This document shows positions 1-64,000 of a DNA stretch of 64,000 nucleotides, in pieces. Under the pieces are notes generated by a model. The model was not told the DNA's origin and searched no databases. It was given only the letters and a program-made list of their open reading frames with translations. This DNA is from Trypanosoma brucei (taxonomy: Eukaryota), in the NCBI GenBank assembly GCA_000002445.1, contig CP000067.1, positions 1,120,001-1,184,000 of the forward strand, written 5' to 3'. The position numbers and the translations under genes are program-made. How positions within the stretch are numbered: position 1 is the first letter of the stretch; the number at the start of each line of letters is the position of its first letter.

Positions 1-11025: not shown

Positions 11026-12382
11026 GACCTACACCTAAAACAAGACAGCATAAATAATTACAGTATTTGGGAAAGGAAGGAGAGCCATGTGTGAACCAGT
11101 CGGAAAATGTATCAACGGCAACATGACCTGCACAGAGTTACTGAAGCCACGGTGTGAGCAACAGCTAGCATTTAAGGAGGGGGAAATATAACACCTATGG
11201 GAATAAGTAACGCTTACACAATGTGAAAGGAGGGTTGCAGGAGACTACAGCCAGTGCAAATGGACACAAGAGTCCTTGCTGCCGCTTTTCATAACACAAT
11301 CCAACACACAATGCAATGACTCGAGAAACCCCAACACTTCACCAGCACCTGCGGAAGCTACGGGCGTGTGTGCATGTGTGTGCACAATTTGGGGAACTCG
11401 GGCCTGACACAGACAGGATGGCAGGTAATGATAGAGTGGGAGGATTACCGCATTCCAGCAACTCTACAATGGAATAAACTTGATTCGATACCTTGCATCA
11501 ACAACTCAAACTCTCTAAATTTTTGTGAGACGCAGATGGGAAGTGAAGGAACGTGTATTCGGTGATGATGTTAAAACTAGATAAGATTTTGTGATGCACA
11601 TGTAGTTATGTTAAAAAAGAAAAAAAATATCGAGGGCTTCCTGGTGGCAAAAGTTTACCAACCCCCCATCCCCCTAAAAAAAAAAGATTTCACCGTGCAA
11701 CAGATGTGAAACTGCAGTAAATATTGAGAACTTCCCGTCATTCACACTGCGCACTATGACACCGGTTAGCTTATCTTGCTATCAGGGTCTGAAACTTTAT
11801 GTGGGAGGTGGCTAACATTTAGAGCTTTCTTCACGATATTCAGAAATGACACTGACAGAAAGCTGGTGATTACGAAAGGAGCAACGTATATTACTAGCGG
11901 TGTTCTTCAGGGGAATGTATGATCCGTGAGTATACGCCCCTGCATGTGTAAATGGATTGATTCATTTTGCGTGCTAACTCTTTTCTACTTTTCCAGAAAG
12001 TGACTTAGGTTGTGGCACCACAAAGCCGTTCCGGCGTATTAAAATTATGATGGAAAAGAAAGGAGAGGGAAATAGCCTGACTAACATTTGGGGCACCTTA
12101 TCCATGGAAGGGATCCAAACGTTGTAAAAAAACAAGTCACTGCCACTGACTCACATTGGTATTTGCCGGATAACCTCACCGTGCTCCACGGCTGTACGTA
12201 CGGTAACAAGACAAAGATTAGCACATGAAAACAAAGAAAAATTTAAGTTCTTTTAAAAAATACCCATGTTAGGAATATAACACTCTCACGACAAGAAAAA
12301 AGAAAATCTGCGGTACCTTGCATCAACAACTCAAAATCAATTTAAAAAAATATATGTGTTCACGTTCGAATTCGTGTTCGCC

Positions 12383-13537
12383 CTACAAACAACTCATTTC
12401 CCGGAGAGGTCCCTGGCTGCCCGTTAGCGAGCGGTGCGAGATGTTCTTCTCATTGTTGAACCGCCGCCTCAACTCGTTGTAGTCACTCTCATTTACATGG
12501 TGTACCATAATGGAGCTTTTTGTCACGGCTCCCAACGTTGTACCGGCGTGCACATCGTGAAACGAGCACTTAGGCTCGTGAACGTAGGTTATATTCGTAT
12601 GATACATGGCCCTCCGCAATGTAATCCCTACCATTGCGTCTTCAACCATGACACAGAGAGACTGGAACTCTTCGTCACGTATTGCTGTGTAGGGGACGTG
12701 GATTATTGTTCGAAGGGGCTTATACGAGACAAAACGTTCCGCGACGTCACGTCCTAGAGTATAGCACGCGCCATAAGCATAATTAAATCGGAAACCTTGC
12801 ACGGTGTGCACGTCTATCGTACCCCAGTATAGCCCACGGCGAGGTAGGTTGCGTAAGTCTGCTAGATACTGAGGAACGCGTAGGAACATATCGTCATCTG
12901 CCTTCGCAATATACGGGGCATACGGAAATAAGCACACTGACATGTCAAACCACAAGAATGTCTTGCGGCTCATGCCAATCTCCGCATCAATGCCCCACTT
13001 CCCACCTTGACCCACACGCTTCCTACCTGACGGCCGGCCCTCGTTCATTGGCAACGTTAAGATGTCACTCCATTGAGTAGCTTCCTCCACCAGTGCCTTG
13101 GTATAAGTGTAGCCATTTTCGGGATGTCGCGCAAGGATGTACAGCGGCAGCATTTCACCAGAGAAACCGTTCGCACGTACTGCAACGCCGGCGTATGTCC
13201 AGCATGCTGCCCGTTGCAGGTCGCGGCGGCGCCGTCTCACGTCCAGGTCTATGGAGGGGATGCCGATTACCACCAAGTACCGTCGCTCCTCCCATGCGCT
13301 AACGACGGGAGCTGGGACGTAAGTTAGCGACTGTTTCACCCACAGAGGGCGTTTCCAGTAGGTGCAGCGTTCGGTGATTTTTTTTCTTTCCCGGCGTCTA
13401 ACTCGTTCCACATCCTCTAGGAGCGTCCTGAAAGTAACAATCGCCGCGGACACTGCCAAGAGAATAATGATAAGCCAATACCTCCGCTTGTGTGCTGTAC
13501 ATCTTCCAATCCGATTTCCCCGAAGCGCGGGGGCCAT
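12383..13537 (-). CDS. Glycosyltransferase, array copy 2
   Basis: 384 aa. Differs from copy 1 by a single R->G (NRIGRC vs NRIRRC). Confidence 0.75.
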   Translation of the reverse strand: MAPALRGNRIGRCTAHKRRYWLIIILLAVSAAIVTFRTLLEDVERVRRRERKKITERCTYWKRPLWVKQSLTYVPAPVVSAWEERRYLVVIGIPSIDLDVRRRRRDLQRAACWTYAGVAVRANGFSGEMLPLYILARHPENGYTYTKALVEEATQWSDILTLPMNEGRPSGRKRVGQGGKWGIDAEIGMSRKTFLWFDMSVCLFPYAPYIAKADDDMFLRVPQYLADLRNLPRRGLYWGTIDVHTVQGFRFNYAYGACYTLGRDVAERFVSYKPLRTIIHVPYTAIRDEEFQSLCVMVEDAMVGITLRRAMYHTNITYVHEPKCSFHDVHAGTTLGAVTKSSIMVHHVNESDYNELRRRFNNEKNISHRSLTGSQGPLREMSCL

Positions 13538-14583
13538 AACTACACATCAAAGGCGTTCATATTTGAGAATCCAGTGGAGTTGAGGGGGCGTAGAGACCCT
13601 ACTGTCGGTGATAAGTTGACGTAAAAAGTACAGCCGCTGTGGAAGCAAACATCGTTACCCAACGAACGTACACAAAAACGGAAACGAAACGACCAAAACT
13701 GCTGGACCAACGTGTCAGAAAACAATAATCATGACATGAAAGTAAGCCCAACTCACGGCCATGCAAGTATTCACACATACGAAAACAACAAAAATAACGT
13801 CGCCTGAAAAAAAAAAAAACCAAACAATAGTAAGAAGTTACTTCAAGATATCAACCTGAATCCGCTGCGCATGTAAGCGCTGCTAGAGAGCAAAACGTAA
13901 TAAAGAAAAAAAAACGTGCCACAAAATAGCAAAAGGTGAATTTATTACTCGCTAGATATGGGGGGAAAAAGCGAGCGACTGTCGTAGCCATTCTTTTAAT
14001 TCAGCCCTGGTACACGTCCATTTACTTAACAGGGGAGAGGCATCGCCTCATCGTCGAAAATACCCACAAAACGGAGGTTTAAGAACTCTAGATGGATAAA
14101 AGCTCGATCCACAGTGGCTGTGTGGTAAGTGGCATGACACGCTATTCAACCCAATAATAAGGTAAAAATTAACAAACAAAAGGTTCTGAGCAAAGCATAC
14201 ACTGCATACAACCACCCCGGCAAGCAACAAACCGCGCAGAGGATTTGGCACGATACCAAGAAATGGTACAGGTACAATAAAATTAGATTTAGGGCTCACA
14301 CACTTTAGTAAGCACAAACAAGCACCACGTCTTGACTACAGTTCGCGAACAATTTCGTCAAGTACGTACAAACCAACAATCACCATAGTTCTATCTTCCT
14401 CCCGCATATTTACATTTGATGAATTTTTCTACGAAGTTTCGCCACCGTAATATGCAGAACGCCTAACTCATTCACACATATTGGAGACGTACATAATCAA
14501 TGGTCTTTCTGTGCGCACATATGCGTTGAGGTTATGCTCTACACAACAAGGGTTGGCACAAAGGTCTCCCCATGTGGATAAAA

Positions 14584-15576
14584 TCATTGTCCTGCAGCGG
14601 CAGACTTCGATCTCACACAAACACGCTGGGGAGGAATGGAGGGGCCAGTTTCTGTTAATGTGTCATCTTTCTGCTGTCGACTATGCCGAGTCTCAGTTCG
14701 AGATGCCACCCCAACATTACCTTTCGCTACCTTCGAGAAACCCGTAAATGCACCGAAGGCTGATGAGCCCCGCAACCTTGGATATGGCATTCCACTTAGC
14801 CGACGCGAGGCACCCCACAAAGATGTGGTAGTGTTACATTTCGTGGAGTGAGTAGCATGTGACCGGCAGTTTTTGATATCTCTTAACACCTCATGGGATG
14901 CCTTTACGAAGCCACTGAAGGACGGCTTTTGCCGCACAACCTCACCATCCATCTTACTGCGCTCACTCGGGTTCTCTGTGAGTGCACCAACAGCTGTACG
15001 TTCCTCCAATTGTACTGTATTGGGAAGTGGCGGAGGCTCAACGGGGTACACATGTGTTGCCGTCTGCTGCACATCGTCACCTTTGATCTTACATTCAGGA
15101 GACACACCCTTCAGGTTGGTTTCCACAGCTTGTTTTCCATTGCTTACAGCCGGTTTCACTTTTCGGTCAGTGTGTTTCCTGCATACTTGTGCTGTGCGTT
15201 CCGTGGCAGACGGAAGTACATCCTCACACACATGACCTTTGCTACAGCTCACATCACTCTTTTGTTCGCACGGAGGTGTAGGTGGTTCACTGCAAAGGAC
15301 TCGCGTCTGACTTCTTTCCCGCCCTTTACAGTAGTATTCCTCATGGGCCGCTAACCTTGCCATCTCTACTTCCATACCACAGCACGAGCATTCTACCAAT
15401 TGTTGCCCACAGCGGCTGATGTGTTCACTACAGCCAAAACGCCTACAATAGGGGCACTTGCGAAGATTTTTGGGCAGTAAATCAGAACTTTTCCGCTTCG
15501 TAGGGTCACGCACAAGAGCACCATTGTACTTCCAGGGTGCACCACTCGTTACAGTTGTCTTGCTCTCCGTTTCCAT
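14584..15576 (-). CDS. C2HC zinc-finger hypothetical protein, array copy 3
   Basis: 330 aa. One K->R difference (EVLRDIKN) relative to copies 1 and 2. Confidence 0.5.
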   Translation of the reverse strand: METESKTTVTSGAPWKYNGALVRDPTKRKSSDLLPKNLRKCPYCRRFGCSEHISRCGQQLVECSCCGMEVEMARLAAHEEYYCKGRERSQTRVLCSEPPTPPCEQKSDVSCSKGHVCEDVLPSATERTAQVCRKHTDRKVKPAVSNGKQAVETNLKGVSPECKIKGDDVQQTATHVYPVEPPPLPNTVQLEERTAVGALTENPSERSKMDGEVVRQKPSFSGFVKASHEVLRDIKNCRSHATHSTKCNTTTSLWGASRRLSGMPYPRLRGSSAFGAFTGFSKVAKGNVGVASRTETRHSRQQKDDTLTETGPSIPPQRVCVRSKSAAAGQ

Positions 15577-16108
15577 GACCTACACCTAAAACAAGACAGC
15601 ATAAATAATTACAGTATTTGGGAAAGGAAGGAGAGCCATGTGTGAACCAGTCGGAAAATGTATCAACGGCAACATGACCTGCACAGAGTTACTGAAGCCA
15701 CGGTGTGAGCAACAGCTAGCATTTAAGGAGGGGGAAATATAACACCTATGGGAATAAGTAACGCTTACACAATGTGAAAGGAGGGTTGCAGGAGACTACA
15801 GCCAGTGCAAATGGACACAAGAGTCCTTGCTGCCGCTTTTCATAACACAATCCAACACACAATGCAATGACTCGAGAAACCCCAACACTTCACCAGCACC
15901 TGCGGAAGCTACAGGCGTGTGTGCATGTGTGTGCACAATTTGGGGAACTCGGGCCTGACACAGACAGGATGGCAGGTAATGATAGAGTGGGAGGATTACC
16001 GCATTCCAGCAACTCTACAATGGAATAAACTTGATTCGATACCTTGCATCAACAACTCAAAATCAATTTAAAAAAATATATGTGTTCACGTTCGAATTCG
16101 TGTTCGCC

Positions 16109-17266
16109 CTACAAACAACTCATTTCCCGGAGAGGTCCCTGGCTGCCCGTTAGCGAGCGGTGCGAGGTGTTCTTCTCATTGTTGAACCGCCGCCTCAACT
16201 CGTTGTAGTCACTCTCATTTACATGGTGTACCATAATGGAGCTTTTTGTCACGGCTCCCAACGTTGTACCGGCGTGCACATCGTGAAACGAGCACTTAGG
16301 CTCGTGAACGTAGGTTATATTCGTATGATACATGGCCCTCCGCAATGTAATCCCTACCATTGCGTCTTCAACCATGACACAGAGAGACTGGAACTCTTCG
16401 TCACGTATTGCTGTGTAGGGGACGTGGATTATTGTTCGAAGGGGCTTATACGAGACAAAACGTTCCGCGACGTCACGTCCTAGAGTATAGCACGCGCCAT
16501 AAGCATAATTAAATCGGAAACCTTGCACGCTGAGCACGTCTATCGTACCCCAGTATAGCCCACGGCGAGGTAGGTTGCGTAAGTCTGCTAGATACTGAGG
16601 AACGCGTAGGAACATATCGTCATCTGCCTTCGCAATATACGGGGCATACGGAAATAAGCACACTGACATGTCAAACCACAAGAATGTCTTGCGGCTCATG
16701 CCAATCTCCGCATCAATGCCCCACTTCCCACCTTGACCCACACGCTTCCTACCTGACGGCCGGCCCTCGTTCATTGGCAACGTTAAGATGTCACTCCATT
16801 GAGTAGCTTCCTCCACCAGTGCCTTGGTATAAGTGTAGCCATTTTCGGGATGTCGCGCAAGGATGTACAGCGGCAGCATTTCACCAGAGAAACCGTTCGC
16901 ACGTACTGCAACGCCGGCGTATGTCCAGCATGCTGCCCGTTGCAGGTCGCGGCGGCGCCGTCTCACGTCCAGGTCTATGGAGGGGATGCCGATTACCACC
17001 AAGTACCGTCGCTCCTCCCATGCGCTAACGACGGGAGCTGGGACGTAAGTTAGCGACTGTTTCACCCACAGAGGGTGCTCTGAGAGATGTTGACCTTTAT
17101 TGGCTATAGCTGTTTTCGGAACGTTGATTTCCCTTTTGCCGGCTCTCTCTGAGTTGTTGGAGAGCGTTGTCAAGAGAGATGTGACAACGCATATGGTAAA
17201 GAGCAATACCGTCAAAGAAATGCTGCTGCGCAGTATTCTTCCGCGACTGTTAAATTGCCTACACAT
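16109..17266 (-). CDS. Glycosyltransferase, array-edge copy with an unrelated N-terminal cytoplasmic/anchor/stem region
   Basis: 385 aa. From PLWVKQSLTY onward it is ~99% identical to copies 1 and 2, including ADDDMFL. The first ~63 aa (MCRQFNSRGRILRSSISLTVLLFTICVVTSLLTTLSNNSERAGKREINVPKTAIANKGQHLSEH) are unrelated to the MAPALRGN... N-terminus of the other copies, yet still contain a hydrophobic signal-anchor. The DNA junction is at ~17076. Confidence 0.7.
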   Translation of the reverse strand: MCRQFNSRGRILRSSISLTVLLFTICVVTSLLTTLSNNSERAGKREINVPKTAIANKGQHLSEHPLWVKQSLTYVPAPVVSAWEERRYLVVIGIPSIDLDVRRRRRDLQRAACWTYAGVAVRANGFSGEMLPLYILARHPENGYTYTKALVEEATQWSDILTLPMNEGRPSGRKRVGQGGKWGIDAEIGMSRKTFLWFDMSVCLFPYAPYIAKADDDMFLRVPQYLADLRNLPRRGLYWGTIDVLSVQGFRFNYAYGACYTLGRDVAERFVSYKPLRTIIHVPYTAIRDEEFQSLCVMVEDAMVGITLRRAMYHTNITYVHEPKCSFHDVHAGTTLGAVTKSSIMVHHVNESDYNELRRRFNNEKNTSHRSLTGSQGPLREMSCL

Positions 17267-17685
17267 TATATAGAGGTGACTGTCTTTTGAAAGTATAGTA
17301 GAATAGTGAGAGTGTTGGTGTAGTAAATAGCGGGTTCTAACGATCGTATGCGCGTTCTTGTTGATGTTTTTTTCTGTTAATTTGCCGATATAACAGTAAG
17401 GTGGAGGGGAATTGCCTCACTTTGATGATTTGCTTTTCCTCTGCATCACTGTGTGCATGTAACGTTACAGCAGGATACGCTGTTTGTGGTGGTTGTCCTC
17501 TTTTGAGCTATTCGCTCTTTTTTCCCTCAGCGAAATGTAGCACCTTGACCCTCCCATTTACAATTCTCTCTGATGTCGAGTTAAGTTGGATCGCTGTGAT
17601 GGTAGTGCGGTCTTCTCTGTTTGTTCGGAGGTCATTGCAAAGAACTCCGGCTCTTTAACCAAGTCTCCTTTTTTCCCCCCTCTCA

Positions 17686-19536
17686 TCAGCGTTGAGTTCT
17701 CAGAACTGCATCGGCAGCGTCACCTGCTCTACGACGTAGCGGAAGGAACCCAAAGCGATAAAGCGTGTACGATACAGAGTAGCAGCGTGGGTAGAGCTGT
17801 GTCAGTTCATCACCTTCTTCAATGCGACTATTTGCACGAACTACTGCACACACCGCCTCCTTGCACATTCCGGCAGTATTGGCGACCTTGTTACTATCAT
17901 TTGAGAGTGAAATCTTCTCTATACTGCAGCTTGTATTTGACATACCTCCTGGTGGGTGCTGAAGCATATCTACTATGGGAACGATTGTCGCTATTGTATG
18001 GGGCTGAAAATCATTCACGCCGACACGGTTACGGTCGACAACCCTGAAAATGTTGTCCATGACGCCCATATGCATTTTTGTTATCAGACGTGTCCATAGA
18101 TGTAGTTTCTGAAGCACTTTTTCTTCGCTGCAAATGTCCTCGAAATGCTCAGTATGTCGTCGGAGGGGAAGAAGTCGCTGACGTGATAAAACAACACGTA
18201 GCGCCCACGTCAGATCATCCATTGATGGTGGCGGGAGCCGACCAGGAGTGGTGCACTGCGTTTTCCCTTCTTCGATGGGAGATCTCGCATTCACCACATC
18301 GTTGCCATCATTCGGTGATACGGAGCCGTCGACAGAGGAGACCTCTCCCGCACCAGAGCAAACAGCACTCTCATACTCCTGTTGCCATCTGTTACGGATT
18401 TGACGAAGGTAATGAGAGAATCTGCCACAGTGGTCAGTGTATTCAAGATGTGTCGCTGGGTCAAGCACCCCAAGGTGCAACTCCCGTATGAAGTCGTCGT
18501 CGAACGGAGAGAGAAGCCGCAAGTAAGAAAACAGGGGACTTTTGGCTCCCTCCGCACGCTCGCAGGCCAGAAGCAGGGCGAAATGTACCTGGTCGACGAA
18601 AAGTGGATGTGGAAGTGGATCGAACGAAGACTTTCGTTGACCAACAATCGCTTCCACACTTTGATACGAAGGAACACCGCGGCGTTGCGCCGCCACCGAG
18701 TGCCGTTGGAGATTCTCTGAATTGATCGTCAAACTCCAGGGCGTAAGGTTACCCTCGGAGGCAACTGAGGGTGCCGGTGAAGATGGCACAAACTCATCCG
18801 CGCTATCTGCCCCCAAAGCACCATAGAGAGGCACTGCGAATATCATGTCACCTTTGTGGAACGGTTTGCGTGCGACTAAGCCACGAGAATACTGCGATCG
18901 CAGATGAAAGTCAACGTTGTCCGTGAGCATGTTCCACAGCACTGTTTGCGAGCTCTTTATCAGCTCCTCACGAAACCATGCAAGAAAGTCCTGCACATGG
19001 TCCTCGGGCACCGTTCCCATACTATCAGTTGATATCCAATTCTCCACCCGGATGCGTTGCCTCCCCAGCTGTGGGGAAGTGAGGCTTGAGGCCCACATGG
19101 GGAGAGGCGCCTTCGGCGAATTGTTGGGAACCTCGTACACAGACAATGCGTCCGGAGGATGTCGTTCACTTGGGTCACTAAGGAACGAGAATTTTGGTTT
19201 ACGATACACTGCTGGCGGCAGCTCTTCCTCTGCCAACGGTGCTACCGCCGCTAGTGTTGCAATTCGCGGCGCGAACATTTCCTTCTTCCTTATAGTAGAT
19301 TGTACCTCCTCCGCCTGAAGGGAGGAGCCTGCTTGAGGTTCCACGCTTTCCAACGCAACGCGCAGCTGTTCATTCATTTCAACTTGCTGCCGCGCAGCAA
19401 TACCACAATTTGCGGGGTCACGTTCTTCATACGATACAAGCCTCTTTGAGGCATACCACACATCTCGTCTGAGTGGCACAAACGAAGAAGTTGCCACTCG
19501 TCTCCACATTGATAGAAGCGCATCCCTCTTCCTCAT
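17686..19536 (-). CDS. SET-domain protein (rubisco-LSMT/SETD-like lysine methyltransferase), putative
   Basis: 616-aa ORF. SRGLVARKPFHKGDMIFAVPL resembles the N-terminal SET motif GRGLxAxRxIxxGExLxxVP. HPPGGMSNTSCSIEK and RIEEGDELTQLY resemble the NHSxxPN and GEEL/ELxxxY C-terminal SET motifs. Motif-based only. Confidence 0.5.
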   Translation of the reverse strand: MRKRDALLSMWRRVATSSFVPLRRDVWYASKRLVSYEERDPANCGIAARQQVEMNEQLRVALESVEPQAGSSLQAEEVQSTIRKKEMFAPRIATLAAVAPLAEEELPPAVYRKPKFSFLSDPSERHPPDALSVYEVPNNSPKAPLPMWASSLTSPQLGRQRIRVENWISTDSMGTVPEDHVQDFLAWFREELIKSSQTVLWNMLTDNVDFHLRSQYSRGLVARKPFHKGDMIFAVPLYGALGADSADEFVPSSPAPSVASEGNLTPWSLTINSENLQRHSVAAQRRGVPSYQSVEAIVGQRKSSFDPLPHPLFVDQVHFALLLACERAEGAKSPLFSYLRLLSPFDDDFIRELHLGVLDPATHLEYTDHCGRFSHYLRQIRNRWQQEYESAVCSGAGEVSSVDGSVSPNDGNDVVNARSPIEEGKTQCTTPGRLPPPSMDDLTWALRVVLSRQRLLPLRRHTEHFEDICSEEKVLQKLHLWTRLITKMHMGVMDNIFRVVDRNRVGVNDFQPHTIATIVPIVDMLQHPPGGMSNTSCSIEKISLSNDSNKVANTAGMCKEAVCAVVRANSRIEEGDELTQLYPRCYSVSYTLYRFGFLPLRRRAGDAADAVLRTQR

Positions 19537-20137
19537 TCTGCCTTTGTCTCTCTCCCTCCACCTTGCGCTTTCTATTTTCCCCGAGTATTGAGGAGCAACG
19601 AAGGCAATAATAAAGGGACAGAGAAGCTAGACAATAAGAGAAAAACACGACATATGTCAAACGGTGCGGAGCACTGAGGGAACGAGTTTCCATCCAGTGT
19701 TGTTTCCGATCCATGTACAGATCAGAAAAGGAGTAAATTAGGTCACACATATTTGGGTATGCTAATTTCTTTTTTAAGAGCACGAGCAGCTAAATTATAT
19801 CGGACCAAGGGCGCGCTGTTACACATTTAAATTAAGAGAGATTGAGCCAATTGTATTCGAAGATCCTCATTCTCCCTTCTATACTGTTTTAGTGTTCTCA
19901 TTTATTCTTACTTCGGCTTCACTACCATTACTTTTCCCCTCCCTCCCGCTGCGCTCACTTCCATAACTCCTTACTTTCCCGTGGTTGGCTCATGTTCTCC
20001 GTTACAAGAGCTCCCTAGCTTCCCATTGGTATTCACGACGATCCTTTACTAAGCGGTCACAAATGTGGCCGCAGGATTTCTTCCGGAAGCCGCGAAAGTG
20101 CACACCCAAGTGAGCAGACAAGCAGTAAGAGAAAAAA

Positions 20138-22009
20138 TTAGTACCTCCTACACGGCCTTTTTCGCACACTTGAAGTGACTCCTTCTTGGGGTGCAGCTGG
20201 TTTAAGCGCGCCGCTTCCATCCCATTGGACCGAACCAAAAGAATTAGATGTCGTGGTGGCTGAGCCGAAGGCGGTGGTGGGAGCCAAGGCACCAACGGGG
20301 AATGAAGCGTTGTTGCCGAACGCGGTCGGTTCCGATAGGGTGGCAAACGGACTTGCATTAGGCAAGGGGTCCCTCGTTACCTCTGGCCCAGTCGAAACTG
20401 AGGTTTGCGCCGCTGAAGAAGAAGGGAATGAGAAGCATCCCCCGGGTCCCGGGGCACTCGCCACTGCTGCGTTATTCCCATTTGTCGTATTTTCCACTGG
20501 CTTGGGTGCGTTTCCAAAGCTAAAACTCGACGTGGAAGATTCAGTGGCGCCTGCACCACCAAATGAAAACCCGCCGCTTGGTGCCTGCGCTTGTGTTGCT
20601 GTTGCCCCTTCGGTGGACACGGCTGCACCAAAGGGAGTGGATGCATTTGGGCCGAAAGGTTTCGCTGTGCTTATGGAACCGAACGAAAACCTGTTTGCTG
20701 ATGCTGGTGTTGTTTCTGATCCACCAGTGGGTGTGGCAGAGGCGGGAGCTGCAGGGATGCTGAAGGGTTTGGGTGGCTCGCTCGTGGCAGCTGTAGCACT
20801 GTTCAACCCGCCGAACGAATATGTATCAGCTGACTTCGGTGTTGTTGCTGTTCCTTCAGTTGGTCCCCCAGCAGGCTTCACGGTGCCAAACGGCGACGAT
20901 GTTTTGTCTTCATGGGTTGCAGTCACAGCCACGGAACCAAACGAAAATGTGCCACTTGATTTTGGAGGCGCTGCTGATCCCTCAGTGGATATCAATGTGC
21001 CAAATGTGGCAGATGACTTGTTGGTGGATACCGCGTTTATACCTGTGCTACTGGACGAAACCGTTCCCGTCGACACTGGAGCTACTGGCGGTTCCGCAGC
21101 TGGTGAGGTAAACGGAGCGACCCCAGAGGAGGTCGGTTGTCTGTTGGCAGAGCCCGCGCTTAGATTTGCGGGAGCCTGTGGAATACGGGGCTGGTGTTTG
21201 ATGTCATCCAGCAGCTTTTCGAGCACAGCAACGGCAGTGGAGTTCTGTGTGGTCTCTTTGCGCAGGGTAAGTAGTTCACTTTGGAGGCACTCGACCACCC
21301 TTCGCATTCCATTGAGGGAGCTCACTGACTGCTCTACAGATGTATTTCGGCCCTCCAAAAGTTGTACATGTTTGGATAACTGGGCCACCTCCACACGCAG
21401 GTCAGTGATCGCCTGATCGGCATGCTGCTTTGACCGCTCAATCTCTTCCCGGCTGCGCCTTAGCTCATCACGTGCCTCCTCTATACTCCTGTTGAGTTTC
21501 TCATACTGCTCCTGCAAACGCACCAGGTCGGCCGACATGCTGGCGAAACTGGCACTTTCCCTATTTCCCGCGGTACTCGCCGCCGTGATCGGTTCTTTTC
21601 GGGGCAGTTTCGCATGCCTGTAGGCATCTAAAGACTCGCTATGTATTGCCCGTTCTCCAAAATCACTTATGGGCCGCACGGGACCTTGATGGGATTCATC
21701 ATATGGATTTACCACATCGCAATGGTGAGAACCCGGTGTCGCTCCAGCGAAACCCACAGTATTTTCTCCTATAGAGTTGTTGTGACACCGACTGTACCAT
21801 GAGCTTTCGCGCCCACGTTTTCCGCCCACCGTCAGAGCTGCAGCTTGAGGTCCGGGTGCTCTCGCTTGTGCGACCGACGTAGAAAGCTGAGTTGGCGTGT
21901 CGCTCAGCGTAATATCCTCAACAGATACATTTGGTGTAAAAATACGCGGGACAGCAATGGAATGCTCTGGTGTTATAAAATAATTCGACACGATGGTCTT
22001 CCGGTGCAT
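20138..22009 (-). CDS. FG-repeat nucleoporin-like protein with a central coiled coil
   Basis: 623-aa ORF. The central region (LVRLQEQYEKLNRSIEEARDELRRSREEIERSKQHADQAITDLRVEVAQLSKHVQL...) is heptad-rich. The C-terminal ~330 aa carry many degenerate FG repeats in a Ser/Thr/Ala/Pro-rich spacer, including TFSFGS, SSPFGT, YSFGG, RFSFGS, KPFGP, TPFGA, GFSFGG, SFSFGN, TAFGN, TAFGS, SNSFGS. The 413-aa plus-strand ORF at 20175..21416 is the antisense reading of this low-complexity region. Confidence 0.5.
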   Translation of the reverse strand: MHRKTIVSNYFITPEHSIAVPRIFTPNVSVEDITLSDTPTQLSTSVAQARAPGPQAAALTVGGKRGRESSWYSRCHNNSIGENTVGFAGATPGSHHCDVVNPYDESHQGPVRPISDFGERAIHSESLDAYRHAKLPRKEPITAASTAGNRESASFASMSADLVRLQEQYEKLNRSIEEARDELRRSREEIERSKQHADQAITDLRVEVAQLSKHVQLLEGRNTSVEQSVSSLNGMRRVVECLQSELLTLRKETTQNSTAVAVLEKLLDDIKHQPRIPQAPANLSAGSANRQPTSSGVAPFTSPAAEPPVAPVSTGTVSSSSTGINAVSTNKSSATFGTLISTEGSAAPPKSSGTFSFGSVAVTATHEDKTSSPFGTVKPAGGPTEGTATTPKSADTYSFGGLNSATAATSEPPKPFSIPAAPASATPTGGSETTPASANRFSFGSISTAKPFGPNASTPFGAAVSTEGATATQAQAPSGGFSFGGAGATESSTSSFSFGNAPKPVENTTNGNNAAVASAPGPGGCFSFPSSSAAQTSVSTGPEVTRDPLPNASPFATLSEPTAFGNNASFPVGALAPTTAFGSATTTSNSFGSVQWDGSGALKPAAPQEGVTSSVRKRPCRRY

Positions 22010-22457
22010 AAGTTGGTGTTAAAAAAGAAGTGGCAATATTGGGTAAAGATACCTCTCCCTACTGTCTTGAGAGCGCCAGAGCTACTGTAATATTTCGATA
22101 AAATTTTAAATGAGTAAGGTTTAAAGGGAAGGCGAAGATGGAATGAGAGGTATTGTTGTCCACAGCAACGTGCACCAGTATTGGGAACTTTGTATAAATG
22201 AGCGATCTTACCCAACATTTCACCGCAAATAAAAAAAATGGCGAGATAAGTTTCTCTTGACACATGATATCAAATTGAGGATGTGACGCACCGGACTTAC
22301 TCACCAATTCCCTTCTCCCAACTTCTTTTCTTCTGCCGCAGAGAACAGCGGAAGTTAAATGTTCGTGAACGACTAGGACTGCACACACCCCATCGGTAAT
22401 TGTGCAAAAGACAACAGCGTTTACACATTCCAGTTTTTTTTTTTTTGCAACGCACAT

Positions 22458-22808
22458 TTAGCGGCAACTGCAACCGCTGTTGTTGTTGCTGCTAGTAGGC
22501 ATTGTGTTCTCCTCAACCCACTTGAGGTATTCTTCACTTCCAGAGCTTATTGGTACGCTAACAACTTCTGGCGTGCTGTATGGGTGATTCTTTTTCACGC
22601 TGTCAATGACCTCCTGTAGGAGCTCAGTGCGTGTCTTTATCATCATAAGACACTCCTGCTCTTCACACAGTTGACCTTCCCAACGGTATACGGAGGTGAC
22701 GCTGGGGACAATATTGACGCATGCAGCTTTGTTGCTGCTAACTAGAATCCGCGAGATTTCGCGCGCGACCTCCGAGGTTGGTGTCGTCACGTAACACACA
22801 GAAAACAT
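22458..22808 (-). CDS. cutA: CutA1 divalent-cation tolerance protein homologue
   Basis: 116 aa. VCYVTTPTSEVAREISRILVSSNKAACVNIVPSVTSVYRWEGQLCEEQECLMMIKTRTELLQEVIDSVKKNHPYSTPEVVSVPISSGSEEYLKWV follows the CutA consensus (AACVNxxP...SxYxWxG...E...L.xKT......L......HPYE.PE....PI..G...YL.WV) almost position for position. Confidence 0.8.
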   Translation of the reverse strand: MFSVCYVTTPTSEVAREISRILVSSNKAACVNIVPSVTSVYRWEGQLCEEQECLMMIKTRTELLQEVIDSVKKNHPYSTPEVVSVPISSGSEEYLKWVEENTMPTSSNNNSGCSCR

Positions 22809-23479
22809 TTATTGTGCTGCCCGCGCCAGCCGAAAACTGGTATTCGTGCAAGTGTTTTTTTCGATACGCTACGCTTTTACCTCTTGTCCAATTTTTATGT
22901 ATTTTCAAACGCTCGCTCAAGGAAATGTTCGAAAAATGGAGGGGATCAATGATAACAAATAATATCAGCAGGAGAGTGACGCCAAGCAACGTGGTGAAAA
23001 CCAGAACGAGAAAGCTTCTATGCGTCGAACGACGAAGGGACAAGGACAGGGATGCCAGTTGAACGATGCATGACATGCTTGTAGGAGAGCATTCCCATGA
23101 CCACTGTCAAGCACAGCGGGAGAGCAGGCTCCCGAGTAGTCCACCACCGTTAGCGTGGACAATACGCAGCGCACTCAGCTATGTTTTTTATCCATGCTAC
23201 TCGGACACCCCATCAACAGAGAATTGATTTTCGGAAGCAAAGCACATGGACAAGCTCGAATGTGCCTTTATATCCCAAGCAGGGTAAATAAATTTGATTC
23301 AAACACGTCTTGTTCAATGTCTCGTGCGCACCCTGGAAACCTTCTCCCTTGCCTTACAATGCGTCACTTTCTCTACAGTGCTTTACTCTGTGATAGGGCG
23401 TGGGAGGGGGGGGAGGGGGATGCAAGGCGTCTTTGTTAAGAAAAGCGCCTCAAGTGGAACTCTCCATTTCATCAGCGCC

Positions 23480-24232
23480 TCATAGCTTTGCCTCTCTCCT
23501 CCAGCCCGAGACCGAAACGATGTGACCACCAGGGAACACGGCTGCGGAAAGCCTCCCGCCGTACACGCAGCCGCTATCCAATCCTATCGCTAGCGGTCTG
23601 TATTGTTCCTGCAAGCCCCGTCGCGAATCATGGCCAAACACCACCGTTTCAGGACCACGCCACAACGAGGCCCACGGAACACCGCCATCTTTCGTCTCCG
23701 GAGTGGCGACAAGGGTTACACCACCCGCCTTCTGTTCCTTCTCAATGAGATTACGTAGGGTGGTAACCTCATCGATGTATTGGCAGTCCAGTGGGCGCTG
23801 CGGATGGAGGCCGCCGTGCGTCACAATCACATTATGGGCGGGGATGCGGATGATGTGCGGAAGCTGCGACAAGTAGACCTCCACATCAACAGGTACGGTC
23901 AGTGCAAATGGGGCTAGAGACGACTTAGTGTCCCTCTCATTCAGAGGACCTTTCTCTCTTATCTTTTTGACAAGTTTCAGCAGCTTCACATCATGGTTGC
24001 CGAGCACACTGTGGGCCCCGAGGCGTTTGAGAAGGCGGACCACACCAAAGGAATCTGGTCCTTTGTTCACCAAATCCCCCACCGCAACTAACGTGTCACT
24101 TCCCTGCTTGAAGGAGACCGCGCGGAGGAGGCCCTGCAGCTGTGCCAGACAGCCGTGAATATCCCCCACAACCACAAGGCGACCCGTTAGATTATCTAGC
24201 GTTAGCACACTGGCGTAGCGTTGCGCCTTCAT
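23480..24232 (-). CDS. ApaH-like phosphatase / calcineurin-like metallophosphoesterase (diadenosine-tetraphosphatase-like)
   Basis: 250 aa. Canonical metallophosphoesterase signatures in order: GDIHG (VVVGDIHGCLAQL), GDLVNKGPDS (GDxVDRG-type) and GNHD (VLGNHDVKLL). The compact size fits the ApaH-like (ALPH) subgroup rather than PP1/PP2A catalytic subunits. Confidence 0.75.
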   Translation of the reverse strand: MKAQRYASVLTLDNLTGRLVVVGDIHGCLAQLQGLLRAVSFKQGSDTLVAVGDLVNKGPDSFGVVRLLKRLGAHSVLGNHDVKLLKLVKKIREKGPLNERDTKSSLAPFALTVPVDVEVYLSQLPHIIRIPAHNVIVTHGGLHPQRPLDCQYIDEVTTLRNLIEKEQKAGGVTLVATPETKDGGVPWASLWRGPETVVFGHDSRRGLQEQYRPLAIGLDSGCVYGGRLSAAVFPGGHIVSVSGWRREAKL

Positions 24233-24666
24233 AGCAATGCAACTAACGCTCCTTTATGGAGCTAGTAAGCGACCGTTTCTCCTCTTCTGTGGCCTAAAGT
24301 TGATCGTGAAGTATCGGGCGTTGTAACGACAGAAGTTTGCCCCAAAACAGCCGAAAATAGATGAAAATCAGATGATGTGCGAAGCATATTCACCAAGAAG
24401 AAATCGACACGAACGAGGGAAATTAATGGTCTTGTTAAGGCCTTTCCAACAGCTCTCAACTGCTCCCTTTTTTCAAACTATTTCAGCGGGTTAGGTAATC
24501 GCCAGGAAGTTATACGGAACGGAACCAGAACTGTCTAAGTATGGTGCTTTTGACGCCGGGAAGTTGGCAAAAAAAAAATCTTCCAACGGGGAACGGAACG
24601 CCATAAGAAAAGCCCCACTCCACACTGCCCTTTCGCGCTTCCGGGATTATATGAATTGCAGCTGCT

Positions 24667-25764
24667 TCAAAAACTGTGATACCACACAACAACTTCTCCT
24701 AGCAACGGGTCGATGCAGACATAACAGTAGTTCAAGTTATTTGGAGATGCTCCGTCGTCTCTGTCAAACAGGTGAAGTCCGGCAACTGCGTGCACGGAGA
24801 CGACAGTGGACACGACATCTGGTTGCAGTGATTGGTGGGGTGTGTCCTTCATTTCCACAACACGATCGGGTTCATCTGCCCCATTTGTCGCAGCAGCACC
24901 TGCTGCTGCTGCGGTAGGAACGGCGCGAATGGATACAAGAGCCTTGTAGAGCATCCGCGTGGCCTCCAAGTACACCGTCAACTCATCGTCCCACTGGTTT
25001 GTGGTACCGCCACCAGCAACTAGGCGCCAGAGAATATGGTAAAGAAACTCTGCTCGTTCATTCACATCCCCGAACACGGTGCGAAGTACCGCTAATGAGA
25101 GGCCGGCACAAGAGCCAAAAGTGAATGCTCCACTTCCCATGTAGTCATCGTCTTCGTCATACTCACAGCCTACAGAGGCGAATTTATTGTGGGCGAGCAG
25201 GAAGAGAGCGCGCAACTCGTCGCACACGACAATATCGTGCGGCAGATAAACGTCGGCGCGCTTGACGATGGGCATACGGACACCATCAAACAAGGGTGTT
25301 TCAAATTCGCTAACCATAACAGTTCCTTTGGCTTCATCGCCTTTGTCTTCGTCTTCGACGCAGCGCACAATTCCAGCATCTATGAGCCGCTTGAACGGTT
25401 CTAACGTAGTCCAGCGGCATTGTAACTCGCAGTACTCCACACCACCTCCACTCGACGAGGTTCCTTTGGGTTCACCACGCAACTGAAGTTTCTCTCGCAC
25501 TTCTGGCGCATCGAAGAGGGAGGCCAGAAACTCCTGCAACAAACCCTTATGAAACCCGAAAAAGCGAAAATGGCCGGAAACGACAGTTCCAACGGTACCA
25601 CTGTTGGTGCCTGTGGTGTCTCGTTCAAAGCGGAAGGCACTAATTTTTGTGCGGTGTTGAAGTCCCCACCTTCGATATGCTTCCTTAAAGAACGGATCGG
25701 CCATCAGAGTTTCCAAACGCCGCTTGGAAATGGGCTCAAAAGTAAATACTTCTCGTTGCACCAT
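24667..25764 (-). CDS. Conserved hypothetical protein (no recognisable motif)
   Basis: 365-aa ORF on the same strand as neighbours, with non-repetitive globular-looking composition. I cannot assign a family from sequence alone. Confidence 0.4.
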   Translation of the reverse strand: MVQREVFTFEPISKRRLETLMADPFFKEAYRRWGLQHRTKISAFRFERDTTGTNSGTVGTVVSGHFRFFGFHKGLLQEFLASLFDAPEVREKLQLRGEPKGTSSSGGGVEYCELQCRWTTLEPFKRLIDAGIVRCVEDEDKGDEAKGTVMVSEFETPLFDGVRMPIVKRADVYLPHDIVVCDELRALFLLAHNKFASVGCEYDEDDDYMGSGAFTFGSCAGLSLAVLRTVFGDVNERAEFLYHILWRLVAGGGTTNQWDDELTVYLEATRMLYKALVSIRAVPTAAAAGAAATNGADEPDRVVEMKDTPHQSLQPDVVSTVVSVHAVAGLHLFDRDDGASPNNLNYCYVCIDPLLGEVVVWYHSF

Positions 25765-26230
25765 TTCCGAGTGTCGGCCAATTTTGACACTGTTGCTACC
25801 GTCTACTGCCTTAACTTTCTATTTACCTTATGTACCGAGTAATTCAACACTAGAAAAAAAAACACGAAGGGATGGAGGAAAAAAAACTTACAGTTGTTTT
25901 CAGGGCAAAAAATACTGATTTTTTTCCACTGAACGCATAGGTCCTCGAACTCCATGTTTTCCGACGCTAAGGAAAATGTTTCAGCTTGTCGTGCGTTATA
26001 ATTTGCCTCTTCCCACATGTTATACTCGCTCACGCTCACTCAATCAGCTATTAACGGTTCAAGCCGACCCCTTCCCCGCCCTCATTTCAGGTGAAGATGA
26101 ACGGTAAGTGGTCTTGCAGACACGGCAGAGTGAAAAAGAGAAAAGCACCCCCCCCCTAACCCCTACTTCGCTCCCCCAAAACAATGCGCAACATTTATTT
26201 CGTCCCGCTACGTACCGAACAACAAATGAT

Positions 26231-26842
26231 TTATACAAACGACTTGCGCTCCAAGAAGCACTTCAAGAAGTACAACTGGAAGATAGTTACGAAGAGCAGC
26301 GATATCGCCTGAAAAATGCTCCACAGCATCATCCACTTCTCTGTGGCGTCAACAGTTTCCTTGTGCACATACTGAAGCGCCTGAAGACGTTCCTGCTTCA
26401 ACTGCATCCTACGCATGCTCTTAGCCGCGGTCACCACAAGCCGTTCCACAGGGTCCAGCAGCTTTGTTTCATCAGACACTGAGTTGTAGTCTACGTGAAA
26501 ACGGAAGTGGAACGATACTCGTTTTGAGGCCTCATGCGGTCCTGTGTTGTCAAAACAAGCGTGCAGAGCCGTCGCACCAACCTTCGCGAGTACTTCATGA
26601 TCACCGGAGGACGCTCTATCCCACTGCATGAGCTCCGTCCCATTTTGATCATGCAACGTTGCTTTTATTCCCTTGCCACCGGTCTCAACAACATAAAACT
26701 GAAAGGTGGCACGGGTGTGTGGAGGCACGAAATCCCACAAGCAAAGTTTCTCCCTCTGCCCAACCACCACTACCGCGGTTTCTACACCGCGGTGAACGCA
26801 AAGAAGAGTGAGAATGGCAAGAAGCTGCAGTAGTGCGTACAT
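26231..26842 (-). CDS. p24/emp24/GOLD-domain cargo receptor (TMED family)
   Basis: The ORF track gives 249 aa from 26980. The internal Met at 26842 begins a signal peptide MYALLQLLAILTLLCVHRG. This is followed by a GOLD-like beta region (CLWDFVPPHTRATFQFYVVETGG...), a coiled-coil (LLDPVERLVVTAAKSMRRMQLKQERLQALQY), a TM (WSIFQAISLLFVTIFQLYFL) and a short cytosolic tail ending KSFV. I take 26842 as the start. The upstream 46 codons are probably UTR. Confidence 0.65.
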   Translation of the reverse strand: MYALLQLLAILTLLCVHRGVETAVVVVGQREKLCLWDFVPPHTRATFQFYVVETGGKGIKATLHDQNGTELMQWDRASSGDHEVLAKVGATALHACFDNTGPHEASKRVSFHFRFHVDYNSVSDETKLLDPVERLVVTAAKSMRRMQLKQERLQALQYVHKETVDATEKWMMLWSIFQAISLLFVTIFQLYFLKCFLERKSFV

Positions 26843-28066
26843 CTCTTCTTTTGGGTGTGTAAGTACGTGGGTACACGAACAATGTATATCACGCTGACGA
26901 TAGTTGACGGTTGTATCGATATGTCTAGTCCCCTTTCTAGTTGCTGCAGTAGAGTTCTTGGACAATTCCTTATTCTTCAAGCGATTTTTTTTTACGCTTT
27001 ACTGCAGACCTCGTCCCAGCTTTTTTTCCCTACAACTTCCCTTCGGATGATTCGCTATTGTTCACCCTTTACTTTCGTACTCTTCTTGATGCTTGTTATC
27101 TCTCCCCCTCTTTGGCTGTCTCCGCTGTTCTATTCATTGCAGAAGGGATCCGCGCGCAGTTGGTAGGGGAAATATATGAGAAGTGATTGAGGAAAGTGTC
27201 TAAAACAGAATGCGCGCATACACGCATCTGCGCAATAGCATCAAACGTAGGAACCACAGCCATAAAATGGTTACAGTAATACTAATAGGGGTAATTTGAC
27301 GGAACCCTTGTAGATCCCGAGCATACAATGATGAACGGCGCGCCCGGTAGTAAGGAGGAAGAAAAAAAGAATGAGTGCACACACCATCGCAAGCACGCAG
27401 ATAAAAAAATGTTTTCTCCACTCTCCATCCCTTTTCATTCTTCCAATTCACCACACCACCACCAAGGGCACGTAAGCCAAATCAAAACGTTCATTTTTCT
27501 CACACGGACCCGCCTCTGGGGGAGCGAATGACGAATCAAAAGGGAAATGCCCAGGCCCCCTTCACGCTGAAATAAGGCAGCTTGCCCTAAAGCACAGCAA
27601 CCAAACAAATCATAGAAAAGAGGAGAGTGCAGAAAAGGAAATTGAAACGAACCAACAGCTCAGCGCAACTGTGGCCCCCACCCAGTTGGCCGTGCAAACA
27701 AAGGCCAAGGTGAAAGCGCGCTCAGACTACAGTTAGATGTTGGAGATGTGTGACTTAAGGGAAGAAAAGATGTGCTGTGCACACTCGTGCACAGATCCTG
27801 TGCCATGCCAGGCTTTCCCCACATTATTTCCTCTTCACGCCTCGGTACAGTCGTGTACGCCACACCTTGCGCCAACAATTCTGCACAGCAACGACGCGAC
27901 CTTCACGGTAGTAGATAAAACACCGTAGACGTAATGACCGGCGGTGACAGCGGACGCGGTGCAGCGGTCAGTGATGTGATGAATTGTAACAATAAGGAGA
28001 AGGCCGCGGCGGACGACACGCAATCAAGCGGGGTAAGGGGTAACTGAGACAATCATGTTGCAGTCT

Positions 28067-28999
28067 CTACTGGCAATGTGCATTAAGAAATTTTAATATG
28101 TCACCGAGTACTTCTCTCCAGCGTACTTCCGTCAACACTTCATGACCTAAACCAGGGTACTCAATCAACTGCTTGTCCGTAGTCGGTACACAACTGAACA
28201 GTCTCCTCGACCCACTTACTGGACAAAGGGCGTCCTTCGCGCCATGTACAATTAACAGCGGGTAGGTGGCTCTCTCAACATGTTCCCATACGGATTCCAT
28301 GGCGTCAAGCATCGTCTTGGCCCACCGAGTGGTAAGCTTCACCTTAAAATAAACAGGGTCTTGTTCCATTAGCTCCACCACCTGGCGGTTCGTGCTAGCT
28401 AACTTTGGGTCGATGCTGTCCACGCCAAACTTCGGCGCACAGCTTGATAGCACACCAACTAGCCACCGCTTGAAGGGGGTGGCAATTTTCGGATCGGGTT
28501 CCAATGCCGGTCCACTGAGTACAACCCCCGCAAAGCTCGTTGGGTCACGAAGAGAAACATGTGTGGCTATAAGGCCACCCATGGAGTGACCCAGCAGAAA
28601 GCGCGGCAGTTTTGCATACTCGGGGTAAAGGGAAAACACACGCCTCCTGAAAAGGAAGATGTCATCAACGAAGTCTTCAAAGTCCACAACGTACAATCGT
28701 TCACCCTCACTGGCGCCTGCGCCCTGATTGTCCATGCAAAAGACGTGATACCCTTCACGAGAGAAGTAACGGCCCACACCACCGTAACGAGCGGTGTGCT
28801 CACCGAGTCCACTCACGACAAAAAGTACACCGCGTACGTTTGGTACATCCCGCGGCGGTGCCCACTCAGTGAAGTGAAGCCAAAGTCCCTGTTTGTTTTG
28901 CAAATAATGAGGGAATAGTTCCGGGTCTGGTGGTTCGCGGTCTGGCGTGGCATACTTCAAGTCGTGATTCTCGTCGATGCAGCAGGAACAGCAACCCAT
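28067..28999 (-). CDS. Monoglyceride lipase / lysophospholipase-like alpha/beta-hydrolase, probably N-myristoylated and palmitoylated
   Basis: GHSMGG nucleophile elbow (LLGHSMGGLIATHV). Overall layout matches MGL-type hydrolases (HFTEWAPP...VLFVVSGLGEHTARY...). A candidate catalytic His is in PGLGHEVL. I prefer the start at the Met of MGCCSCCIDEN (28999), which gives a consensus Met-Gly N-myristoylation site followed by a Cys cluster. The ORF track begins 12 codons earlier, at 29035. Confidence 0.7.
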   Translation of the reverse strand: MGCCSCCIDENHDLKYATPDREPPDPELFPHYLQNKQGLWLHFTEWAPPRDVPNVRGVLFVVSGLGEHTARYGGVGRYFSREGYHVFCMDNQGAGASEGERLYVVDFEDFVDDIFLFRRRVFSLYPEYAKLPRFLLGHSMGGLIATHVSLRDPTSFAGVVLSGPALEPDPKIATPFKRWLVGVLSSCAPKFGVDSIDPKLASTNRQVVELMEQDPVYFKVKLTTRWAKTMLDAMESVWEHVERATYPLLIVHGAKDALCPVSGSRRLFSCVPTTDKQLIEYPGLGHEVLTEVRWREVLGDILKFLNAHCQ

Positions 29000-31302
29000 T
29001 GCGGTATCTGTAATATGGGAAAAGTGCACCTTCAATGGTGATTTTAAATGACTACTTCTTGCCCTTATAGTTACTACTTCAACAATCCAGGAGGAGTTTT
29101 TTTCCTTTTTTTTTTTTCAAGCGATGCCAAAGTGTTAGATGGGTTCCGCCTAAGTAAAGGTTTAACCGATAAATAGTCCAATGGGCGGGCTGATAGAACT
29201 CGTATCGTATACTCCCATAAGGTGCGACAGAACCCATAACAGCATTTACGGGAAATGGTGGAAAAAAATAAAAGGTGAATGAAAAGGTAAAAACCCGGAC
29301 GCACGCCCCGTCCTTCATTTGTAGCTATCCCTTCTGATTTTTGGAATCAGATCCCGTCTAGACAGGTGAAGTGTGTTGTCAAATGCTCACAACATAGGTA
29401 ACCATTAAACAGATACAGTGCACAATCAAAAACCATCGAATCAATTGGTGTATCGCAAGATATCGCTCTAACACGCACACACAAGACAACAACATCAACA
29501 ACAACATCAACAAAACGAATAGTCACCCACACGTTAAAAAACCCTCCTTTTTCTTTTTCTTTTACACCTGCTCTTTAATTGATATTGAAAGAAACGCAGT
29601 GAGGTGGGTCTGACAGAGGGACCACCGCATGCCACTTCGACGACCACAATGTCACGAACTGGAACTCTTTTTTACACCGTTTGAATTAATGCACAACCAA
29701 AGGCGGTCATGTTTCTCATTGCTTTGACTGCTTAATATCCACTCCGGGAGCCACCACGATGTCGTTTCTTCGGTGGTCCATATGAAGTCTCCGGTGACTT
29801 CTACTTCGTTGGTTGTAACGTGTGACGTAACACGACAACCCGACACAAAATTTTGTTTCTTTCACGTACTGTCAATATGTCCATTCACAAGAACTGATCC
29901 TTCTGGACGCACGACAAAGACGTGAAATGAAGATGAAACGACAAGACAATACTGATGATGTGTCCGTGGAGAAGGTCTCAGCGTATCGAACCCATAATTA
30001 TAATGCTGCTTCTGAAGTTGCTTTCGTTGTGTATCTGCTGTCACGCCACGTCACATCCGTGCCTTGTTGAAGTTGCGGTTATATATGCGGGCTCCATTGT
30101 ACAGCAATTTACATTTTCCCCCTTTCACTTACAGGTGTGTCTGCACAACTTACACTTTGAGTCGGCCGCCTCCGCGGCGGGCGATTCATAAGGTGGTACA
30201 AAACAAGACAAAACGACAACAGCAACAGCAACCATGCAGCGCTAGGATAACCATTTGATTCCTCAGGACGTTCCAGCGACACTTGCACATCTCCGCCGTG
30301 GCCTCTCCGCAAGCTTTACTACTAAAATTCAAGCATTTTCTCTCTAATATCACAAAGTTAAAGTGAGTACGGTTCTGCGGATTTGCGTCTTATTTTTACC
30401 CCCTTTCCTCCTTCACAATCAACGTCGCCTGTCACGCGCAAGCAAGCATGAAGGACCAACAATTACGTTCACCGACTAACTGCGTCTCAGCATCGCCTAA
30501 AAATGGAACGTTTCGCACACCCTCACAGTATTCAAAAAAGTTCCGACCAGTTTTGAAGGGGACTAGTTGCTTAGGCTCTAACCCGCATCAGAGCAACCTG
30601 TGTTTACCATGTGCAAATGATGCAACATATATATATATATATACGCAGGTGTGCTTCAGTGGGTAACAATAAAAAAATACTGCAACGAGGCCATGCTAAC
30701 TTGAGAGATACCGAACGCTATTTCTTTTTTCCGGAAAAAATCACGCAGTCCCCCTTCCTTCTTTTGCTCATTAGATATTTCACGACTGTTCCTCGCGCCC
30801 TGCCCTACTCTACTTACGCATTTTTTTTTTTCGTAAATGCGTTCCTCTCATTTTACCCTCGGAAGGCATCACATGTGTATATGGAAACAAAGACAAAAAC
30901 AAAAACAAAGAAAAAGATATGAAGGCCAGTCGGGCGCAGCATGAGCTCATGCAAAGATGCTGTTGCACGTTTTTCTTTTTCTATTCGTTTACTGCCTTTG
31001 AAATGACAAACGAGTTGAGTAAAGGAAACAACTAAAATCTCTCCGCCCCCCACCAAATACTCAGCATCAACACACAAATACACAAACATACATATGCGGA
31101 GACCTGTACGAGTAATCCCTCATACGTAGGTAAAAAAAAAAACAAGTAATAATCAAGGATCGCCACGATATAAAGACGGAACGAAGGGAAGAGAATGATG
31201 AAAGAGCTGCATTCAAACTCACGGAACGCATATTTCACCCCCACCTCAACTTTCCTCCGTATTGTGAGGCAGCTCCTCCCGTCAAGATAAAAGAAAAAAA
31301 AA

Positions 31303-31328
31303 GCAGCAGCAGCAGCAGCAGCAGCAGC
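31303..31328. repeat. (GCA)9 trinucleotide repeat in intergenic DNA
   Basis: Read directly: aagcagcagcagcagcagcagcagcagcggg. Confidence 0.9.
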
Positions 31329-31494
31329 GGGCGCGTGCCCACCACTTCTGTCACGATTCACCGCTCTCTAATATGTACAAGCTGCATCAAAGGCAGCGGT
31401 TTGCGCGCAAACTGACCAAACAAACGAACAAATAAAACAAATAATTTTGATAAATAAATAAATGTAAATATAAATATACATGTATATGTTTGTG

Positions 31495-41943: not shown

Positions 41944-44900
41944 CTACTCTCTAGCAACTGCGTTGGCTTCACACACCTGCTGAATGCTCTTGCACATCTT
42001 TTGAGGGATCAGAGTTCCCTCCACACGCACCGTTAACAGGTGTGGCCTCATTTGCACTAACCGCAGGAGCGCTGCACCACCCACAGTAGAAATGGGATTG
42101 TTTGACAAATCCAAATGGCCCAGCGAGGCTCCACATTCCGTCAGCAAAACCTGGACAAGTTCCACCACTTCATTATTCTCCATGTTGTTGTGACTTAAGT
42201 TGAGATACTCCAATCCGCTATTCAGTCGCAGCACTTGCACGACTGGGAGTATGCCCTTTGGTCCAATATAATTCATGGACGTATCAACACGAGACACGAA
42301 AATACCGGGCTTGTCAGGAAAGTAACGCATCAACACACTGTTGGGTTTAACGCATGCGCGGCGACAGTAGGCGACATACTGTTGGCGAAGGCCCAGTAAA
42401 TTCATTTCAACAGCATCTAACTCCTCCTCCTGCCCGCGGCAGATTGGGGAGTCAAATTTAGCCGCAGGAATCAGCCGTGGAAGAAAGGAGTTATTGTGTT
42501 CCCCTCGGGACGCACCGGCCGAGCAAGAGAAGGAAAAGGAATTAAGAGGTGCTGGGTCCGACTGGGGGCCGGATAAATCGACGGAATTACCCCACGGTAT
42601 TTGCTTATTTTGTGGAGTCTTCGGCTTGTAAATGGGGTCAATTGACGTTCCCCGACTAGCAGCAACAGAAACGGCTGGAAGTAGTCCCTTCGCCTCTTCC
42701 GGCTCCTCTTCACTGCTCACGCTCGCGCGGGAATATTTGGGAATGACGTCAGTGTCCTTGAAGCACAACGTGCCACTGGTGCCTGACACCTTCTTCAATG
42801 AGGGTTGGATGATACCAAGGTCACAGGAACGCTTTTTGTCGCTACCACTGGTTACCTTAGAGGATTCTCCCCATTGCTTCTGTTCCCTCTTTTCAGCCCC
42901 CCCCACTCCTACTGCACTTTCCACGCAGGTTCCCCTATCTTCACTTCCTTTCCCCCATTTTGTCACGACAGTGTCCTGGCCCCTTTGTCCACAGAAACGA
43001 GTGGTGTTGTGGAGGGTGTCGGACGTCGCGCTCGTGTTAAGCCTTAAACCAGCACATGAGGAAGTTGTGGGGACTCCGCTAGCAAAACGCCCTGCCAACG
43101 ACACTTGCGACAATACTTTGTGGTTGAGAGGCTGCCCCAGCTGCGTCGATTCCTGGGTTCTCCGTGATGGCGTCGGTGTTTTCTCTACCGATGATGATAT
43201 CTTGGGGGACTGTGAGCGACATTCCCCTGTGCTAAGTGTTGGTGGGGCACCTGGCGATGTACTCAGGGTGTTTGGAGCCCCAAACTCTGACGTCTTTTGC
43301 TTAGAATCACTCAATGCAGAATCGCAACCGTTGGCCACCGGTCGGCGCGCTGCCGTCGTTTCCCCCAGACGCATACTCTTATCCATCGAGTTTCCCGTTG
43401 TTGCATCAAAGTGGGCCGTTTTGGCGGTTTTGAGCTGCTCTCCTCCCTTCAGTTCCCCAGGGTCGTGAGACGCCTCGCACGCAAGCGAGTCTACAGAAAA
43501 AATCAGGCTTTCTTGCCTGACTATCGGCAACGGTGCGCTCGAAGGTTGTCTTTTATTATTCACCGCAGCCGGGGCTGCAGTACCGCTCTTCACTGAACTA
43601 GGGGGGTGTAGATGTGAACGATGTACCTCTTCACAAATAAGCCTTTTACCTTCAAGAGCCCTTCTTTCCAACAATACAGTTTCTCCCGCGCACGTAAAGT
43701 GTTTCTGAGAAGCGTTTCCTTCCGTTAGTTTGTTGAGCTCCGTGCATAACTGCGTGGAACTGGAACACGGTATTCCAGGGGAAGGGGTTGAATGCCAGGG
43801 AGGCAGTAATTCCCTTCCTTGGGCTATAGAGGTGGTGTTCGAGCTGGCCTTATCCCTATTTACGCAAATGCCCGGTGTACATGGCGTTGGGGGATGTTCC
43901 TGCACATGAACATTGCGGACGAAGCGGCCTGGCGGTGCAGTCTCTCCTGACTTTCCATTTAATGAAGAAGGCGGCAGCGGTGGGGGCAGGTTCGGCATCC
44001 CCACCCGTTCTGTGAGCTTGGATGTATCTAGGCAAGGGGTTGGTGTGCCGCTTCTGCGGTATCGGTCACCTGATGGCGTTTCAGACCCTTGCGACGTCTC
44101 CTGTTGGTCCCAGTCACCAGCCAGTTCGTTACGAGGAGCACCGCATCCAATCTTCTGTGGAAGACCAAGCATGTATCCCTTGTGACGCTCAACAGGCACA
44201 ACATAGGGTGAACTCTTAGCTAACATTTCAGCGCGAGCGCGTAGGCATTGCTCGATGCTCCTAACGAAGCCTCTTTCCCTTTGAGAAGAACGGTAAAGAG
44301 CCTCGAGCCACTGAAACTCGTTGTCCACATTCAGAACCTGAAGGTTCCCTAGGAGCACACCGCAAACACGACTCTCCAGAAAGGGAAAGCGCGAGAGCAT
44401 GCCGAGGGTCATCGCAGCCAACTCCTCCGCAAGCAGTTTAACCACAGAGCTAACAGACTCCTCGACAACTGCGACCTCCCTGCGGTCGCCCACCGCGGCA
44501 TTTTCACGTACTGCTTGTAGCCGGCTTATAAGGGTTTCCAGTCGTGGGTCTGATACGTCGATATCTTCGATAAAGACACCTTCGCATGGCATGTCATGCA
44601 GGGACGGCATCAGCTTCTTGAAAGCCTGAACACGGTCTTCTGATGTCTTAATAGCACTCAGATTAAAGGGATGTAGCTCCTGTTCACACTTTAACTCCCC
44701 GTAGGTGGCGTCACTTGATATATGTACACCAACCTCCGGCACTTTGCGACCCATTTGCGCTGCACAAATAGAGACTTCATTGACAGCTGATGGCAATTCC
44801 TCAAACACACCAGAACCTGCTTCGTTGCTAATTGTACCCACGTACCGGGTGGTCTGTTTCCCTACATCCGTGTCGGTTAATGCGTGACCTTTGTTCCAGA

Positions 44901-47178
44901 AAGGCTTCACGAGCGTTGAAGACATAGCGTTGCTGTCACTTTTCCGTGAGACTGCGATCTTTTGCTTGTTGATGAGGGAACAAAACGTCTCCCCTGACGA
45001 AACGGGACGCGCTGTCGCATTGCTTCGGTGCGACGAGAGCGTGCAATCAATGCTAGATGTAGGGCATGGTACTCGTCGGTGACCAATACTTGTGTCGACA
45101 ACCCCTTCTGCCGTGTTATTTCCTCCGGATGACCCCACTGCTGCGGGAGTGCCATCGGCAACACCAACCGCCACCGCTACCTGCTTGTCGCACTGTTGTT
45201 CACTTGTGATTCTCTCACGACGCTCAGTGAGTTCCTGCGGCAGTGCAGACGACGTGCCCTCTTCACAGATCGACCTCCTCTTCCCGTCGCTTGGTTGGCG
45301 CTGTTTTACACCATGTGCGCAGACCGTCGCGGAATGCGGAGGTGGCAATTCTTTGTTCCTCAGCTTCGCCTCCTCCAAATCTATTGACAAACGGACCACA
45401 CACTGCAAACTGTTACTGTCCCTCAAAGAAGTTACAGCTTCGGCTACGATTTGCTCGCTTTCGGCATTCACAATGTGTGGCATGGCAACTGGGCCGGCGG
45501 TGGGCTCAGAGAGAGGCGCTACAGCAGCTGCTTTGTCGGTAAAGTCTCTAGTAGTCAAGCGTTGCCTTTTCTGCAGCACCGTTAACTCACTACGCACACG
45601 ATTTTCGTCTTGCCTTTGATCATCGATAAAACGTGAGACGCTGGCCCATGGATCTGGCACTCCGTCATACTTCCCCGGATCCTTTCGTCGTCGGCAAAAA
45701 GCTTCCATAAGCACATTGTGGAAGTACGAAGAAGGATCCATGTCAGTTTTTTCTCTTAATGCTTTCATACGTGCCGCCGTTATCGTCTCCCCACCGAGTG
45801 CATCGGTGCCTTCAGACTCATTTTTGAGATTCTTGAGGGCAGCTTCCACCTTCTCTGTAACAACCTGAGAAAGATAATCTCTGCATATCATGAGTGCACC
45901 TGGGCCAACAGACAGTACAGGATGTTCTAAAGAAGTTCGCATTCCTTTGCGCACCTCCTCCAACTGCTGGTAGGTCATCTGATGGAATTCACTCCCACTG
46001 GAAAAGTAAAAACTATACAATTCTGTCAGGTCCTGCAGTGAATCCTGGAGCTCACTACATCTCTGGCCTATTGCAAAGTGAATCGCATCCCACATTCGCT
46101 TTACTTTGAATTCATCCAACAGCCTGTTGCGTAGTGTGGCCCGCCGCGTCCATGATGCGCTGGGCACCTGTCGCTTGATTATATGATTAAGGTCAAGCTC
46201 CGGAACAACACTCCAAATGAGCTCTTTCTTTACCCGATCCATTAGGCGCTCCTGGACCTCTGAGGCTGCCGGGCTCAGTGAAACGCTGCGGTTACCATAT
46301 TGCCAGAATGCCTTCAGTGTGAAAATCGGATGACCCGCGAATACACCACCTCCAACGAAACACTGATGTACACTCCACAAAATAAACTCCACAACATCTG
46401 TCACCACAGCATCAAAGGCACTCTCTACCATAAATACCAATTCCGCCCACAGCGAATCGCATCCTTCGCCACTATAATCGTCAATCACGCGCCCAAAGCG
46501 TCCATCACCGAGACCGTTTAGAGCTGACACCAAATCTTTCTGCACTTCACCCACAACATCGCCGACGCGCTGCAGCGCCGCAGCCATAGACGCGTCCCAT
46601 TGTTCAAAAGAAGGAGGTAAAGTGCATGCCCCTTTCAATCTGCCTCCCTTTCCCGCACCTATCTCCTTGTTGAAGAAGAAGTTTATCCATTCCCACGAAG
46701 CAGTACCACCGTGGGTCTTACTTCCACACCTTGTTCCTACAAACTTCGCAACATCCGGGCCACCTTCTTCGGTCACCGATGACAACGGCATCTTGCTCAT
46801 GTTAGCCGTGCATAACTTGCCGTCGCTCCCGGACAACATGGCACAAACGGGCAGCACCTTGCAGACACCTACAAGCGAGCCAACAACAGATTCCCTCATA
46901 AAAAGAACAAAATCGTCAGAGACCTTAATACACTCAGCATTGGAGCGATCTTCAAAAACAGGATAAAGAAAGCGCCTCACGATTGCTGAATAGATTTCTT
47001 GCTCTCTACACCTTATCCATTTCACTACCTCCACGTCCTCCTGCTCCAACTTAGAACACAACTCCTCAGCAACAAAACCACGCAACCGCTGTCTTAATTC
47101 GTAGAAGTGACACCAGCCCTTCAATTCCAGCAGCGCACACACCGGACTCATCATGAAACACGACAACGCAACTAGCAA
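41944..47178 (-). CDS. Large hypothetical protein with C-terminal leucine-rich repeats
   Basis: 1744-aa uninterrupted ORF. The C-terminus has LRR-like units (GILPVVQVLRLNSGLEYLNLSHNNMENNEVVELVQVLLTECGASLGHLDLSNNPISTVGGAALLRL). The central ~700 aa are Ser/Pro/Thr-rich and probably disordered. Same strand as neighbours. Confidence 0.55.
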   Translation of the reverse strand: MLVALSCFMMSPVCALLELKGWCHFYELRQRLRGFVAEELCSKLEQEDVEVVKWIRCREQEIYSAIVRRFLYPVFEDRSNAECIKVSDDFVLFMRESVVGSLVGVCKVLPVCAMLSGSDGKLCTANMSKMPLSSVTEEGGPDVAKFVGTRCGSKTHGGTASWEWINFFFNKEIGAGKGGRLKGACTLPPSFEQWDASMAAALQRVGDVVGEVQKDLVSALNGLGDGRFGRVIDDYSGEGCDSLWAELVFMVESAFDAVVTDVVEFILWSVHQCFVGGGVFAGHPIFTLKAFWQYGNRSVSLSPAASEVQERLMDRVKKELIWSVVPELDLNHIIKRQVPSASWTRRATLRNRLLDEFKVKRMWDAIHFAIGQRCSELQDSLQDLTELYSFYFSSGSEFHQMTYQQLEEVRKGMRTSLEHPVLSVGPGALMICRDYLSQVVTEKVEAALKNLKNESEGTDALGGETITAARMKALREKTDMDPSSYFHNVLMEAFCRRRKDPGKYDGVPDPWASVSRFIDDQRQDENRVRSELTVLQKRQRLTTRDFTDKAAAVAPLSEPTAGPVAMPHIVNAESEQIVAEAVTSLRDSNSLQCVVRLSIDLEEAKLRNKELPPPHSATVCAHGVKQRQPSDGKRRSICEEGTSSALPQELTERRERITSEQQCDKQVAVAVGVADGTPAAVGSSGGNNTAEGVVDTSIGHRRVPCPTSSIDCTLSSHRSNATARPVSSGETFCSLINKQKIAVSRKSDSNAMSSTLVKPFWNKGHALTDTDVGKQTTRYVGTISNEAGSGVFEELPSAVNEVSICAAQMGRKVPEVGVHISSDATYGELKCEQELHPFNLSAIKTSEDRVQAFKKLMPSLHDMPCEGVFIEDIDVSDPRLETLISRLQAVRENAAVGDRREVAVVEESVSSVVKLLAEELAAMTLGMLSRFPFLESRVCGVLLGNLQVLNVDNEFQWLEALYRSSQRERGFVRSIEQCLRARAEMLAKSSPYVVPVERHKGYMLGLPQKIGCGAPRNELAGDWDQQETSQGSETPSGDRYRRSGTPTPCLDTSKLTERVGMPNLPPPLPPSSLNGKSGETAPPGRFVRNVHVQEHPPTPCTPGICVNRDKASSNTTSIAQGRELLPPWHSTPSPGIPCSSSTQLCTELNKLTEGNASQKHFTCAGETVLLERRALEGKRLICEEVHRSHLHPPSSVKSGTAAPAAVNNKRQPSSAPLPIVRQESLIFSVDSLACEASHDPGELKGGEQLKTAKTAHFDATTGNSMDKSMRLGETTAARRPVANGCDSALSDSKQKTSEFGAPNTLSTSPGAPPTLSTGECRSQSPKISSSVEKTPTPSRRTQESTQLGQPLNHKVLSQVSLAGRFASGVPTTSSCAGLRLNTSATSDTLHNTTRFCGQRGQDTVVTKWGKGSEDRGTCVESAVGVGGAEKREQKQWGESSKVTSGSDKKRSCDLGIIQPSLKKVSGTSGTLCFKDTDVIPKYSRASVSSEEEPEEAKGLLPAVSVAASRGTSIDPIYKPKTPQNKQIPWGNSVDLSGPQSDPAPLNSFSFSCSAGASRGEHNNSFLPRLIPAAKFDSPICRGQEEELDAVEMNLLGLRQQYVAYCRRACVKPNSVLMRYFPDKPGIFVSRVDTSMNYIGPKGILPVVQVLRLNSGLEYLNLSHNNMENNEVVELVQVLLTECGASLGHLDLSNNPISTVGGAALLRLVQMRPHLLTVRVEGTLIPQKMCKSIQQVCEANAVARE

Positions 47179-48173
47179 AAGGAAAATACCTGATCATCAA
47201 AAAAAGGAAGGGGGAAAATGAGAAGACAAAAAAGACAATTTCCAACCATTCAGACACATAATCAAAACTGCCTCCATCGCCTCTCCACACACATCATCAT
47301 TCATGTATCCGATACAAAAACATAAAACATCACTAGGCACAAGAGTAAATGTGTAAATAGAGCATTATAATATCATAGACTGGATGCCAGTAACAAAAAC
47401 AAAGCACACTAGCAGTCACAGTTAACATTCAACTGGCAACAGCATGGCAGACATTGTTCAGTTTCATATTCCTTGGTTGTCTAAAGGTAAAATAGAAAGA
47501 ATGGGTCTGAGGGAATATGAGGAAAGTTACAATAAGCATATGGAAACATGCAGGAAGCTATGCACAGGTATTAGATGTTGTAAATAGTTGTCGGCAGCAG
47601 TTTCATTTGAGAAGTACCTCTCACAAGCCAAAATCTCCAAAGGAGAAATGTAAAAAGGGATTGAAGCAAACACGGAAAATAAACACCAGATGATAGTTTT
47701 ACTTCATGGCAACCCCCACTTCACGGGTTTCACCTTCTTATCGTACACATCTTTAGGTGTATGAACACAACTGATAACAACACTTTAAGGATAGAGAAAG
47801 TCACATAGCAACCCAAACAAAATTAATTAATAAAATCGATTGAAAACTTAACACTGAAAAAAAAAAGATAATAAAAAACTGTAAAAACATATGTGTTTCC
47901 ATCCAATTCCACACCAAAAACAAGAAGATTTGCGATCTTCAAACACAGTTCTCAAAAGGAGAGTACCCATGTCAGAAATGGAAAGCGTCTTTATCTACAG
48001 AGATATTTTAAGCACCCACCATATGAGGAGATTATTGCGTACACAAAAAAGAAAAAAATTAATGGCCACTTTATACAAAATAAATCTAAAGAAAAGATTG
48101 CACACATGATGTAAAATAACTTATTCATTCACTTCAATAGCAAAGCGCACATATAGCAATGTTACGGGGAATA

Positions 48174-51100
48174 TTAGCTGGCAGCGCTAACATTATCCAA
48201 GTCAATCAATTGCACGCCGCTACAATCACCTTCACCGCAGAAGGAATTGGAGGATGAAGAAAGCATTATAGCAGCTGCAACCCCCCCGAGTGAGAAGAAA
48301 CTTCCGCCCCTTTCAAAGGAAGGCACACTACCAGAGGTATTTCTCGTTCCAAAATCCATAACACAACCCACCTTCGCAGCAATCCGACGAGTGACACAGC
48401 GGCAACTGGCTTCATTCCAAGCATCCATACCTGGGGGTTTCTTAACACGCCAACGCTCACAAAAAGTTGCAAGCATCTTCTGTCGCTGGGTAGCAGGGAA
48501 TGTGCCAAGCAGAGCATCAATACAACCAGCAACTTGTTGGGCAGTGGCAGTTAAACCACGTTCAGGAGATCCCGACCCACTGGTGATACTACCAGTTACA
48601 TTATCTTCTTCCTCCTCAAATTCACGGTCAAGGCGCAGAGCAGCAAAGGTACGGCCAGGTACAGCATTCAACTGGTACATTTCCACAGGCTTCGGCACAC
48701 CACGTAGCGGCACATCACCCAAAGGCGTTACATTAAGTTGCTCACGCTCTTCACCACTCAGTGACAGGTATGTTGAGCGCGTCATCAGCACCTGACCACC
48801 GTTACCAACACTCTCCGTGCGTGCTGCCATGTTGGATGTGCGTCCATAATAGTCGTAACCTTTCGTTACTTCATCATGACGAATATCACACAATCCAGTA
48901 TGAATCCCCACACGTACACGCAACCCATTCCACAGTTGCCGATAAACCTCAGGGTCCAGGCTCGCAGTTGGTGGTGTGTAATCACTGTCATCTTCCGCAC
49001 GCTTTCGTTCGAATTCACGGTAAGACTCATCAAGCTCAGTGGTCTTCCAGTCATGGTTTAGAAAATCACGTTGCAAGTCACATGCGAGTTGTGCAGCAGC
49101 GAAGGGACTTTTACACGCAATCATAAAAGAGTCTCCAACAGTTTTCACTTCGTAGCACTCATACCGTGTGATGAGGGAGCGGATCAAACGGTGATGTGTT
49201 GCCACAAGGTCAGGCATTTGCTCAGGGTGTGCTGCCCACTGCGCTGTACTGCTCTCGATGTCAGTGAATATTAATGTTACGGGGTCTGTTGGTTCCTTGG
49301 GAGCATTATTATTGTCACGGGCGTTCCGGCGTGATGCCGATACAAGTACCAGAACCGTAACAAACAGTGCCAATACAACAACGCAGCTGACTGCAATAGC
49401 AGCAATGTGTCCTCTCTTAAGTCGAAACCCTTCTGTGTCACCGTATTTCATCGAGGGTGTGACGTGAGTCACCACAGGAGACACGGAAGGATTCAGAACA
49501 CGTGACATCGACCATACAGAAATATGCGTCGCACCATAGTTCACAGCACAGTGTTTCTCTTCAAATGAAGCCCCGTTAGTACACTTGTCATCAAAAGGAC
49601 CATATCGCATATCATCAACTGTAATGACAGATTGGCTGAAGATGGCGTCTACAAGTTCCTCCGGCGTTACATGTCCCATACGTTGCAGGATATTTATCAT
49701 TGCACGTGCGGTGACATATCCAAGTAATGACAATGGCTTCCACTTCGACTCATCTCGTACAACTCTGTGGAACTCACGTACCATATCGGATTTTGTGTTC
49801 TTATCTCCCCAATGTGGCAGATTCGTTGCGAATAGCAGACGGTCAGCAAATGGCTTGTCACGGAAGGCACTCACAAGTTCATCATAGAGTAACGCAACAT
49901 CAAAGAACGGGACAAAGATACGCACATTATGGTGTTTGCCAAGGTGAGAGAGGATTATGGGGATATCATCTGAGATGAGACCTGCAACTAATACCTCACC
50001 TGCAGTCGGTAGCTTGTCTCTCAAAGTAGAACCTTCACCACTCGCAACAAAGGAGCTTAATGACGATTCAAAGAAGTCAAGTGTTTTTTGCAACACTTTC
50101 CTAACTCCTCTCGTATCACCACTACGCACAATGGCATGCATCTTTCCAGCACCATTTTGTATGATATGCTCAACTATCACGAATAGTTGTTGCTCAAGTG
50201 TTGGTGACAGGTGGATCACATTCCTTCTGGGGTTACTCAGTTGTGGTGTGAGTGTTATGGGATCGATGAATGCCATACCCTTCGTCGACAGTAACGAATC
50301 ATCCACAACACCAAACACAGCAGTTACAACTCGCTTCTCCACTTCATCATACAGAGCTGTAGAAGTGTCATGAGATTTCGAGGATAGCCAGTGTAAAAAG
50401 AATCTATCAGAGTGACCAAGTTGACCCTTTCCAACAACATAAAAGGCACCATCGTATATTGCCTCTGCAGTACGCAGTGCCTTTGGGTCATCAGTTAGTT
50501 TAAACATGATGCCACTCAATGGGGCGTACAGCTGTGACAGGTCTCTATAGCAGCGAGATGAAGTAAGAGCTAATACACCTTCCTTCATAGGGTACAGACG
50601 GAGATCCTTTCCCATCTTCTTCATGTACACCACATTCCCACCCTGATTACATAAACATGATGCACCCCGCTCACCCGCCATACCACGGCACTCACCACCA
50701 AAGTCACCAACAACAATATCATCAATTACATAACGACGTTGATTGTAAAGTGATGTAATAAATGCATCCCTGCTAGTTAGCCATTCGCGACAACTCAGTG
50801 CTTGTTTCAATACCTCTCCAGCAATCCATCCGTCAACCATCAGCTCAGCTTCAGTGTCTTGCTCGGTGAAGTTGCTTTCGTCAACATTTAGGTTAACATT
50901 CCATTGTCCAGTGCCACTCAGAATATCTTTCTTTTCCTTCAGGTACTTTGCCATATCACCCTTGAATCGTTTGATTGCATCATAGCCATCATCCTTCGCA
51001 AGTGGATTAGTCCCAGTTATTATTATCTTATCAGGCACAAACCTGTCTCTACCCAATTCCTTTTCCCACTTATTCTCAATGACATATTGGAGTGTAGAGG

Positions 51101-51908
51101 GTATGAGCAAATATCCACCTTTTGTCCTTTCATCTTCTAATGATTTCATTAGGAATTTCTTCGTATCATTGATTGGAGAGCCAAATACAATCACACCCTG
51201 AGGTCGAGTATTTGCAAACTTATTCCACTCCGCACTGAAGCTACTGTCATCCGATTCCTTACCAATTTGACTCTTCAATGCAAAAACACCGCACAGTTTG
51301 CGATCCATCCGTGTTGTCAATTCCACAGCAAGCTCATATTCATCATCACCATAAGAAACATCTTTCAAGTACATGAAACCCAGCCGATGTAACCGTAACT
51401 GAGTGATAGCATAACGGAGAAGAGCAAGCATCTCAGCAGCGGGTGATGCTGTCAGGAAGTACAGATTAGGATTCCAACTGCGTACCTTACTGGATCCTGT
51501 GAGGGGTGAGAAACTAATCACATTCTTTTCTTTGAAATATTTCAAGAGACCTAGAGTGTTTTTATCACCCACAGGTCCCAGTATAACAGGGAGTTCCTTA
51601 CCATCATGGGTTGTCATGTGTTTCCCGAGATAGTCAGCATATTTAGAATCATCCATGGGGGGAACATATACCACTTCCACATTAGCACCCGACGGCGTGT
51701 TTCCGTTGGTAATGGATGCGTTGAAGCCTGCAGTAATAGGATCATATATCTTTGCTGAAATCTTGTTACTGTATAACATGTTGTATACCTTCACCTGTAT
51801 TTTATCATTTGCAAGTGATGATGCAGTCAGCACCTGTAGTAACAGAGAAAACACTAGGTAAGTGAATGCACCATCTCTAACATACAATTCACGCATGAAG
51901 GTAACCAT
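48174..51908 (-). CDS. GRESAG4: Receptor-type adenylate cyclase (GRESAG4-like), array copy 1, intact
   Basis: 1244 aa. Signal peptide MVTFMRELYVRDGAFTYLVFSLLLQVLTASSLA. A large extracellular domain, then a single TM IAAIAVSCVVVLALFVTVLVLV. Cytosolic class III cyclase catalytic domain (VTLIFTDIESSTAQW...YEVKTVGDSFMIACKSP...GIHTGLCDIRHDEVTKGYDYYGRTSNMAARTESVGNGGQVLMT). This architecture is characteristic of trypanosome ESAG4/GRESAG4 cyclases. There are no expression-site neighbours, so a chromosome-internal GRESAG4-type copy is more likely than ESAG4. Confidence 0.9.
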   Translation of the reverse strand: MVTFMRELYVRDGAFTYLVFSLLLQVLTASSLANDKIQVKVYNMLYSNKISAKIYDPITAGFNASITNGNTPSGANVEVVYVPPMDDSKYADYLGKHMTTHDGKELPVILGPVGDKNTLGLLKYFKEKNVISFSPLTGSSKVRSWNPNLYFLTASPAAEMLALLRYAITQLRLHRLGFMYLKDVSYGDDEYELAVELTTRMDRKLCGVFALKSQIGKESDDSSFSAEWNKFANTRPQGVIVFGSPINDTKKFLMKSLEDERTKGGYLLIPSTLQYVIENKWEKELGRDRFVPDKIIITGTNPLAKDDGYDAIKRFKGDMAKYLKEKKDILSGTGQWNVNLNVDESNFTEQDTEAELMVDGWIAGEVLKQALSCREWLTSRDAFITSLYNQRRYVIDDIVVGDFGGECRGMAGERGASCLCNQGGNVVYMKKMGKDLRLYPMKEGVLALTSSRCYRDLSQLYAPLSGIMFKLTDDPKALRTAEAIYDGAFYVVGKGQLGHSDRFFLHWLSSKSHDTSTALYDEVEKRVVTAVFGVVDDSLLSTKGMAFIDPITLTPQLSNPRRNVIHLSPTLEQQLFVIVEHIIQNGAGKMHAIVRSGDTRGVRKVLQKTLDFFESSLSSFVASGEGSTLRDKLPTAGEVLVAGLISDDIPIILSHLGKHHNVRIFVPFFDVALLYDELVSAFRDKPFADRLLFATNLPHWGDKNTKSDMVREFHRVVRDESKWKPLSLLGYVTARAMINILQRMGHVTPEELVDAIFSQSVITVDDMRYGPFDDKCTNGASFEEKHCAVNYGATHISVWSMSRVLNPSVSPVVTHVTPSMKYGDTEGFRLKRGHIAAIAVSCVVVLALFVTVLVLVSASRRNARDNNNAPKEPTDPVTLIFTDIESSTAQWAAHPEQMPDLVATHHRLIRSLITRYECYEVKTVGDSFMIACKSPFAAAQLACDLQRDFLNHDWKTTELDESYREFERKRAEDDSDYTPPTASLDPEVYRQLWNGLRVRVGIHTGLCDIRHDEVTKGYDYYGRTSNMAARTESVGNGGQVLMTRSTYLSLSGEEREQLNVTPLGDVPLRGVPKPVEMYQLNAVPGRTFAALRLDREFEEEEDNVTGSITSGSGSPERGLTATAQQVAGCIDALLGTFPATQRQKMLATFCERWRVKKPPGMDAWNEASCRCVTRRIAAKVGCVMDFGTRNTSGSVPSFERGGSFFSLGGVAAAIMLSSSSNSFCGEGDCSGVQLIDLDNVSAAS

Positions 51909-51929
51909 GATACTGGTAACTCAACGTAA

Positions 51930-51995
51930 TCCAACGTGAAAACTACAAGACAAAAAGGGAATAATAACAAAGTATTGGTACAGGATTAAGAGACT
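51930..51995 (-). promoter_or_regulatory. Probable polypyrimidine tract / trans-splice acceptor region upstream of AC copy 1; equivalent blocks lie upstream of copies 2 and 3
   Basis: The plus strand here is purine-rich (caagacaaaaagggaataataacaaag), so the minus-strand pre-mRNA is pyrimidine-rich. It begins only ~20 nt upstream of the 51908 start codon; the AG dinucleotide between them was not resolved. The same sequence recurs at ~56790-56830 and ~61640-61680. Inferred from general trypanosomatid mRNA processing. Confidence 0.35.
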
Positions 51996-53024
51996 GCATA
52001 TGTACAGATATGTTGGATTGTGACACAATAAGAGTCCATATGATAATTGTATATAAGAGTGTAGGAAAGGGAACTATTATGATGGATAGCGTTATATAAA
52101 CCATAACAGTGAGAAAGTAATTCAACATACATTCCCCTATACACACATCATTCATGTATCCGATACAAAAACGTAAAACATCACTAGGCACAAGAGTAAA
52201 TGTGTAAATAGAGCATTATAATATCATAGACTGGATGCCAGTAACAAAAACAAAGCACACTAGCAGTCACAGTTAACATTCAACTGGCAACAGCATGGCA
52301 GACATTGTTCAGTTTCATATTCCTTGGTTGTCTAAAGGTAAAATAGAAAGAATGGGTCTGAGGGAATATGAGGAAAGTTACAATAAGCATATGAAAACAT
52401 GCAGGAAGCTATGCACAGGTATTAGATGTTGCAAATAGTTGTCGGCAGCAGTTTCATTTGAGAGATACCTCTCACAAGCCAAAATCTCCAAAGGAGAAAT
52501 GTAAAAAGGGATTGAAGCAAACACGGAAAATAAACACCAGATGATAGTTTTACTTCATGGCAACCCCCACTTCACGGGTTTCACCTTCTTATCGTACACA
52601 TCTTTAGGTGTATGAACACAACTGATAACAACACATTAGAGGTAGAACCTCACTTGACCACAGCACACACAAACGGCAATTTAAGCTTATTTAACTAATA
52701 AATGTATTATTTAAAAGAGTGAGATAATCAAAAGTGGTATGGGTGCTCACATCCAATTCCACACCAAAAACAAGAAGATTTGCGATCTTCAAACACAGCT
52801 ATCAAAAGGAGAGTACCCATGTCAGAAATAGAAAGCGTCTTTATCACAAAGATATTTAAATCACCCACCATATGAGGAGATTCTTGTATTTACAAAAGTA
52901 AAAAAAAAATTAATGGCCACTTTATACAAAATAAATCTAAAGAAAAGATTGCACACATGATGTAAAACAACTTATTCATTCACTTCAATAGCAAAGCGCA
53001 CATACAGCAATGTTACGGGGAATA

Positions 53025-64000: not shown

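What the first reader, a model, noticed from the sequence alone, without database searches (positions are those of the whole stretch)
16036..16062. ~825-bp deletion in the third array unit, bounded by a 22-bp direct repeat
Within each full unit the motif taccttgcatcaacaactcaaa occurs twice, ~825 bp apart, at 6935-6956 and 7760-7781 in unit 1. In unit 3 a single fused copy sits at 16040-16061. Its left flank (ttgattcgat) comes from the first repeat and its right flank (atcaattta) from the second. The intervening spacer, equivalent to 6957-7781, is gone. This is the classic footprint of recombination or replication slippage between short direct repeats. It shows that the spacer segment is dispensable.
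Basis: seen in the sequence. Interest (0 to 1): 0.5.

Follow-up and report, generated by a model that had tools for sequence, protein, structure and literature searches.

The report
825-bp intergenic indel in trypanosome gene array
One copy of a repeated glycosyltransferase gene block on Trypanosoma brucei chromosome 4 really does lack 825 bp of non-coding spacer, with a single copy of a 22-bp repeat at the junction; this is an ordinary, old DNA-repair scar, and it cannot yet be said whether the spacer was lost from this copy or gained by the others.

Summary
The 22-mer occurs twice, 825 bp apart, in units 1 and 2, and once in unit 3. Removing 6957-7781 from unit 1 in silico reproduces unit 3 with 7 mismatches in 2866 bp.

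The window is T. brucei TREU927 chromosome 4. The array consists of gene pairs on the minus strand: a GT67-type glycosyltransferase and a 330-aa hypothetical protein. "Unit 3" is the first unit in the direction of transcription, and its glycosyltransferase has a different N-terminus. The missing 825 bp is non-coding spacer that starts 69 nt after the glycosyltransferase stop codon, so the intergenic region is 532 bp instead of 1357 bp.

The short junction is not an assembly artefact. It recurs in DAL972, IVM-t1 and an independent read-set contig. Four further contigs break exactly at the repeat, which implies both forms are present in those read sets. The flanks evolve in concert within each lineage while the indel persists, so the indel is old.

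The deletion reading fits documented microhomology-mediated repair in T. brucei, but its direction is unproven. A sharp 22-bp repeat cannot pre-exist by chance, so a gain in the internal units is a serious rival. "Dispensable" is not shown. Interest is low.

The parts
5105..17075 (-). Tandem array with a period of 4554 bp: two full units (5105-9658, 9659-14209) and one partial edge unit (14210-17075). The genes are read on the minus strand, so unit 3 is first in the direction of transcription.
   Evidence: Self-BLAST, the repeat finder, boundary sequences.
16040..16061 (.). Single ('fused') copy of the 22-nt repeat at the short junction, 47 nt downstream of the GT385 stop codon.
6935..6956 (.). 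Repeat copy in unit 1, distal to the GT gene and 463 bp upstream of the ATG of the 330-aa gene.
7760..7781 (.). Repeat copy in unit 1, 47 nt downstream of the GT384 stop codon.
11489..11510 (.). Repeat copy in unit 2 (distal).
12314..12335 (.). Repeat copy in unit 2 (proximal to the GT stop codon).
6957..7759 (-). The 803-bp segment found only in internal units (unit 1). It is non-coding, rich in T and in polypyrimidine tracts on the sense strand, and has four polyY+AG sites.
   Evidence: 12-20 stop codons in every frame; no Rfam match; no other copy in the window; polyY scan.
11511..12313 (-). The same 803-bp segment in unit 2, 100% identical to the unit 1 copy.
16109..17266 (-). GT385: the array-leading glycosyltransferase (AAZ11020). 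Its N-terminal ~63 residues are unrelated to those of GT384.
7829..8983 (-). GT384 glycosyltransferase of unit 1 (Pfam Galactosyl_T; the source names it 'UDP-Gal or UDP-GlcNAc-dependent glycosyltransferase').
12383..13537 (-). GT384 of unit 2 (differs from the unit 1 copy by one residue).
5479..6471 (-). 330-aa conserved hypothetical gene, unit 1.
10033..11025 (-). 330-aa conserved hypothetical gene, unit 2.
14584..15576 (-). 330-aa conserved hypothetical gene, unit 3 (K-to-R variant, AAZ11019).
8796..9658 (-). Segment found only in internal units ('Y'): the GT384 N-terminal coding part plus 675 bp of upstream spacer. It is repeated at 13350-14209 and absent from the single-unit assemblies.

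Best explanation
Shown:
- This is a real and evolutionarily old 825-bp length difference in the non-coding spacer between the glycosyltransferase gene and the downstream 330-aa gene, in the T. brucei chromosome 4 GT/hypothetical-protein tandem array.
- The array-leading unit (GT385) has a 532-bp spacer with one copy of a 22-nt sequence.
- The internal units (GT384) have a 1357-bp spacer in which that sequence flanks an 803-bp unique, non-coding segment.

Inferred, most likely direction:
- The leading unit lost the segment when a double-strand break inside it was repaired by annealing of the two repeat copies. This is microhomology-mediated end joining, or micro single-strand annealing, the dominant end-joining route in trypanosomes, which lack classical NHEJ. 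One repeat copy and everything between the copies was removed.
- Because it lies in the edge unit, the short form was neither erased nor spread by the gene conversion that keeps both flanks nearly identical among units.
- The three polypyrimidine/AG sites nearest the 330-aa gene are retained, so trans-splicing of that gene should still work. Polyadenylation of GT385 is coupled to those sites, so it should work too. The visible consequence is a GT 3' UTR/spacer about 0.8 kb shorter for the GT385 isoform.

Confidence that the indel is real and not an artefact is about 0.95. Confidence in the deletion direction is about 0.5.
For: - Exact junction anatomy.
- Repeat of 22/22, or 26/28 when extended. 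This resembles the substrates reported for T. brucei MMEJ: 5-20 bp, mismatches tolerated in longer stretches, and a perfect 18-bp microhomology used 953 and 961 bp either side of a break (PMC3045614).
- The 803-bp segment looks like native trypanosome intergenic DNA in the orientation of transcription: 33% T, four polyY+AG sites on the sense strand, no ORFs, no RNA family. It does not look like a foreign insert.
- The short junction occurs in independent assemblies of other T. brucei subspecies and in a read-set contig that continues into a GT384 unit.
- Four GT384 contigs from other read sets end at the last base of the repeat, as expected if the assembly graph branches into both forms there.
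- The flanks group by lineage rather than by unit type, so the indel predates the lineage split and sits where edge-unit variants persist.
Against: - Deletion needs the exact 22-bp repeat to have been there already. Chance expectation is effectively zero (about 1e-7 analytically for a 1.4-kb spacer), and the flanks of the two copies are unrelated. The repeat must therefore come from an earlier duplicative event, which makes 'gain only' the more parsimonious count of events.
- The proximal repeat lies only 47 nt past the stop codon. That is close to where GT-centred homogenisation ends in T. congolense, as expected if the two homogenised blocks merely overlap in the first unit.
- No outgroup resolves the direction.
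- The T. equiperdum OVI contig places the long form after GT385. However, it is a k=33 short-read assembly, has a run of N inside the segment, and cannot phase across the 1039-bp identical GT block.
Confidence: 0.5

Rival explanations
1. Gain rather than loss. The short junction of the leading unit is the unmodified arrangement. The internal units are mosaics that carry an internal-unit-specific 803-bp stretch, either old unit-specific spacer or captured DNA. The 22-28-bp repeat was created by the event that joined this stretch to sequence copied from the first unit. Candidate events are one-sided homologous-recombination/microhomology gene conversion, or a target-site-duplication-like insertion. 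The internal unit was then amplified.
For: - It explains the origin of a sharp exact repeat with unrelated flanks in a single event.
- T. congolense has the same array plan: a first GT with its own N-terminus, then further GT plus H330-like pairs. There, only the GT coding block is homogenised, while the spacers and downstream genes are unit-specific. Unit-specific spacer in T. brucei internal units is therefore expected.
- Internal units also carry another private segment, 8796-9658.
- One-sided MMEJ gene conversion is documented in T. brucei (PMC3045614).
- The short form is the one seen after GT385 in TREU927, DAL972 and IVM-t1.
Against: - There are no mobile-element hallmarks: no terminal poly(A) on either strand, no coding remnant, and no second copy in the window, in the chromosome 8 paralogous array or in the T. 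congolense loci.
- The junction on the distal side offers only 2 nt of microhomology followed by a mismatch, which is a poor primer for templated copying.
- It requires two separately bounded homogenised blocks that overlap by exactly the repeat.
- The single-unit assemblies are probably collapsed. IVM-t1 had only 7,508 PacBio reads, and ERR034315 shows a GT384 unit after the short one. They therefore say nothing about ancestry.
Confidence: 0.37
2. Assembly artefact: the short junction was produced by collapse or mis-joining at the 22-bp repeat in the reference assembly, and all units are in fact full length.
For: Tandem arrays with 99.7% identical 4.5-kb units are hard to assemble. The array is clearly mis-assembled or collapsed in other genomes (N-run in OVI; single unit in DAL972 and IVM-t1).
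Against: - The identical junction is present in three other independent data sets made with different technologies.
- Graph breaks at the repeat in four more read sets indicate both continuations.
- Unit-3-specific substitutions lie 128 bp to one side (15913) and 106 bp to the other (16167) of the junction, within the span of one Sanger read.
- Overlap assemblers do not join reads on 22 bp.
Confidence: 0.03
3. Both spacer forms are ancient and are held in place by selection, as isoform-specific 3' UTRs for GT385 and GT384. The repeat would then be a functional cis-element retained in both contexts, and not a repair scar.
For: - The dimorphism persists across lineages while both flanks are repeatedly homogenised.
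- The two GT isoforms differ in their N-terminal region in both T. brucei and T. congolense.
- From general knowledge of the field, trypanosome gene regulation is largely driven by 3' UTRs.
Against: - The motif is not found in the T. congolense loci, in the chromosome 8 paralogous array or elsewhere in the window, even allowing 5 mismatches.
- No structured-RNA signal was found.
- No expression data were examined.
Confidence: 0.1

Closest known systems
Microhomology-mediated end joining / micro-SSA deletions in Trypanosoma brucei (Glover, Jun and Horn 2011, PMC3045614)
   Same: A single copy of a short direct repeat is left at the junction, and the flanks are collinear with the undeleted form. 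The deletion size is within the reported range (up to 948 bp from natural microhomologies, about 1.9 kb with a perfect 18-bp one). The authors also reported natural footprints of this kind in VSG expression sites.
   Different: Here the repeat is longer (22 exact, 26/28 extended) than the typical 5-20 bp. The event is natural, old and located in a chromosome-core housekeeping array. Its direction (loss or gain) is not established.
[quoted passage not shown]
   Same: It would produce a mosaic unit with homologous recombination at one end and a short-homology junction at the other. This is the kind of event needed for the 'gain' rival.
   Different: That mechanism leaves one microhomology at one junction. 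Here, a 22-nt sequence is duplicated on both sides of the extra segment.
Target-site duplications of trypanosome retroposons (ingi/RIME)
   Same: A unique-looking segment is bracketed by a perfect short direct repeat that is present once at the 'empty' site.
   Different: There is no poly(A) or A-rich tail abutting the repeat, no coding remnant and no other copy found. The 22-28-bp duplication is much longer than the ~12-bp duplications I recall for ingi/RIME (from memory, not tested).
Concerted evolution of trypanosomatid tandem gene arrays, including the chromosome 4/8 glycosyltransferase arrays noted by Jackson 2007 (PMC2212663)
   Same: Head-to-tail units are ~99.7% identical and homogenised in a lineage-specific way, with a divergent edge unit. 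The array itself is already described as a tandem glycosyltransferase array.
   Different: This particular spacer indel, and its stability across lineages, is not mentioned in the papers read.

Membership tests
Short-direct-repeat (MMEJ/SSA-type) deletion footprint | One repeat copy at the junction; the left flank comes from one parental repeat and the right flank from the other | tested here: met
   virtual deletion reproduces unit 3 (7 mismatches in 2866 bp).
Short-direct-repeat (MMEJ/SSA-type) deletion footprint | Repeat length and quality in the range used by the organism's repair pathway | tested here: met
   22/22, or 26/28 extended, against 5-20 bp with mismatches tolerated and an 18-bp perfect case (PMC3045614). 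This is at or just above the upper end of the range.
Short-direct-repeat (MMEJ/SSA-type) deletion footprint | The longer form is ancestral (polarity) | tested here: inconclusive
   T. congolense spacers cannot be aligned. Both forms coexist in both T. brucei lineages sampled. The OVI contig cannot phase the units.
Retroposon insertion with target-site duplication (ingi/RIME/SIDER-like) | Poly(A) or A-rich 3' end abutting the downstream duplication | tested here: not met
   The segment ends ...AAGAAAAAAGAAAATCTGCGG on the + strand and ...CACAAAAATTTAGAGAG on the - strand.
Retroposon insertion with target-site duplication (ingi/RIME/SIDER-like) | Multiple copies in the genome, or coding remnants of reverse transcriptase/endonuclease | tested here: not met
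   No other copy in the 64-kb window or in the fetched loci. There are 12-20 stop codons per frame and the longest open stretch is 58 codons. A whole-genome search was not possible with these tools.
Tandem gene array under concerted evolution | Head-to-tail units, near-identical within a genome, with substitutions shared by unit types within a lineage | tested here: met
Assembly collapse artefact | The junction is confined to one assembly, with no independent read support | tested here: not met
   The junction is present in DAL972, IVM-t1 and ERR034315. Branch-point contig ends are seen in ERR7929157, ERR7929159, ERR7929161 and ERR7929162.
GT67/beta3-glycosyltransferase family (identity of the flanking gene) | Galactosyl_T domain above the Pfam cut-off, and close homology to trypanosome UDP-Gal/UDP-GlcNAc-dependent glycosyltransferases | tested here: met
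   PF01762 at 27.7 bits against a cut-off of 23. Homologues are so named by NCBI, and the sequence is an exact match to AAZ11016/18/20. Enzyme activity was not tested.

The most novel reading that the evidence does not exclude
The short/long spacer difference is not a neutral scar. It would be a conserved, selected device that gives the array-leading GT385 isoform and the internal GT384 isoforms different 3' UTRs, and so different stage-specific expression. Alternatively, the 803-bp segment, with its four polyY/AG sites, could be processed into a separate non-coding transcript. In either case the 22-nt repeat would act as a cis-element.
Probability: 0.1. Interest if true: 0.45.

Novelty: new member of a known kind. 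Interest (0 to 1): 0.2.

Why it matters
- It is a clean natural example, in a chromosome-core array of the T. brucei reference genome, of the short-repeat-mediated rearrangements that MMEJ studies predict shape compact trypanosomatid genomes.
- It shows that an indel can survive for a long time between two flanks that are continually homogenised.
- It gives a unit-specific PCR or long-read marker for phasing this array, which is collapsed or mis-joined in several public assemblies.
- It flags that two glycosyltransferase isoforms with near-identical coding sequence have very different downstream spacers. This matters for anyone interpreting RNA-seq or designing knock-outs at this locus.
- It does not change any general concept.

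Tried and rejected
- **Rfam.** A search of 4500-18000 at E<=1 gave nothing.
- **Other copies of the 803 bp or of segment Y.** A sensitive blastn found none elsewhere in the window. None was found in the chromosome 8 paralogous GT array L011, where only the coding sequence matches at 66%.
- **T. congolense spacers.** Matches were no better than shuffled controls, so T. congolense gives no outgroup polarity.
- **Hidden homology around the two repeat copies.** None was found, which rejects 'relic of an older large duplication'.
- **An apparent 3% divergence of the 803 bp between TREU927 and OVI.** This was a run of 26 N in the OVI contig; outside it the segment is identical. The lead was rejected.
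- **Exact-protein look-ups.** Look-ups for the unit 3 proteins, P0003 and a 53-aa ORF inside the 803 bp found nothing on record. The CutA1 look-up, meant to bring in more assemblies, returned only the OVI contig again.
- **Inverted repeats or hairpins in the spacer that might trigger breaks.** None was found.
- **Single-unit assemblies (DAL972, IVM-t1) as evidence that short is ancestral.** Considered and rejected: they are probably collapsed.

Full report
**1. The observation**

The 22-mer TACCTTGCATCAACAACTCAAA occurs at 6935, 7760, 11489, 12314 and 16040 on the + strand. It occurs nowhere else in the window, even with three mismatches, and none of 100 shuffles gave a match.

Self-BLAST defines a tandem array from 5105 to 17075 with a period of 4554 bp:
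- 5105-11510 matches 9659-16061 at 99.8%.
- 5105-6956 matches 14210-16061.
- 7757-8795 matches 16037-17075.

Splicing 5105-6956 directly to 7782-8795 gives a 2866-bp sequence that differs from unit 3 (14210-17075) at only seven positions.

The repeat can be extended to 26 of 28 positions if one mismatch is allowed on each side of the exact core. Beyond that, 150 bp on either side of the two copies show no similarity above shuffled controls.

**2. What the locus is**

All ORFs of the array lie on the minus strand. Each unit carries two genes:
- a 330-aa protein with no Pfam domain;
- a 384-aa protein with a Galactosyl_T domain.

The proteins are exact matches to consecutive GenBank entries AAZ11015 to AAZ11020 of Trypanosoma brucei brucei TREU927. 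The sources name them 'hypothetical protein, conserved' and 'UDP-Gal or UDP-GlcNAc-dependent glycosyltransferase'. The neighbours (H+-pyrophosphatase, GRESAG4 adenylate cyclases) and Jackson 2007 place the window on chromosome 4. [quoted passage not shown]

Its glycosyltransferase (GT385, 16109-17266) has an N-terminal ~63 residues unrelated to those of the internal GT384 copies. Homology begins at 17075/8795.

**3. Where the 825 bp lies**

The missing segment is in the spacer between the glycosyltransferase stop codon and the ATG of the 330-aa gene. The proximal repeat copy starts 47 nt after the stop, and the distal copy lies 463 bp upstream of the ATG. The spacer is 1357 bp in units 1 and 2 and 532 bp in unit 3.

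The 803 unique bases have these properties:
- They are identical in units 1 and 2.
- They have 12-20 stop codons in every frame.
- They match no Rfam family.
- They are T-rich on the sense strand, with four polypyrimidine tracts followed by AG. This is what ordinary trypanosome intergenic DNA looks like in the direction of transcription.

The three polypyrimidine/AG sites closest to the 330-aa gene are in the shared 463 bp and are retained in the short form. I infer that processing of the downstream mRNA is unaffected, and that the main consequence is a 3' UTR/spacer about 0.8 kb shorter for GT385. No expression data were examined.

**4. Real or artefact**

The same short junction, with identical flanking sequence, is present in several independent data sets:
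- T. b. gambiense DAL972 (L003).
- T. equiperdum IVM-t1 (L002).
- A Logan contig from run ERR034315 (L004). This contig carries the junction-specific 31-mer and continues through the 330-aa gene into the internal-unit segment and GT384. In that sample, therefore, a short unit is followed by an internal unit just as in the window.

Four contigs carrying GT384 from runs ERR7929157, ERR7929159, ERR7929161 and ERR7929162 all end at the last base of the repeat. This is where a k=31 graph must branch if both continuations (…GGTA|C and …GGTA|T) are present.

In the window, unit-3-specific substitutions lie 128 bp and 106 bp on either side of the junction. Assembly collapse is therefore very unlikely.

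The other assemblies do not settle copy number or phasing:
- DAL972 and IVM-t1 show a single unit. IVM-t1 had only 7,508 PacBio reads, and ERR034315, which shares the same lineage alleles, shows an array.
- The OVI contig puts the long form after GT385. However, it is a Velvet k=33 assembly of 2x150 reads with a run of 26 N inside the segment, and it has to cross 1039 bp that are identical between GT385 and GT384.

**5. Age**

I aligned the two shared blocks across units and strains: S1 (7757-8795 type) and S2 (5105-6956 type). The variable sites group sequences by lineage, with TREU927 and OVI on one side and DAL972, IVM-t1 and the Logan samples on the other. They do not group by unit type, GT385-linked against GT384-linked. 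Both flanks have therefore been homogenised within each lineage after the lineages split, while the short and long junctions persisted in both. The indel is old relative to T. brucei diversification and is not a private accident of the reference strain.

**6. Outgroup**

T. congolense IL3000 has the same plan: the 616-aa gene, then a first glycosyltransferase with its own N-terminus, then two more glycosyltransferases, each followed by a gene sharing the N-terminal region of the 330-aa protein. There, only about 1 kb of glycosyltransferase coding sequence is homogenised (94-97%). Homology stops 46-90 nt before the stop codons, and the spacers (315, 355 and 881 bp) and the downstream genes are unit-specific.

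The array is thus ancient, and unit-specific spacers are the ancestral condition. None of the T. brucei spacer segments aligns to any T. congolense spacer better than shuffled sequence does. The chromosome 8 paralogous array shares only coding sequence. Direction therefore cannot be read from an outgroup.

**7. Mechanism**

T. brucei lacks reported NHEJ and repairs chromosomal breaks by homologous recombination or MMEJ (micro-SSA). The published features of MMEJ in this organism are (PMC3045614):
- microhomologies of 5-20 bp, with mismatches tolerated in longer stretches;
- deletions of up to 948 bp in total from natural microhomologies;
- use of a perfect 18-bp microhomology lying 953 and 961 bp either side of the break.

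An 825-bp deletion between 22/22 (26/28) repeats fits this well. It is my preferred reading, at about 0.5.

Its weakness is that it needs the repeat to pre-exist. A sharp-edged exact 22-mer duplicated 825 bp apart, with unrelated flanks, has a chance expectation of about 1e-7 for a spacer of this size. Some earlier duplicative event must have made it.

The rival (about 0.37) needs only one event. In this reading the internal units are mosaics: an internal-unit-specific stretch was joined to sequence copied from the first unit, and the copy overlapped the end of the glycosyltransferase-centred homology block by 22-28 bp. One-sided HR/MMEJ gene conversion of this general kind is documented in the same paper. 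The T. congolense pattern, and the position of the proximal repeat close to the stop codon, are as that model expects.

Against the rival:
- The extra segment has no mobile-element features.
- No donor was found.
- The distal junction has only 2 nt of microhomology before a mismatch.

**8. 'Dispensable'**

The evidence shows only that a unit without the segment has been tolerated for a long time at the head of the array. Every internal unit seen keeps the segment, 100% identical between units 1 and 2 and identical in OVI outside the N-run. The unit that lacks it encodes a different isoform. Dispensability of the segment for the internal units is untested.

**9. Verdict**

This is a confirmed, real and old short-repeat-bounded indel in the spacer of a known tandem array of a well-studied reference genome. 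It is an ordinary member of a known kind of repair footprint, with unresolved polarity and modest possible regulatory relevance. Interest is 0.2.

Noticed in passing
window 47289-63955 (continues to the window end): A second tandem array with a period of ~4850 bp and 93-97% identity between units. It encodes receptor-type adenylate cyclases of 1243-1244 aa (Pfam Guanylate_cyc plus periplasmic-binding-like domains, i.e. GRESAG4-type). The copy at 53025-56752 is split into two overlapping ORFs (812 and 439 aa), which suggests a frameshifted pseudogene or a sequence error.
   Followed up: partly
window 8796-8983 and 17076-17266; L009 812-2023, 4803-5927, 9067-10161: In both T. brucei and T. congolense, the first glycosyltransferase of the array has its own N-terminal (tail/membrane anchor/stem) region, while the catalytic part is homogenised with the following copies. 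The homology boundary falls at the equivalent position in both species. This suggests the distinct N-termini are maintained by selection.
   Followed up: partly
L001 about 9330-9355 (T. equiperdum OVI contig CZPT02000398.1): A run of 26 N sits inside the 803-bp segment. The contig links GT385 to the long spacer across 1 kb of sequence shared with GT384, so the OVI assembly of this array is not reliable. The N-run briefly mimicked 3% divergence.
   Followed up: yes
L002 and L003 8310-14669: The DAL972 and IVM-t1 assemblies show a single GT385/330-aa unit running straight into the RRM-protein gene. A read-set contig with the same lineage alleles (L004) shows a GT384 unit after the short unit, so these single-unit assemblies are probably collapsed arrays.
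   Followed up: partly
L011 1648-7583 (IVM-t1 CM010679.1): The closest paralogous locus has three glycosyltransferase copies in tandem with a period of ~2.5 kb and no 330-aa gene between them. It is presumably the chromosome 8 duplicon described by Jackson 2007. Only the coding sequence (66% identity) is alignable with the chromosome 4 array.
   Followed up: partly
window 7829-8983 and 12383-13537: The two otherwise identical GT384 copies differ by one residue near the N-terminus (R11 in unit 1, G11 in unit 2). The 330-aa copies of units 1 and 2 are identical, and the unit 3 copy has one K-to-R change.
   Followed up: no
window 200-800 and 1213-1675: Long purine-rich (A/G) tracts and (AT)n and (AC)n microsatellites lie in the spacer to the left of the RRM-protein gene. 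On the transcribed minus strand the purine tracts read as long polypyrimidine runs, typical of trypanosome intergenic regions.
   Followed up: no

What the first reader, a model, noticed from the sequence alone, without database searches (positions are those of the whole stretch)
17000..17266. Array boundary falls inside the glycosyltransferase ORF, creating a copy with an unrelated cytoplasmic tail, anchor and stem
Sequence identity between array units stops at ~17076, which is inside the coding region of the right-most (transcriptionally first) glycosyltransferase. That copy keeps the identical catalytic domain from PLWVKQSLTY onward. Its first ~63 residues (MCRQFNSRGRILRSSISLTVLLFTICVVTSLLTT...) share nothing with MAPALRGNRIRRCTAHKRRYWLIIILLAVSAAIVTF... 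of the other copies, yet they still form a type II signal-anchor. In Golgi glycosyltransferases the tail, TM and stem govern localisation and retention. The array therefore encodes the same catalytic domain with two different targeting modules. Either the duplicated copies acquired a new 5-prime end, or the edge copy is the ancestral form.
Basis: partly seen in the sequence, partly recalled or inferred. Interest (0 to 1): 0.55.

Follow-up and report, generated by a model that had tools for sequence, protein, structure and literature searches.

The report
Glycosyltransferase array with two membrane anchors
In a Trypanosoma brucei tandem gene array, the first glycosyltransferase copy keeps the ancestral membrane-anchor end while the inner copies carry an unrelated one on the same catalytic domain; this is real and expressed, but it is a further example of a known pattern in trypanosome gene arrays.

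Summary
The window is T. brucei TREU927 chromosome 4, and the genes are Tb927.4.4250, 4270 and 4290 (GT67 family). Repeat identity of 99.6% ends at exactly 17075/17076, which is codon 64/65 of the first-transcribed copy. This point is the border between the variable tail/TM/stem region and the conserved GT-A domain.

Both N-termini are predicted type II anchors. Published spliced-leader sites lie 17 nt and 2 nt upstream of the two annotated ATGs, so the difference is coding.

The edge N-terminus is ancestral. It is homologous to that of the chromosome 8 paralogue (z=9.2). It also aligns with the first copy of the syntenic T. congolense array, whose inner copies likewise carry a different N-terminus.

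The inner module lies in an 863-bp repeat-only segment and has no detectable relative. Catalytic cores group by strain rather than by N-terminal type, which indicates concerted evolution that stops at the domain border.

Different targeting is not shown. TrypTag places both N-terminally tagged forms in the 'endocytic' (Golgi/lysosome) region, and the edge form is at background level.

Divergent edge copies and chimeric isoforms are already documented for T. brucei arrays, so this is a new member of a known kind, of modest interest.

The parts
17076..17266 (-). Edge-specific N-terminal module of Tb927.4.4290 (codons 1-64: tail MCRQFNSRGRILRSS, TM ISLTVLLFTICVVTSLLTT, stem to SEH). This is the ancestral tail/TM/stem.
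   Evidence: define the module. It is homologous to the chr 8 paralogue N-terminus (SW 63, z=9.2, 0/1000 shuffles). tblastn to the T. congolense first copy extends to residue 7. AF2 predicts helix 10-42 and pLDDT<50 at 43-56.
17267..17285 (-). 17-nt 5' UTR of the edge copy plus its AG splice acceptor (17284-17285). The major spliced-leader site is 17283.
   Evidence: Kolev 2010 supplementary file 28 lists Tb927.4.4290 at 1137283 with a 5' UTR of 17 nt. Window coordinate = chromosome coordinate - 1,120,000. The AG was checked.
16037..17075 (-). Shared block C of the edge copy: catalytic-domain CDS (16109-17075, codons 65-385 plus stop) and 72 nt of 3' UTR. It is 99.6% identical to 12311-13349 and 7757-8795.
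   Evidence: Searches give the identity. The fold is GT-A and beta3GT-like. The family consensus starts at residue 72.
13350..13537 (-). Inner N-terminal module, copy Tb927.4.4270 (codons 1-63: MAPALRGNRIGRC...TYWKR). The spliced-leader site is at 13539.
   Evidence: define it. No homologue was found in two protein searches. AF2 predicts one continuous helix, residues 15-57.
8796..8983 (-). Inner N-terminal module, copy Tb927.4.4250 (differs by R13 vs G13). The spliced-leader site is at 8985.
13538..14209 (-). Non-coding part of the inner-only segment S (the whole of S is 13350-14209). The second copy of S is 8796-9658. It contains a 6-codon uORF (13560-13540) that is outside the major mRNA.
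   Evidence: no blastn hit elsewhere in the window or in L001, L006, L007 or L008. It is 97.9% identical in the Logan contigs L002-L005.
12383..13349 (-). Catalytic-domain CDS of inner copy Tb927.4.4270. The equivalent in Tb927.4.4250 is 7829-8795.
11511..12310 (-). Segment I: about 800 bp (801 bp by the unit spacing) of GT 3' UTR/intergenic sequence found only in inner units (second copy 6957-7756). It is flanked by 22-bp direct repeats and is absent from the edge unit.
   Evidence: The poly(A) site of Tb927.4.4270 at window 12152 lies inside I (Kolev file 19). The new transcript Tb4.NT.43 (12003-11629) also lies inside I.
16040..16061 (-). 22-bp repeat r (TTTGAGTTGTTGATGCAAGGTA). There is a single copy in the edge unit and paired copies in inner units, at 12314-12335 with 11489-11510, and at 7760-7781 with 6935-6956.
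14210..16036 (-). Block B of the edge unit: the 330-aa gene Tb927.4.4280 (14584-15576) with its flanks. It is 99.8% identical to the inner units (10033-11025 and 5479-6471 are the other two copies).
5105..5105 (.). Distal (transcriptionally last) boundary of the array. Unique sequence leading to the RRM gene Tb927.4.4230 begins at 5104.

Best explanation
This is the 5' limit of concerted evolution in an old tandem array of [GT67 glycosyltransferase + 330-aa gene] units on T. brucei chromosome 4 (Tb927.4.4240-4290).

The first-transcribed copy sits at the array edge. Its 5' UTR and its tail/TM/stem lie outside the repeated unit, so they escape homogenisation and keep the ancestral sequence. The inner copies share a second, unrelated 5' module, carried on the 863-bp segment S. 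Unequal crossing-over and gene conversion keep everything downstream of codon 64/65 nearly identical in all copies.

The tract ends where the variable tail/TM/stem region meets the conserved catalytic domain, because upstream of that point there is no homology to recombine through.

Both forms are trans-spliced immediately upstream of their own ATG and are made as type II membrane glycosyltransferases.

Shown here: the anatomy, the ancestral status of the edge module, concerted evolution of the core, and mRNA 5' ends (from published data). Inferred: gene conversion as the mechanism, the age of the inner module, and the idea that the two modules are functionally near-equivalent anchors (my default) rather than distinct address labels.
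For: 1. Sharp boundary. The junction lies at 17075/17076 with 99.6% identity on one side and none on the other.

2. Domain border. The boundary is where the 48-sequence family consensus begins (residue 72) and where AF2 confidence rises (pLDDT 46-49 for residues 41-60, 88 for 61-70, 96 onward).

3. Ancestral edge module. Edge N-terminus vs chr 8 paralogue gives SW 63, z=9.2. Inner vs chr 8 gives z=-0.6. The chr 4/8 duplication is T. brucei-specific (PMC2212663).

4. Syntenic T. congolense array (L006). The homologue of the 616-aa upstream neighbour is followed by GT1 (403 aa), a 330-like gene, GT2 (374 aa), a 330-like gene, GT3 (364 aa) and a 330-like gene. Only the GT core is shared there: 94% between first and inner copies, 97% between inner copies. 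The first copy has a different N-terminus from the inner ones. The T. brucei edge protein aligns to Tc GT1 from residue 7, but to Tc inner copies only from residue 64.

5. Concerted evolution. The core of a Logan inner-type gene differs by 1-2 nt from the T. b. equiperdum and gambiense edge-type cores, but by 10 nt from the TREU927 inner cores. The TREU927 edge and inner cores differ by 3 nt. The junction is at the same nucleotide in other strains.

6. Expression. Spliced-leader sites lie 17 nt and 2 nt upstream of the ATGs. The N-terminally tagged Tb927.4.4270 gives a non-faint signal.

7. Precedent. Divergent edge copies with remodelled intergenic sequence, and the PGK chimera, are described for T. 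brucei arrays (PMC1855330).

8. Other arrays. Array boundaries also fall inside GT ORFs on chr 8. In L008 copy 1 the break is at the tail/TM border and leaves no upstream ATG. The TREU927 chr 8 copies differ in their last ~55 residues.
Against: - The origin of S and of the 801-bp segment I is unknown. No residual similarity links them to the edge flanks, to chr 8 or to T. congolense. An old common origin is therefore assumed, not shown.
- The T. brucei and T. congolense inner N-termini are not detectably related (z=-0.6), so the two-module state could have arisen independently in each species.
- Edge vs Tc first-copy N-terminal similarity is only marginal on its own (z=2.6, p=0.028).
- In T. 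brucei the homogenised region extends far beyond the CDS on the 3' side, which also fits a recent re-amplification.
- The T. b. gambiense DAL972 and T. b. equiperdum IVM-t1 assemblies show only one unit, of the edge type. I cannot tell whether this is a collapsed assembly or a real loss of the inner units.
Confidence: 0.68

Rival explanations
1. Functional sub-specialisation. The two tail/TM/stem modules, together with the different 5' and 3' UTRs, are kept by selection. They would place the same catalytic domain in different Golgi or endosomal sub-compartments or enzyme complexes, or express it in different life-cycle stages.
For: - Both modules are intact ORFs in every strain seen.
- The same first-versus-inner pattern occurs in the syntenic T. 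congolense array.
- The modules differ in tail length and charge (15 aa, +4 vs 21 aa, +7).
- They differ in predicted stem structure: a disordered stem in the edge form, and a continuous charged helix to residue 57 in the inner form.
- The 3' UTRs diverge after about 72-97 nt because of segment I.
- In procyclic TrypTag lines, which keep the native 3' UTR, the inner form is visible and the edge form is at background.
- That tail, TM and stem govern Golgi retention in other eukaryotes is established knowledge.
Against: - TrypTag gives the same broad term ('endocytic') for both forms.
- The edge N-terminus changes between strains at 3.1% (2 synonymous, 4 non-synonymous), about the non-coding rate of 2.4-2.6% and four times the core rate of 0.8%.
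- The inner modules of T. brucei and T. congolense are unrelated in sequence.
- The AF2 stem predictions rest on no alignment depth in that region.
Confidence: 0.25
2. Recent origin by a tandem duplication whose breakpoint fell inside the ORF. The truncated downstream copy would then have been rescued by capture of a foreign or previously non-coding 863-bp segment, which supplied a new splice acceptor, ATG and hydrophobic anchor (a neo-N-terminus), and then amplified.
For: - The inner units are about 99.8% identical to each other (6406-bp block).
- S has no relative in any protein database searched and no relative in the DNA available, as expected for de novo exonisation.
- A breakpoint inside a GT ORF that was not rescued is seen on chr 8, in L008 copy 1.
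- Single-unit loci exist in two assemblies.
Against: - It requires an in-frame ATG, a 19-residue hydrophobic stretch, a positive-inside tail and a splice acceptor 2 nt upstream to arise by chance in filler DNA.
- It also requires a second inner-only insertion, segment I.
- The breakpoint coincides with the domain border, and the T. congolense array shows the same pattern. Both follow naturally from homology-limited conversion.
- The inner module and its junction are shared by TREU927, T. equiperdum OVI and the Logan samples, whose cores differ by up to 10 nt. The event therefore predates strain divergence.
Confidence: 0.2
3. The N-terminal difference is untranslated. All copies would start at a common downstream ATG, so the proteins are the same.
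For: None found.
Against: - The major spliced-leader sites lie upstream of the annotated ATGs, so these are the first AUGs of the mRNAs.
- The next in-frame Met is residue 130/129. It is inside the fold, after the conserved motifs at residues 88-128, and would leave no membrane anchor.
- An N-terminal mNeonGreen fusion at the MAPAL start gives a membrane-system signal.
Confidence: 0.02
4. Assembly artefact: a mis-joined repeat in the reference.
For: Repeat arrays are often mis-assembled. Two other assemblies show one unit only.
Against: Both junction types recur in independent assemblies and read sets: L001, L007 and L009 for the edge junction, and L002-L005 and L009 for the inner junction. 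The OVI contig runs from the edge copy through S into the next MAPAL start.
Confidence: 0.01

Closest known systems
T. brucei phosphoglycerate kinase array (PGKA/B/C)
   Same: It is a tandem array in which gene conversion homogenises the catalytic body while the copies keep different terminal parts, giving isoforms from one locus (as summarised in PMC1855330, and PMC2212663).
   Different: In PGK the distinguishing part is a C-terminal extension (and an insertion) with demonstrated glycosomal versus cytosolic targeting. Here the variable part is the N-terminal tail/TM/stem, and no difference in location has been demonstrated.
'Mixed dynamics' tandem arrays of Jackson 2007 (e.g. Tb105a, Tb32, Tb113, Tb82)
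   Same: There is an atypical copy at an array end with a distinctive terminus and intergenic sequences that do not align with the rest of the array (PMC1855330).
   Different: In those cases the edge copy is usually divergent over much or all of its length. Here the divergence is all-or-none at a single nucleotide position, and the remainder is 99.6% identical.
Orthologous T. congolense IL3000 array (contig CAEQ01002531.1; L006)
   Same: It has the same gene order and the same upstream neighbour. The first GT copy has an N-terminus different from the inner copies, and only the catalytic core is shared.
   Different: The break is 17 codons further upstream, so part of the stem is shared. The C-termini also differ, and the intervening genes and intergenic regions are not homogenised. 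The inner modules of the two species are not detectably related.
Paralogous chromosome 8 array (Tb927.8.8090/8100, assigned by inference to TbGT16)
   Same: It derives from the same ancestral locus, its N-terminus is homologous to the edge module, and its array boundaries also fall inside the ORF.
   Different: All intact copies share one N-terminal type. The boundary produces a different C-terminus in TREU927, or a 5'-truncated copy without an upstream ATG in T. b. equiperdum. It does not produce a second intact anchor.
Tail/TM/stem-dependent Golgi retention of type II glycosyltransferases in animals, yeast and plants
   Same: The architecture matches: a short basic cytoplasmic tail, a single TM helix, a stem, then a GT-A catalytic domain.
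   Different: That is a functional principle established in other eukaryotes (general knowledge). It has not been tested for these two modules in trypanosomes.

Membership tests
GT67 / beta3-glycosyltransferase-like UDP-Gal/GlcNAc transferases of kinetoplastids | The three motifs WG, Y(I/V/F)xKxDDD and ED(A/V/I/L/M)(M/L)x(G/A), as listed in PMC9472816 | tested here: met
   GKWG (W182-G183), YIAKADDD (210-217) and EDAMVG (300-305) are present in all three copies. K213, D215-217 and E300 are invariant, and W182, G183, Y210, D301, M303 and G305 are >=90% conserved, in the 48-sequence alignment.
GT67 / beta3-glycosyltransferase-like UDP-Gal/GlcNAc transferases of kinetoplastids | GT-A fold related to GT31 beta3-transferases | tested here: met
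   The AF2 model has mean pLDDT 89.9. The best Foldseek PDB hits are B3GalT5, B3GNT2 and B3GalT6, with E 4e-12 to 1e-10. Pfam Galactosyl_T scores 27.8 bits against a cut-off of 23.
GT67 / beta3-glycosyltransferase-like UDP-Gal/GlcNAc transferases of kinetoplastids | Type II membrane topology (N-in signal anchor) | tested here: met
   This is by prediction only: a basic tail, a 19-residue hydrophobic window and an AF2 helix, for both N-termini.
GT67 / beta3-glycosyltransferase-like UDP-Gal/GlcNAc transferases of kinetoplastids | Membership of trypanosome lineage 1 (TbGT4 with three copies, TbGT16 with two copies) | tested here: inconclusive
   The proteins match XP_844575, XP_844577 and XP_844579 exactly. 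Gene IDs Tb927.4.4250/4270/4290 follow from Kolev coordinates. They are grouped with Tb927.8.8090/8100 in PMC5853035. The name TbGT4 is inferred only from 'three copies' in PMC9472816.
GT67 / beta3-glycosyltransferase-like UDP-Gal/GlcNAc transferases of kinetoplastids | Transferase activity and donor/acceptor specificity | not testable with these tools
   This subfamily is uncharacterised. PMC9472816 only postulates a beta1-4 Gal-transferase role for lineage 1.
Concertedly evolving tandem array with a divergent edge copy (Jackson 2007) | Paralogues within a genome are more alike than same-type copies between genomes | tested here: met
   Core nucleotide-difference matrix: TREU927 edge vs inner 3; TREU927 edge vs other strains' edge 7-8; Logan inner vs Tbg/Tbeq edge 1-2; Logan inner vs TREU927 inner 10.
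Concertedly evolving tandem array with a divergent edge copy (Jackson 2007) | The edge copy is discontinuously different, and its flanking intergenic sequence does not align with the internal repeats | tested here: met
   The upstream 420 nt and the N-terminal coding DNA are unrelated to those of the inner copies. The edge unit also lacks segment I.
Isoform arrays with alternative targeting modules (PGK-like) | The alternative terminal modules direct the protein to demonstrably different compartments | tested here: inconclusive
   Only published low-resolution data are available. TrypTag procyclic N-terminal tags are both 'endocytic', and the Tb927.4.4290 signal is fainter than parental. There are no bloodstream-form data.
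Dual N-termini by alternative trans-splicing of one gene (e.g. IleRS, PMC3273800 title) | One gene with two spliced-leader sites that include or exclude an N-terminal signal | tested here: not met
   The two N-termini are encoded by different genes, each with its own major spliced-leader site directly upstream of its ATG.

The most novel reading that the evidence does not exclude
The array is a conserved two-address system. Since before the T. brucei / T. congolense split, the first copy and the inner copies would have been kept with different tail/TM/stem modules and different UTRs. The same (postulated poly-LacNAc-building) catalytic domain would then work in two Golgi/endosomal sub-compartments or enzyme complexes, or in two life-cycle stages. 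Gene conversion would keep the catalytic specificity identical in both.
Probability: 0.2. Interest if true: 0.55.

Novelty: new member of a known kind. Interest (0 to 1): 0.3.

Why it matters

This locus offers a natural swap experiment: one catalytic domain (3 amino-acid differences) on two unrelated anchor/stem modules, each of which can be tagged separately. If the modules behave differently, they give a direct handle on sorting signals in trypanosomes and on how the uncharacterised lineage 1 GT67 enzymes are deployed.

If they behave the same, the locus is a clean illustration of a general rule. The tail/TM/stem region is nearly free to vary, and concerted evolution in trypanosome arrays stops at domain borders.

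It also has a practical consequence. Reads and peptides from the core cannot distinguish the genes; only the first ~190 nt and the UTRs can.

Tried and rejected
1. Donor search for the inner (MAPAL) module.
- An exhaustive phmmer search of 1.84 billion representatives gave only a spurious hit to a tandem-repeat translation, P0098.
- The word-index search of 5.8 billion clusters gave no candidate.
- Limit: both search cluster representatives. The module's own cluster is represented by an edge-type protein, so N-termini hidden inside clusters can be missed.

2. blastn (word size 9, E<1e-3) of S, I and both array flanks against the window and all fetched loci. Only self and strain copies were found. 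No tool here searches a whole T. brucei genome at the DNA level.

3. Test of whether the T. brucei and T. congolense inner modules are orthologous. There was no signal (z=-0.6).

4. Rfam over the whole window gave nothing. ORFs of 30 aa or more in S and I showed nothing notable.

5. Literature.
- No paper in the library discusses the two N-termini of Tb927.4.4250/4270/4290.
- The bloodstream-form TrypTag paper, the Nilsson spliced-leader-trapping paper and the Siegel paper yielded no usable supplementary data.

6. The TREU927 chr 8 proteins P0086 and P0088 were not on record for contig retrieval. The T. b. equiperdum chr 8 locus (L008) was used instead.

7. Rejected ideas.
- The downstream-start hypothesis.
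- Assembly artefact.
- The idea that the co-amplified 330-aa gene is a GT partner. It is a soluble Cys/His-rich protein listed by TrypTag under 'posterior tip'.
Full report
**Identity of the locus.** The three glycosyltransferase ORFs and the 330-aa ORF match T. brucei brucei TREU927 chromosome 4 proteins exactly: XP_844575, XP_844577, XP_844579 and XP_844578. Kolev et al. list Tb927.4.4270 at 1133537-1132383 on the minus strand. Window coordinate therefore equals chromosome coordinate minus 1,120,000, and the genes are Tb927.4.4250 and 4270 (inner) and 4290 (edge).

They belong to the kinetoplastid GT67 family:
- The motifs are present: WG, YIAKADDD and EDAMVG.
- The AlphaFold model is confident (pLDDT 89.9) and has a GT-A fold closest to human B3GalT5 and B3GNT2.
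- PMC5853035 groups them with Tb927.8.8090/8100.
[quoted passage not shown] Assigning those names to these genes is my inference.

**The observation.** Self-BLAST shows a tandem array from 5105 to 17075 with a 4554-bp period. There are two full units (5105-9658 and 9659-14209) and a third, edge unit. Read on the minus (coding) strand:
- An inner unit is S - C - r - I - r - B.
- The edge unit is U - C - r - B.

The segments are:
- S: 863 bp, made of 672 bp upstream sequence plus the first 188 nt of the CDS.
- C: the 1039-bp catalytic core with 72 nt of 3' UTR.
- r: a 22-bp direct repeat.
- I: 801 bp of inner-only 3' sequence.
- B: the 330-aa gene block.
- U: unique upstream sequence that includes the first 191 nt of the edge CDS.

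Identity between the edge and inner copies is 99.6% up to 17075 and at random level from 17076. The proteins are identical from P65 onward except for L245H, S246T and T367I. The N-terminal coding DNA and the upstream regions show no similarity (z=-0.55 and 0.27).

Both N-termini have a basic tail, a 19-residue hydrophobic window and a charged stem. Both junctions recur in independent assemblies, at the same nucleotide.

Kolev et al. 2010 give the following (PMC2936537, supplementary file 28; I read the columns from their internal consistency):
- Tb927.4.4290: major site at 1137283, 5' UTR of 17 nt.
- Tb927.4.4270 and 4250: major sites at 1133539 and 1128985, 5' UTR of 2 nt.

In the window each site follows an AG and a pyrimidine-rich stretch. 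The annotated ATGs are therefore the first AUGs of the mRNAs. The next in-frame Met is residue 130/129, inside the fold. TrypTag made N-terminal fusions with primers specific for each module, and the Tb927.4.4270 fusion gives a non-faint signal. The difference is coding.

**Which module is ancestral?** Chromosomes 4 and 8 carry a T. brucei-specific segmental duplication, and Jackson paired Tb927.4.4290 with Tb927.8.8090 as 'paralogous tandem gene arrays' (PMC2212663).
- The edge N-terminus is clearly homologous to the chr 8 N-terminus (Smith-Waterman 63, z=9.2, 0 of 1000 shuffles).
- The inner one is not (z=-0.6).

In T. congolense IL3000, a 15-kb contig begins with the homologue of the 616-aa gene that lies upstream of the T. 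brucei array. It then carries GT (403 aa), a 330-like gene, GT (374 aa), a 330-like gene, GT (364 aa) and a 330-like gene. The T. brucei edge protein aligns to the first T. congolense copy from residue 7, but to the inner copies only from residue 64. The T. brucei inner protein aligns to every copy only from residue 62-64.

So the edge copy keeps the ancestral tail/TM/stem, and the inner copies carry something else.

**What is the inner module?** I found no relative:
- None in 1.84 billion protein representatives (the single hit is a repeat artefact).
- None in the word-index search.
- None at the DNA level in the window or in the chr 8, T. congolense, gambiense or equiperdum loci.

It is intact in TREU927 (two copies, R/G13), T. 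equiperdum OVI and four Logan read sets. Its origin remains open, and a whole-genome DNA search was not possible with these tools.

**Why does the boundary sit there?** Three facts point to homology-limited concerted evolution rather than a chance duplication breakpoint.

First, the junction is the border between the family-wide variable region and the conserved domain. The consensus of 48 relatives starts at residue 72. AF2 confidence is below 50 for residues 43-56 and above 88 from residue 61.

Second, the syntenic T. congolense array shows the same picture. Only about 970-1045 bp of GT core is shared (94-97%), the first copy differs from the inner ones at the N-terminus, and everything else is unalignable.

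Third, the cores group by genome rather than by N-terminal type. A Logan inner-type core is 1-2 nt from the T. b. equiperdum and gambiense edge-type cores but 10 nt from the TREU927 inner cores. The TREU927 edge and inner cores differ by 3 nt.

Exchange between edge and inner copies thus continued after the strains diverged, always stopping at the same nucleotide.

Boundaries inside GT ORFs also occur in the chr 8 array. In T. b. equiperdum the first copy's repeat begins at the tail/TM border, with stop codons and no ATG upstream. In TREU927 the two chr 8 copies differ in their last ~55 residues. Jackson (PMC1855330) described edge copies with distinctive termini and remodelled intergenic sequences as a recurring pattern, and cited the PGK chimera as the functional precedent.

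**Function.** The claim that these are two 'targeting modules' is not established.
- TrypTag Table S3 (procyclic cells) annotates Tb927.4.4270 as 'endocytic', the parent term of Golgi and lysosome.
- It annotates Tb927.4.4290 as 'endocytic, cytoplasm[weak,reticulated]', flagged fainter than the parental line, which means background level.
- Between strains the edge module differs at 6 of 192 nt (2 synonymous, 4 non-synonymous; 3.1%). The core differs at 0.8% and the flanking non-coding DNA at 2.4-2.6%. The counts are small, but they suggest weak constraint.

Real differences do exist:
- Tail length and charge differ.
- AF2 predicts a disordered stem in the edge form and a continuous charged helix to residue 57 in the inner form. 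This is predicted without alignment depth in that region.
- The 3' UTRs differ. The Tb927.4.4270 poly(A) site at window 12152 lies in segment I, which the edge unit lacks.

A difference in expression is therefore at least as plausible as a difference in address. My default is that both modules are adequate, roughly equivalent signal anchors.

**Uncertain points.**
- The DAL972 and IVM-t1 assemblies show a single edge-type unit. This may be repeat collapse, or a real loss of the inner units by recombination between B blocks.
- The OVI contig shows segment I in the first unit. Because the 1-kb core is identical between copies, that contig could be a chimeric assembly path.

**Verdict.** The edge module is ancestral and the inner module is an orphan. 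The mechanism is most likely concerted evolution that stops at a domain border in an array older than the T. brucei / T. congolense split.

This is a tidy new example of a documented kind of array behaviour. It is not a new kind of system.

Noticed in passing
window 11511-12310 and 6957-7756; repeats at 16040-16061, 12314-12335, 11489-11510, 7760-7781, 6935-6956; L009 11206 and 12033: An 801-bp inner-only segment (I) of the GT 3' region is flanked by perfect 22-bp direct repeats. The edge unit of TREU927, T. b. gambiense and T. b. equiperdum has one repeat and no I. The T. equiperdum OVI contig has I in its first unit. This looks like deletion or insertion through the repeat, or in OVI a chimeric assembly path.
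   Followed up: partly
window 12003-11629, 11514-11140 and 6960-6586 (minus strand): Kolev et al. 2010 list 374-nt spliced 'new transcripts' Tb4.NT.43, NT.42 and NT.41 between each inner GT and the 330-aa gene. NT.43 lies wholly inside the inner-only segment I. No ORF of note is there, and there is no Rfam hit.
   Followed up: partly
window 13560-13540 (and 9006-8986): A 6-codon uORF (MNAFDV*) ends 2 nt before the inner-copy ATG. It lies upstream of the major spliced-leader site (13539), but would be included in mRNAs starting at the alternative 5' end that Kolev et al. report at window 13601.
   Followed up: no
window 47289-63955: A second tandem array (period about 4850 bp, 94-97% identity) of receptor-type adenylate cyclase (GRESAG4-like) genes. 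One copy is split into two overlapping ORFs (53025-55463 and 55433-56752), suggesting a frameshifted copy.
   Followed up: partly
L008 7500-7650 and 12480-13700 (T. b. equiperdum chr 8); P0086 vs P0088: In the paralogous chr 8 GT array the repeat boundary also cuts the ORF. Copy 1 loses its tail and start codon, with the break at RRS|ICATV. A third copy appears frameshifted. In TREU927 the two copies differ in the last ~55 residues.
   Followed up: partly
L006 812-2023 vs 4803-5927 and 9067-10161: In T. congolense the first GT copy also has a different, longer C-terminus (…FGCIEAGTAAGGRGSV). The three intervening 330-like genes (388, 460 and 543 aa) share only a short N-terminal region with the T. 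brucei 330-aa protein.
   Followed up: partly
window 14584-15576, 10033-11025, 5479-6471: The co-amplified 330-aa protein has a Cys/His-rich N-terminal region (CPYC…C…H…C…CSCC…H…C) but no Pfam hit. TrypTag lists Tb927.4.4240 among 'posterior tip' proteins, so it is unlikely to be a partner of the glycosyltransferase.
   Followed up: partly
window 16109-17075 vs 12383-13349: All three core differences between the TREU927 edge and inner copies are non-synonymous (L245H, S246T, T367I). The HT/LS pair at 245-246 is found with either N-terminal type in other strains (OVI edge = HT; Logan inner = LS), so it behaves as a polymorphism moved around by conversion.
   Followed up: partly
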